From the IMG/VR virus record IMGVR_UViG_3300020530_000015, positions 1-41,826 of that record: DNA of 41,826 nucleotides, one strand, 5' to 3'. This document shows, piece after piece, positions 1 through 41,826 of the stretch. The notes under the pieces are model-generated. The model searched no databases, had not been told where the DNA came from, and saw only the letters and a list, made by a program, of their open reading frames with translations. The translations under genes were made by a program, and so were the position numbers. The DNA comes from a virus (lineage: Duplodnaviria > Caudoviricetes). Every line of letters starts with the position of its first letter. Within the stretch, counting starts at the first letter, position 1.

Positions 1-12
1 GCGGCGAAAAGG
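1..12. repeat. 12-bp terminal direct repeat GCGGCGAAAAGG (left copy)
   Basis: Identical to 41815-41826; indicates a circular assembly or a cohesive end. Confidence 0.85.
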
Positions 13-102
13 CCGTCTTTTTCAAAAAAAAGTTAGTCCGTTCATAGCAATAATTGGCCTGGGGGTAAGGGGGCCATTTTCCATTAACTTGAGAGGTGAT
101 CA

Positions 103-606
103 TTGAAGATTGAGCAGCGGTCTGTTTCTGAGCTTTCCAACGACCCAGCAAATGCGAGGAAGCACAATGATCGAAACATCCAGGCAATCATCGCCAGCCT
201 GAGGAGGTTTGGTCAGCAAAAGCCCATCGTTATCGACAGGAATGGCATTGTCAGAGCTGGCAACGGAACTCTTGAGGCAGCGAAGCAGCTTGGCTGGGAT
301 TCTATAGATGTTGTCATCACCGAGTTAAATGGGTCAGACGCTGTTGCCTACGCTATCGCAGACAACCGGACAGCTGAACTAGCTGAATGGGATTCCGACG
401 TTCTGGCGGCCCAGTTAAACGGCTTGCTGGCAGATGATGAAGACCTAGCGACTGCGGCAGGTTTTTCTGTTGAAGAAATTGAAGCGATGCTAGCAGATTT
501 TGAGCCTGGGTCTGAAGATGACCAAGGGCAGCTTGACCAACTAGAACCCAAGATTGTGACTTGTCCTCATTGTCGACAGGAATTTGATTGTCGTGAGCAA
601 ATCTGA
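103..606 (+). CDS. ParB/Srx N-terminal domain protein with C-terminal CPHC zinc-ribbon
   Basis: NARKH...FGQQKPIVID...AGNGTLEAAK...ADNR motifs; GAGAGGT RBS before TTG. Confidence 0.85.
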   Translation: MKIEQRSVSELSNDPANARKHNDRNIQAIIASLRRFGQQKPIVIDRNGIVRAGNGTLEAAKQLGWDSIDVVITELNGSDAVAYAIADNRTAELAEWDSDVLAAQLNGLLADDEDLATAAGFSVEEIEAMLADFEPGSEDDQGQLDQLEPKIVTCPHCRQEFDCREQI

Positions 607-1291
607 TTTGCGAATTGATTGGGCAACGCATGAGGCAGCTAAGTATGCCTGCAAGAATTGGCATTACAGCGGTTGTTTGCCATCGTTTAAGCGATTGAAA
701 GTTGGGGCATGGGAAAGTGAAAAGTTTATCGGCGTTGTGTTGTTCGGCCAAGGTGCAACGCCAGAATACGGTAAACGGTTCCAATTACCGATCACCGGCG
801 TTTGCGAACTAACGAGAGTAGCATTGTCAAAGCATACTGTTTCAACATCACGCATTTTGTCGATTGCGTTAAAGTTTTTGAAAAAACAATGCCCAGATAT
901 TCGGTTAGTGATATCGTTTGCGGATTCATCACAAGGCCATCATGGCGGCATTTATCAGGCAACCAATTGGATTTACGACGGAACAGTTGCAACGCACGGA
1001 TACCGAGTTAATGGAAAGATTGAACACCCAAAGACGTTGCACAGCAGATACGGAAAAGGCGGACAGTCAATACCGTGGCTAAAGAAGCACGTTGACAAAA
1101 ATGCCGAAAGAGTAGTGGCAGCGATAAAACACCGCTATCTAATGCCATTAGATGACGAAATGCGAAAGCGAATCGAGCCACTACGCAAACCATACCCAAA
1201 ACGCGTTACAAGTGCTGAAAGCGGCACGCCCGGCATTCCAGTCGGGAAGGGGCGGTGCAATTCCGACCGTAACGCTTTAGATATTAAATGA
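593..1291 (+). CDS. Mom-like GNAT-fold DNA modification enzyme
   Basis: HYS, GVVLFG, ELTRVAL, ISFAD..GHHGGIYQATNWIY match Mom-family motifs; start may be 584 or 593. Confidence 0.75.
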   Translation: MSKSDLRIDWATHEAAKYACKNWHYSGCLPSFKRLKVGAWESEKFIGVVLFGQGATPEYGKRFQLPITGVCELTRVALSKHTVSTSRILSIALKFLKKQCPDIRLVISFADSSQGHHGGIYQATNWIYDGTVATHGYRVNGKIEHPKTLHSRYGKGGQSIPWLKKHVDKNAERVVAAIKHRYLMPLDDEMRKRIEPLRKPYPKRVTSAESGTPGIPVGKGRCNSDRNALDIK

Positions 1292-1659
1292 GTGTCCGCG
1301 ATACGCGTTTGATGGAGCGAGCATTGCGAGAACGATGGCCAATCAAAGCAGAGTACCGCGAAAAGATCATTGCAAGTCTGTTGCTGATTGTTGCAGATCG
1401 CACAGCTTCGCCGCGAGAAAGGACATCAGCGGCCAAAGCACTTTTGCACGCAGACCAGATCAACCTGGAAGAAGAGCGGTTGATACAGGAGGATGAGCAT
1501 CAACAACGTGGAAGACTGGTTGACTTCGCTAAGCACCTCGGAGCTGAAGAGCTTGCTAGGCTCGCGTCTGCCAGTGGAATTGCAATCCCAGCCATCGAAG
1601 CCCAAGATGGACGAGCGGACTCGCCAGCGAATTATGATGGCGAAGAAGCGGGCGGCTGA
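1288..1659 (+). CDS. Putative terminase small subunit
   Basis: Helical 123-aa ORF directly before the large terminase; positional call. Confidence 0.45.
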   Translation: MSVRDTRLMERALRERWPIKAEYREKIIASLLLIVADRTASPRERTSAAKALLHADQINLEEERLIQEDEHQQRGRLVDFAKHLGAEELARLASASGIAIPAIEAQDGRADSPANYDGEEAGG

Positions 1660-3712
1660 GCGAGACATCGCCATCCCGTGCCCGCAGTCCATCGACCGTC
1701 GTTTGGCCTGTTTGGCGGATTGTCAACTTTTCCTCGAGACGTACTTCGCCGACGTGTTCTATGAAAAGTTCACGGCTGACCGTGCAGACATGATTCAGTC
1801 AATCATCAATGCCGCGATGTTTGGCGGAGACCAGGCGATCGCCGGGCCTCGCGGAGAAGGCAAAACTCGCCTGGCTCTGTTCGTCGCATTGTGGCTGGCA
1901 ATCACCGGCCTTTCGAAATTCCCGATCGTTATTGGCAAGTCGCAAAGCAAAGCCCAGAACGAGCTAAAAGGAATCAAGGAAAAGCTACAGCAATCCGAAC
2001 TGCTGATCGCAGACTTTCCCGAGGTCGGAGTACTGTTCAAAGCCGTCGGCGGATGGAGCAGCCGAGCCCGCATGCAGACAGTCCGTGGACAGCTTACGAA
2101 CATCGAGCTAGCTTCCGATCACCTCATATTCCCGAAGGTTGAACGATGGCAGTTGCCGGCAGACTGGCCGAAGAACAGCGAGCCAGTAAGCCGAGGCCAG
2201 ATCATTGCCTCGCTCGGCGTTGACGGACCGATCCGCGGCACCAACTATCGTGACCAACGACCAACCATCGCAATCATCGACGACATCGAAGACCGAGAAG
2301 CAGCGGCATCCGATACGCTGATTGCCAAGAACGAGGAGGTGATTGAGCAAGACATCGCAGGGCTCGGCCCGAGCGGCGTCCGCATTTCCCGCGTCATGCT
2401 GTGCACGACCCAAAACCGCAAGTGCATCGCCTATCGGTACACCGACCCAAAGCTGAAGCCATCTTGGAAGGGAAGACGCTACCGAAAAATGGTCAAGCGA
2501 CCCGACCGCATGGACTTGGTTCAGCAATATATCGAGATGCGTCAAAACCGATCCGAGAAAGACCCTGATGCCCGGGAAGCGTTTCGATTCTGGCGAGACC
2601 TTAAAAGCAACATCGAAGATGGCTGCGTCGTCTCCAATGCACAATCTTACGACAAGAGGTTGCACGCGGATGGTGAACCGATCGAACTATCGGCCGTTCA
2701 AGCGTACTTTAACCGCGTGGCCGATTTTGGTGAAAAAGCGGTTGCGACAGAAATTGACAACGACCCGCCGGAGGAGGCGGGCCCGGTCGGAGCTGGGCTC
2801 ACCGCAGCGATCATTACCAGCCGAGTCAACGGACTGCCTAGAAAGATGTGCCCGTTGAATACGGCAGCGATTACCGCGGCTATCGACCTCGGGAAGTATC
2901 GTTGTCACTGGGTCGTCTGTGCCTGGTGGAATGGTGCCGGCGGTGCTGTGATCGATTACGGAGTTGCCGAGGTTACTGGTACCGATACATCGATGGATCA
3001 TGAAGGCAGCGAACCGATGATCTACCGTGCTTTGCTGGAATGGCGAGACGCTATTTTGGCCAAAGAGTACATCGACCAGGCCGGCGAGCGTCGACAGATA
3101 GACTTCGCTCTAGTTGACTCTGGGACGTTCACCAATGCCGCCTATGAGTTTTGCCGGCAGGTTCGATCGCCATTCCACCCGTCAAAAGGGTTTGCCCCGT
3201 ACTACCCGAAGAAAACCTCGTCGTCTTCCGTGCTAGCTGGAAGCAACCTGCACGCTTCTAGGTTGGATTCTCAAGGACTTTGGCTATACGAGCTTGATAC
3301 CAATTATTGGAAGCAATGGGTGCACGAACGATATTTGACGCCGACGTTTGACGAACAAAACATGCTGCGGCGTGGCTCGCTGTCGCTGTTTGAGCTAGAC
3401 GGGAACCAGAAGCACCAAGCCTATGCTCATCACATCGCGGCCGAAGAGCTAGTTACCTCATTCAAGGAAGGCAAAGGGGCCAAGACGTTTTGGAACGTCA
3501 AGTCGGAAAACAACCACTGGCTCGACGCGACGTACATGGCCGCCGCATGTTCTGAGGTTTGCGGGATCAAACTGATTGCTCCCTCGGAGGTTGAGCTATC
3601 GCCGCAACAGCTCAGCGACAAACCAAAGCCAAAGCCTAAGCCAGTGCAGCAAAGGCAGCACGGCAAGTTTCGTTCTCGTCCAGGAGGGTGGATTCCCAAG
3701 CGAAGATGGTGA
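1493..3712 (+). CDS. terL: Terminase large subunit (gpA-like nuclease domain)
   Basis: Walker A GPRGEGKT, Walker B IAIIDDIE, nuclease motifs AIDLG, VDSG, NHWLDA; alternative start 1607. Confidence 0.9.
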   Translation: MSINNVEDWLTSLSTSELKSLLGSRLPVELQSQPSKPKMDERTRQRIMMAKKRAAERDIAIPCPQSIDRRLACLADCQLFLETYFADVFYEKFTADRADMIQSIINAAMFGGDQAIAGPRGEGKTRLALFVALWLAITGLSKFPIVIGKSQSKAQNELKGIKEKLQQSELLIADFPEVGVLFKAVGGWSSRARMQTVRGQLTNIELASDHLIFPKVERWQLPADWPKNSEPVSRGQIIASLGVDGPIRGTNYRDQRPTIAIIDDIEDREAAASDTLIAKNEEVIEQDIAGLGPSGVRISRVMLCTTQNRKCIAYRYTDPKLKPSWKGRRYRKMVKRPDRMDLVQQYIEMRQNRSEKDPDAREAFRFWRDLKSNIEDGCVVSNAQSYDKRLHADGEPIELSAVQAYFNRVADFGEKAVATEIDNDPPEEAGPVGAGLTAAIITSRVNGLPRKMCPLNTAAITAAIDLGKYRCHWVVCAWWNGAGGAVIDYGVAEVTGTDTSMDHEGSEPMIYRALLEWRDAILAKEYIDQAGERRQIDFALVDSGTFTNAAYEFCRQVRSPFHPSKGFAPYYPKKTSSSSVLAGSNLHASRLDSQGLWLYELDTNYWKQWVHERYLTPTFDEQNMLRRGSLSLFELDGNQKHQAYAHHIAAEELVTSFKEGKGAKTFWNVKSENNHWLDATYMAAACSEVCGIKLIAPSEVELSPQQLSDKPKPKPKPVQQRQHGKFRSRPGGWIPKRRW

Positions 3713-3717
3713 AAACA

Positions 3718-3960
3718 ATGGCAAAGAGGAAGCGAGAACATCGGTTACAGATCCCAATGGAGACACGGCTTGAGCCAACGCCGGACGTTCGTCTGATTGA
3801 CGAGCCAAAGCCTCGCGAGTTCGTCCCTCGGGACTGCTCAATGTGTGCAGCCAATCGACCACCGCGAACAAACTACTCCCGAGTCTACGCCAAGCACGGC
3901 AAGGTTCGATATTGCAAGTGCGGCTTTTGCGGCAACACCTGGGCACAAGAAGGCCCGTAG
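3718..3960 (+). CDS. Small zinc-finger protein (Ogr/Delta-like)
   Basis: CSMC...RYCKCGFCGNTW. Confidence 0.55.
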   Translation: MAKRKREHRLQIPMETRLEPTPDVRLIDEPKPREFVPRDCSMCAANRPPRTNYSRVYAKHGKVRYCKCGFCGNTWAQEGP

Positions 3961-4032
3961 TTTTTTCGTCCGTTACAATTGCAATTGTAAATAGCTGTAT
4001 AGTAATTGACATGTGCTTGCCATCTTGATGGC

Positions 4033-4248
4033 ATGGCATCGGCAGCAGATCTTCTAGCACAGATTGACGCGGCAATCGAAGCACTCCTTACCGGCGGTGC
4101 TTCGTCTTACAACATTGGCAGCCGCAGCGTAACGAAGCTCGATCTAAACACGCTTTTCGAGCAACGCAATCAGCTTCTCTTTGCCGTTCAACGCGAGAAC
4201 GGCAGCGGTGCTTTCCGCCTTGCCAAGATGGGAAAACCATCCGCATGA
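4033..4248 (+). CDS. gpW-like head-to-tail joining protein
   Basis: AIEALLTGGASSYNIGSRSVTKLDL motif; lies between terL and portal. Confidence 0.75.
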   Translation: MASAADLLAQIDAAIEALLTGGASSYNIGSRSVTKLDLNTLFEQRNQLLFAVQRENGSGAFRLAKMGKPSA

Positions 4249-6017
4249 TTGGCATCGGCGAAGTTCTCGACAACTTTATCGGCGTCTTTGCTCCGGCTGC
4301 CAAGCTTCGCAGGATGCAAGCTCGGCGGATTGCCCGTAGCTATCAAGGAGCCGAGCCAAACCGGCTGACCGCCAACCGCAAGCCGAAGAATCAATCGGCA
4401 GACCAGGAATTGCTGGGCCCGTTTGGTGCCGACTCGATGCGTGCTTGGGCTCGCGAGCTGGTGCGAAACAACAGCTATGCCTGGGGCGTCGTCGATACCA
4501 TCGTTTCGAGCGTCGTTGGCTGCGGGATCAAAGCCCAGTCAACCTATGAGACTCCCGAAGGCGACGACATCGAGGACACCAACGAGGCTCGCGACAAGGC
4601 CTGGCGGGAATGGTGCGAAGTCTGCGACATCAACGGGCAATACACGTTCGATGAGATCCAGTCGATTTGCCAACGTGAAATTGTCGAGGCTGGCGAAGTC
4701 CTTATCCGCCTGGTACGCACGCCGAGCAAAACCCATCGCGGGATTCTTCGGCCAGTACCATTGGCTCTTGAGCTTATCGAAGCCGACCGGCTCGCCGGCG
4801 ACAAGGACACCTATCATGCTCGCGTTAGCCGCGAAACTGGCAACCGCATCATCCGCGGCGTCGAGGTGGACGACCTCGGCAAGCCCATTGCCTACTGGCT
4901 CTATCCAGACCATCCCAACGGCATTTACAGCGTCCACCGGACCGCCGAGCGGATTCCCGCAAGCGAGGTGCTGCACCTCTTCCGCCGAGACCGCATCGGA
5001 CAGACTCGCGGGATTAGCTGGTTTGCTCCAGTTCTCTCTTGGCTGCGAGACCTGGGCGTATACGTTGACAACGAGCTGCAAGCTTCGGCTGTTGCCTCGT
5101 GCTTCACAGTCGCCATCAAGAGTGAAACGCCAATCGGCAGCCTGCTTGCCCCAAACGATCAAGACACCGTCGACACTGACGGCAACGCCTACGAGTACCT
5201 ACAGCCCGGGATGGTAATGCGGCTACGGCCGAACGAGTCAATTGAGTCGGCCAACCCAGGCCGGCCAAACTCGGCCAGCGAACCGTGGATCAGCCTGATG
5301 CTTCGAGGCATCGCGGTTGGTACTGGGCTTAGCTATGAGATCGTCGCTCGTGACTACAGCAAAACCAACTACTCTTCCTCGCGAACCTCCCAGCTAGAAG
5401 ACCGTCGCCGCTTTCGTCGGTGGCAGCGGTATCTGCTCAATCACATGTGCCAACCCATCTGGGATGCGTTCTGTGATGCTGCGGCAATCTCTGGGATGGA
5501 AGAGTTTCCGACTTCCGCTGAGTTGCTAGAGGATCGTCGCAAGTACGCTCCGGTCGAGTGGCAGACTCCCGAGTGGGAATGGGTCGATCCGCAATCGGAA
5601 CAAGCTTCAGCCGAGCAATCTATCAAGACGTTCATGTCGGACTACCAGACGGAACTGGGTAGCCGCGGTCGCTCGTATCGAGCTGTCTTCTATCAGCGAG
5701 CCAAGGAAGAACGGCTACGCAAGCAACTCGGGCTGCTGACTCCTGAAGAGATGCAGATTGCAGCTACGGCACCGCCGGCCGAGCAGCCAGCCGCAGTCGG
5801 TACGGGCGAAATGGCTGGTCTGTCTCGCCTGCAATGGAAGCGAAACGGCAAGGCCATCGAAGACGTTCTATCTGGCTTAGTTGATGGCTCGATCACCTCG
5901 ACCAAGGCGTCGGTGCTGCTGTCAACGCTTGGTCTATCTCAAGCCAACATCGACGCACTCATCGCCGACGCAAGCGATGGAACCATCGAAACCAATCTGG
6001 ACGAGGTGGACGCATGA
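4245..6017 (+). CDS. Lambda-family portal protein with C-terminal extension
   Basis: ARELVRNN, GQTRGISWFAPV, DYSKTNYSSSR, WVDP motifs. Confidence 0.95.
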   Translation: MIGIGEVLDNFIGVFAPAAKLRRMQARRIARSYQGAEPNRLTANRKPKNQSADQELLGPFGADSMRAWARELVRNNSYAWGVVDTIVSSVVGCGIKAQSTYETPEGDDIEDTNEARDKAWREWCEVCDINGQYTFDEIQSICQREIVEAGEVLIRLVRTPSKTHRGILRPVPLALELIEADRLAGDKDTYHARVSRETGNRIIRGVEVDDLGKPIAYWLYPDHPNGIYSVHRTAERIPASEVLHLFRRDRIGQTRGISWFAPVLSWLRDLGVYVDNELQASAVASCFTVAIKSETPIGSLLAPNDQDTVDTDGNAYEYLQPGMVMRLRPNESIESANPGRPNSASEPWISLMLRGIAVGTGLSYEIVARDYSKTNYSSSRTSQLEDRRRFRRWQRYLLNHMCQPIWDAFCDAAAISGMEEFPTSAELLEDRRKYAPVEWQTPEWEWVDPQSEQASAEQSIKTFMSDYQTELGSRGRSYRAVFYQRAKEERLRKQLGLLTPEEMQIAATAPPAEQPAAVGTGEMAGLSRLQWKRNGKAIEDVLSGLVDGSITSTKASVLLSTLGLSQANIDALIADASDGTIETNLDEVDA

Positions 6018-8236
6018 GAAAGGGCAAGCTACCGCCAGCCAAAACTCCATCGCTCGTCATGCGGGAAGTCTCGGTGGTTGCCTCGACCGCTGACGCAACT
6101 CGGCGATCGGTTCGCGTTGTAACTGCCACCGAAACGCCCGTTCTTCGTTATGACGACGATCGCGGAATGGTTGTCAAGGAAGTGCTGCTGATGGACGGGA
6201 TGCGAATGCGTCCAGGTCGCACGCAACTCCCGATCGTCGATAGCCACGATCAAAGCACCATCCGCAACGTCGTCGGCAGCCTTCGCAATGTCAGCGTCGA
6301 TGGCGATGAGTTCGGCGGCGATGCCTACTTCGCATCTGACGCAGCCTCGCAAGAAGCTTATGCAAAGCTTTCCGAAGGGCATCTCACAGACTTCTCGATC
6401 ACCGCCGAACCGCTCGAGACGCGGTTTGTTCAACGCGGCGAAACGTATCGCACAACTGCTGGCAACGTCATCGAAGGCCCAGCAAACATCGTTCTGAGTT
6501 GGACGCCTTTGGATGCAAGCTTAGTCGCTTGCGGGGCAGACAACTATTCAACCGTCCGTCGCTCATATCTCGAAGCGGCAAGAAAGGAATCATCTCGAAT
6601 GATCGATGCACAAGTGCTCGCCGCTTTGCAGGCGAAAGGCTTACCCGAAGGCATGGAAGATCCCAACCAGATCCTGGCTTGGGTCGCCGGAATGATGGGC
6701 AGCGAAGCCGCAGAAGAAGCGAGCGAAGTATCTGACGAAATGGCATCTCTGCCAGTCGAGCCTGTTGAGGCTTCGAAACGCGAAGTCATGGAAGACAAGC
6801 CAGTCGAAGAAGCCACCGAACCTGTCGCCAAAACGATGGACGTGGAAGAGGAAGTCAAGCGACACCTCACCGCGGACGCGAAGCGGCGGAAGACCATTAT
6901 CCAGGATTGCAAACTTGCCAAGCTTGAGCGGGCCTTCGCTGACGAGCTTTGCGATTCCGGTTTATCCGTTGAAGACGCCCGCGAAAGGATCCTTCGAAAG
7001 ATGAGTACCAAAGAGATCGGCCAAACGGTCGGTGGAGCCGAGATCAAGGTCACGGCTTCCGAAGACGACAAGTTCAATGCCGCCGTCCGCGACGGCTTGC
7101 TGATTCGCTCCTATCAAGGAGCTCGAGTTCAGCGGCACAAAGTTGACAACCCGGCTGCCGGGGCTAACGACTTCGCACGCTTGAGCCTCAACCGCTTGGC
7201 GTACGCTGTTCTGTCGCGTGCTGGCTACCCAGTCGAGCGGATGAGCAATCGCGAAATCGCGATGGCGGCGATGGGTAACCGCTCAATCAGCGAGCGGTAT
7301 ATCAAGCGATCCGAGTCTTATCACACCACCGGCAGCTTTACCAACCTGCTGCTCGATGCCGCCAACAAGACGTTGCTGGCTGCTTATGACGAAGCGATCT
7401 ACTCTTGGTCGCAATGGGCTCGCCAAGCTCCGAGCGTTGAGGACTTCAAGGCCATCAACCGTATCCGGTTCGGCGAATCGCCAAACTTGGAAATGGTTCC
7501 GGAAGGCAAGGAGTATCCCGAGAAGAGCGTCGGCGATTCGAAGGAATCTTACAGCGTTCAAAAGTACGGTGCCTTGTTCACCGTGTCTTGGGAAACGGTC
7601 GTCAACGATGACCTCGACGCCATCAGCCGCATCCCAGCCATGCACGGCAACGCTGCTCGGCGGATGCAGAATAAGAAGGTTTACGAGGTGCTGACCAGCA
7701 ACCCAACCATGGGCGATGGTTACTCTTTGTTCTCTTCTTCGCACGCATCCGGCGACAACACCTCGGGCAGTGCTGCTGCTCCGGCGGTTGCAACGCTGTC
7801 GACTGGATTCGAAAAGATGATGCTGCAAAAGGGCATCAGCTCCGATGCCATTCTCGGCATTGTGCCTCGCTTCTTGATTGTGCCGGCCAACTACTCGGCG
7901 GAAGCCTTGCAGTTGATGGCTTCGACTGCCGACCCTGCCGCCGGCGGAAGTGCTGCTGGTAACGCCAACACGGCCAACATCTACGGCCCTGGCGGTGCTC
8001 GCTCGCTCAATGTGATCGTTGAGCCGCAGCTTGATGGTGCCTCAACCACCAACTGGTATTTGGCCGCCGACCCAGCCCAGATCGACACCGTCGAACTTTG
8101 CTTCTTGAGCGGCGAGGAATCGCCAGTTCTTGAGAGCGAGTGGGACTTCGCCACTGACACCTACAAGTACAAGGTTCGCCAGACCTTCGGCGTGAAGGCC
8201 ATCGATTGGCGTGGCCTGTTCCGCAACTCTGCCTGA
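6014..8236 (+). CDS. Prohead protease-scaffold-major capsid fusion protein
   Basis: N-terminal HK97-like protease region (DSH, FSI), acidic linker, C-terminal capsid (HTTGSF, YGALFTVSWETVVNDDL, FGVKAIDWRGL). Confidence 0.9.
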   Translation: MRKGKLPPAKTPSLVMREVSVVASTADATRRSVRVVTATETPVLRYDDDRGMVVKEVLLMDGMRMRPGRTQLPIVDSHDQSTIRNVVGSLRNVSVDGDEFGGDAYFASDAASQEAYAKLSEGHLTDFSITAEPLETRFVQRGETYRTTAGNVIEGPANIVLSWTPLDASLVACGADNYSTVRRSYLEAARKESSRMIDAQVLAALQAKGLPEGMEDPNQILAWVAGMMGSEAAEEASEVSDEMASLPVEPVEASKREVMEDKPVEEATEPVAKTMDVEEEVKRHLTADAKRRKTIIQDCKLAKLERAFADELCDSGLSVEDARERILRKMSTKEIGQTVGGAEIKVTASEDDKFNAAVRDGLLIRSYQGARVQRHKVDNPAAGANDFARLSLNRLAYAVLSRAGYPVERMSNREIAMAAMGNRSISERYIKRSESYHTTGSFTNLLLDAANKTLLAAYDEAIYSWSQWARQAPSVEDFKAINRIRFGESPNLEMVPEGKEYPEKSVGDSKESYSVQKYGALFTVSWETVVNDDLDAISRIPAMHGNAARRMQNKKVYEVLTSNPTMGDGYSLFSSSHASGDNTSGSAAAPAVATLSTGFEKMMLQKGISSDAILGIVPRFLIVPANYSAEALQLMASTADPAAGGSAAGNANTANIYGPGGARSLNVIVEPQLDGASTTNWYLAADPAQIDTVELCFLSGEESPVLESEWDFATDTYKYKVRQTFGVKAIDWRGLFRNSA

Positions 8237-8254
8237 TCTAACGGCTAACTCTCT

Positions 8255-8284
8255 GCCCGCTGCCTAACTGGGCGGCGGGCTTTT
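8255..8284 (+). terminator. Rho-independent terminator after the capsid gene
   Basis: GCCCGCTGCC-loop-GGCGGCGGGC followed by TTTT. Confidence 0.75.
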
Positions 8285-8321
8285 CGGCAACACAACAACT
8301 CACAACAAAGGTTCAAATAAA

Positions 8322-8987
8322 ATGGCTGGTATTCGAGATTTCGCGATTTTTGAGGATGACTTCTTCGGCGGTCAAACGTACGCCGCAACGGTTGGCGAAG
8401 GCTTCTGGAAGGTGACCGACACCTCCTCCAGTGGAACTCCGACCTACGCAAGCGTGACTCCTTCGGCAACTGGCGAAGTGGCTTTGACGCTGGAATCGAC
8501 TGGCGAAGTTCAAAACGTCTGCTTGGACTTTGGTAACAAGCTTTGCTTCGACATCGACAACATTCAACGCTTTGAAACTCGCGTCAAAGTGTCTGGTTGT
8601 ACCTCTGGCACCACGATCGTTTGGGGTTTGCAGTCGAATCGTGCTGACGACACTGACTCGACTACCAACAATGCTCAGTTTAAGATGGTCGGTGCGACCT
8701 CGACGACCGCTGTCGTTGTCGAGACCGATGACAACGTCTTGGACTTGGACGACAAGGCAACCGGCAAGACTTTGGCGACGACCTATAAGGAGTTCGTCAT
8801 CGACTTTTCGGCCGGCAAGAACGACGTCCGATTCTTCATCGACGGCGATCGCGTTGCAGCTTCGACGACCTTTGACATGGGCGAAGCCACCGGAAGCCTG
8901 CAACCGTTCTTCCAGATCCAGAAGACCTCCAGTGCCAACATTGACGCGGTGACGATCGACTACGTTCGCGTAGAGTCGAAGCGATAA
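8322..8987 (+). CDS. Virion beta-sandwich (ConA-like) protein, possible capsid decoration
   Basis: FEDDF start, VRFFIDG, IDYVRV end; follows capsid gene. Confidence 0.6.
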   Translation: MAGIRDFAIFEDDFFGGQTYAATVGEGFWKVTDTSSSGTPTYASVTPSATGEVALTLESTGEVQNVCLDFGNKLCFDIDNIQRFETRVKVSGCTSGTTIVWGLQSNRADDTDSTTNNAQFKMVGATSTTAVVVETDDNVLDLDDKATGKTLATTYKEFVIDFSAGKNDVRFFIDGDRVAASTTFDMGEATGSLQPFFQIQKTSSANIDAVTIDYVRVESKR

Positions 8988-8989
8988 TT

Positions 8990-9337
8990 ATGACGCTGCA
9001 CGACACGATCCAGGCTGATGCCGATAGCGTGTTCTGCAACGCCGACGACTTTGCCGAGCCGGTTACGTACTACCCGCGTGCCGGCGAGGCAAGGACGATT
9101 AATGCGGTTGTTCTTCGCGAACAGCTTGCAGTACTGCCAGAGGATGGCGATTCTGTCCTGCCTGTGTTTGAAATCCACGTTGCCAACAACTCGGAAACTG
9201 GGATTGCAAGCCACGAGCTAAACCTTGGCGGCGACGCCTTAGAGTTCGCCGTAAGGGTCGGTCAGCAGGCCAGCAAGCGTTCTATCCTCAAGCTACTTGG
9301 CCACGACGAAGGAATGTTGGTGCTCGAATGCCGCTGA
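8990..9337 (+). CDS. Head-tail joining/head closure protein
   Basis: VFCNADDFAEPVTY motif and position. Confidence 0.7.
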   Translation: MTLHDTIQADADSVFCNADDFAEPVTYYPRAGEARTINAVVLREQLAVLPEDGDSVLPVFEIHVANNSETGIASHELNLGGDALEFAVRVGQQASKRSILKLLGHDEGMLVLECR

Positions 9338-9822
9338 CGTATACAGTCGAAGAGCGAATCGCTCGCGAGCTACATCGCCGGCTTCGACTGATGCTTAGCA
9401 GCACGAGCTATCAAACCAAAGTTCGATCGGTTATACGGCCGACCCGCTTAGGCAACTTTACTCCAGACCATTTGCAAATTGTGTTGACGATGGGCGAGAC
9501 GGTGGAAGTTGACGAACTAATGTATCCAGGCAACCCAGTCGGGCTTGCCCGTGAGCTGACGTTCAACATTCATTGCCATTTGCTTACCGACGAAAACAGC
9601 AGCACCGCGATTGATCAAGAGGTTTCGCAGTTTGCGGCCGACGTTCAAAAGGCGGTCTGCATCCCAGCGGCTACCTGGCATACCTTTGATGGCAACGCGA
9701 TCGATGCGGCATGGAAGGCGAAAGAGCTTATCAACGCCGACGGCGGGATTGATGGCGTAAACCTGCCGCTAACTGTGCTATACCGAGTCTCTGAACTAGA
9801 TCCCTACGCGACGAGACTATGA
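9328..9822 (+). CDS. Tail terminator-like protein
   Basis: Size, position, C-terminal LTVLYR..DPY. Confidence 0.6.
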   Translation: MPLTYTVEERIARELHRRLRLMLSSTSYQTKVRSVIRPTRLGNFTPDHLQIVLTMGETVEVDELMYPGNPVGLARELTFNIHCHLLTDENSSTAIDQEVSQFAADVQKAVCIPAATWHTFDGNAIDAAWKAKELINADGGIDGVNLPLTVLYRVSELDPYATRL

Positions 9823-10394
9823 TCAATATTTCGGTTGACAAAGAAAAGATCCGCAAGCTTTCTTCGTTGCTAGAAAACAACGCAAAGAAAATAAAGAGAG
9901 AGCTAGCAGTTGCCGTCAATGAAACGGCCAAAATGACAAAGTCCAAGATTGCTAAGCTAATTGCAATTGAGGTGAATTTAACTCAGCGTGAAATAAAAAA
10001 AGGAATTATTGGAAAGCGGGCAACGGCAGCAATGCCACAAACTGAAGTCATTTTGAAAAAAGGTTTCAGGTATAGCATCAAGCATTTTAAGCCAGAGCAA
10101 AAAGATGGTGGCGTCAAAGTCAAGGTAAGAAAATCCGGAAAATCAATCTTGATTCCTCATGCGTTTATGGGGCCAAAACCTGGAGTGTCCTTAGTAAGAT
10201 TCAAGGGGCACGCCTTTAAGAGACTCGGCAAAAAAAGGCTGCCAATTATTCTCTTGCGAGGGCCTTCTGCGTACGGAGCATTTACTAAAAACAATCACCT
10301 GGCACCGACTGTTAAAGAAACGAAAAAACGGTTCGCATACGAAATTGATCGTCGCATTCGCAAAATTGAACTTGAATTGGAAGGCAAGATATAA
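9819..10394 (+). CDS. Lambda gpZ-like minor tail/neck protein
   Basis: Basic protein with AVNETA, HAF, KRLPI...GPS motifs. Confidence 0.7.
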   Translation: MINISVDKEKIRKLSSLLENNAKKIKRELAVAVNETAKMTKSKIAKLIAIEVNLTQREIKKGIIGKRATAAMPQTEVILKKGFRYSIKHFKPEQKDGGVKVKVRKSGKSILIPHAFMGPKPGVSLVRFKGHAFKRLGKKRLPIILLRGPSAYGAFTKNNHLAPTVKETKKRFAYEIDRRIRKIELELEGKI

Positions 10395-10403
10395 GGGAAA
10401 ATC

Positions 10404-11357
10404 ATGACGCTGCTAAAACGAAAAAGAGTGCTTGCCGCCAAAGTCGAAGCGACTGTCGGGACGGCTGAGTCCCTGACTGCTAGCGAGGCTGCATTCAATG
10501 CCTACGATGTCATGATCCAGCCCGAGATTGACTTCGAGGAGCGAGAAGGGCAAGGCTCGTTTGGCTATCTGGCAAGCGTGCCTGGAGGGTACAAGGGTAC
10601 TGCTAGCTTCAAGACAGACATAAGCTGGGACGGCACCGGCGATCCATCATGGGTGACGACGTTTTTCCCAGCTTGCGGATTGGTCAAGGATACTGGCGTA
10701 TGGTACCCAAAGACGGCAGCACCTGGCAGCGACGTTAAGACGCTGACGATTGGCTGCTATCAGGACGGTATGTTTAAGTCGATTCGCGGAGCTGCTGGCA
10801 CGTTCAAGATCAACTTGGCAACTGGCAAGCGAGCTACCATCGAGTGGACGTTTACCGGGATTTGGGTGACGCCTACAGACTCGGCAATCATCGACCCGAC
10901 CTATCCTGGATTCGAAACGCCGACTGCTGAAATGCCACTGCGGGCGGCTGGCGTACAGGCTAGCTTCAACTCGATCGCTCTTTGCTATGAGACGGCAACC
11001 ATCGACCTCGGCAACGAAATTATGATGCGTGAATGTGCCACGGATGCCAGCGGCTTTCACTCGGCACTCATCACCAACCGCAAGCCGATGGTTACCGCCA
11101 ACCCAGAGGCAAAGCTAGTTGCCACGCGGCCAAGCTACACCAACTGGCTTGCCAGGCTAGAGGCATCGCTATCGATCGGGCTAGCCAGTGCTACTGGAAA
11201 CGGGTCGTTTGTCTTCGCGGCACCTAAAGCCCAGATCATTAACATTCAAGAAGGCGACCGAAACCGCCTAGTAACTGACGAGCTTGAGTGGCAGTGCAAC
11301 CGCAACGCACAAACAGACGACCGAGAGTTTTCCATCACCTTTACGGATAACAGCTAA
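10404..11357 (+). CDS. Major tail tube protein
   Basis: 317 aa, beta-rich, LAAKVE..GT start; precedes chaperone and tape measure. Confidence 0.8.
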   Translation: MTLLKRKRVLAAKVEATVGTAESLTASEAAFNAYDVMIQPEIDFEEREGQGSFGYLASVPGGYKGTASFKTDISWDGTGDPSWVTTFFPACGLVKDTGVWYPKTAAPGSDVKTLTIGCYQDGMFKSIRGAAGTFKINLATGKRATIEWTFTGIWVTPTDSAIIDPTYPGFETPTAEMPLRAAGVQASFNSIALCYETATIDLGNEIMMRECATDASGFHSALITNRKPMVTANPEAKLVATRPSYTNWLARLEASLSIGLASATGNGSFVFAAPKAQIINIQEGDRNRLVTDELEWQCNRNAQTDDREFSITFTDNS

Positions 11358-11360
11358 CGT

Positions 11361-11732
11361 ATGCCAAGAAAATTAGAAAGCGGCGGAACTTATAGCTACG
11401 TCTTGAAAACTGACCGAGACAAGCAACCGCCGCCAACCTTCAAGCTTCGAATTCTGAGCGGGCGAGAAGATGACAAGCTTCGCGATATTGCAAGCGACTT
11501 TCAAAAGCAAAGTAGCAACGCGGAAAAAGCTAATTTAATTCGTGACGCGTTGGAAATTGTTTTGGCCGGCTGGGAAAACATGGGCGGGCTATCCTTTACA
11601 CTTGACGAAGCGGAAAATCTTTTAACTCGACGTGAGTGCTGGGAGCTTATTGGAGACGCAACACTGGAGGCTAGCTTAACGCCAGAAGAGCGAAAAAAGT
11701 TAGAGTCGCCGCCTTCATCCGAAACGGGCTGA
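11361..11732 (+). CDS. Tail assembly chaperone (G)
   Basis: Position, LAGWEN motif, slippery A AAA AAG at 11693-11699. Confidence 0.8.
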   Translation: MPRKLESGGTYSYVLKTDRDKQPPPTFKLRILSGREDDKLRDIASDFQKQSSNAEKANLIRDALEIVLAGWENMGGLSFTLDEAENLLTRRECWELIGDATLEASLTPEERKKLESPPSSETG

Positions 11733-12043
11733 CTTGCAAAAGATGCAACTATGACGAGTGCCAAAGCGGAATCGGACCGAACACGCCGGCGGATATTGAA
11801 TGTCCTATGTGCGATGGGATTGGCTGTCAGCACTGCATTGACGGTTATTTTCAATTGACAACATGCGGAAAAAAGTTTGTCGATCCTTATCTAGCAAGAG
11901 CGGTAAACATGGCAAGCCATGCTGAAAAAGGATTCTTGCCAGTTGCCGGCGGGCTGCTAGATCAGTCTGCTTGGTTTGTCTCTTTGTGGTCTATGCTGAA
12001 CTGCGAGCAGTCGATCATTAATGACGAGATCACAAAGGATTAG
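11693..12043 (+). CDS. -1 frameshift extension of tail chaperone (GT), Cys-rich
   Basis: The -1 frame is open from the slippery site to the stop at 12043. Confidence 0.75.
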   Translation, partial: KKVRVAAFIRNGLTCKRCNYDECQSGIGPNTPADIECPMCDGIGCQHCIDGYFQLTTCGKKFVDPYLARAVNMASHAEKGFLPVAGGLLDQSAWFVSLWSMLNCEQSIINDEITKD

Positions 12044-12045
12044 CG

Positions 12046-13617
12046 ATGTCTGACGTTGTTATAGCCATAAACGCAATCGACAACGCGAGCAGCGTAATTA
12101 ATTCCGTTGCGTCCAAAGTTAGCGGAATGGCTACAAACAGTGGTCTTCAAAAATGGTCGCTGGCGATTTCTGGCGTTCGCGACGGCCTTGATCTTTTTAG
12201 CCGTGCCGTAAGTACAGCTACAAGATTTGTCAGCCCGTTTATTGAAGAAGCTTCTAAAATCGATCAAATAGCAGACGTAGCTGCTGGACTTGGCGAAACG
12301 GTAGCCGACGTCCAGGCTTTCACATTTGCCATGGAAGAGGCAGCTAACGTAAGCTTTGAAACGGCAATTGCTTCTCTTCGGAAACTTCGCGTTACCGTTG
12401 CTGAAATTGCCAGTGGCAAAAACTTTCAGGGACAAGGTGCGTTTTCGCTGTTAGGGCTGGACGCCGCTGGCATGTCGTCAAAATCTCCAATCGCCCAGTT
12501 TTTAGAATTGCGTAATGCCCTATCTAACATTCCAAACATGAACCAGAGATCGCTTCTTGCCTCTCAGGTTCTTGGAAAGAGCAGCGGCGAACTATCTCCG
12601 GCAATGATTGGTCAACAATTTGCGGAATCGATGGAGGCTTTCAAGTTGCTTCATGGAGGAGCAACAGAACAAACCGTACAGGCTATCGGTGCGATGAATG
12701 ACGCAATCGCAAGGATGGGCGTTGCGTTTGACGGAATGCAAACAGCGGTTATCGGAGAACTGGCACCGCAGATAGAGGCTTTTGCGAATTGGCTAGAAGA
12801 AACACTATCTGAAATGCAACGGATAGACTTTCAGCCTTTAATCGACGGAATTAATGAAGTTGCTGTCGCGTTTTCCTGGTTTAGCGGGTTTATGAAGCGT
12901 GACTGGATGACGCTTGGAGAAAGGCTAAGTTCTGCTGAAGATTCCGTTTTAAGGTTTCTTGAAAGAATAGGAATGGTTCCTGGCATGCGGCTGCCATCGC
13001 CTTCAGAAATAGATGCCGCCGGAAGAAAGTTTGATCCTGGCTTTTCTGGATCCGCTGGAGCAAAAGCTGCAATAGATGTTCCAGAGTGGAACAAGATCCC
13101 TGGAATCCTCGAAAAGTTGAATCAGAGCATAAGGTCATCTGCAACCAGCCCTAAAGCTGCAGAATACGAAGATATGCTAAGGGCCGCGGGAAACGATCAA
13201 AACATAAGATCTAAAATTAACGACTTGATCATCCAGGACATTGTCGGCGGAATAGCAGCTCAATTAAAACCAGGAGGCGTTGATCCTCTTAAAAAAGAAA
13301 GAGAGGACGCGTTGAAGTTTGCAGTTAATGAAACGCAACGCAGCCAAGTAAACGCGATGTTTGATGCTTTAGAGAATCGTCGTGGAGCAATCATTGCGAA
13401 TGCAACTCCTGACCTTCAGGCTGTTGAGTCTCGACTTCTAACAAGAGGCAGAGTAAGGCAGCCAGTCGAAGACTTGGTAATCGTCTTCAATGAATACACC
13501 AAAACATATCGGACAGCTACAAAACAACAGCTAGAACTTGAAAAGAAACAGCTTGAGGAATTGCACAAGCAAACGAAAGAAGAAGAGAAGAAGTTTGGAG
13601 TTAAGATCATAAAATAA
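12046..13617 (+). CDS. Tape measure protein
   Basis: INAIDNAS start, Ala-rich helical sequence, position after G/GT. Confidence 0.85.
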   Translation: MSDVVIAINAIDNASSVINSVASKVSGMATNSGLQKWSLAISGVRDGLDLFSRAVSTATRFVSPFIEEASKIDQIADVAAGLGETVADVQAFTFAMEEAANVSFETAIASLRKLRVTVAEIASGKNFQGQGAFSLLGLDAAGMSSKSPIAQFLELRNALSNIPNMNQRSLLASQVLGKSSGELSPAMIGQQFAESMEAFKLLHGGATEQTVQAIGAMNDAIARMGVAFDGMQTAVIGELAPQIEAFANWLEETLSEMQRIDFQPLIDGINEVAVAFSWFSGFMKRDWMTLGERLSSAEDSVLRFLERIGMVPGMRLPSPSEIDAAGRKFDPGFSGSAGAKAAIDVPEWNKIPGILEKLNQSIRSSATSPKAAEYEDMLRAAGNDQNIRSKINDLIIQDIVGGIAAQLKPGGVDPLKKEREDALKFAVNETQRSQVNAMFDALENRRGAIIANATPDLQAVESRLLTRGRVRQPVEDLVIVFNEYTKTYRTATKQQLELEKKQLEELHKQTKEEEKKFGVKIIK

Positions 13618-13618
13618 A

Positions 13619-14449
13619 ATGGCTGTTTTAGACGTTCACAAAATGTGGTCGCGATTCTCTTCTTCTGTAAGTGCCGACGAAGTCAGCGTTGAGGTCGGCT
13701 ATCAGATTGTCGTCGAGGCAGTTCCAGAGACCTCGTTGTATGAGGTGTACGCCGCTCCTGGGCTACCTGCAATGGGATCGCAATACAGCGACGACTTTCC
13801 GTATATTTATGCGGCATCGGCTAGCGTGGAACGTGTTTCGCCGATTATGTACTTGATGACAATCAACTACACCGGACAAGGCGGCAGCGGTGAAAACAAC
13901 GACTTCGGCGGGGTAAATATCACCTGGAGCGATGCTGAAAGCGAGCAAGCAATCGATGAGGACTGGAACGGGAATCCAATTGTCACCGTGCTCAATGAAG
14001 CAATAGAAGGCGTGACAATGAACATTGCCGATCAGGTCGTCACAATTCAACGCAAGTTTCTAGCATTTTCACCGTCGGCTGTTCACGCTTATCGGCATTC
14101 GACGAACTCAGATACGTTTCTTGGCTACCCACCAGGAACAGGACGGCTCATCGCATACAGTGCGACTTCGCAGAACGGCGGAATATGGGATGTCTCGGCA
14201 TCAATTCAATTTCGCTATCCCTACCGAACAACTCCCGCAAAAGCGTGGTATGCCAGAGTTCGCCACGAGGGCTATTACATCAAAAAAGATAACAAAAAAA
14301 TACGTGCCCTCGATGAAGCTGGCGAGCCGATGACGCGTCCAGTATTGCTAAAACAAGACGGCACTGAAGAAACTGAAAAAGAAAACGCCTTCTGGCTTGA
14401 AGTTCAACGATACGGCAGCCTTCCCTACAACGCCTTAGGACTCCTTTAA
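13619..14449 (+). CDS. Distal tail/baseplate-like structural protein
   Basis: Directly after tape measure; beta-rich; NSDTFLGYPPGT. Confidence 0.55.
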   Translation: MAVLDVHKMWSRFSSSVSADEVSVEVGYQIVVEAVPETSLYEVYAAPGLPAMGSQYSDDFPYIYAASASVERVSPIMYLMTINYTGQGGSGENNDFGGVNITWSDAESEQAIDEDWNGNPIVTVLNEAIEGVTMNIADQVVTIQRKFLAFSPSAVHAYRHSTNSDTFLGYPPGTGRLIAYSATSQNGGIWDVSASIQFRYPYRTTPAKAWYARVRHEGYYIKKDNKKIRALDEAGEPMTRPVLLKQDGTEETEKENAFWLEVQRYGSLPYNALGLL

Positions 14450-14450
14450 C

Positions 14451-14813
14451 ATGGCAAACGAAATCACAGTCTCGGCATCTTTGCGAGTAACAAACGGAAA
14501 CCTAAACGAAAGCATCTCAACTGGTACTCTTCAATTCACGCAAGCCGCGTCTGGCGGCCCGACTCCTGGCTATGTGACTATCGGAACGTCGGAAGAGTCT
14601 TTCACGTTTCCAGAGTTGAGTACTGAAGGATGGTGCTACCTAAAAAACATCGACTCTACAAATTATGTGCAATGGGGTTTCTCAACAGGCGTTTACGGTG
14701 GCCGGCTTGAAGCGAACGAGTTCGCTTTGTTTCGCCTTGAGCCGAGCGTAACGCTTTACATGAAAGCAAATACCGCAAGCTGTAAGTGCATTGTGAAGGC
14801 GTTTGAGGACTAA
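14451..14813 (+). CDS. Virion structural protein
   Basis: MANEITVS start, YLKNIDSTNYV; tail region. Confidence 0.5.
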   Translation: MANEITVSASLRVTNGNLNESISTGTLQFTQAASGGPTPGYVTIGTSEESFTFPELSTEGWCYLKNIDSTNYVQWGFSTGVYGGRLEANEFALFRLEPSVTLYMKANTASCKCIVKAFED

Positions 14814-15199
14814 TGGAAGACGTTTCGATCGGAGCGTATGATCCGGCAACTGCGAAGATGGTGCTAGATGTTGTCAAATATCTACGCCGAAGCGGCTTCG
14901 TACTTGAAGGGCAGATGCGAGGAAAATTCAACCCTTCCGCTCCGCGTCTCCACATCGCCTATGTAACTGAGACGATCACCGCTCGAAGCACTACGACAGC
15001 CGGAAAAGGCAAGGCTACCCTCAAATATATTCCCGGCGAGCCTGGAGTAGCTGAAGAGATAGAAGACTTTGCGGACGCCGCTGAAATCGACGTTTACAAC
15101 GTGGCGTCATCATCGGTCGATACTGGCAAGTATATCTTTGTGGCTCGCGAGTACGGCAGCGGAAAGTGGGTCATCATTCTTGAAGACTGCGGTGCCTGA
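14813..15199 (+). CDS. Hypothetical tail-associated protein
   Basis: Translationally coupled to both neighbours. Confidence 0.5.
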   Translation: MEDVSIGAYDPATAKMVLDVVKYLRRSGFVLEGQMRGKFNPSAPRLHIAYVTETITARSTTTAGKGKATLKYIPGEPGVAEEIEDFADAAEIDVYNVASSSVDTGKYIFVAREYGSGKWVIILEDCGA

Positions 15200-16815
15200 T
15201 GGGATTGAAGAAGCACAATCCTGGCTGCGACTGCTGCGGGTGCGTTTCATGCAGTTTGCCGATCAGAGGCTATCGGTACACTGTCAACACCGACTGCGGA
15301 AATTGCACCTATGACGATTTGTTGATTCGGCCCGAGGTCGTGTCAACATCATACAACGGCGGGACAGACACGCTGACCATCACTCACGACGGAGTGACAA
15401 CGTTCACCGCTGGCCAGCAAGTTCAGATCAATAGCGTCACCTACACAATTGCGACCGTCAATAATCCAGGAAATCAGTTCACGGTTATCGTCGATCCCGA
15501 CCCAGCTTTGACGGCCGGCGATGAGATCGTCAAGCTTCCCGACACAAGATCCTTTCAGGGTCAAAACTGTTCAAGGACAATTCGTTTCCCGGTGGCTGTT
15601 TCTGTTGGTACTCCGGTAACTCAGTCGGAGACGATTGAATGGTGGCAGACTGTTAACGCTCTTGATTGCGACGGAGCTACCTCGACTTGCAAGGTTCTCT
15701 ATTGCACGTGCTGGGACTGTGAGGCACCTGGGCCGGATTTGCTAGGCGGCGTCGAGCCAGACTGTGCCTACGCCGACGAGAACGGACAGACTGGCGATTG
15801 CCCTGGGCAGTGCGAACCGCCGGCAAGCACGACCACATCTACAGCCATTTGGACTACTGGCGTAAAGCTGATCCAGCGATATACGCCGATCACCGTCGTC
15901 TATGCCGAAATCACAATCACCGCAACGGATGTCACCGTCGATATTATCAATCGCAAGGTGCTTTTCTATACGCTTGAGATTTGCAACATCGACTGGGAAC
16001 TGGAAGAATTTTCTGAGTATGTTTGCGATGCGTTTGAGTGCTGCCCGTTTGAGATCCACGAAGGAGCCTGGACGGTCAACATCGTAGCCGAAACTACTTA
16101 CACTTGGACGCAAGTTGACTCGTGCACCTACAACGACGGGGAGCCACGAATCACCCGAGCAATGCTCGAGCTTGACGATGTTTGTGGAATTTCATCGGTA
16201 ATTGTGAATGGCGACGTTGATACCGACCCTTGCCCTAGTATGGAAAACGACGCGACTGGTTGCACCGATGTTAAGTATGCCTACCCGTTTGTCGAAGGGA
16301 TTTGCACAACAAAACCAGTCGACGATGAGACAACCGTCCAGTCAAAGACGGTCGAGGTAGATTGGTGCGAGATTCAGTATGATCCGGTTGAGCTAACGTT
16401 TGAGTCGCCGGCTGACGACGTTGAGTACGCATCTGGCTTCTTCGAGTTTTACTTAAAAGATGAGTCGATAACGAGGCTTGGGCTTGCCGACAGCATCGGG
16501 CACGGACAACCTGGTTGCAACGTTTATAAGTGCGACTACTCGACGAACTACAATCCAGATATGTGCGACCAAGATTCGCGGCGAATCAAGATCCTACAAC
16601 CGACTGGCGACACTACGCTGAGCGACGGCACTTTCGGCTGTAATTGGGACGGCTGCCAGGAAGCCGGGGCGACGACCTGCAAGCCGAACATTGATAGACA
16701 AGCTGACTCATTCAAACTCAGCGAACTCACAACCTACGCTAACGCCCAAACCACTGGCTATTTTGACATTTGCAAAGCGACCACCGTAACCATCGAGCTT
16801 TTGCCGCTGGTGTAA
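15199..16815 (+). CDS. Large acidic Cys/Thr-rich protein, possible tail tip or receptor-binding protein
   Basis: 538-aa ORF, about 33 Cys by manual count, N-terminal CDCCGC. Confidence 0.55.
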   Translation: MGLKKHNPGCDCCGCVSCSLPIRGYRYTVNTDCGNCTYDDLLIRPEVVSTSYNGGTDTLTITHDGVTTFTAGQQVQINSVTYTIATVNNPGNQFTVIVDPDPALTAGDEIVKLPDTRSFQGQNCSRTIRFPVAVSVGTPVTQSETIEWWQTVNALDCDGATSTCKVLYCTCWDCEAPGPDLLGGVEPDCAYADENGQTGDCPGQCEPPASTTTSTAIWTTGVKLIQRYTPITVVYAEITITATDVTVDIINRKVLFYTLEICNIDWELEEFSEYVCDAFECCPFEIHEGAWTVNIVAETTYTWTQVDSCTYNDGEPRITRAMLELDDVCGISSVIVNGDVDTDPCPSMENDATGCTDVKYAYPFVEGICTTKPVDDETTVQSKTVEVDWCEIQYDPVELTFESPADDVEYASGFFEFYLKDESITRLGLADSIGHGQPGCNVYKCDYSTNYNPDMCDQDSRRIKILQPTGDTTLSDGTFGCNWDGCQEAGATTCKPNIDRQADSFKLSELTTYANAQTTGYFDICKATTVTIELLPLV

Positions 16816-16816
16816 A

Positions 16817-17275
16817 ATGTTCCAAGCAATCTGCCCGACCTGCCAGCGAACCTATCTAAGCCGAACAGGCAACTTCGGTCGGACTAAATGCTGCGGCCAA
16901 GGTTTGCCATCGCCAGTTCCATACGTAGAGAAACGGCTACCAACAGCGACGGTAAAGACAACCCGTAAGTCGATAGTGCACTCAGCCCCGATACCGTGCG
17001 TCCACCGAGGCCAGAAGGTTGGAAGGCTAGACTGTGGCTGCAACGGGGAGCGAGAAGTGTATCGATGCACGCGGCTAATTCGGCCAACCGCAGCCACAGA
17101 GCCGGCATTTTGTACTGCCTACCAGCCGGCCAAGTATTTTGGCATCAACCTGCTGGACGGAAGCAAGCTTAGCTCAGACGAAGTGCCATTTCGCGAAATC
17201 GTCGTCTGCCAGCCCGGTCGGTGCGACCTATACCAGCCGGCTATTCCTGTTCTGAAGCCTTTGCCTGCCGTTTAG
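16817..17275 (+). CDS. Cys-rich hypothetical protein
   Basis: CPTC, CC, CVHRG..CGC motifs; last gene of the late operon. Confidence 0.55.
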   Translation: MFQAICPTCQRTYLSRTGNFGRTKCCGQGLPSPVPYVEKRLPTATVKTTRKSIVHSAPIPCVHRGQKVGRLDCGCNGEREVYRCTRLIRPTAATEPAFCTAYQPAKYFGINLLDGSKLSSDEVPFREIVVCQPGRCDLYQPAIPVLKPLPAV

Positions 17276-17432
17276 CCGCTCGCGTTAGCGTTTCCCTGAT
17301 CCACTCGCTGAGCGTTTTTCCTGAGGCGTAGGCGGCCGCCTTGTAGGCTTCCCAGTCCTCGTTCGAAATGCGTCCGATGTTTCGAGTCGGCAACGGCTCA
17401 AATGGCCGGGTTGGGTGCGGTGGTCGTGGCAT
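17241..17432 (-). CDS. Ribbon-helix-helix DNA-binding protein
   Basis: RISNEDWEAYKAAAYASGKTLSEWIRETL. Confidence 0.75.
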   Translation of the reverse strand: MPRPPHPTRPFEPLPTRNIGRISNEDWEAYKAAAYASGKTLSEWIRETLTRAAKRQAKASEQE

Positions 17433-17617
17433 TAGATACCTCGAATTGTTCGTAGGCTGTTTGGCTTGGTCGGGTCAGCAAAACACCAGGGAGCCGCCTT
17501 GGCCATCGCGGCCCAGAGTTGCTCTGGCTCGTCCTGGTGGTCGATCCAATCCCACAGCCTAGCGGCTTGGCCAAGTGTCTTGATCCGGCTGGCAATGCGT
17601 TCGATGCGGTCGCTCAT
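17432..17617 (-). CDS. Hypothetical protein
   Basis: Coupled to neighbours; GAAGGAG RBS. Confidence 0.6.
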   Translation of the reverse strand: MSDRIERIASRIKTLGQAARLWDWIDHQDEPEQLWAAMAKAAPWCFADPTKPNSLRTIRGI

Positions 17618-17808
17618 TCTGTTGCTCCTTCGACAATATATACGGTTGCTGGCTCATCGCCTTTGGACTGCCCAAGCTTTTGCGGGCAAACTAATCCGAT
17701 AATCTGTGTTGGTTTGCCGGTCGAAATCTCGGCGAGCAGCTCGACTTCGGTATCGTCGCCCAGCTCGAGATAGGCTTCGAGATCGCGGATAAGTTCGGTT
17801 AATTTCAT
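17614..17808 (-). CDS. Hypothetical protein (MKLTELIRDL...)
   Basis: ATGA overlaps at both ends. Confidence 0.6.
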   Translation of the reverse strand: MKLTELIRDLEAYLELGDDTEVELLAEISTGKPTQIIGLVCPQKLGQSKGDEPATVYIVEGATE

Positions 17809-17975
17809 GATTTGGTTTGCTCCGCAGCACGAATCAAAACCAAGCAGGCAACGCCGTAGCGAAGCGGGCAGCCGACAGCCATCGTTTGTAGCCGACTTTT
17901 TGCCAAGGCTGCGTTTTGCTCCAAGCTTTTGGGCGTGGTGAATCCTAGTATTTCGCAAGCTTTGCTATAGCTCAT
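17805..17975 (-). CDS. 56-aa hypothetical protein (MSYSKACEILGF...)
   Basis: Read manually, below ORF-track cutoff; GGGGA RBS; ATGA overlap with next gene. Confidence 0.55.
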   Translation of the reverse strand: MSYSKACEILGFTTPKSLEQNAALAKSRLQTMAVGCPLRYGVACLVLIRAAEQTKS

Positions 17976-17990
17976 GATTTGTCCCCATTA

Positions 17991-18020
17991 AAAAGCCGGA
18001 GCCAATCCCGGCGGCTGGCG
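17991..18020 (-). repeat. 30-bp leader hairpin repeat, copy 2
   Basis: 28/30 identical to 18281-18310. Confidence 0.8.
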
Positions 18021-18036
18021 TGTTGATAAGCCATAC

Positions 18037-18267
18037 TTAGTGATTCTCGCTCTCTTTCAATTGCGACAAACTAAGCAAAAAACTTTTCCACTCATCGCCT
18101 TCAAAATGCGGCTTTAATGATTCGAGAACTTCAACGACGCAATTGCCAAAAACAAAACCTCGGTGTGAAGATCCACTTGATTTTTCATAATCCAAACCGG
18201 ACGACATCGATACTTTGTGTTCATTGATTTCAAACTTTATTGACACTTCAAAGCTTGAGTTGTTCAT
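18037..18267 (-). CDS. Hypothetical protein (AT-rich) between two repeats
   Basis: 76-aa ORF with AAGGT RBS. Confidence 0.6.
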   Translation of the reverse strand: MNNSSFEVSIKFEINEHKVSMSSGLDYEKSSGSSHRGFVFGNCVVEVLESLKPHFEGDEWKSFLLSLSQLKESENH

Positions 18268-18280
18268 AAATTAACCTTTG

Positions 18281-18310
18281 AAAAGCCGGAGCCCATCCCG
18301 GCGGCGGGCG
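18281..18310 (-). repeat. 30-bp leader hairpin repeat, copy 1
   Basis: On the minus strand GCCGGGA-loop-TCCGGC followed by TTTT, just before RBS and ATG. Confidence 0.8.
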
Positions 18311-18369
18311 GGTAAAGTTAGCCGACTCCCGTTTTTCGTTTCCCGCGGCGGCCTGTCCGTCGCTTGTGT

Positions 18370-18404
18370 CCTATATTTATATCGAAAAACGAGCACAAGT
18401 AAAG
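18370..18404 (-). promoter_or_regulatory. Candidate leftward sigma70-like promoter
   Basis: Minus strand TTTACT...CGATATAAAT upstream of the leftward operon. Confidence 0.35.
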
Positions 18405-18654
18405 ACACAAAAACCGACACGAGAACGGAATTTTCGGGAATTTATTTACCGTGACAATTTGCCTCAGTTGGCATACCATCCGGAATACGACTGGGTCGGC
18501 GGGATGGCTGGGTCGAGATAGTGCAGCTCGAAAACCCGGCTAGAGGTTACACAAAAGATGACATCGTTGTTTGGCCGTCGTTCTTCGGTCATCTTCGACC
18601 CGTGACGGCTTTTCTTTGTTTTGTATTGTACGTCACGCAGCTACAATAGGAACC

Positions 18655-18879
18655 ATGAAAATGACAATTCAAGGAAAGCACGACGTGTTTTACACATCCC
18701 GCGAGGCTGCAAAATACATGGGGCTGTCTGAAAATACAGTACAACAGTATGTCAAACGAGGGCTGATGAAACCATCAAAAAGGATTGGACTTTATATGCT
18801 TTTTTCAAAGGCAGAGTGCGATCGTTATTTGAGGGAGCGACGTCCTCGAGGAAACCCAGGAAAGAAAAATTCAAAATAA
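18655..18879 (+). CDS. MerR/excisionase-like HTH regulator
   Basis: YTSREAAKYMGLSENTVQQYVKRG. Confidence 0.8.
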   Translation: MKMTIQGKHDVFYTSREAAKYMGLSENTVQQYVKRGLMKPSKRIGLYMLFSKAECDRYLRERRPRGNPGKKNSK

Positions 18880-18883
18880 CCTC

Positions 18884-18912
18884 TTGATATTGTTCTAGGT
18901 AGCCGATACATT
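18884..18912 (+). promoter_or_regulatory. Sigma70-like early promoter
   Basis: TTGATA-N17-TACATT. Confidence 0.55.
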
Positions 18913-19023
18913 TACCACCGCAATCAAGAAGCTGTCGAAGGCGACTGGTTGCGATCACTAAAGAACGACTCTTGAGCATTCTTGCTCAGTGGTCGCACTC
19001 TGCACACCACAAGGACTAGACGA

Positions 19024-19110
19024 ATGGACGTTATCGATTTGGCGTTTTTGTTCGCACTCTTTCCGATTGGCATTATCGAGTTTGTTCTTCTGGCCAGTAT
19101 GGCCAAGTAG
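19024..19110 (+). CDS. 28-aa hydrophobic peptide
   Basis: AAGGA RBS; MDVIDLAFLFALFPIGIIEFVLLASMAK. Confidence 0.4.
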   Translation: MDVIDLAFLFALFPIGIIEFVLLASMAK

Positions 19111-19171
19111 GAGTTTCCGCCCGTTCACATGATGAGTCCGAGGGATTGGGTTCGGGCGTGGTTTTGAGACT

Positions 19172-19283
19172 GAGGTCGCGGGGCTGGTGCCTCGCCGGAA
19201 CATCGGACCCAACGCAGGCGAGGTCGATCCGCCACGGTTTACACCAGCAGTTGGGAGCCAGGTTCGATTCCTGGGCGACTTCA
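19172..19283 (+). ncRNA. tRNA-like structured RNA without a canonical D or anticodon arm
   Basis: GAGGTCGC/GCGACTTC closing stem, T-arm CCAGG-TTCGATT-CCTGG, internal stems GCTGGTG/CACCAGC and CCTCGCC/GGCGAGG. Confidence 0.55.
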
Positions 19284-19367
19284 TAAACGCAGCGAGAGTG
19301 TTTTCAAGCTTTTCTGGCTCGTTGCGGCGGGCGGCGGCACGGTGCCAAAGCCCGTTTGGAAATTAGG

Positions 19368-19458
19368 AGTGATCGCTTGGGTTTACCGAGTCGCGGAGAA
19401 AAGACTATGCAAAATGAAAAAACGTTGGCCGCGACTTCGGTACAACCCATTGTTCCAC
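19368..19458 (-). mobile_element. attC-like site 1 (left end is the insertion junction)
   Basis: GGGTT/AACCC, TACCGA/TCGGTA and GTCGCGG/CCGCGAC stems with two single-base bulges, ending in GTTCCAC. Confidence 0.75.
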
Positions 19459-19685
19459 GGCCTGTCGTCTTCTGGGTGTTGGTTGGACATTGGGAAGGCA
19501 CGCCGTTTCCGATCATGCGAGGTCAAACACCGCCGCCGTTTTCGGTGTGGTCGGTGACAGACCAAAAGCATTGGGAAGAGTTGCGAAGCGAGAAGTATTA
19601 CACGCGACGGTCGAAGTCTCGGCCAGTCGCAAAAGTGGATCGTGAGTTTCAGAAACAAACCGGCAAAGACGTTTGGGAAGAATGA
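19407..19685 (+). CDS. Cassette A ORF1, starting inside the attC loop
   Basis: GGAG-N9-ATG in the hairpin loop; MQNEKTLAATSVQPIVPRP... Confidence 0.6.
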   Translation: MQNEKTLAATSVQPIVPRPVVFWVLVGHWEGTPFPIMRGQTPPPFSVWSVTDQKHWEELRSEKYYTRRSKSRPVAKVDREFQKQTGKDVWEE

Positions 19686-19981
19686 TGCAGAGCGTTAAAG
19701 ATTTGGAAACATCGCTCAAGCAGATGGAAGCAGAGCGAGATTACAACGTAAGGATGCAAAAGTTTTTCGATGAAGAAGGCCACGAAGGGGCCGCGAAGTC
19801 ATACGAACGCAAAGCGTTCTGGTATCAGATCGCGTGCAACTCGATTAAGTATGAAATCAAACAGCAGCACGAAAACGACCCATACGCTAAATGCGAGTCT
19901 CTTGAAGAGTGCTTCCAGGTTTTCATGGAAGAAGATCCTCAAATGCGAAAGTTTTTTGGAAAGGACAAAGATGGCAAGTAA
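19682..19981 (+). CDS. Cassette A ORF2, hypothetical
   Basis: ATGA overlap with ORF1. Confidence 0.6.
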   Translation: MMQSVKDLETSLKQMEAERDYNVRMQKFFDEEGHEGAAKSYERKAFWYQIACNSIKYEIKQQHENDPYAKCESLEECFQVFMEEDPQMRKFFGKDKDGK

Positions 19982-20267
19982 CACGTTTACGATTGAATTG
20001 TCAGACCAGGACCGACGACGCATTGATGCGTTGTGCAAAGCGATGTGCCCAACGGGCACGGTCGCCGTGGTCGTCTACGTGGAAACCGTAGGTTTCACGG
20101 ATGGCGTTCACCTGTTTAGCAGCGTAGACGACGCGGAGCGTTGGATGCTGCAAGAGATTCGGCAGCATGGCGGCGAGCAGTCGCATTTGACGCTGGACGA
20201 GTTTCAGAAGCGGCTCAAGCCGAACGAGGATTTTTGGATTGTTGACGTTCACGATAGGCGTCGGTAG
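19971..20267 (+). CDS. Cassette A ORF3, hypothetical
   Basis: AAGGA RBS; stop 2 nt before the cassette end motif CCGTGGAAC. Confidence 0.6.
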   Translation: MASNTFTIELSDQDRRRIDALCKAMCPTGTVAVVVYVETVGFTDGVHLFSSVDDAERWMLQEIRQHGGEQSHLTLDEFQKRLKPNEDFWIVDVHDRRR

Positions 20268-20271
20268 GTCC

Positions 20272-20361
20272 GTGGAACGATTGGATTAACCCAGCCGCCG
20301 TGGTTGGGCTTCCATCAAAGAAAACGATATTCGGCGGCTTGGGTTGAATCCTTTGTTCGCC
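20272..20361 (-). mobile_element. attC-like site 2
   Basis: Minus strand GGCGAAC-AAAGG-ATTCAACC...GGTTAAT-CCAATC-GTTCCAC, the canonical R''-L''...L'-R' layout. Confidence 0.85.
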
Positions 20362-20376
20362 TGCTTTAGTGACGCA

Positions 20377-20559
20377 ATGCAAGAACCATTACCAATGATG
20401 TGTGAGCGTAACGGATGCGACAGGCAAGCCGTCTACGATTGCGAACCGATCCCAGGGACAGCCGAACCGGGATGGGAAGACGAACCAACGGCAAGGTGCG
20501 AAGAACACTCAAAGGGTTTACTGATTCTCAGGAGGGTCATAGATGTTTCCAAAGATTAA
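20377..20559 (+). CDS. Cassette B ORF1, small Cys/His zinc-binding protein
   Basis: CERNGCDRQA...RCEEH. Confidence 0.5.
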   Translation: MQEPLPMMCERNGCDRQAVYDCEPIPGTAEPGWEDEPTARCEEHSKGLLILRRVIDVSKD

Positions 20560-20677
20560 AAAGTGGCGTGGGCGTTGGCAGTTCCAGTGGTTCCGCAAGG
20601 GGCGTCTGCATTACGGAACAGACTCTTTTCGGCGATGGCTTGCGTACCCGATTCGCGTGATTCGGGGTAAGGTCTGA
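20543..20677 (+). CDS. Cassette B ORF2, 44-aa Arg/Trp-rich peptide
   Basis: GGAGGG RBS; MFPKIKKWRGRWQFQWFRKGRLHYGTDSFRRWLAYPIRVIRGKV. Confidence 0.45.
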   Translation: MFPKIKKWRGRWQFQWFRKGRLHYGTDSFRRWLAYPIRVIRGKV

Positions 20678-20688
20678 GTCAGGCGAAC

Positions 20689-21222
20689 ATGATGATCAGC
20701 GTCAACGGAATGCAAAAGATCGGCAAGTATCCAAAGATCATGGTACTCGCGAAGATGCGAGGCAATGCCGGAATCACGGTCAAGGACGTTCAGAAGTTCA
20801 TGGATTGCGACGCTCGGCAAGCGATCAGCTATATCACGCAATGCCGGCAGAAACGCTGGCTTCGCGTCGAGGGTCGAAAGAAGCTTAACTACGTCTGGGT
20901 TGCATCGGCAGCATACGACAGCTGGCTGCATGCACAGGGCGACCCGACGTTTAAGCCCGAGAGGCTCTATCCATCGGTGGCAAGAGACATCCTTCTAAAG
21001 GGACACGACGAGGACTTCGTTCCTCGCGGACTTGGCACGCCAACGCAACACCCAATCGGCAGCGAAGCAAAGATCGAAGTCCTTCGGCAGCGGGTCGAGC
21101 AAGGCTACGAGCTTTTCCATCCAGATGACTCGAAGGAGTGGGACACGACCAAGGCTAAGCCCGTCGAGGAAATCAAGACGACGAAAATCACAGTTTCTAA
21201 CAGGAAGTTTCTAGCAGATTAA
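20689..21222 (+). CDS. Hypothetical protein, possible N-terminal winged helix
   Basis: 177 aa; C-terminal PTQHPIGSEAKIEVLRQR...LFHPDD. Confidence 0.65.
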   Translation: MMISVNGMQKIGKYPKIMVLAKMRGNAGITVKDVQKFMDCDARQAISYITQCRQKRWLRVEGRKKLNYVWVASAAYDSWLHAQGDPTFKPERLYPSVARDILLKGHDEDFVPRGLGTPTQHPIGSEAKIEVLRQRVEQGYELFHPDDSKEWDTTKAKPVEEIKTTKITVSNRKFLAD

Positions 21223-21238
21223 CCAGATAAGGAGATCG

Positions 21239-21451
21239 ATGATGTTAGTGCTAAGTCGCAAGGAAGATGAAGTGATTTTGATCGACGGCGGGATCCGGCT
21301 GCGAGTCGTTTCGATTCGCGGTGGCCGAGTGCAGCTCGGCATCACAGCACCGCCAGCGGTGAAGATTCTTCGAGAGGAGTTGGCCGAAGAGGATGACGGA
21401 CGAGGACCTAACGGAACTTTGGAACGAACGGGCGGCGATCCAACAACATGA
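21239..21451 (+). CDS. csrA: Carbon storage regulator CsrA/RsmA homologue
   Basis: MLVLSRK.DE.I.I...RVQLGITAP..VKILREEL; AAGGAG RBS. Confidence 0.9.
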   Translation: MMLVLSRKEDEVILIDGGIRLRVVSIRGGRVQLGITAPPAVKILREELAEEDDGRGPNGTLERTGGDPTT

Positions 21452-21590
21452 TGGCAAGCTGCCAAAGGAAGAGGCCGAGAGGCGAGCGTATCTCGAGCTA
21501 AAGCGAACGCATGGCCGAGTACCAAACGAGGTTTTGAAACAAGTTCAGGAATCGATGGGGAGGATAAGAAATGGTCGCATTGACAAATAA
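21393..21590 (+). CDS. Hypothetical protein (ERAAI..DG motif)
   Basis: WNERAAIQQHDGKLPKEEAERRAY. Confidence 0.6.
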   Translation: MTDEDLTELWNERAAIQQHDGKLPKEEAERRAYLELKRTHGRVPNEVLKQVQESMGRIRNGRIDK

Positions 21591-21777
21591 AAGATCGATG
21601 ACGCGAAATCAAGACTACCAAGAAGGCTGGCGAGACGGTTGGACTGATTGCTACGAAAGTTGCGAGGAGTTGCTAAAGGTCGCACCGCCACCGACACGCA
21701 GCGATGTTGTGTCTGCGTATCTGATGGTTAGCCTCACCGCTGGCCTGATTGGCTTCCTGATCGGGGTGGCAGCATGA
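21571..21777 (+). CDS. Small protein with C-terminal TM helix
   Basis: Hydrophobic C-terminus; overlaps the next gene. Confidence 0.5.
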   Translation: MVALTNKRSMTRNQDYQEGWRDGWTDCYESCEELLKVAPPPTRSDVVSAYLMVSLTAGLIGFLIGVAA

Positions 21778-22553
21778 ACTACTACAGCGACCATTCCAGA
21801 GTTAGCAACTCAATGTTGAGCCTGCTGAAGGAATCGCCTGAGCTATACCATCGCCGGTATATCCTCGGCCTGGATGAGCGGCAGCCGACGCCGCAGATGA
21901 AGCTAGGCAGCCTTGTTCACGCTTTGATTCTTGAGCCTGAGACGGTGCCAAACAAGTACGCTTGCGTCCCAAAGGTCGACCGTCGGACCAAGGAAGGTAA
22001 AGCGATATACGAAAGGATTGTTTGCGAGCATCAAGGTAAGGAGCTGATCGACTACGAGTCGTGGGAACAAGCTATGAAAATGGCCGAGGCTGTCACGAAT
22101 CATGGCGAGTGCAAGCAGGTCTTCCGCTCTCAGTGTGATGTCGAGCTTGAGCTAACCTTCGACCTGTTTGATACACCATGCAAAAGCAAGCTGGACTTGG
22201 TGCATCATTCGCGGACGCTGATCCTCGACGTTAAGACCACCAGCGACGTTTCGCCGAGAGCGTTTGCTTCATCTGTCGCTAACTACGGCTACCACCGCCA
22301 GGCGGCGATGTATAGCCAGGCTGTCGAGCTTCTGTACGGCGTTCGCCCTCGGTTTGTCTTTGCTTGCGTGTCCACCAGCGAGCCGTATATCGCGGCCTGT
22401 TACGAGCTGGATGCAGTCGCAGTCGATACCGGCTTGGCCGAAGTCTGCCAACTGATCGAGGAGCTTCGGACACGCACCGAGCACAACGATTGGACGAGCG
22501 ACCACGCCAAAGGCGTGAACGTGCTTAGCCTGCCGAAATACTACTTTAACTAG
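21774..22553 (+). CDS. RecE/exonuclease VIII-like PD-(D/E)XK nuclease
   Basis: SNSML, GSLVHALILEP, KSKLD, DVKTT, YGYHRQAAMY. Confidence 0.9.
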   Translation: MNYYSDHSRVSNSMLSLLKESPELYHRRYILGLDERQPTPQMKLGSLVHALILEPETVPNKYACVPKVDRRTKEGKAIYERIVCEHQGKELIDYESWEQAMKMAEAVTNHGECKQVFRSQCDVELELTFDLFDTPCKSKLDLVHHSRTLILDVKTTSDVSPRAFASSVANYGYHRQAAMYSQAVELLYGVRPRFVFACVSTSEPYIAACYELDAVAVDTGLAEVCQLIEELRTRTEHNDWTSDHAKGVNVLSLPKYYFN

Positions 22554-22566
22554 CGAGGGAGCGATC

Positions 22567-23973
22567 ATGGAGTACGAAGATTTTATAGACAACAAGCGTC
22601 ACATAAGCGGATTCCACGGCTTTGAGCCGATTTATCTTCCTGACTGTTTGTTTGACTTCCAGCAATCGTTGACATCTTGGGCAATTAAAAAAGGAAGGGC
22701 AGCAATTTTTGCCGACTGCGGAATGGGCAAGACGCTTATGCAACTCGTCTGGGCCGACAATGTAGTTCGCAAAACAAATAAGCCAGTCTTGATCGTAACG
22801 CCGCTAGCTGTCGGTTATCAGACCGCAGAAGAGGCAGAGAAATTTGGAATTGATGCAAGCCGGTCAAGCGATGGCAAGGCGAATGGGGCAAAGGTCTTTA
22901 TCACAAATTACGAGCGATTGCACCACTTTGACAAGTCTGCATTTTCTGGAATGGTTTGCGACGAGTCTTCAATCCTAAAAAACTTTGAAGGTGCGACGAA
23001 AGCTGCAATCACCGAGTTCATGCGAATGATGAAGTATCGTCTTCTGTGCACAGCAACAGCGGCTCCGAATGACTACGTCGAGTTGGGTACAAGCAGCGAG
23101 GCTCTTGGAGAGCTTGGGTACATGGACATGCTGGGCATGTTTTTTACTAACAAAGAAGGCAGCTTGCATCCGAATTCAAGAGCGTTTGCAACTGGTCGTG
23201 CTTTCGATGGACTGTGGCGGTTTAAGTCGCATGCAGAGCAGCCATTTTGGAGATGGATGTGCTCGTGGGCAAGAGCATTAAGACGGCCAAGCGACCTTGG
23301 ATTTGACGATAGGAATTTTGTTCTTCCTGGATTGGTCGAGGAAAAGATCTTGATTGAAGCGAGCAAGCCAGCACCTGGGATGCTGTTTGTGATACCGGCG
23401 AAAGGACTAGCAGAGCAACGCAAGGAAAAGAAGCAGACGATTGTTGAGCGATGCGAAAAAGCCGCCGAGCTTGTCGAAGGCAAGGACTACTCTGTTTCTT
23501 GGTGCCATCTAAACCAAGAAGGTGATCTGCTGGAAAAGATGATCGCCGATTCTGTCCAGGTAAGCGGCAATGACAGCGATGACGAGAAAGAAGAAAAGTT
23601 TATCGCCTTTAGCAGTGGACAGGTAAAGCGACTAATAACCAAGCCCAAGATCGCGGCATTTGGAATGAACTGGCAGCATTGCAACCACATGACGTACTTC
23701 CCTTCGCACTCATTCGAGCAGTACTACCAATGCGTCAGGAGATTTTGGCGATTTGGACAGAAGCGATCTGTACTTGTCGACACGGTAACGACAGAGGGAG
23801 AAGCCGACGTTTTTGAAAATCTTAAGCGTAAAGCTAAAGCATGCGAGCTGATGTTTGAAAGTCTCGTCGCCGAGATGAACAACGAGCTGGCAATATCCAA
23901 GGAAATCACTTTCGGAATGAACGTTATGAAGCCTTCTTTTTTTAGTGGGGAATACTGTGGCCAAAGTGCTTGA
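22567..23973 (+). CDS. SNF2/SF2 helicase
   Basis: ADCGMGKT, CDESS, TATAAPND, QCVRRFWRFGQ. Confidence 0.9.
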   Translation: MEYEDFIDNKRHISGFHGFEPIYLPDCLFDFQQSLTSWAIKKGRAAIFADCGMGKTLMQLVWADNVVRKTNKPVLIVTPLAVGYQTAEEAEKFGIDASRSSDGKANGAKVFITNYERLHHFDKSAFSGMVCDESSILKNFEGATKAAITEFMRMMKYRLLCTATAAPNDYVELGTSSEALGELGYMDMLGMFFTNKEGSLHPNSRAFATGRAFDGLWRFKSHAEQPFWRWMCSWARALRRPSDLGFDDRNFVLPGLVEEKILIEASKPAPGMLFVIPAKGLAEQRKEKKQTIVERCEKAAELVEGKDYSVSWCHLNQEGDLLEKMIADSVQVSGNDSDDEKEEKFIAFSSGQVKRLITKPKIAAFGMNWQHCNHMTYFPSHSFEQYYQCVRRFWRFGQKRSVLVDTVTTEGEADVFENLKRKAKACELMFESLVAEMNNELAISKEITFGMNVMKPSFFSGEYCGQSA

Positions 23974-24949
23974 TCAACAAATCACCGATCGATATGCGAT
24001 CTACAACGGCGACTGCTGCGATGTCATTCGCGAGCTGCCAGATGATTCGATCCATCTCTCTGTATATAGCCCTCCTTTTTGCGGCTTATACAACTACAGC
24101 AGCAGCGAGCGAGATATGAGCAACTGCCGCAGCTACCAAGAGTTTTTCGACCACTACGAGTTTCTCGTAAAAGAAATTGCACGGACAACCATTCCTGGTC
24201 GCGTTACTGCGGTTCATTGCATGGACGTTCCAGAGGGCGAAGGGTTTGCTCGGCGTCTTGTGGATTTCCCTGGCGACATTATTCGGCTTCATGAACGGTT
24301 TGGATTTAGACACATTGCAAGACACTGCGTATGGAAGGAGCCGCTGGGAGTGCGTCTTAGGACAATGGCAAAAGGTCTTGCCCATAAGCAAATCGTAGAC
24401 GACTCGATTTTATGCGATGTGGCTTCTGCCGATTATCTGCTTCTCTTTCGCAAAAAGGGAACTAACCCAGTTCCGATTGCTCACCCAACTGGACTTCACT
24501 GGTACGCAGGTTCCAGAAATGTTCCCGATGAGTTGATGAAATACCGAGGGCACCGAGGGAAGCAAACTGAGAATCGGTATAGCCATTGGATCTGGCGGCA
24601 GTATGCATCGGCATTCTGGGACGATGTTCGAATCGACAGGGTTTTGCCATACAAGGAATCTCGCGAGCCTGATGATGAAAAGCACGTGCATCCGCTGCAA
24701 TTGGATGTCATAGAACGAGTTGTCGTGCTTCGGTCAAACCCTGGTGAAGTTGTCTTTACCCCGTTCATGGGCGTCGGCAGCGAAGTATATGGAGCGTTGC
24801 TGAACGGGCGAAACGCCATTGGAGTTGAGCTTAAGTCAAGCTACTACAAGCAGGCAGTTCGAAATGTCAAAAAGGCTTTGGAGTCTGAGCCAGAGCAGGC
24901 TGGTCTGTTTGATTTGTCCGAGTCTATCGAAAGCGAGGAGCTTGTTTAA
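23957..24949 (+). CDS. N4-cytosine/N6-adenine DNA methyltransferase (beta class)
   Basis: SPPF catalytic motif; HVHPLQ; TPFMGVGS SAM-binding motif. Confidence 0.9.
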   Translation: MAKVLDQQITDRYAIYNGDCCDVIRELPDDSIHLSVYSPPFCGLYNYSSSERDMSNCRSYQEFFDHYEFLVKEIARTTIPGRVTAVHCMDVPEGEGFARRLVDFPGDIIRLHERFGFRHIARHCVWKEPLGVRLRTMAKGLAHKQIVDDSILCDVASADYLLLFRKKGTNPVPIAHPTGLHWYAGSRNVPDELMKYRGHRGKQTENRYSHWIWRQYASAFWDDVRIDRVLPYKESREPDDEKHVHPLQLDVIERVVVLRSNPGEVVFTPFMGVGSEVYGALLNGRNAIGVELKSSYYKQAVRNVKKALESEPEQAGLFDLSESIESEELV

Positions 24950-25695
24950 TGAACGCAATTACAACCGAACAACCCAAGAAACATTCCATTCGCGAGTACT
25001 TGGCCGCACCGTCGATGCTTGAGCAGATTGGCCGAGCGTTGCCGCAGCACATGACGGCGGAACGAATGGCGAGGATCGCGACGACATGCCTTGCCAGAGT
25101 TCCGAAGCTTGCGGAGTGTACGCCTGAAAGTTTCTTTCGGTGCCTCCTCGACTTATCGGCCTGGGGCTTAGAGCCAGACGGTCGGCATGCTCACCTGATC
25201 CCGTATGGCAAAGAGTGTACGCTGGTCCTGGACTACAAGGGCATCGTCGCTCTGGCCTATCGATCGGAAAAGATCCTTTCGATTCACTGCGACGTTATCC
25301 GCGAGGGCGACCTGTTCGAGTTCAGCCTTGGCGAGGTGAAACAGCATACGCCGTGGGCATTCCGCAACGAAGGCAAGCCGACTTCCGCCGGTGAGATCGT
25401 CGGGGCTTATGCCTACATCAAACTTGTAAACGGTGCCATCAAATGCGAGCTGATGAGCCGCGATGAAATCGAGGCTATCCGCAAAAGGTCGCGGGCTGGC
25501 AACTCCGGGCCGTGGGTTACGGACTTCGCAGAAATGTCAAAAAAAACCGTGTTCCGCCGAGCCTCGAAGTGGATACCGCTCTCGGCTGAGATTGTGCAAG
25601 CCTTCGAGCGAGACGACGAGCAGTTTGCCGTATCGCAACCGATCAAGGCCGACCCGATCGATATTGCTGGGCTGATCGGGGGAAGCGATGAGTAG
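24949..25695 (+). CDS. recT: RecT single-strand annealing protein
   Basis: ALPQHMTAERMARI, GLEP, HLIPY, GPWVTDFAEMSKKTVFRRASKWIPLS. Confidence 0.95.
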   Translation: MNAITTEQPKKHSIREYLAAPSMLEQIGRALPQHMTAERMARIATTCLARVPKLAECTPESFFRCLLDLSAWGLEPDGRHAHLIPYGKECTLVLDYKGIVALAYRSEKILSIHCDVIREGDLFEFSLGEVKQHTPWAFRNEGKPTSAGEIVGAYAYIKLVNGAIKCELMSRDEIEAIRKRSRAGNSGPWVTDFAEMSKKTVFRRASKWIPLSAEIVQAFERDDEQFAVSQPIKADPIDIAGLIGGSDE

Positions 25696-25996
25696 CCAAG
25701 ACTTGTTTGCCTGGGCCTCGGCTCGCAGCAGCGACCCGGATACCAGTCAGCTAGCGGCGGAGCATATCAAGCCCTCGCTAACGCGGCTGCGGCGGATGTT
25801 CCTTCAGTCGCTGGTCAAGCTTGGCCAGTCGACGGCCAACGAAGCGGCCTGGCATGCGACGGGCGACCATACGCTACGCGAATCGATCCGCAAGCGAGCG
25901 GCTGAACTGGTGAAGAGCGGCGAAATCGAAATCGCCGGCAAGCGGCAATGCAAGGTGACTGGCGTTGCGGCAAATGTGTATCGGGTGGCGGAGTAG
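25688..25996 (+). CDS. Winged-helix DNA-binding protein
   Basis: ARSSDPDTSQLAA...RKRAAELV. Confidence 0.7.
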   Translation: MSSQDLFAWASARSSDPDTSQLAAEHIKPSLTRLRRMFLQSLVKLGQSTANEAAWHATGDHTLRESIRKRAAELVKSGEIEIAGKRQCKVTGVAANVYRVAE

Positions 25997-26022
25997 GTTT
26001 CTGAAAGCATTGAGGGAGAGCT

Positions 26023-26415
26023 ATGGCATTCAAGTTGATTGACATTAAGACGAAGGCGACGAAAAGAGTCGAATACGAGGTGAGGATAAACAAAGAAAGA
26101 AAGAGCGGACAGATTAAGTTTATGTTGAGCAATAAAACGCTTGATGAGGTGGGATGGAAAGTTGGCGATAAATTCCTTCCTGGAGTCGACGAGGAATCCG
26201 GGATGGTTGGACTAATGAAGCAAAGCAACTTAGGCAACCAAGGAAATCAGTTGAGCAAAAGCGGGAAGAGTTCTTCAAAAGTCTGTTTTACTATCAAAGG
26301 CAAAGACGTGGAATCGATGTTTTTTCAAGGCGATGTCCGCATATTCCAAGAAGGCGAATGGGAGTTAAAAAACAAGACGATCCTCGTTCCGATGGCAAAG
26401 AAGGTTAGGCGGTAG
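26023..26415 (+). CDS. Hypothetical basic protein
   Basis: 130-aa ORF with GAGGGAG RBS. Confidence 0.65.
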   Translation: MAFKLIDIKTKATKRVEYEVRINKERKSGQIKFMLSNKTLDEVGWKVGDKFLPGVDEESGMVGLMKQSNLGNQGNQLSKSGKSSSKVCFTIKGKDVESMFFQGDVRIFQEGEWELKNKTILVPMAKKVRR

Positions 26416-26441
26416 TGCACACCAAAAAGGAGGGACATTAA

Positions 26442-26801
26442 ATGACTAACAAAACACAAAACCCAAGCTGGAAAGAAGAACGTGTTATCAAGTATTTGAC
26501 GCAAGGTCATTTGAAAGACTATGGCGGATACCCGTATGACTACATCATTCATTCCGGGCTGCTGCATGTAGCTACGGTGGATGAATCTAAAGATCGTAAA
26601 AGAACACTGATCGAAACGTATAACTATCTTTCATTAAGCATTCTCTATGACGAGGCTTGTGATTACATAGCGACACACAACGAGGAATGTGACGAAGGCT
26701 ACAAGTTGAGCGACTACTGGGATGAAGACTCTACGTATGTTTCTTCTGATTGGTGCGAGGCGTTCAGCGAAGTGTTCCCAAGGCCAATTGAACTTGAGTA
26801 G
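26442..26801 (+). CDS. Hypothetical acidic protein
   Basis: AGGAGG RBS. Confidence 0.65.
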   Translation: MTNKTQNPSWKEERVIKYLTQGHLKDYGGYPYDYIIHSGLLHVATVDESKDRKRTLIETYNYLSLSILYDEACDYIATHNEECDEGYKLSDYWDEDSTYVSSDWCEAFSEVFPRPIELE

Positions 26802-26834
26802 TCCTTTATTTCGATTGCTCATAGTTTTTATCAA

Positions 26835-27716
26835 ATGGAAATGGAGAACATAGGCATGAATAACCAAAACAGCACAAAGACAAACGCACTAAAAGATTTA
26901 GAGTTCCACGAGATCGCTAACATCTTTCCGATGATGGACCACGATAGGTTGATGGAGCTTGTAGAGGACATTCGGCAAAACGGGTTGCTTGATCCGATCG
27001 AGCTATACGATGGCAAGATTTTAGATGGCCGTAATCGCTACAAAGCCTGCTTGCTTGCCGGAGTTGAGCCTATCGGCAACGAGTATACAGGTGAAGATCC
27101 GCTCAAACACGTTCTATCTAAAAACCTTCATCGACGGCATATGGATGAGAGCCAGCGAGCAATGGTCGGGGCCAACATCGCGAATCTGAAAAGGGGCGGC
27201 GATGGATCTAACCAGCATGAAAAGAGCAAATCTGCAAATTTGCAGATTAGCTCATCCGTCGCCGAAGCCGCCGAGGCCGTCAACGTCGGGGTGCGGTCGA
27301 TTGCGTCTGCAAAGAAGGTCGTATCGTCCGGCGATAAGTCTTTGCAAACTCTAGTCGTTTCCGGTCAGCTTCCAGTATCGGCAGCGGAACGGTTTACAAA
27401 GATAGTGACAGACAAAAATCGCCAGGCTGAAATCATTGAGAAGCAGGGAGTCAGCGGCGTTAAGGATATTGTCAAAGAAGAACGCAAAGCAAAGAAACTC
27501 GAGTCAACTGGATATTCGCGGATAGATGATCCAAGGACAAAAACCAAGAAAGATGACTCGACGTCTTCATCTGTTTGCACAAGCATGCAATTTGCTGAAC
27601 TGGCCATTGCACATCTGGAACGAATACAAGATTGGCATGCACGCAAGCTGGAAGCGTTTCGGCTTGTAAGGGACTGGATGGATAATAAAGAAAGGGTTTG
27701 GACAAATGGAAAGTAA
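26835..27716 (+). CDS. ParB-like N-terminal domain protein
   Basis: HEIANIFPMM...ILDGRNRYKAC...NLHRRHM. Confidence 0.85.
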   Translation: MEMENIGMNNQNSTKTNALKDLEFHEIANIFPMMDHDRLMELVEDIRQNGLLDPIELYDGKILDGRNRYKACLLAGVEPIGNEYTGEDPLKHVLSKNLHRRHMDESQRAMVGANIANLKRGGDGSNQHEKSKSANLQISSSVAEAAEAVNVGVRSIASAKKVVSSGDKSLQTLVVSGQLPVSAAERFTKIVTDKNRQAEIIEKQGVSGVKDIVKEERKAKKLESTGYSRIDDPRTKTKKDDSTSSSVCTSMQFAELAIAHLERIQDWHARKLEAFRLVRDWMDNKERVWTNGK

Positions 27717-28491
27717 ACTTTGCAGAACTGACTGCTATTCAATGTTTGCGGTAAGTGCATTTAACCGAGACGTCAAGAAAATTGGGAACTTATTGCAGTC
27801 GATGAAGCGTCACGGCTTTATCTGTGCGTACCCAATTCACTGTTCACAAATGGAAGATGGAAGGCTTGAGATTAAAGCAGGCCACCATCGGTTCGAATGT
27901 GCGAAAGCCTTAGGCTTGCCTGTTTATTATGTCGTATCAAACGATGCGGCGACTATAGCTGAGCTTGAACGGGCAACTCGGCCATGGAAGCTGGAAGACT
28001 ATGTTAAATCACATGAAAGGTCTGGAGATCTAAATTCAGCCTTAGTTGTCGCGTTTGCATCAAGGACCGGAATCTGCGTTGCTTCCGTTGCTGCTATCCT
28101 TGGTGGCGAACTTGCAGCGTCGAAAAACAAGATGCAGTCAATTAAAGAGGGCAGATTTAAGCCAACTGCGGAAGGAATACGACGCATGGAAAAAATTGAA
28201 AAGGTAGTGCTGGCATGCACAGAATCGAAAATCTCTTTTGCCTGTAAGGCACTTTTTGTCAACTCGCTTTCCAAGCTGATGTTTCTTGATGAATTTGATG
28301 AGTCAATCATCGTTCACAAAGCAAGAACAAACCCGCAGCTGTTTCACAACTGTGCAACCGAAGATGCGTTTTTGGAAATGCTTGAGCATGTTCACAATTA
28401 CGGACGGTCGGATAAGCGTCCGCTTGCATTTCTTGCAAAGGAGGCTGCAAAAAGCAGAAACAAGGCTTTTTCAAAAGCATCTGCAAGATAG
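27706..28491 (+). CDS. ParB/Srx-like protein
   Basis: NRDV...SMKRHG..PI...AGHHRFECAKALGLPV. Confidence 0.75.
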   Translation: MESKLCRTDCYSMFAVSAFNRDVKKIGNLLQSMKRHGFICAYPIHCSQMEDGRLEIKAGHHRFECAKALGLPVYYVVSNDAATIAELERATRPWKLEDYVKSHERSGDLNSALVVAFASRTGICVASVAAILGGELAASKNKMQSIKEGRFKPTAEGIRRMEKIEKVVLACTESKISFACKALFVNSLSKLMFLDEFDESIIVHKARTNPQLFHNCATEDAFLEMLEHVHNYGRSDKRPLAFLAKEAAKSRNKAFSKASAR

Positions 28492-28528
28492 CTGAAAAGC
28501 GAGGCAGGCGTTAGACAACCCTCGCAGT

Positions 28529-28558
28529 GCCCGGCTGCGTCCTGCCACCGGGCTTTTT
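28529..28558 (+). terminator. Putative intrinsic terminator
   Basis: GCCCGG...CCGGGC followed by TTTTT. Confidence 0.5.
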
Positions 28559-28571
28559 CAACACAAGGACA

Positions 28572-28772
28572 ATGACAATGACCAAACCATTCCGGCCTTA
28601 CCCGCCCGGCCAAGCCTGGGACGAAGCGTGGCATCAGCGGCTACGGGCTGAACGATACTGGCGAGCGTTGCGGCAGGTCGTCGAGGCGTATACGGAGTTT
28701 CGATATATGACGTCGTTCGATCTGGCGTACAAGCTGAAGGAACTGGCGGAAAAAGGACTGGGAGAGAAATGA
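28572..28772 (+). CDS. Hypothetical protein
   Basis: AAGGA RBS; ATGA overlap with next gene. Confidence 0.55.
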   Translation: MTMTKPFRPYPPGQAWDEAWHQRLRAERYWRALRQVVEAYTEFRYMTSFDLAYKLKELAEKGLGEK

Positions 28773-29314
28773 TGCTGACAATCGAAGAATTTTGCGACAA
28801 GCACAAAGCGTGCAAAGAAGGTCGAGACTGGGCGTTGGCGAATTGCTCATCGATGATCGATGCTTGGGACAAGCTGCCGCTAGCGTGGCTGGTTTGGGTG
28901 GCAACGCGGCCAGGAGTGCTGACCAATTATGAGTTGCGACTATTTGTTGTGTATTGTGCCAGAAGCGTCGAGCACTTGCTGACAGACCAGCGAAGCAAAA
29001 ATGCAATCGAAGTGGCTGAGCGATTCGTAAACGGTGATGCAACCGACGAGGAATTAGCAGCGGCTTGGTCCGATGCTAGAGATGCGGCCTGGGCAGAGGC
29101 TTGCGTGGCTGCTGTTTCAGGTGTCAGGTCATCGGCTCATGCGGCCTGGGCGGCCTGGGCTGCTACGGCGGCTTATGCGGCTTATGCTGCGACTTGTGCG
29201 GCGGCTTATGCGGCTGATGCTGCGACTTGTGCGGCGGATGATGCGGCTAAAGCGGCATGTATTGAATCTCAAGCCAGCTGGTTGAGGGCGAACACAAGGC
29301 CAAGTTTTGAGTGA
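28769..29314 (+). CDS. Phage protein with Ala-rich repeat C-terminus
   Basis: LRLFVVYCAR..HLLTDQRS.NAIEVAERF; 33-bp tandem repeat at 29168-29233. Confidence 0.7.
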   Translation: MMLTIEEFCDKHKACKEGRDWALANCSSMIDAWDKLPLAWLVWVATRPGVLTNYELRLFVVYCARSVEHLLTDQRSKNAIEVAERFVNGDATDEELAAAWSDARDAAWAEACVAAVSGVRSSAHAAWAAWAATAAYAAYAATCAAAYAADAATCAADDAAKAACIESQASWLRANTRPSFE

Positions 29315-29363
29315 CACGGATCGGCAACCATTTTGCCGACGCTAGGAGAATGGAGGACGAAGC

Positions 29364-30155
29364 ATGGTACACAAATTTTTCGAGTGCGATGAATGCGGCA
29401 ATCATTCGGATCAATACTTTGTTCTGCTGTCTTACGGTGGTGGAGTCAACAGTACCGCATTACTGGTGGGATTGGAGGAACGCGACGAACGACCAGACGC
29501 AATCCTCTTTTCCGATACAGGCGGCGAAAAGCCGGGAACGTATCAGCACATAGAACGAATGCAAGAATGGTTAGCGTCCAAGAAGTTTCCTCCAATCACG
29601 GTGGTAAAGCAAAAGCTAACGCTAGAGGCAGATTGCTTGGAGCGTGAAACGCTTCCAGGGAAAGCCTTTGGTTTCGGATCGTGCAGCGATAGATTTAAGA
29701 TACAACCGCAAAAGAAATGGTTACGAGACAACGACATCAAAAACCCAATGTGGTTGGTCGGAATCCATAGCGGCGAAAAACATCGTGCGGAACGCACATT
29801 GAACCAAAGGACAGACGTTAGATTTCCATTGATCGAATGGGGTTGGGACCAAGAGGATTGCATCGAAGCTATTCGATGTGCAGGGTTGCCGATCCCGATT
29901 AAGTCAGCGTGTTTCTATTGTCCGTCGATGCGAAAAGCAGAAGTTTTGGCGTTAGCCAAAAGTGACCCCGAGCTGTTTCAGCGAGCGGTCGAAATTGAGC
30001 GAGTAGCGAAAGAGGCTGGCACGTTGCAAACCGTGAAAGGTTTGGGGCGTCTATGGTCCTGGGAGTCGCTCGTCAAGGCGGACGAATCACAGTTGAGGTT
30101 GCCATTGTTTGACGATGTGCAAGCCCCGATATGTGACCAGTGCGTCGATTGGTAG
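29364..30155 (+). CDS. PP-loop (PAPS reductase-like) enzyme, cassette C
   Basis: SYGGGVNST, FSDTGGE, FKIQP, FPL, KSACFYCP. Confidence 0.85.
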   Translation: MVHKFFECDECGNHSDQYFVLLSYGGGVNSTALLVGLEERDERPDAILFSDTGGEKPGTYQHIERMQEWLASKKFPPITVVKQKLTLEADCLERETLPGKAFGFGSCSDRFKIQPQKKWLRDNDIKNPMWLVGIHSGEKHRAERTLNQRTDVRFPLIEWGWDQEDCIEAIRCAGLPIPIKSACFYCPSMRKAEVLALAKSDPELFQRAVEIERVAKEAGTLQTVKGLGRLWSWESLVKADESQLRLPLFDDVQAPICDQCVDW

Positions 30156-30159
30156 ATCA

Positions 30160-30249
30160 GCAGAACGCTCACATTAAACCAGCGGCGAGAGTAAATGCTG
30201 CCATTGCAAACCAACGTTATCGCCGCTTGGTTTCAATGTGTTGTTATGC
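30160..30249 (-). mobile_element. attC-like site 3
   Basis: ACATT/AATGT, AAACCA/TGGTTT and GCGGCGA/TCGCCGC stems with the same two bulge positions; GCAGAAC...GTTATGC ends. Confidence 0.85.
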
Positions 30250-30267
30250 GGCGATTGAGGGTTAGAC

Positions 30268-30468
30268 ATGGCAAGCACGGAAATTACGGTGTCAGTAAAG
30301 GACACGGAAACATTCGCGAATCTTCTTGAGGCGTCGTTTAAGTTTTTTGCGTGGTACAACAAGACGTACCAGCAGCAACCGAGCAACCACCCCGAACATC
30401 CTTGGTGCAAACTTGGGCAAGTTCTGCACGAGTTGTCGGATCGTGGCATCGCGGAACCATCCGCATAA
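30268..30468 (+). CDS. Cassette D ORF, 66-aa hypothetical
   Basis: GAGGG RBS; TAA stop lies within the cassette-end CCGCATAAC. Confidence 0.65.
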   Translation: MASTEITVSVKDTETFANLLEASFKFFAWYNKTYQQQPSNHPEHPWCKLGQVLHELSDRGIAEPSA

Positions 30469-30474
30469 CGTTAC

Positions 30475-30578
30475 GGATCGGCGGCGTGGTGGGAACACGC
30501 AGGAGTGTTGGCTACATGCCCTCGTGGCGACGGCCACCGCTGGCTCCAGCGAAGCAGGTTCGAATCCTGCCCGATCCA
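30475..30578 (+). ncRNA. tRNA-like RNA with an expanded anticodon arm
   Basis: Acceptor GGATCGG/CCGATCC+A, D-arm GCGT/ACGC, GGAGT/GCTCC stem enclosing ~36 nt, T-arm GCAGG-TTCGAAT-CCTGC. Confidence 0.65.
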
Positions 30579-30644
30579 AAGGCAGCCAGGAACGCCACAG
30601 ACAATCATTGAATTGGCGATAGAGCTTAAAAGAAAATAATTTTA

Positions 30645-30911
30645 ATGAGACCATCTATGAAAGCAATGCACAGAACAACGATCCACGCACGATGTCCGTT
30701 TGCACCTGTTTGGGATTATTACAGCGTGCAAATCGAAACAAAAGACTTCATCAGATGCGAAAAAATCGAAGCCATCTGCGAAGAGATTCGCGGGCAGCAA
30801 ATTTCACAAGAAATGGTTTTGGAGCTTCTTCGGAAGAAGCTGAATATTGAATGCAAGATAACCGTAAAGGGTCGTCACGGCCAAAACGGAAGGCTGGTTG
30901 TTGTCGAATGA
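30645..30911 (+). CDS. Minimal QueF-like T-fold protein
   Basis: ARCPFAPVWDYY (Cys/Asp pair as in QueF CP....DF) and ISQE. Confidence 0.6.
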   Translation: MRPSMKAMHRTTIHARCPFAPVWDYYSVQIETKDFIRCEKIEAICEEIRGQQISQEMVLELLRKKLNIECKITVKGRHGQNGRLVVVE

Positions 30912-31645
30912 TTCACTACCACGGAACGCCATGCGGAGCAACACGGGAAGATGTTGCTAGATTCCTCAGGAATCGTCACGCCTTGATTTCGTTTTTTCGA
31001 CCGGAAGACATCGGAACAGCGGCCGAAGTGTGTCAATCGTTTTGCATCGACAACGGGGCTTTCTCTGCGTGGAAGCAGGGCAAAACGATTGACTGGTTGA
31101 ATTACTATCGATTCGTCGATGATTGGAAGCATCACCCAGCGTTTGATTGGGCAATCATTCCAGATGTAATCGACGGCGACGAGCGACAAAACAACGATTT
31201 AATCGACGAATGGGAGCGGTCCTTGCGTGGAACAATTGGCGTTCCAGTGTGGCACATGCACGAAAGCTTAGATCGGCTTGATTGGCTCGCATCAAATTGG
31301 GCTCGCATTGCGATTGGTTCAAGCGACATTTACGCGACGGTAGGTAACGACCGTTGGTGGCGACGCATGGCGGAAGCTATGAAAGTCGTCTGCAATGATG
31401 GCAGGCCACGCACCAAGCTGCACGGGTTGCGAATGTTAGACCCAGCAGTTTTTACCGCGTTGCCTTTGGCAAGTGCCGACAGCACGAATGCGGTACGAAA
31501 TTCATCGAGCTATAGCCGGTTTGGGATGTACTGTCCGCCAAACGCATCGACGCGGATGGCGATTATTGCGGAGCGAATCGAATCATTCCAATCGGCATCT
31601 TTGTGGGATGGATGTCCAAAGGAAGATGCGTTTACGCTTTTCTGA
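30908..31645 (+). CDS. TGT/DpdA-like transglycosylase
   Basis: DNGAF, IIPDVI, VPVWH, IAIGS, HGLR and SADST in TGT-fold order. Confidence 0.65.
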   Translation: MIHYHGTPCGATREDVARFLRNRHALISFFRPEDIGTAAEVCQSFCIDNGAFSAWKQGKTIDWLNYYRFVDDWKHHPAFDWAIIPDVIDGDERQNNDLIDEWERSLRGTIGVPVWHMHESLDRLDWLASNWARIAIGSSDIYATVGNDRWWRRMAEAMKVVCNDGRPRTKLHGLRMLDPAVFTALPLASADSTNAVRNSSSYSRFGMYCPPNASTRMAIIAERIESFQSASLWDGCPKEDAFTLF

Positions 31646-31665
31646 AGCAACAAAGGAGTCTATCT

Positions 31666-32058
31666 ATGTCAAAAGGTCGATGGGGCCGAGGAAAGTTCCG
31701 GACTGGCCGGCGACAGCCTGGCGAAATGAACGCGACTGAGCGAGCCTATGCTGACGTACTCACAGCGAGAGTCTTGGCCGGTGAGTTGCTGGCTTGGGAC
31801 TATGAACCGCTGACGTTCAAGCTGGCGAGGTCGTGTCGCTATACGCCGGATTTTATCGTTCAACTACCTGATGGGACGATCGAAGCTCATGAGGTCAAGA
31901 TTCACACCGGCAGCAAGTTGCTGGCTGAGGATGATGCGAAAGCCAAGATCCGGGTGGCTGCCGAAAAGTTCGGGATGCTGGTCTGGCGGATCGCGGCAAA
32001 GCAACCGAAAAAGCTCGGCGGCGGATGGTTGTACTTTCTGGTCGGGGAGGAGTTTTAG
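31666..32058 (+). CDS. PD-(D/E)XK endonuclease (DUF1064-like)
   Basis: MNATERAYA...YTPDF...EVK. Confidence 0.8.
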   Translation: MSKGRWGRGKFRTGRRQPGEMNATERAYADVLTARVLAGELLAWDYEPLTFKLARSCRYTPDFIVQLPDGTIEAHEVKIHTGSKLLAEDDAKAKIRVAAEKFGMLVWRIAAKQPKKLGGGWLYFLVGEEF

Positions 32059-32060
32059 AG

Positions 32061-32783
32061 ATGGCTGGCGATTGGATCAAGATGCGGATCGACCTTCAGG
32101 ATGACCCGGCTGTCTTTGTTATTTGCGAATCGACTGCACTTGATGAATTTCAGGTCATTGGCCGGCTTCACAAATTATGGAGCTGGGCGGACAAACATAC
32201 CGCAAACGGCGTGACTCCTGGCGTCAATCCAAAGTGGGTCGATCGATATGTGAACCAACCAGGTTTTGCGGAAGCCATGATTTTGGCTGGCTGGCTGTCC
32301 TTCGATGGCGAGGTTCTGAGCTTTCCAGGGTTTGAGATTCACAACGGAAAATCGGCGAAGTCGCGTTGTCACGCAACCATCAGGCAAAGGGAGTCACGCA
32401 CCCGTCACGCTGATGTCACAGAAATTCGTGACACAAGCGTGACAGAAGCGTTACCAGAGAAGAGAAGAGAAGAGAAGAGAAGAGAGACAAATAAAAAAAC
32501 AGACTCAGAGTCTCGAAATCTGATTCCGTTTTCTTCCCAGGACTTCTCGGACGCCTGGCAACTCTGGCACCGCCACAGGCTAAACGTCCACAAACCTATC
32601 GGCGACATCGAGTCAGACGCTCAGCTAATGGAACTGGCCAAGCATCCCGAAAGCGAGGCAATCGCGATCCTCAATTACTCGGTACAGGTCGGGGCAAGAA
32701 ATCTGATCCTCACCGGCGACCACCACAAGAAACCCGCCGAAAAGGCCAAGACAAACGCGAACGGAAAGAGGTTGATCCCATGA
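32061..32783 (+). CDS. Replication initiator protein
   Basis: MAGDWIKMRIDL..DP.V N-terminus, EKRREEKRRE linker, C-terminal F..AW..W..HR. Confidence 0.75.
   Translation: MAGDWIKMRIDLQDDPAVFVICESTALDEFQVIGRLHKLWSWADKHTANGVTPGVNPKWVDRYVNQPGFAEAMILAGWLSFDGEVLSFPGFEIHNGKSAKSRCHATIRQRESRTRHADVTEIRDTSVTEALPEKRREEKRRETNKKTDSESRNLIPFSSQDFSDAWQLWHRHRLNVHKPIGDIESDAQLMELAKHPESEAIAILNYSVQVGARNLILTGDHHKKPAEKAKTNANGKRLIP
32368..32486. repeat. Iteron-like GTCAC(GC) repeats plus (AGAGA)n tract, candidate origin
   Basis: GTCAC at 32368, 32393, 32404, 32415; inverted copies at 32427 and 32437; purine tract 32456-32486. Confidence 0.55.
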
Positions 32784-33238
32784 CAGAAAAAGAGTTCGAA
32801 AGCTTTTACGACCGGCTTTTTGTGGCTTTCCCGGCCTTGAAAGAGCACGTCAACGGAAAGAGCAGCAACCCGCTGGCCACGCTGGCAGTCTGGCAGCGGA
32901 CGCTGGCGGAGGTTTCTATCGAGGAAGCCGACGCGGTTCTCGATGACTGGATCGAAGGACGTTCCTCGCCGCCGGCTGGGTACGAGCGGGACTATACGGC
33001 GATACTCATTCGCCAGCGAGTTCTACATCGCCGCAGCAAGGAGCGGGCGTTGATCGACAACGATCAGCGGCTCAAGCAGCGTATCGAGGTCAAGCAGCTA
33101 CGGCAAACCTTGTCTGGCTTGGGAGTCGATACGGCATTCGAGTTGTGCCTGCGGGCCAATGGCAAGCTTCAGCGAGGCGAAATCGACCGGCGGCAATGGC
33201 TGGCAGAGCTTGACCAAATTTGTGCCAAGATCGGCTGA
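32780..33238 (+). CDS. Putative helicase loader/inhibitor
   Basis: MTEKEF..FY..L..AFP...W...L; follows the initiator. Confidence 0.5.
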   Translation: MTEKEFESFYDRLFVAFPALKEHVNGKSSNPLATLAVWQRTLAEVSIEEADAVLDDWIEGRSSPPAGYERDYTAILIRQRVLHRRSKERALIDNDQRLKQRIEVKQLRQTLSGLGVDTAFELCLRANGKLQRGEIDRRQWLAELDQICAKIG

Positions 33239-34335
33239 AATGGGGTTTCCTACTACAGATTCAATGGAACAATTGGGGCAACGGATTTAGCTTCGCAAGG
33301 GACAGCGGGGACAGACTGGGCAGCAATGCTTTGCCACCGCCAAAGACACAAGCTCGGCATTATGCCGAGGAACTTTGCCGACGATTTCCAGAAGCAACGA
33401 GCCTGTCGCTGGCTCGGAGGCTGAAGGCTGATCATGCCGAATCGGTGGGGTCGCTTGAGAATGCCCGCCGGATGATTCGGCTGGTACGCGGCAATGCCGG
33501 CGAAACGTTCCGCAAACACGCCACGTCTCCCCGGAGGCTGGGAAGGGCTGGGCAAAAGCTTTCGTGTCCACCGAGCTTCGCCGAGCCCTTCCTGCCTTTT
33601 TTGTTGGACGGATGTAAGCTGGTTGGCGTGCTGTCTGATACCCACGTACCCTACCACCAGCCCAAGGCCTGGGAAGCCGCGGTCGCTGCCTTGCAGAATC
33701 GAGGAATCGATACGCTGGTTATCAACGGCGACTACCTGGACTTCTACCAGGTTTCCCGTTGGGACAAGAACCCGAAGGCCAGACGGTTCAAGGAGGAGGT
33801 TCAATCCGGCATAGACGGCTTGCGGTGGCTGCGAGAGTGCTTTCCGAAGGCTCGCATCGTCTACAAGCTCGGCAACCACGATGAGCGTTGGGACAAGTTT
33901 ATCTGGCAGCGTGCTCCGGAAATCTTCGACCTGCCGGCCTGCCAACTGCCAGTAATTCTCGAGACCGAGAAGGTCGGAGTTGAGGTCGTCGGCGAGCAGC
34001 GACCGATCATGGCCGGCAAGCTGCCGATCCTACACGGCCACGAACTGGCGAAGGGAATCGCCGCTCCTGTCAACCCAGCCCGCGGAGCGTTCCTAAAGAC
34101 GCTGCATAGCGTGCTTGTCGGGCATTCGCACCGAACATCGACGCACGTTGAACCTGACATGTTCGGCCGCGAAGTAGCGGTATGGTCAACCGGAATGCTT
34201 TGTGCTCAAAACCCAGAATACAACCGTTTTGCCAAGAGCAACTGGGGTTTTGCGTGCGTAGAGGTTTATGGCGATGGCGAGTTCTCGGTAGAAAACTACC
34301 GCATTTCCGAAGGCTGGAAGGTGCGGGCATCATGA
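33220..34335 (+). CDS. Calcineurin-like metallophosphoesterase
   Basis: SDTHVPY, NGDYLD, GNHD, HGH, GHSH; true start probably nearer 33330. Confidence 0.9.
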   Translation: MCQDRLKWGFLLQIQWNNWGNGFSFARDSGDRLGSNALPPPKTQARHYAEELCRRFPEATSLSLARRLKADHAESVGSLENARRMIRLVRGNAGETFRKHATSPRRLGRAGQKLSCPPSFAEPFLPFLLDGCKLVGVLSDTHVPYHQPKAWEAAVAALQNRGIDTLVINGDYLDFYQVSRWDKNPKARRFKEEVQSGIDGLRWLRECFPKARIVYKLGNHDERWDKFIWQRAPEIFDLPACQLPVILETEKVGVEVVGEQRPIMAGKLPILHGHELAKGIAAPVNPARGAFLKTLHSVLVGHSHRTSTHVEPDMFGREVAVWSTGMLCAQNPEYNRFAKSNWGFACVEVYGDGEFSVENYRISEGWKVRAS

Positions 34336-34631
34336 AGCGGTTTTACGCTTTGATTCGCAAGCTTCGCAAAGCCTATCCGCAGTTTACGGTTCAGGTGCGA
34401 CGCAAGCCGCAAGCTGACTTTGGTCACACTTGGCAGCTCGACGACGAACAGCGGTTCCGCATCACGATCAGGAAAGACCTCAACGAAGACGCAGCGATAG
34501 ACACGCTGATTCACGAATGGGCCCATGTTCCGAGCTACGAGGAGTGGGAGCGTACTGGCGTCGAACACAATCCAGTATGGGCCTACCATCAAGGCGAGTG
34601 CTATCGGATTTACGAGGAGCATTTCCTTTGA
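34332..34631 (+). CDS. Small zincin metallopeptidase-like protein
   Basis: TLIHEWAH plus a downstream His (EHNPVW). Confidence 0.7.
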   Translation: MKRFYALIRKLRKAYPQFTVQVRRKPQADFGHTWQLDDEQRFRITIRKDLNEDAAIDTLIHEWAHVPSYEEWERTGVEHNPVWAYHQGECYRIYEEHFL

Positions 34632-34645
34632 ACCGTAAACGCTCG

Positions 34646-34873
34646 ATGCCTGTCTATCAAGTTTGGGCCGCCGGCACGACTACCGATGGCAAGATCTTTT
34701 TCCAGGTTGCCCATGAACTGTTCGAGTGCCGACGTTACGCGGAGTTGGCTGAGCCACTGTTTTATGACATTTGCGTGGAGGCTGGAGCCGACCCGGTCGA
34801 CTTGCAAGTCTGGGTCGAAGAGCTGCTGTTGATCGGAAACTTGAACAGCTTAGCGGAGGATGACCTTGACTAG
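34646..34873 (+). CDS. Hypothetical protein
   Basis: Fills the operon gap; overlaps the next gene. Confidence 0.45.
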   Translation: MPVYQVWAAGTTTDGKIFFQVAHELFECRRYAELAEPLFYDICVEAGADPVDLQVWVEELLLIGNLNSLAEDDLD

Positions 34874-35096
34874 CTCGCCGCTGATTTCGCTGAAGCAGGT
34901 GGCCAGCAAGCTTGGCGTAACTCGCTACCAGGTTTCGCTGTGGCTGAAGCAGGGCTTAGTACCGCCGCCGCTGATTCGATTGCGTCGGCAAAGCTACTGG
35001 ACGGAAGAGGTGATCGATTATTGGTTGGCGGATTATCGCAACAGAATCGAAAGTTTGCTCAAGGAAGTGAAAGAGACCGAAACGGCCAAGGCGTAA
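34860..35096 (+). CDS. AlpA/excisionase-like HTH protein
   Basis: ISLKQVASKLGVTRYQVSLWLKQGLVPPP..L....W. Confidence 0.75.
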   Translation: MTLTSSPLISLKQVASKLGVTRYQVSLWLKQGLVPPPLIRLRRQSYWTEEVIDYWLADYRNRIESLLKEVKETETAKA

Positions 35097-35136
35097 CAAG
35101 CAGCCAGCGGATAAAGTTTTGGCCAGGAGAAACATC

Positions 35137-35514
35137 ATGCGAGTAAGTTTAGTTCATCGATTGATCGCCCGGACCGTTGCCTACAAGTCGTACTGCCATA
35201 CCACCGACCCAGTGGCCAGGCGGATGGAGGCGGCTGATCAGCTATCCGTTTTCGGTTGCGAGCAGAACTCGACCTTCCACGCCTTTGAATTGGTGGAAGC
35301 TGGCGACATGCTCGGAGCGGAAAAAGAATTGGCGACGATGAGCGGGATCAAATACACGATCGACGTGGCCACGATCATCCTGCTGATCAAGCTGATTTTG
35401 ATGCTCTGGGATTGGTGGAATCAGATGAGCATTACTCGCCCGACGATTGTCGCACAAGCTGACGAGCCTGGCTGGTTTCATATTGAAGATGCGGTTGACC
35501 TGAGGACGTTATAG
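35137..35514 (+). CDS. Membrane protein
   Basis: AGGAG RBS; TIILLIKLILMLW. Confidence 0.6.
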   Translation: MRVSLVHRLIARTVAYKSYCHTTDPVARRMEAADQLSVFGCEQNSTFHAFELVEAGDMLGAEKELATMSGIKYTIDVATIILLIKLILMLWDWWNQMSITRPTIVAQADEPGWFHIEDAVDLRTL

Positions 35515-35515
35515 C

Positions 35516-35797
35516 ATGCTTGAAAACATCACAACCATTCTCGGTGGCGTTGTACTCTTCCTCGGCCTGCTGGTTATCGCGGCGACCTGGGCACGATCAA
35601 AGTCGGCGACTGTTGCGAGGTCGATGGATGCGGTGACCAGCAGGCTGACGGACGCAATCGATGGGAACAAACGCATGGACGCGTTGCGAGATGCTGAGGA
35701 GCTTTACCAGTACTTCGAAGGCGAGCGTAATACGGCTGGCCAAGACGCGGTAAAGCAGGCGGTAGGCGAACTGTTTAGCAAGGGCAACAAGTCGTGA
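35516..35797 (+). CDS. N-terminal TM protein
   Basis: ILGGVVLFLGLLVIAA. Confidence 0.65.
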   Translation: MLENITTILGGVVLFLGLLVIAATWARSKSATVARSMDAVTSRLTDAIDGNKRMDALRDAEELYQYFEGERNTAGQDAVKQAVGELFSKGNKS

Positions 35798-36171
35798 GCC
35801 AACGAACGCTCGGGATCGCCATTGCAATGCTCGGCGGGCTGATCATGCTGGTCGCCCCGTCGGTCGTTCGCTTTGTGCCTACTCCCGAGGATAGCGGCGT
35901 TGTCGGCAAGAGCTTCGATTTTGAGTTGCTTGGCTATGCCGACGTTTTTGCCGATGCGTCCAAGAAGGTTGCCAGCGGCGAGATAAAAACCGACAAGCAA
36001 TTTTACGACGAGGTGAACCCGAAGACCGGCGAGGTTCGCAAGACAGCTCGAGCGATCCTCGATGCCTACTTTCAGGCCAAGCTGCCTCGAGACGGCGTGA
36101 ACCTCAAGCCGGAAGCGGCTGCATTCATCAACGACATTGCCGAGCAGTTTCGGAAGGAGGCGGCGAAGTGA
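35794..36171 (+). CDS. Membrane-anchored or secreted protein
   Basis: N-terminal hydrophobic helix. Confidence 0.65.
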   Translation: MSQRTLGIAIAMLGGLIMLVAPSVVRFVPTPEDSGVVGKSFDFELLGYADVFADASKKVASGEIKTDKQFYDEVNPKTGEVRKTARAILDAYFQAKLPRDGVNLKPEAAAFINDIAEQFRKEAAK

Positions 36172-37019
36172 ACTGGTTGGAGTTGGTCGGCGGTTATGCG
36201 ATTGAACAGGAAGACCGAGCAGCAATTGCGGCTGCCTCGGTTGATCCTGTTTATGCCTCGACCGGTGACATTCCTGAACGAGTCGACCCGCGAAGATCGA
36301 AGCTGTATACCGATGGCTGGATACGTGTAGAAAATCAAGGTTCAATCGGAAGCTGTCAAGGCAACTCATTAAGCGAGTGCCTGGAGTATTGCCACGTTGT
36401 TGCCGGCGGTGACATCATACAGCTTTCGCGGATGTATGCTTACCTTCGCTCGCAGCAGTTCGACAACATTCGCACCGACAGCGGCAGCACGCTATCTGGC
36501 GGGACGAAGGCGGCCAAGGATGGGATCTGCCTGGAGTCGATCGCACCCTATCCGCGTTCCTATCCTGGCTGGGGCTTTATCACGCAGGCGATGAAAGATG
36601 CGGCGATCTACAAGTTAGGATCGCTGACCGAGATCAAGAAAGCTGAAGACGTTCGCAGTTTTATCGGCAGCGGGATTGGGATCGTGCATATTGGGATCGC
36701 CTGGAATAGCTCGATGACACCCGACTCTCGCGGGTGTATTACAAGCTGGCGGAGCGGTGGCGGCGGGCATGCGGTGGTGTTCGCTGGGTATGTTCCCGAT
36801 GCTGACGTCGGCGTTAAATCCTCAGCTGGCTGGTGGGCGTTGCTCAAGAACTCTTGGGGAACCAACTGGGGTTTGCAAGGCTGGGCGTATGTCGACCCTC
36901 GTTGCATCGATCAGATGTTGCAGCATCAATGGACGGTGATGGTCGGTCGCTCAGATATGGTATCGCCCAACCCTCGGCCAGTCCCGATCGACTTCACGAA
37001 GCGGAGCCTTTTCGGATGA
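36168..37019 (+). CDS. Papain-like C1 cysteine peptidase
   Basis: NQGSIGSC, GGHAV, KNSWG..WG..G catalytic motifs. Confidence 0.92.
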   Translation: MNWLELVGGYAIEQEDRAAIAAASVDPVYASTGDIPERVDPRRSKLYTDGWIRVENQGSIGSCQGNSLSECLEYCHVVAGGDIIQLSRMYAYLRSQQFDNIRTDSGSTLSGGTKAAKDGICLESIAPYPRSYPGWGFITQAMKDAAIYKLGSLTEIKKAEDVRSFIGSGIGIVHIGIAWNSSMTPDSRGCITSWRSGGGGHAVVFAGYVPDADVGVKSSAGWWALLKNSWGTNWGLQGWAYVDPRCIDQMLQHQWTVMVGRSDMVSPNPRPVPIDFTKRSLFG

Positions 37020-37477
37020 TGGCAGCAGAGCGACAAGACGGACAAGTTCAAGAATCAGTAAACGCCTTCCTGGCGTTCCTGCTGATTTGTTTGGTAATGC
37101 TTGTACCGATTGCTTGCCGGCACTGGTTGGATGTTTCGCGTGGCCTGAAGGAAGCCGACGAGATTGCGGCTAACTTGCCCAACTGGCCGCTGCAGGAAAC
37201 AGAGCCTCTGCCGTCGGTGGTTGTCGACCAGGACAGCAAAGACGATTCGCAACTCAAGCCCGAAGTGGTGATGTTCTCGCGGCCTGGTTGTCCGCCATGC
37301 GACTACTGGTGGATGACGCACCGCCCAGCCTGGGAGAAAAAAGGCTGGCCGGTGAAGAAGGTCGAGTATAGCGGGCCGGTTCCTACACCCTTTTTTGATG
37401 TTTGCGACGGCGAAAAGAGGTTTCGCGTCGACGGCATGTTGACCTTCGAGAGCTACAAGAAAGCAGGCGGGCGATGA
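37016..37477 (+). CDS. Membrane-anchored thioredoxin-like protein
   Basis: TM helix, FSRPGCPPC, PTPFF cis-Pro loop. Confidence 0.75.
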   Translation: MMAAERQDGQVQESVNAFLAFLLICLVMLVPIACRHWLDVSRGLKEADEIAANLPNWPLQETEPLPSVVVDQDSKDDSQLKPEVVMFSRPGCPPCDYWWMTHRPAWEKKGWPVKKVEYSGPVPTPFFDVCDGEKRFRVDGMLTFESYKKAGGR

Positions 37478-37758
37478 GTTGGCTAGTCTCGCAACTAGAT
37501 ACAAGCGTGATGCGTTCTCCCGATGGCCAATGGAGCCTCGTCGGCGTTTTGATCGTCGGCTTTGCTGGGACGCTTACCGCCTTGGTTTGGATATTCCGCC
37601 GGATGGATGCTGATAGAACTCAAGAAATCAAAGACTTGAAGCAGAAGATCGATGAGCTAGAAGAGCGGAATCGGCTTTGCTATGAAGATCGGTTAAAGAT
37701 CCACGCCGAGTTGGTTGCGTTACGTCGCGAAGTCGAGTTGCTGAAGTCGAGGGGATGA
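37474..37758 (+). CDS. TM plus coiled-coil protein (holin-like)
   Basis: LVGVLIVGFAGTLTALVWIF followed by heptad repeats. Confidence 0.55.
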   Translation: MSWLVSQLDTSVMRSPDGQWSLVGVLIVGFAGTLTALVWIFRRMDADRTQEIKDLKQKIDELEERNRLCYEDRLKIHAELVALRREVELLKSRG

Positions 37759-37883
37759 TGCAAGACATGATGACCGGTTGGCAAATCATGTACATCTACG
37801 CGGTCAACTACCCGACCCATTCGACGTTTGTTGCCGGCGTGTTGTTCTTTGGCGGATGGCTGCTTGGGAGGGCTCGATGGTAG
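37755..37883 (+). CDS. 42-aa TM peptide
   Basis: Read manually; overlaps both neighbours; FVAGVLFFGGWLLG. Confidence 0.4.
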   Translation: MMQDMMTGWQIMYIYAVNYPTHSTFVAGVLFFGGWLLGRARW

Positions 37884-38251
37884 CTTTCCTCGCTCTTGCC
37901 ATGTTTCTGCCGACAGCGTGCATCGATCAATGCGATGTGGTCGAGCTTAACCATTTCCACGACGTCACCGGCAAGCCGTGCTTCGATCAACTGATCTTCT
38001 GGGAATGGGATTCGGTTGATCGGGAAATGATCGTGAAGGCTTGGCGGATGCAGAACGAGCCGGACGTAACATTGCTGCGAGACTGCGGCGGCGTGGTGGC
38101 TACTTGGTTCGATCGCGAAACCCGTTGTCATCGCGAAGTGCGTGCCAGCCATTTCCGCGAATCCTGGACGCAGCACGATCCCGAGCGGGCAAACCGCAAG
38201 CTACGACATGAAACAGAACGAACAGGGTTGATTAAGAGGGTTGCTAAATGA
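37877..38251 (+). CDS. Hypothetical protein with signal-like N-terminus
   Basis: GGGAGG RBS; VELNHF.D..G...FDQLIFW. Confidence 0.6.
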   Translation: MVAFLALAMFLPTACIDQCDVVELNHFHDVTGKPCFDQLIFWEWDSVDREMIVKAWRMQNEPDVTLLRDCGGVVATWFDRETRCHREVRASHFRESWTQHDPERANRKLRHETERTGLIKRVAK

Positions 38252-39738
38252 CGGGATTCGCCGACGTTCCGTTCTCGCAGATTAAAGGCAATGCGACTAG
38301 CAATCAGTCGCTAGTTGATAATTTTGCCAAGCTTGAGTCGACCACGCAGACCGTCGAGGCTGCCGCGTTTTCAATCTATGACGACTTAAACTTGCAGCAC
38401 TACGACCTAACAAGTAGTGGCAATACGCTGTATTACAGCGGAAATCTTGTTCTTGATCAGACAACCGGAGCACAGCTTGATGATCAATCGCAGATTGTTG
38501 GCATGGCTCAGCTTAACCTGTTTGATGTCACCGCGGACGCCTACGCCGGCTTGACCGTGGATAACGGCGAACTGCTGCTAGCCGGCAACCCAGTCGGCGG
38601 TGATCCGATAACGACTGGCAGCACCGACAACGCCATCCTTCGAGCTGACGGAACAGGCGGAGCCACGCTGCAAAACTCGGCGATTGTCATTGATGATGAA
38701 ATCGTCCCCTTCGCTTGTACTGGCGTTGCTTCGACCGATGTTGTCACGGCAGTCGGTCATAACTTTACGGCCAATCAAGGAGTCAGATTCCCAACACTCA
38801 CAGGTGGCGGAAACCTTAACACAACCACGATTTATTTTGTGCGAGACATTAGTGGAGACACGTTTAAGGTTTCCACAACCGCTGGCGGTTCGGCAAGAGA
38901 CATTACCACCGACATCACAGCCGGAACTGTTGTTGCCGTGCAAGAAAACGTCACCATCCGGAATAACTCAACGACTACCAATTCACCTATTGTTTTAACT
39001 CCGAAAGGCAATGGCGGGTTTGTTTTAGGACCGAAACCCGATGGAACGCTTTCCGGTGGAAATCGTCGGGGACAATATGCCGTTGATTTGCAGATTTATC
39101 GCACCGATGCAAACGATCCAGCGAGTGTTGCATCCGGTGATTTTTCGTTTTTAACAGGAAGCAATTCTCGCACATCTGGTACTCGATCATCGGCCCTCGG
39201 GATTTACAATAGTACAGTATCGGGATTTAACGCTTCTGCAGTCGGATGCTTTGATTCAAATTTAAACTCGTCTTTTGCGTTAGGTTTGGGAGGAGTTTGC
39301 GCTCCGAATGGAAAGTTCGGAGTCGTTTGTTTTGGTCAGCAGACATACGCATCGCAGGTAATTCTTGGCCAGCTTACGCAGGTGACAACAACGAATTCTT
39401 CTGTAGAACTTTCGCTCTGGGGAACAGCTAGCCTCGAAAGGTTCGCAATACCGTCGGGAAGAATAAACCATTTTCTTATTTCAATAACTGGCGTTCGATC
39501 GGATGGCAGTGCTTCCGCTCATTATCTCCGCCAGTACGCTATCAAAAACGTTGCTGGAACAACCAGCGAAGTTTTCGCTCCCGTAACGATTGGAACTGAT
39601 ACAGCAAGCGGAACGAGCATTTCAATAACGGCAAACGACACCAACGACGCATTGAAAATTGAGTGTACCGGAGTCTCGTCGCAGACGTGGAGATGGCATG
39701 CAGTTGTTTGGTGTTCGGAGCTTGCTTATGGAACCTGA
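38248..39738 (+). CDS. Tail fibre-like structural protein
   Basis: STDNAILRADGTGG, GN.RG..AVDLQ, ASGDFS repeats; Thr/Gly/Ser-rich. Confidence 0.7.
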   Translation: MTGFADVPFSQIKGNATSNQSLVDNFAKLESTTQTVEAAAFSIYDDLNLQHYDLTSSGNTLYYSGNLVLDQTTGAQLDDQSQIVGMAQLNLFDVTADAYAGLTVDNGELLLAGNPVGGDPITTGSTDNAILRADGTGGATLQNSAIVIDDEIVPFACTGVASTDVVTAVGHNFTANQGVRFPTLTGGGNLNTTTIYFVRDISGDTFKVSTTAGGSARDITTDITAGTVVAVQENVTIRNNSTTTNSPIVLTPKGNGGFVLGPKPDGTLSGGNRRGQYAVDLQIYRTDANDPASVASGDFSFLTGSNSRTSGTRSSALGIYNSTVSGFNASAVGCFDSNLNSSFALGLGGVCAPNGKFGVVCFGQQTYASQVILGQLTQVTTTNSSVELSLWGTASLERFAIPSGRINHFLISITGVRSDGSASAHYLRQYAIKNVAGTTSEVFAPVTIGTDTASGTSISITANDTNDALKIECTGVSSQTWRWHAVVWCSELAYGT

Positions 39739-40360
39739 TAAAAACATTTTCAAAACGGTTGGGTTGATTCCTTCGAAAAGCCTAGTGAGCTTAAAGCTGC
39801 TAGAAGACGGGAGCTTCGATGAAGTTCCGAAAGATCAAGTTCCAATTCCTTTTTTCAAACTACCGAAGCCAGACCATGACACCTGGTCGCAGACTTGCGA
39901 GCCGAAGCTGGTTTGGTTTGATGATCGCGTCGAACGGGATTGGGAGGTCGTGACCAAGCCCGATTCATTGCCAGCCTTCTTTGATTGGCTCAGCAATCAA
40001 CGCTGGCAGAAAGAAACCGGAGGGATAACTGTAGGCGAGCAACCGATCAGCACGCATCGCGACGAGGCCGCCCACTGGCTGGCTAGATATTCCGACGCTA
40101 CCCGCTGGCTGCTGGAAGATGCCACAGCCCGAGCCATCAACCCGGACGGGATCTACCCCTACAAACCAAAGCACGGCGAGCCAGTCTACCTATCGGCAAC
40201 GCAAGTAGTCCGGGCGTACCTTTGCCAAGCTTGGTACGTAAACGCTTGTTTCGCCGTCGAGAAAGCCGCTGCCGACGCGGTCAAAGGCGGAGCAGCCATC
40301 GGCGATGTTGTCGCCTCGATTCAATGGCCACAAACTTCCTTTGATTGGGAGCCAAGCTAA
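39728..40360 (+). CDS. Tail fibre-associated protein (DUF4376-like)
   Basis: RWQKETGGITV....I.T.R...VNACFAVE. Confidence 0.6.
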   Translation: MEPDKNIFKTVGLIPSKSLVSLKLLEDGSFDEVPKDQVPIPFFKLPKPDHDTWSQTCEPKLVWFDDRVERDWEVVTKPDSLPAFFDWLSNQRWQKETGGITVGEQPISTHRDEAAHWLARYSDATRWLLEDATARAINPDGIYPYKPKHGEPVYLSATQVVRAYLCQAWYVNACFAVEKAAADAVKGGAAIGDVVASIQWPQTSFDWEPS

Positions 40361-41751
40361 TGGTTATCCAGTTCCTCAGCTTTGCCGACCAGTCGCCGTT
40401 GCCAACGGTGACGGTCTGGAACTCGACCTACACAACAAGCTATTCGACAACTGTCGCTCAACTTGGATCGGCTAACAGCTACACCGCTACGTTTGACGCC
40501 TCGGCGTTGTCCGGTTATTACTGGGTCGTGGTCGCTGGCACGGATTACGAGCAAACCTTTGCAATTAAGATCGTTGACAACAAGATCCCGCAATACACAG
40601 CGGGAACGATCGACGAATTAAAGCAGATGGAAGGCGGCAGGTATGTTGAAACATCAGCTTCGACGGCAGCATTGACGCTGTCGTCTGGTCACAATGCAAT
40701 CATAGCGAGCGAGATTGAGAGCACTGGAGGAGGAGGGGCAGCGTTAGTTCTCAACGGTGGCAGCCAGAGCGTTCAATCGCAGCTGATCTACTCGTCACTT
40801 TATGATGGCATCATTATGACTGCCGGACAGCATGCCGTCGATTGCGAGTTTATCTCAGCCGGGAGCGATGCCATAGCTTCTGAAGGTGCCGGATCGGTAA
40901 CGGTCAAGGCTCATCACATCGTCTGCGATTCATGCTGTAACATGGAGTCGGCTGGCATTATTACGCTAACCGCCGAGTCGATTTCCTGTGGGGCCTCTTT
41001 GATCGAAGCCACTGATAGCGGCGTCATCAACATACAGTCACATAGAATCTCTACACCGAATGTCATCGTACAAACGTCAGGACTGCAAGTCACAATCAAA
41101 GATGCTGTTATCGGCGGGTTGCTTGAGCCAGTAGCCTGTTTGGCTGGAACGCTGGAACTGATCAATTGCTACATCCGCGGAAGCCTAACGCAAAGCGGGA
41201 CTGGCGTTGTCAGAATGTCAAATACCGTGGTTACCGGCACGATAACCGGGACAATCAGCGAGTACCACGACCTTACCCAGCAAGATATTCGCGACTCAAT
41301 GAAGCTCGCTCCAAGTGCTGGAGCGGCAGCGGCGAATAGTATTGATGACAAGATCGATGACCTCGCAGCTGGAGGCACCATCACGCACGTCGGCCCAGTA
41401 GATCCTGAGGGAGTAATTACCTCGCCGATCATCATCGGGGACGACTACCTAGCGACCAATGATCGAGCTTTCATCTGGACTATCGATGAGGTCGACAACT
41501 TCACCGTAGCCACCGCCGTCTCCTATCTCGGCCTAAAGAAGGATGACGATAACTCGATCATCAAGCAGGGCACTGTCAGCGACAACAACGACGGAACCTG
41601 GGATCTATCTATCGACCTGACCAGAACTGATACCGCCTCGCTCGAGCCAGGCTTATACGAATGGTCGGTTGAAATTAGGTCGGCCGGTGGAACGGAAATC
41701 ACGCCGGTCCGGTATGGCGAGCGAGTCCGATTGGTAGCGAAACAAACGTGA
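40360..41751 (+). CDS. Virion protein with beta-helix-like core and Ig-like C-terminus
   Basis: Repeated short beta strands; IIIGDDY...DTASLEPGLYEWSVE. Confidence 0.6.
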   Translation: MVIQFLSFADQSPLPTVTVWNSTYTTSYSTTVAQLGSANSYTATFDASALSGYYWVVVAGTDYEQTFAIKIVDNKIPQYTAGTIDELKQMEGGRYVETSASTAALTLSSGHNAIIASEIESTGGGGAALVLNGGSQSVQSQLIYSSLYDGIIMTAGQHAVDCEFISAGSDAIASEGAGSVTVKAHHIVCDSCCNMESAGIITLTAESISCGASLIEATDSGVINIQSHRISTPNVIVQTSGLQVTIKDAVIGGLLEPVACLAGTLELINCYIRGSLTQSGTGVVRMSNTVVTGTITGTISEYHDLTQQDIRDSMKLAPSAGAAAANSIDDKIDDLAAGGTITHVGPVDPEGVITSPIIIGDDYLATNDRAFIWTIDEVDNFTVATAVSYLGLKKDDDNSIIKQGTVSDNNDGTWDLSIDLTRTDTASLEPGLYEWSVEIRSAGGTEITPVRYGERVRLVAKQT

Positions 41752-41783
41752 GAGCTAATGTGAAAATTCCCCCCCAAAACCGT

Positions 41784-41826
41784 GGGTCCCTCCCCCCCCA
41801 TATGGTCAAGTGCGGCGGCGAAAAGG
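41784..41826. other. Right end: cosQ-like GGGTCCC and 12-bp terminal repeat
   Basis: GGGTCCC at 41784-41790 resembles lambda cosQ GGGTCCT; 41815-41826 equals 1-12. Confidence 0.45.

What the first reader, a model, noticed from the sequence alone, without database searches (positions are those of the whole stretch)
19365..20700. Integron-like two-cassette array in a phage with no integrase; excision restores a phage gene's RBS
Seen: two hairpins (19368-19458, 20272-20361) differ in sequence but share a 5 bp/bulge/6 bp/bulged T/7 bp architecture. Each unit's ends are complementary to each other: GTTCCACGG (19452) with CCGTGGAAC (20270), and GTTCGCCTG (20355) with CAGGCGAAC (20680). Deleting 19374-20687 gives AGGAG-TGAT|C-ATGATGATC, placing a Shine-Dalgarno 5 nt before the ATG of ORF 20689, which now lacks one. 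On the minus strand the target reads G|AT. Known: such end-complementarity is the signature of circularisable integron cassettes, and IntI can use secondary GWT sites. Inference: two cassettes were inserted into the phage early operon by a host integron integrase acting in trans.
Basis: partly seen in the sequence, partly recalled or inferred. Interest (0 to 1): 0.92.

Follow-up and report, generated by a model that had tools for sequence, protein, structure and literature searches.

The report
Swappable backwards integron cassettes in phage
A freshwater phage with no recombinase of its own carries two removable integron-type gene cassettes whose genes face opposite to the textbook layout; its wild relatives show the same slot empty or holding a different cassette, so an integron integrase borrowed from the host or another phage likely swaps them.

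Summary
Confirmed and extended. Both hairpins are attC sites on the minus strand: a model built only from Planctomycete integron attC sites scores them 55 and 48 bits. The predicted empty allele (19374-20687 absent) occurs in 2 of 7 lake runs laid; in 3 of 7 runs and in 2 of 4 other contigs the proximal cassette is replaced, at the same bases, by a different attC cassette. The window has no tyrosine recombinase. The empty allele restores the Shine-Dalgarno; a regulatory effect is untested. Phage CALINs and secondary-site insertion are published; antisense polarity and natural empty/swapped alleles were not found in my searches. This scan noted antisense phage arrays before on other DNA.

The parts
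19365..19369 (+). Phage Shine-Dalgarno; 5 nt before ATG 20689 in the empty allele, 7 nt before an in-frame TTG (19377) of cassette gene B1 in the filled allele
19368..19458 (-). attC of cassette B; R'' AAC, hybrid R' GAT contributed by the target site; extrahelical C and T on the bottom (+) strand
   Evidence: 47.9 bits
19374..20277 (-). Cassette B, 904 bp, distal; present in all filled alleles seen
19407..19685 (+). ORF B1, 92 aa, antisense; RBS, start and first 17 codons lie inside attC B; 21 unnamed homologs, no family
19682..19981 (+). ORF B2, 99 aa, antisense, overlaps B1; no family
19971..20267 (+). ORF B3, 98 aa, antisense; 15 unnamed homologs
20272..20361 (-). attC of cassette A; canonical AAC...GTT, extrahelical G and T on the bottom strand; near-identical copies are joined to other genes in other runs
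   Evidence: 55.2 bits
20278..20687 (-). Cassette A, 410 bp, proximal; replaced by a 330-bp cassette A' with its own attC in L001, L014, X5, X11, X17
20377..20559 (+). ORF A1, 60 aa, antisense; no family
20543..20677 (+). ORF A2, 44 aa, antisense; stops 11 nt before ATG 20689
20688..20700 (-). Proximal half of the insertion site (L-box-like heptamer, 5 nt, G|); overlaps the start codons of ORF 20689; with 19366-19373 it forms the empty site, a perfect 7-bp dyad
20689..21222 (+). Resident phage gene, 177 aa; HTH-like by a weak Atlas lead only (best score 0.85)
29396..29429 (-). Second slot: half attC (R''-L'' arm only) inside the start of the PAPS-reductase-like ORF 29364-30155; partner arm not recognisable
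   Evidence: no model hit
30160..30249 (-). Second slot: full attC
   Evidence: 54.3 bits
30166..30468 (-). Second slot: cassette C, 303 bp, complementary ends, antisense 66-aa ORF 30268-30468; slot has other content with another attC cassette in L142/L143

Best explanation
The 1,314 bp between this phage's ribosome-binding site and gene 20689 are two attC-bounded gene cassettes sitting in a G|AT target site that is empty or differently filled in related phages, and they were likely put there by an integron integrase (IntI) acting in trans. Shown: attC anatomy, exact cassette ends, empty and swapped alleles, no recombinase in the window, genes antisense to attC. Inferred mechanism: a circular cassette (B) folded its attC bottom strand and was recombined into the double-stranded GAT site; this left a G|TT junction with an L-like box 5 nt upstream that works as an attI, so later cassettes (A or A') entered in front of B. 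Because the site faces against phage transcription, only cassettes whose genes are written on the attC bottom strand would be read from the phage's early promoter, which would select for a phage-side pool of 'backwards' cassettes whose attC loop supplies the RBS and N-terminus. Recombination between attC B and the entry site would regenerate the empty allele and return the SD to gene 20689. Enzyme source, my odds: host (Pirellulales-type) IntI 0.5, IntI of a co-infecting or ancestral phage 0.4, other 0.1.
For: attC features match the definition in PMC5027507: two extrahelical bases 6 bp apart, second one T, 5/6-nt spacer, 82-83 nt. Model from 16 intI-adjacent Planctomycete attC sites hits 3 window sites at 48-55 bits on minus, at most 11.6 on plus; it also finds the three published TJE1 sites, in sense polarity. 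Empty allele: joint 19373>20688 in X7 (depth 20.6, side 29) and 19375>20690 in X11 (depth 5.5, side 35), both skipping 1,314; X7 unitigs break at 19374 and 20688, and upstream depth 73 is about 52 + 20.6. Swap with exact ends and own attC: L001, L014, X17, X5, X11; flanks 99.8% and 98.9% identical. GWT target and precise excision are shown for IntI1-3 in 10.1101/2022.09.11.507474. In other phage arrays 57 of 64 successive junctions are complementary at 8-9 of 9 nt. Polarity: 38 antisense, 5 sense, 4 unclear of 47 viral cassettes against 2, 29, 3 of 34 beside Planctomycete intI. Host link: 604 bp of the L001 insert are 90% identical to a Pirellula MAG contig.
Against: No recombination was assayed. 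The empty allele rests on short Logan contigs laid at 90% likeness (sides 29 and 35; the tool warns about sides under 30); none of 4 other assembled contigs shows it, and X7 depth downstream (58.6) does not add up to filled plus empty. No B-only allele, A-only allele or circle junction was seen in 7 runs (joint table cut for 3 of them). The site lacks the CRGM motif of E. coli attG hotspots at +6..+9. The first extrahelical base is C, not the usual G, in attC B and C. The perfect dyad is post hoc and not general: 13 other reconstructed sites have a run of at most 2. Cassettes within one phage are not independent, and the sites were picked by my own scanner. The host is not established (portal hits only 29-34%). 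Alleles could now spread by RecT-type homologous recombination (RecT at 24949).
Confidence: 0.85

Rival explanations
1. The integrase is phage-borne, not the host's: a phage-specific IntI lineage builds and shuffles the backwards cassettes, and integrase-less phages such as this one use it during co-infection or inherited arrays from an ancestor that had it.
For: G335, a complete 39.8-kb phage sharing 7 proteins with the window at 22-43% identity, has 8 minus-strand attC sites, plus-strand genes, an attI-like junction and then an intI over the TIGR02249 cut-off. That IntI is only 32-40% identical to 28 bacterial IntI loci and is a long separate branch. Host-side cassettes have the opposite polarity.
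Against: Only 1 of 10 array-bearing phage records had it (9 incomplete), and a single-protein scan of IMG/VR found only itself. The attC family is the same as in host integrons. No intI remnant in the window.
Confidence: 0.4
2. The cassettes were inserted by IntI long ago, and today's empty, A+B and A'+B alleles spread only by homologous recombination between phages.
For: RecT and a DUF3799 nuclease are encoded; relatives show many non-attC module swaps; single-cassette excision products were not seen; a half-decayed attC at 29396-29429 shows that sites can die.
Against: attC A, B, C and A' stems are perfect although their sequences differ; attC A is joined to other genes and another upstream end in X3, X5, X11; each allele still needs a site-specific origin.
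Confidence: 0.3
3. The ordinary phage integrase found in near-identical relatives (L001) acts on these hairpins.
For: L001 and X17 carry a 1.9-kb insert with a 342-aa tyrosine recombinase 800 bp upstream of the array.
Against: It matches phrog_1, not the integron-integrase model, and has no significant alignment to four IntIs; it sits beside an excisionase-like HTH and a tRNA-like remnant, as a prophage module would (inference).
Confidence: 0.05
4. The hairpins are RNA structures or terminators, and the indels are ordinary mosaicism.
For: They fold well as plus-strand RNA (z -3.2 to -4.7) and lie on the coding strand.
Against: Indel ends fall on the attC crossover base in two kinds of allele; no terminator call there; no Rfam hit.
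Confidence: 0.02

Closest known systems
Phage CALINs (Qi et al. 2023, PMC9892861; TJE1, PH101, P12002L)
   Same: At least two attC sites, no intI, in a tailed phage; five of six tested sites there were recombined by IntI1.
   Different: TJE1's three attC sites are in sense polarity with orf1-3; here genes are antisense and start inside attC. The paper's text has no 'antisense' or 'empty' (its figures were not visible), shows no natural empty or swapped alleles, and suggests off-target homologous or illegitimate recombination for their origin.
attG secondary-site insertion, SALINs and small CALINs (Loot et al., bioRxiv 10.1101/2022.09.11.507474)
   Same: GWT target, crossover after G, precise excision possible, expression from resident promoters; proposes that two-cassette CALINs arise this way.
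   Different: Shown in E. coli and V. cholerae chromosomes in the laboratory; here a natural phage population, repeated use of one site, no CRGM motif, antisense genes.
Planctomycete chromosomal integrons (intI, attI, attC arrays)
   Same: Same attC family; first junctions beside intI have a heptamer, 5 nt and G|TT, mostly with A at -8, as the phage site has (a weak match).
   Different: Have intI in cis; 29 of 34 cassettes are sense.
Class 1 integron attC strand selectivity (Nivina et al. 2016, PMC5027507)
   Same: Extrahelical-base geometry that defines the bottom strand.
   Different: There selectivity serves expression from Pc in the sense direction; here the genes lie on the bottom strand and would be read from a phage promoter at the other end of the array.

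Membership tests
attC site | AAC (R'') ... GTT (R') cores | tested here: met
   attC B has GAT at R', as expected after insertion into a GAT site; its circular form would have GTT
attC site | 5-nt and 6-nt unpaired central spacer; length 57-141 nt | tested here: met
attC site | Two extrahelical bases 6 bp apart on the arm opposite the bottom-strand AAC; last is T, first usually G | tested here: met
   T in all, G in attC A, C in attC B, C and A'
attC site | Hit to an attC covariance model | tested here: met
   own model from host intI-adjacent sites, 48-55 bits; IntegronFinder's model was not available
attC site | Recombined by IntI as folded bottom strand | not testable with these tools
   needs the conjugation assay
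integron gene cassette | Complementary ends and movement as a unit | tested here: met
   homolog of B with the same ends in another phage array (L026)
integron gene cassette | Usually one ORF on the attC top strand, ending at R'' | tested here: not met
   all ORFs on the bottom strand; B has three, A two
complete integron | intI next to the array | tested here: not met
complete integron | attI site | tested here: inconclusive
   positional behaviour and L/R spacing fit; no sequence model for attI
CALIN | Two or more nearby attC sites without intI | tested here: met
attG site | GWT at the crossover | tested here: met
attG site | CRGM at +6..+9 (IntI1 hotspots in E. coli) | tested here: not met
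attG site | Recombined double-stranded with single cleavage | not testable with these tools
   needs the strand-delivery assay

The most novel reading that the evidence does not exclude
Planctomycete phages run their own mirror-image integron economy: a phage-specific IntI lineage, a shared pool of backwards cassettes whose attC encodes RBS and N-terminus, and attI-like entry sites placed on the start codons of resident genes, so integrase-less phages swap accessory genes precisely and each swap also retunes translation of the next phage gene.
Probability: 0.35. Interest if true: 0.88.

Novelty: new variant of a known kind. Interest (0 to 1): 0.72.

Why it matters
Phage mosaicism is usually put down to homologous or illegitimate recombination. 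Here three alleles of one slot, with base-exact attC ends, coexist in wild populations, which is natural evidence that site-specific integron chemistry moves phage genes. It gives a field example of attG-type insertion and a small testable system (empty site, three attC sites, two candidate integrases). The reversed polarity means these cassettes would be silent in a host integron and host cassettes silent in the phage, so the two pools could stay separate while sharing an enzyme; that bears on where cassettes come from. It also explains the odd variable N-termini of many small phage ORFs as attC-encoded.

Tried and rejected
Rfam: 0 hits. ARAGORN: 0 tRNAs in the window and 5 loci. End-complementary 9-mers as stand-alone evidence: rejected, 19 in the window. 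Pattern scans for flanks: 2 of 4 and 5 of 9 loci were chance matches, one scan empty; no assembled contig with the empty site. PF00589 over 5 phage records found nothing but also missed L001's integrase, so it is weak. Functions of cassette proteins: no Pfam, PHROG or credible NCBIfam hit; Atlas hit for ORF 20689 under 0.9, a lead only. Dyad symmetry as a general target rule: not supported. Host by portal or CsrA similarity: uninformative. Pair counts on A3 are descriptive only, as the sites were selected for pairing. Search for relatives of the phage IntI: IMG/VR gave only itself; the deep profile job never left the queue. No RNA run was examined. Literature searches for the antisense layout or natural empty alleles in phages; none listed such a paper, but the library lacks most subscription journals.

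Full report
Setting. The window is a 41,826-bp lambda-like phage record (terminase, portal, capsid, tail, RecT, helicase, methylase, CsrA, Mom), estimated complete, held by 20 freshwater or lake runs. The finding lies in the plus-strand early region, after an excisionase-like HTH gene.

Observation. Read on the minus strand, both hairpins have the attC layout defined in PMC5027507 (passages read). A strict scan of both strands found exactly three such sites, all on minus with 0 mismatches: 19372-19454, 20276-20357 and a new one at 30164-30245; 30 Markov resamples gave none at that level. A covariance model built only from 16 attC sites beside Planctomycete intI genes scores them 47.9, 55.2 and 54.3 bits, and the best other match 11.6. 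The training sites were found with the same scanner, so the geometry is shared by construction; the sequence signal is independent. The model also recovers the three published TJE1 sites, which checks the strand call. Cassette A is 20278-20687 (410 bp), cassette B 19374-20277 (904 bp).

Mobility. L001 is 99.8% and 98.9% identical to the window on either side but has another 330-bp unit in place of A, with the same boundaries, complementary ends and its own perfect attC. Of 4 distinct non-self contigs, 2 have A'+B (L001, L014) and 2 have A+B (L002, L013); none is empty. I laid 7 of the 20 holder runs. The 1,314-bp skip appears in X7 and X11 (2 of 7), the A' swap in X17, X5 and X11 (3 of 7); the joint table was cut for X12, X17 and X19. 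X11's empty allele has GTG for the first ATG, so it is a second version. Caveats: sides of 29 and 35 letters, 90% likeness, contigs not reads; X7's upstream depths add up (52 + 20.6 against 73) but the downstream one does not (58.6). No B-only allele, A-only allele or circle was listed. Loose ends show attC A joined to two other gene starts, each with an SD, and behind another cassette end.

Order of events (inferred). B is constant and distal, the variable unit is next to ORF 20689. Insertion into attC B would put the newcomer on the far side, so A and A' likely entered at the G|TT junction left by B, as at an attI. The empty site is a perfect 7-bp inverted repeat around one base; 0 of 3,121 GWT sites in the window reach 6. 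This was noticed after the fact and is not general (13 other reconstructions). Host first junctions and several phage ones share a heptamer, 5 nt, G|TT layout, a weak resemblance. GWT targeting and precise excision are shown experimentally in bioRxiv 10.1101/2022.09.11.507474 (parts 1, 4, 5 of 6 and passages read); its CRGM hotspot motif is absent here.

RBS. The empty allele has a good SD 5 nt before ATG 20689; the filled alleles have a weak one or none. In filled alleles the phage SD faces an in-frame TTG of B1, and B1 has a second SD in the attC loop. The last cassette ORF stops 11 nt (A) or 1 nt (A') before ATG 20689, so coupling could replace the SD. The effect on expression is untested.

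Polarity. All five distinct cassette calls for this phage's alleles were antisense (four different cassettes, B counted twice). With a simple amino-acid classifier (18 of 18 short window genes right), 47 distinct cassettes in 21 IMG/VR loci gave 38 antisense, 5 sense, 4 unclear; 16 loci lean antisense, 3 sense (one, L016, looks bacterial), 2 neither. Cassettes beside Planctomycete intI gave 29 sense, 2 antisense, 3 unclear of 34 (5 sites without a findable start dropped, one duplicate). Genome loci from a pattern scan, mostly Acidobacteria, gave 111, 13, 12 of 136. TJE1 is sense. Cassettes in one array are not independent. B1 homologs vary only in the attC-encoded N-terminus, and L025 and L026 carry B1 starting inside an attC.

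Which enzyme. None in the window. IntI over cut-off in 18 of 121 genomes of the order of a Pirellula MAG; the link of this phage to that group rests on the attC family and on 604 bp at 90% shared between the L001 insert and that MAG, and is not proof. Prompted by an earlier scan note, I searched 10 array-bearing phage records: G335 has an IntI directly after an 8-site antisense array, on the same strand as the cassette genes, 32-40% identical to bacterial IntIs and a long branch whose place is unsure. So 'in trans' is well supported and 'host' is only the more likely of two sources. L001's own integrase is not IntI-like.

Second slot. Cassette C (30166-30468) and a PAPS-reductase-like gene that keeps only one attC arm in its coding start lie at 29.4-30.5 kb; L142 and L143, 98.8% identical downstream, have other content there including another attC cassette ending at the same right-hand site.

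Known and new. Phage CALINs with IntI1-competent attC sites are published (PMC9892861; main text parts 1-4 of 7 read, supplement searched, figures not visible). Passages only were read of PMC12901181, PMC11023631, PMC11511950 and 10.64898/2026.09.14.751636; none bore on phage polarity. Nine searches (listed under Tried and rejected) gave no paper on antisense phage cassettes or natural empty and swapped alleles. This scan holds 121 notes with similar words on other genomes, and two on population swaps; these are leads, not support. Verdict: real, a CALIN of reversed polarity caught in three allelic states; new variant of a known kind; interest 0.72.

Noticed in passing
window 29364-30469: Second cassette slot: full attC at 30160-30249, cassette C, and a PAPS-reductase-like gene retaining half an attC; content differs in L141-L144.
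   Followed up: partly
G335:C1:3039-7696 (L085, L157, L160): Complete phage with 8 attC sites, antisense genes, an attI-like junction and a divergent IntI co-directional with the cassette genes: a full mirror-image phage integron.
   Followed up: partly
window 18568/18569; L001 2024-3960: Near-identical relatives carry a 1.9-kb insert (phage-type tyrosine integrase, tRNA-like remnant, proline-rich ORF) that the window lacks; part is 90% identical to a Pirellula MAG contig.
   Followed up: partly
window 30475-30577 (+): tRNA-like fold with acceptor stem and T-arm but extra arms (z -3.4; ARAGORN negative), directly after the second slot; its middle is replaced in L142/L143 while both ends are kept.
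   Followed up: partly
window 19258-19276 (+): A T-arm-like hairpin 90 nt upstream of the first slot; variable in X5 and X11; whole region does not fold better than shuffles.
   Followed up: no
window 29317-29353: Small hairpin element at the left edge of slot 2, shares 10 nt with the 5' end of the tRNA-like element, and occurs three times in L141.
   Followed up: no
L105, L096, L092, L086, L087, L021 first junctions: Shared attI-like motif at the start of integrase-less phage arrays, resembling host attI junctions.
   Followed up: partly
L026 / G008 (41.4 kb, terminal repeats): Array of at least 8 attC sites including a cassette with B's ends and one with A' ends; no integrase hit with PF00589 or phrog_1.
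   Followed up: partly
window 21239-21451 and 584-1291: Phage-encoded CsrA homolog (E 7e-19) and Mom-family protein (E 1e-51).
   Followed up: no
window 22578-24948: Helicase-methylase block is replaced by other sequence in L002; no attC at its edges.
   Followed up: no
window 17985-18023 and 18275-18313: A 39-nt imperfect repeat (87%) in the leftward gene block.
   Followed up: no
X11, X17, X19 joint 19370>20980: A further allele with a different start of the ORF 20689 homolog and no attC arm after the SD; possibly a cassette-free outgroup state.
   Followed up: no

Follow-up and report, generated by a model that had tools for sequence, protein, structure and literature searches.

Probable backward integron-type cassettes in a phage genome, with a first gene that likely starts inside an attC hairpin

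Introduction

What are integron attC sites doing in a phage genome in which all of them run against the genes beside them, and does one of them supply the start codon of the gene that follows it? Integrons are treated as bacterial adaptation devices, and the polarity of attC is taken to point the cassette genes away from the platform promoter. The origin of the cassettes themselves is a long-standing open question. A first-pass annotation of the phage studied here, made from the letters alone, proposed that its attC sites are inverted relative to the genes and that the recombination site doubles as a portable module for translation initiation.

The window that we analysed is the whole of IMG/VR record IMGVR_UViG_3300020530_000015, a virus of 41.8 kb (41,826 nucleotides) that is rated 100% complete. 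Its genes include those for a terminase, a lambda-type portal, a capsid, RecT, a helicase, a methylase and Mom. The sequencing runs that contain window sequence come from freshwater or lake metagenomes according to their labels (14 runs matching at least half of the words, five of them flagged as a possible source), and there is no RNA run among those listed. The locus is a good test case, since an empty allele and alternative alleles coexist in near-identical phages. We consider it probable that the window carries backward integron-type cassettes whose absence and exchange fall on exact junctions, that an outside integrase likely moves them, and that the first gene of the first cassette likely starts in the attC hairpin.

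Results

The window was scanned for canonical attC geometry, i.e., AAC, a 5-nt spacer, an 8-nt L'' with an extrahelical base, a 7-nt L', a 6-nt spacer and GWT. Exactly three full attC sites were found, all on the minus strand, at 19368-19458 (site 1), 20272-20361 (site 2) and 30160-30249 (site 3). This bears out the earlier reading of three full canonical sites on the minus strand with all ORFs on the plus strand. Dinucleotide shuffles of the window gave no match in any of 20 at the strict threshold, and one match in each of two of the 20 at a looser threshold. L' and L'' pair 7/7 at all three sites, and the folding z-scores at the sites range from -3.1 to -4.9 on both strands. Since the cassette ORFs are all on the plus strand, the order of a typical cassette (a top-strand gene, then attC) is reversed in three whole cassettes and in a partial cassette that carries a PP-loop gene. 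No tyrosine recombinase (PF00589) match was found in this record, and array A, the group around sites 1 and 2, fits a CALIN, a group of at least two attC on one strand within 4 kb that has no integrase near it.

Array A is inserted between a phage AGGAG motif (19365-19369, plus strand) and the phage gene at 20689-21222, and has displaced the motif from that gene. Positions 19368-19373, within site 1, are the left half of a GAT-core insertion site, and the outer box of site 1 as integrated reads GAT, not GTT, because it is a remnant of that insertion site. The crossover of site 1 falls between 19373 and 19374. Cassette A1 (19374-20277, plus strand, 904 nt) then consists of the attC body, three ORFs and a closing box. 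The first ORF (19407-19685, plus strand, 92 aa) has its first 17 codons inside the attC, followed by a conserved core; the second (19682-19981, plus strand) overlaps the stop of the first, and the third lies at 19971-20267 on the plus strand. None of the three has a Pfam or PHROG family match. Site 2 has its crossover between 20277 and 20278, the point at which natural alleles diverge, and opens cassette A2 (20278-20687, plus strand, 410 nt), with short ORFs at 20377-20559 and 20543-20677. The A2 closing box (20682-20688, plus strand) holds the right end of the array between 20687 and 20688, directly 5' of the ATG of gene 20689-21222, and this end is likely a reused insertion point.

Of the two attC in array B, one is full and the other is a half site. 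Cassette B1 carries a PAPS-reductase-family (PP-loop) gene (29364-30155, plus strand; Pfam PF01507, phrog_424). The half attC (29395-29427, minus strand) comprises the right arm, L box and R box, lacks the left arm and was missed by the covariance model described below. The PP-loop gene had been described as reading through the right arm of its attC; the read-through is there, at about 29395-29427, in a site that has lost its left arm in this genome and is whole in a relative (L077). Site 3, with its crossover between 30165 and 30166, opens cassette B2 (30166-30468, plus strand, 303 nt), whose 66-aa ORF (30268-30468) has its stop codon in the closing box (30463-30469). Behind sites 2 and 3 the genes have start codons downstream of the attC, and an internal SD-like motif with ATG is found in one of the three full attC sites of the window, namely site 1.

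Several other features lie around the arrays. Two tRNA-like folds on the plus strand, each with an acceptor-type stem and a T-arm, are found about 80 nt 5' of array A (19172-19284, z -2.4) and directly 3' of array B (30475-30578, z -3.0). Both were missed by ARAGORN and Rfam, which gave no match anywhere in the window. A 39-nt direct repeat, 87% identical, occurs in the control region at 17985-18023 and 18275-18313. The sister phage L001 has a 200-nt insert (its positions 1577-1777) at window position 18321, adjoining the second copy of this repeat, and a 1.9-kb insert (2024-3960) at 18568 with a tRNA-like stretch at the insert end. The Mom-family gene (584-1291), the PAPS-reductase-family gene and a queuine tRNA-ribosyltransferase-like gene (30645-31645) suggest DNA-modification functions, one of them as cassette cargo.

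We next consider which unit moves. The R boxes pair 7/7 on circularisation of A1, A2 and B2, and in A1 the closing box and its own right box are complementary over 9 nt. Such pairing across a gene is compatible with either reading of the unit, so it is the array ends that decide polarity. At the left, the outer box of site 1 is a degenerate GAT, and the right end of each array is a bare box complementary to the right box of the last attC. These ends predict the cassettes A1, A2 and B2 as delimited above, and an empty allele in which the AGGAG at 19365 stands 5 nt before the ATG at 20689. The predictions held. Sister phage L001, about 99% identical, carries a different 330-nt cassette, attC first, between the same two junctions as A2. 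L010 has this same 330-nt allele, and L011 has a third allele of 614 nt in the A2 slot, with no attC likeness in the stretch 3' of it. The whole 904 nt of A1 recurs at 88% identity in another context (L019), and in L077 the similarity to the window stops at exactly 30165.

The empty site was seen as an exact 1,314-nt skip in two runs (X9 and X12) of the six examined from 23 listed. In X12 a 73-nt contig has 38 and 35 letters on either side, none between, and one differing letter. The empty joint in X9 has 29 letters on one side (flagged weak), and its depth of 20.6 together with 52 for the filled path matches the flank at 73. The empty allele occurs in run contigs only, with none among the assembled sister contigs, and no circular cassette was seen. 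A further allele in runs X6, X12 and X13 departs from the window at 19370, just past the AGGAG, and gene 20689-21222 lost this motif upon insertion of the array.

At array A, cassettes are thus gained or lost at the crossover points, with three alleles and an empty allele; a GWT core at the junction accompanies the empty allele, as in attG-type insertion, and the natural junctions coincide with the predicted AAC. The mobile unit is attC, then gene. The unit order proposed in the first-pass annotation is supported by the alleles, the two empty-site runs and the exact junctions. From this order and established attC anatomy (PMC5027507) it follows that the coding strand is the bottom-type strand, and IntI would cut the coding strand of these attC.

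It could be argued that the attC are fossils of old integrase events and that the present variation has been spread by homologous recombination only. The genome has no integrase, it encodes RecT, and the PP-loop site has decayed, all of which fits such a view. However, three alleles and an empty allele with base-exact junctions and 1-2 nt of flanking identity, in phages that are about 99% identical, indicate a site-specific event of its own for each allele. We therefore regard the fossil explanation as unlikely.

The second question is where translation of the first A1 gene begins. The motif GGAG-N8-ATG (19395-19409, plus strand), a likely ribosome-binding site and start codon, spans the stem top and loop of site 1. 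It had been described as GGAG-N9-ATG within the loop. The motif and the ATG are present, the spacing is N8, and the GG belongs to the pairing at the top of a stable stem in the RNA, not to the loop. As had been claimed, the ORF from the ATG at 19407 continues in frame across site 1's right arm.

Homologs of the 19407 gene allow this start to be followed across different attC. The set comprised 44 sequences, of which seven were too short or gave no match and four had no attC box directly before the core; the remaining 33 represent 21 distinct attC variants. An in-frame ATG lies 39-48 nt 5' of the GTT in 20 of the 21, and the sole exception, L018, has lost the left arm. A start downstream of the GTT had been named as an observation that would speak against the proposal, and no start codon lies between the GTT and the core in any of the 21 variants. 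Residue W23 is invariant among 22 aligned proteins of the family and would be lost with a later start. The phase from crossover to GTT is 0, 1 and 2 in 8, 10 and 1 of 19 variants, so it is the loop ATG, rather than the crossover, that the reading frame follows. The varying phase also rules out, for this family, the separate idea of a frame fixed at the crossover.

The pattern extends beyond this gene family. With all frames considered, an SD-like motif plus ATG was found on the coding strand in 27 of 68 distinct related attC and on the other strand in none of the 68, counts that are inflated by related copies among the sites. In 26 of the 27 it is at 39-51 nt, and loop shuffles gave a mean of 3.6 and a maximum of 9 in 500. 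This test is not specific everywhere, because it is also positive on the top strand in 20 of 40 attC of a host genome, G018 (arrays L113, L114 and L116). Leaders of the attC type use two frames and are found on proteins of 14 unrelated groups (in 15 clusters, of which one is a truncated member of the first). Such leaders on unrelated domains are what the first-pass annotation had proposed to look for. PP-loop homologs are found both with and without attC-type leaders. In L006, L035 and L036 the 19407 core domain is found behind a further, cysteine-rich domain, and in L006 and L036 its start comes from an attC in the other leader frame.

Alternatively, the loop ATG could be incidental, with translation beginning at an in-frame TTG (19377), 7 nt past the displaced AGGAG, or arising by coupling, and the leader being functionless read-through. 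The TTG could serve in this one context. In addition, the SD is partly in the stem, conservation of the leader sequence is poor, and some homologs have no leader (P0019 and many PP-loop proteins). Yet the TTG is present in only 8 of the 21 variants and its AGGAG is specific to this insertion site, the frame is kept by the ATG despite the varying phase, and the strand and position bias is strong. We consider an incidental ATG rather improbable. The ATG at 19407 is likely where the first A1 gene has its start codon, judging from these sequence comparisons.

Are backward cassettes a property of the phage or of its host? When sites 2 and 3 were turned into a search pattern, it had 23 bacterial or archaeal matches, none of them an attC by the scanner, compared with seven of eight viral matches. 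Since the pattern was too narrow for hosts, a covariance model was built instead from 60 phage-side attC. It gave no match in the three genomes first tried, and in 28 of 151 genomes of the phylum to which a Planctomycetaceae genome belongs it gave matches of up to 77 bits. Two named close homologs of the PP-loop protein are from Pirellula and Allorhodopirellula. Because the attC family is present in this phylum and the PP-loop homologs come from these genera, we infer that the phage host is a planctomycete.

Planctomycetota chromosomal cassettes, scored in regions of eight genomes, are canonical in 80 of the 88 that could be assigned and inverted in eight, with nine more having no ORF; 72 of the 80 come from two genomes. 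At phage-like loci 37 of 43 cassettes are inverted under the same longest-ORF rule, which scored the other six as canonical. Only 5 of 120 host attC have an SD-like motif and ATG on the bottom-type strand, and two arrays of G018 adjoin IntI genes in normal geometry. The inverted cassettes are a phage trait, because the chromosomal cassettes of the phylum are canonical. The statement in the first-pass annotation that inverted attC are described for integrons of Planctomycetota is therefore not upheld; 'inverted' in the available text of the literature refers to the orientation of the integrase (PMC4889954, PMC9668308).

Complete platforms occur in related phages. Among nine other phage records, eight have no tyrosine recombinase and the ninth has one weak match. 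An AT-rich motif is shared by 5 of 18 array ends; it resembles the attI of G018 and also the Shewanella attI printed in the portion of PMC9892861 available to us. This attI-like motif is absent from the window, where a diverged attI is possible. In L015, whose array includes a homolog of the 19407 gene, the motif lies 100 nt 5' of a gene, the IntI at positions 4908-5951 of L015, that scores above the TIGR02249 integron-integrase cut-off. A further 13 IntI loci were found in viral records, and all 12 that were checked are above this cut-off, so that the list above it is L015, L135, L137 and L141-L150. Three IntI-bearing records carry a homolog of the portal of this phage. An IntI-class integrase, an attI-like site and an attC array occur together in L015 and L138-L142.

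The platforms share one layout. All 30 attC matches in the loci from the IntI search lie upstream of intI on the opposite strand, and the attI-like motif is directly upstream of intI. Genes are inverted in 28 of 35 platform cassettes, the longest-ORF rule scoring seven as canonical, and 13 of 37 attC have an internal start. A Pc promoter at the attI side could not express these cassettes, as their genes would point toward attI. L138 and L139 have the same attI and intI with a different first cassette. In L138 the stretch before the attI-like site (about 1880-1970) is repeated at the contig start (1-80), possibly as a duplicated cassette end or an assembly effect. In a small IntI tree with thin sampling, from which L139 was omitted as a duplicate, 11 of 13 viral or phage-like rows form one clade (97/98) apart from three chromosomal IntIs, to which the L015 IntI is 30-35% identical. 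For the phage studied here we lean towards an enzyme of the phage-borne IntI clade acting in trans, and a host chromosomal IntI is a realistic though less favoured source.

These platforms bear on whether ordinary host cassettes were simply caught by chance, either with only the rare reversed-gene ones kept or from a host lineage with inverted cassettes. The shared attC family, the eight inverted host cassettes and the documented insertion at GWT secondary sites (in the available text of 10.1101/2022.09.11.507474) are all compatible with this. Against it, host arrays are overwhelmingly canonical and their attC seldom carry a bottom-type start, the cargo is phage-type, and the viral records have their own IntI clade and attI-like site. 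Chance capture from the host is thus very unlikely.

The last observation concerns attC bodies that have changed genes. Among 76 pairs of similar attC bodies, 36 have dissimilar downstream DNA, a few of these being truncated relatives. Nine pairs were chosen from the top of the 36-pair list, and blastn found no downstream match in them. Identity ends no more than 5 nt from the G of the right GTT in seven of the nine; the other two share 12-13 nt beyond the GTT, which a GTT crossover does not explain. This comparison of sequences suggests that the start module has been reassorted between genes at the second (right) GTT. Top-strand excision between two sites would give such a pattern of swapped bodies with the boxes staying complementary, and top-strand recombination has been reported for some attC in the portions of PMC5027507 and PMC9892861 available to us.

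A mirror-image attC, with the minus strand recombinogenic and canonical units of gene then attC, would fit the R-box complementarity across the gene equally well and the switching of bodies at the right GTT in some pairs, but is largely refuted by the junctions and hardly credible, since alleles part immediately past the left box and come together again at a bare box without an attC body, the empty allele drops site 1 together with the downstream genes, and the L077 match ends at the B2 junction.

Discussion

We suggest that the cassettes of this phage would move by normal attC chemistry, in units of attC followed by gene. The strand to be folded, and cut at the left box, would be the coding strand, the one whose extrahelical bases lie opposite the AAC, and a related phage or the host would supply the integrase in trans. 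The first cassette to enter would have been A1, with a GAT secondary (attG-type) site between the AGGAG of a phage gene and that gene's ATG as its point of entry. Later, different second cassettes would have entered at the same point in different lineages, a point that takes the place an attI would have. The promoter of the phage operon itself would drive the reversed genes, with the newest cassette last. With the hairpin at the 5' end, the ribosome-binding site, the ATG and a leader of 15-20 residues would have moved into it in about 40% of such cassettes, so that a cassette could be translated wherever it landed in a phage operon, and with an internal start no cassette would depend on the ones beside it.

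The idea of a portable initiation module needs to be qualified in this light. The loop start is conserved and the leaders do occur on unrelated domains. However, the attC travels with its own downstream gene: bottom-strand recombination moves both together, so the cassette is self-starting and does not lend its start to a neighbour. Portability between genes needs a second, inferred crossover, in which occasional top-strand recombination at the right GTT would give an attC body and its start signals to a different gene. This is the least certain step of the mechanism.

Tentatively, and with slightly more doubt than belief, we hypothesize that planctomycete phages run an integron system of their own, with a phage IntI clade and a pool of backward phage-gene cassettes that integrase-less phages tap, in which bottom-strand recombination moves cassettes and top-strand recombination grafts the attC start module onto genes. 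If so, top-strand grafting would be a visible route of cassette creation. It is testable, since within one phage gene family some members bear attC-derived leaders, joined near the GTT, and others lack them. The reversed polarity would silence host cassettes in phage arrays and phage cassettes in host arrays. An integron on the phage side that had an integrase clade of its own, reversed genes and attC-borne start signals would extend the integron model, and site-specific shuffling would explain part of phage mosaicism.

Neither reversed cassette genes nor attC-internal starts nor a phage IntI clade turned up in the literature that we searched, in which subscription papers were thinly covered and the supplements of PMC9892861 and 10.1101/2022.09.11.507474 may bear on the matter. 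Phage-borne attC clusters are already known from the available text of PMC9892861. As set out there, phage CALINs have attC that recombine with IntI1 with a bottom-strand preference, and they share with the present arrays the integrase-less clusters and the presence of several ORFs between some sites. Complete phage integrons are treated in that text as captured host fragments; it mentions neither genes of reversed polarity nor a start within attC nor an IntI clade specific to phages, and its supplementary maps could bear on orientation.

With integron cassettes as presented in the accessible portions of PMC5027507 and PMC8352920, the phage cassettes have in common the R and L boxes, spacers, extrahelical bases and AAC crossover, the complementary boxes at both cassette ends and the tandem arrays. 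They differ in that the genes are on the bottom-type strand and the attC leads the gene, in that about 40% of related phage sites have an SD-like motif, an ATG and a leader, and in that the cargo is phage genes. The attG sites and SALINs covered by the available text of 10.1101/2022.09.11.507474 likewise have a GWT core at the insertion and cassettes outside an integron, with excision possible there, whereas in the present case a phage carries the site, further cassettes have likely used it again, and an empty and three filled alleles exist in nature.

Two further systems are close in one respect each. ORF-11 in attI1 and the small attC ORFs (PMC8876359 and PMC11511950, in the parts at hand) also place translation signals in a recombination site. 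Those act on the next cassette by coupling and on the top strand, whereas here the site starts its own gene on the opposite strand. In the inverted-integrase integrons of Treponema and Spirochaetota, as far as the available text of PMC4889954 and PMC9668308 goes, intI and the cassette genes run in the same direction, as they do in the phage platforms. There, intI is flipped relative to attC. The phage platforms do not have this arrangement, given that every attC match is on the strand opposite intI; their intI and attC keep the normal relation, and it is the genes that are flipped.

Follow-up and report, generated by a model that had tools for sequence, protein, structure and literature searches.

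We propose, at a probability of roughly two in three, that the gene for a PP-loop enzyme in a lake-water phage lies in a back-to-front integron-type cassette that an integron integrase (IntI) from another phage or the host probably excised and inserted. It is very probable that the units are true attC cassettes, and IntI is a likely mover. The window, as we call the whole stretch of 41,826 nucleotides analysed, is the entire genome of this phage (41.8 kb, 100% complete, overlapping ends), with gene matches to lambda-type portal, terminase, capsid, tail, RecT, helicase, methylase, Mom and CsrA. No tyrosine recombinase was found in this genome by a PF00589 search in which 14/14 controls were positive. 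A Planctomycete is the presumed host, since the close enzyme homologues that carry names come from Allorhodopirellula and Pirellula and the attC class matches that of a Pirellulaceae bin. Promoter and terminator scans performed no better than chance, ARAGORN called no tRNA, and Rfam returned only a weak tRNA-Sec match at 19172; a second tRNA-like element (19172–19282) stands just before the first of the two cassette arrays. The features are as follows.

19368–20700, minus strand: first array, of the same build as the second (attC 19368–19458, attC 20272–20361, terminal half-site at 20686)
29312–29363, plus strand: left backbone anchor, with one copy of a 10-bp repeat (29316–29325), an imperfect palindrome (29327–29354) and a ribosome site before the ATG at 29364
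29364–30155, plus strand: PP-loop enzyme (PAPS-reductase fold, SspD-like), 263 aa, conserved domain from the GTT codon
29405–29427, minus strand: remnant of the attC belonging to the enzyme cassette: R'' box and L'' arm (both extra bases kept), separated by a 5-nt spacer
29405–30165, minus strand: cassette A (enzyme), right end at the predicted crossover 30165/30166
30160–30249, minus strand: complete attC, 82 nt from AAC to GTT, assigned by hairpin and geometry, belonging to cassette B
30166–30468, minus strand: cassette B, with its own attC and a 66-aa gene (30268–30468, plus strand) whose stop lies inside the terminal core site
30461–30482, minus strand: terminal docking point, predicted crossover 30468/30469, resembling the R'-L' half of an attC
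30475–30578, plus strand: tRNA-like RNA, right anchor; acceptor, D-like and T arms conserved, middle variable (z = -3.37)

Geometry and polarity of the attC sites

The original prediction had paired the cores GTTCTGCTG (29421) with CAGCAGAAC (30158) and GTTATGCGG (30243) with CCGCATAAC (30461), and all of these coordinates were verified. Its view that four 9-bp end matches exceed chance held, as 9 of the 728 GTT words in the window have a 9-bp complement 200–900 nt downstream and four of these nine are array ends. The full attC-like hairpin placed between the two units was recovered as well: 30158–30251 folds with z = -4.37, and none of 200 shuffles was as stable. A strict scan of the window for attC geometry returned three sites (19372, 20276, 30164), all of one polarity, against 0.17 sites per shuffle and a maximum of one (60 shuffles, both strands). 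The complete site at 30160–30249 has RYYYAAC...GTTRRRY ends, 5- and 6-nt spacers and extra bases on the L'' arm, and reads on the plus strand AAC, 6 nt, arm, loop, arm with two extra bases, 5 nt, GTT.

Bacterial attC sites are cut within the R' AAC of the bottom strand and have their extra bases close to L'' (Nivina et al. 2016, PMC5027507). By this geometry the plus strand of the window corresponds to the bottom strand; read in this way, the attC sites are on the minus strand, the genes are inverted relative to their sites, and the crossover falls at 30165/30166. It follows that, of the claim that a lone right arm survives left of the first unit, the lone arm stands (29310–29429 forms no hairpin, z = -0.05) but its naming does not, as it is the R''-L'' arm. 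Its partner arm and the loop are lost, so that 29405–29427 is a half site, with a weak match to an attC model (29397–29427, E 1.6). The PP-loop domain does begin at the GTT box, the GTT at 29421 coding for Val20 of the 263-aa open reading frame; the 66-aa frame ends inside TAAC, with its stop TAA at 30466–30468. The protein of cassette B has six homologues of 66–73 aa, which come without gene context, belongs to no Pfam family and had no relatives in viral contigs (9 stretches, 0 relatives).

The second array thus holds one full and two half attC sites, and the first array two full sites, one with a GAT core; neither has an integrase. In the first array, the loop of the site at 19368–19458 contains the ribosome site and ATG of a 92-aa frame, and the AAC of this terminal attC has become ATC at 19372–19374 (GTT to GAT), so the promoter-side end is disabled in both arrays. 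As in integron cassettes, complementary cores stand at both ends and mobility has its ends at the crossover. The orientation is that of no ordinary cassette, with genes on the plus and sites on the minus strand and the attC not after the stop codon. An intI gene and an attI beside the array are absent from the 41.8-kb genome; both accompany relatives of the enzyme gene in two other contigs (L110 and L115, below).

The enzyme cassette in other phages

Single-sequence scans recovered six viral and five metagenome loci, of which two are copies of the window genome and one duplicates another locus (L003). Three phage contigs (L001, L009, L010) carry the enzyme cassette at 96, 93 and 91% nucleotide identity to the window, with different flanks. 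Over all six pairs among the four phages, identity per 100-nt bin is 77–100% between the GTT box and the AA crossover and falls to 7–43% outside cassette A (at least 15 nt upstream, or just downstream); that of the window to the three contigs stops at 30165–30170. Similarity therefore begins at 29421 and ends at the crossover with attC flanks, as foreseen, and the claim that the enzyme moves as a cassette is borne out by three other contigs that share its end-points, each with the gene behind an attC.

In these three contigs the attC before the gene is intact and its loop supplies the ribosome site and ATG, so that the open frame starting there crosses the L'' arm and the R'' box before it reaches the catalytic domain. 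The resulting leaders of 15–16 residues are all different. The window enzyme has a 19-aa leader, of which the last five residues come from the attC arm (93% like that of L009 over the last 15 nt, the rest of the site being lost) and the remainder is a different, fused leader; these 14 foreign residues had no matches in viral contigs. The array of this genome would thus be a trimmed, probably frozen copy, in which the enzyme's attC has lost one arm and a leader behind the backbone ribosome site has been fused in frame to the cassette; for these reasons, the enzyme cassette should no longer excise alone.

The attC loops on near-identical cassettes are unrelated (20–43% identity), which calls for another exchange process. 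At its right junction, L001 has a T rather than a C after AA and continues into the middle of another (sibling) gene, a poor fit to strict IntI chemistry. Just downstream of the cassette, the same contig has a CRISPR-like mini-array at 1515–1672, with three copies of a 36-nt repeat and unique spacers of ~30 nt. The recombinase of a further phage, L002, does not appear IntI-like by inspection. Four loci (L003–L006) are plain genes beside DNA polymerase-like frames and have no attC, so the enzyme family occurs in both cassette and non-cassette form; the 120 best protein homologues likewise include both attC-loop-type leaders and short Met starts.

Integron integrases beside relatives of the enzyme gene

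Two phage-like contigs place relatives directly at an integron integrase. The first, L110, is a 42.6-kb contig of the Pirellulaceae bin G006 with portal, terminase, capsid and CsrA matches. Its inverted array terminates with an enzyme relative (77% protein identity) of which the 3' half is present and which has its end at the same crossover; next come an A/T-rich site that resembles, by eye, the Shewanella attI quoted by Qi et al. (2023) and a co-oriented IntI gene (323 bits, cut-off 265) whose product is 34% identical to the chromosomal IntI. At 3420–4000 of this contig, sequence containing broken attC-like arms takes the place of the cassette's 5' half, and the 3' half still stands at the attI-like site before intI. 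The second, L115, is a contig from a Desulfobulbaceae bin with DnaB and terminase, in which a whole relative with complementary cores lies directly before a co-oriented IntI gene (387 bits, cut-off 265). In this contig (2750–3370 and 4708–5826), genes for another small tyrosine recombinase and an excisionase-like HTH protein lie upstream of the array, and intI directly precedes an HNH-terminase module. In both contigs the relative is the first cassette beside IntI and the intI-attC geometry is normal; only the genes are reversed, so that operon, cassettes and intI all read one way. Their hosts are suggested by binning, which is no proof of host. Close relatives of the L110 IntI were not found in viral contigs by single-sequence patterns, nor any IntI in the fragment of a sibling of the window phage.

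Each cassette reads attC first and gene second in the phage early operon and ends at AA/C. On the reading we favour, IntI would recombine the folded plus strand at AA/C with an attI or a secondary site, and cassettes would be added at the promoter-distal end and expressed by the phage's own early transcript, which would explain the inversion.

Site class, loop start codons and frequency of the cassette form

Across 13 phage attC sites, pairing holds in 95% of cells, and both partners have changed in 13 of 18 stem pairs, as in 0 of 500 shuffles; the structure was set by hand from the same 13 sites, and slid controls pair at 25–40%. A model built from the phage sites had 69 matches in bin G006, forming arrays beside two IntI genes that score over the TIGR02249 cut-off. 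By sequence, the attC sites of the window are therefore of the same class as sites next to bacterial intI. An ATG in the loop that reads through R'' for at least 70 aa occurs in 15/30 phage sites and 0/40 chromosomal ones (p = 2e-7), the phage count being biased upward because 13 of the 30 sites trained the model and six were fetched through the enzyme. By longest frame, the 34 gaps of three chromosomal arrays comprise 20 canonical, 11 unclear and three inverted ones; the 15 gaps of the phage arrays comprise none, ten and five, respectively. The A-rich CTATG word is already present in some chromosomal attC loops and is a plausible origin of the phage loop start.

An alignment of 111 enzyme sequences yielded 243 viral and 165 genome relatives, of which 80 each were kept. 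An earlier strict attC scan of 73 distinct homologue loci had found seven upstream sites, two of them probably due to chance; as it missed divergent attC types, it was replaced by a test for cores of at least 7 nt that are complementary at both gene ends, applied to 150 distinct, complete loci. Fifteen loci were positive (expected 0.65; maximum four in 300 permutations) and the other 135 were not in cassette form by this test, which misses broken cores: L001, with its broken right core, scored negative, and the 5'-truncated L110 was left out. On the enzyme tree, the cassette form (16 cases) requires 13 changes, against a mean of 15.5 and a minimum of 13 after shuffling, with few labels. This scatter suggests repeated entry into or exit from the cassette form. 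Gene-neighbour clustering found no conserved partner, no family occurring in more than 9 of 156 loci.

Fold, family and putative role of the enzyme

The best profile match of the enzyme is SspD (E 9e-19, residues 22–219, model positions 4–205 of 277), versus 3e-6 for Pfam PAPS_reduct, and SspD is also the best profile for 5/5 relatives. The aligned sequences (n = 111) share six invariant cysteines. The predicted structure (pLDDT 88.7) has a PAPS-reductase/PP-loop fold, with a best Z of 12.3 (rmsd 3.8, 155 aligned). No close relative was found among solved structures, the match to a solved CysH being weak (E 0.014). Pfam and PHROG label the protein a PAPS reductase, and an Atlas search gave viral clusters with the PAPS-reductase label only. 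The catalytic motif at the C-terminus of CysH is ECG(L/I)H; it was present in 0/111 aligned sequences. We accordingly narrow the original description as a candidate DNA-modification enzyme to an SspD-like one, on the strength of this best profile match.

DndC and SspD are PAPS-reductase-domain pyrophosphatases, and phosphorothioation also needs an NTPase partner (PMC12914056; PMC12707154). An evasion role has been proposed for PAPS reductases of phages (PMC13551039), SspD matches have been reported in Sinorhizobium prophages (PMC12429752), and in Vibrio the exchange of two genes by which Dnd was overcome included a phage fusion of a PAPS domain to a methylase (PAPS-Dam; bioRxiv 10.1101/2021.05.05.442762); passages of PMC12839542 and PMC10853773 give nothing on phage copies. 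We found no paper, in mainly open-access literature, on the activity of this enzyme family. As cargo, the cassette probably carries an ATP pyrophosphatase of the SspD/DndC type that has an iron-sulfur site and would adenylate or sulfur-mark phage DNA, alone or with host partners, and so escape phosphorothioate-sensing restriction; as the searches for a partner gene found none, we put this anti-phosphorothioate role a little below even odds.

Somewhat less credible than that role, and leaving the cassette architecture unchanged, is the alternative of a PP-loop enzyme of the ligase or thiolase kind whose substrate would be tRNA, a base precursor or a nucleotide messenger, possibly in concert with a queuine tRNA-ribosyltransferase (TGT)-like gene (30851) 700 nt downstream. 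It fits the variety of fold matches within ~3 Z units (12.3 to 9.6), namely PAPS reductases, GMP synthetase, YcfA, Cap9, LarE, NcsA, TilS and TtuA, and the lack of an SspB/SspC-like partner among the 25 window proteins scanned; a search for DUF4007 matched nothing, controls included. Against it, SspD is the clear best profile, and the TGT-like gene is kept in a sibling phage that has no enzyme gene and does not recur as a neighbour. The TGT-like gene (phrog_887) and an 88-aa gene span 30645–31645, a stretch conserved at 98.7% in the sibling; Mom (584) and a methylase (23945) add to the candidate DNA-modification genes, of which this phage has several.

Probable exchange of the cassette block between two anchors

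The sibling (L013/L020) is 81% identical to the window up to the ATG at 29364–29366 and 98.7% from 30647, with other genes between. These end in a different attC cassette, whose complementary core docks just before the same tRNA-like RNA. This RNA has a tRNA frame in 17 viral contig loci (L012–L028), with near-invariant arms and a middle of ~40–90 nt that varies freely, and was called by neither ARAGORN nor Rfam. As a general attI it was rejected: among the 17 loci, an AAC core just before it is found only in the two sibling records.

The lake population was surveyed in 8 of 24 listed lake runs, in which contigs show presence only. Contigs there span 29312–30501 or more, that is, both cassettes, and branch at 29341–29354 and 30469–30475 into several other genes, so that the whole block moves between two anchors; the left anchor leads into at least four different downstream sequences. 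No break at 30165/30166 and no excision of a single cassette were found among the joints and loose ends listed for the eight runs. A lake variant that breaks at 30468/30469 lacks AA and does not fit strict IntI chemistry, and the spacing from AAC to the tRNA-like RNA varies among variants. The palindrome at 29327–29354 with its ribosome site recurs as a module joint, with at least four genes after it and two before it in lake contigs, and a second palindrome type separates genes in L013 (262–290 and 911–935); these palindromes could be another recombination site class. Further upstream, a 181-aa gene contains Ala-rich tandem repeats of 9–12 nt (29157–29264) whose length differs between lake contigs, and the gene is wholly absent from some variants. 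In our view IntI built the slot, whose content now changes mostly as a unit: the 1.15-kb block is likely exchanged among siblings by homologous recombination (RecT, exonuclease) from the palindrome anchor to the tRNA-like RNA, and such block exchange is, with some confidence, the dominant process in this lineage today.

The same observations lend something to the view that the sites are relics of a one-time IntI capture and that what they share over short stretches (hairpin arms, ribosome sites and the like) today provides only patches of homology for module swapping of the RecT type, without any site-specific step. The branching at the outer anchors rather than the internal crossover agrees with this, as do the unrelated attC loops on near-identical genes, the half or mutated terminal sites at both ends of each array, the presence of both RecT and an exonuclease gene in the 41.8-kb genome, and another lake contig that reuses 30203–30260 (arm, core, ribosome site) before a different gene. 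We nevertheless regard it as unlikely, perhaps one chance in five, because unrelated phages cease to match precisely at the crossover and not at a homology patch, extra bases and spacers are kept under covariation, and two phage contigs have relatives next to intact IntI genes.

The 10-bp repeat ACGGATCGGC had been said to bracket the array; it does so, occurring at 29316 and 30473 only (the right copy overlapping the docking point), but it is no insertion scar, since both copies are also present in the sibling with other contents. A target-site duplication was ruled out on this ground, as L013 shows no single-copy empty site. Both copies are parts of larger conserved elements, i.e. backbone, and the repeat is weak on its own, as the window has 115 independent 10-mer pairs 20–1500 nt apart, 34 of them at 900–1400 nt. 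An auxiliary sulfur-metabolism gene (CysH) in a block inserted as one unit with duplication of this 10-bp target, as the PAPS reductase labels and the bracketing repeat might suggest, is highly improbable given the missing CysH motif, the weak match to solved CysH, the backbone nature of both repeat copies and the lack of any joint deleting from repeat to repeat in the eight runs.

Relation to known systems and significance

Clusters of attC without integrase and some integrons have been described in phage genomes (Qi et al. 2023, PMC9892861), where 5/6 tested phage attC sites recombined with attI1 by the bottom strand. The window may be akin to these phage CALINs, whose cargo included DNA methyltransferases, as it groups attC sites in two arrays and has no integrase. 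It differs from them in that their arrays are typical of bacterial ones, whereas here the genes are inverted and those of intact relatives start in the attC loop, and in that a single cassette could be followed through four phages and linked to two integrases that phages carry. The main text of Qi et al. makes no mention of antisense or opposite orientation, a start codon or Planctomycetes; we found no paper on inverted phage cassettes or loop starts in mainly open-access literature, the supplements of Qi et al. and of the preprint, which may show orientation, lying outside it. Like bacterial attC sites (PMC5027507), those of the window have the R' AAC, extra bases on L'', an unpaired spacer and a variable terminal structure; unlike bacterial cassettes, the gene is in bottom-strand sense, the attC is at the gene head and translated, and there is neither Pc nor intI. 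With SspD/DndC and the Vibrio phage protein the enzyme shares the PAPS-reductase fold, the PP-loop, conserved cysteines and a variable phage region (PMC12914056, PMC12707154, PMC13551039, bioRxiv 10.1101/2021.05.05.442762). Unlike these, it appears to be stand-alone, with neither SspB/SspC nor a methylase fusion.

New here are the traced enzyme cassette, two phage-borne integrases that hold relatives at attI, the contrast between host and phage in loop starts, and an SspD-like cargo. With one enzyme cassette traceable between phages at the exact integron crossover and linked to phage-borne integrases, the question of whether phages use integrons can be put to a direct assay, for which sites and enzymes are now defined. 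That cassette and non-cassette forms are scattered over one gene family, and that attC loops have gained start codons, bears on how cassettes are made, and the cargo gives a testable function to many phage genes that are labelled 'PAPS reductase' and have so far been read as sulfur metabolism. More tentatively, phages of Planctomycetes, Desulfobacterota and Proteobacteria may have a mirror-image integron network of their own, in which phage IntI would shuffle loop-start cassettes, genes would repeatedly gain an attC head, and the pool would stock counter-defence enzymes such as the stand-alone SspD-like protein. Such a network, if true, would be a viral mirror of the bacterial integrons that stock defences.
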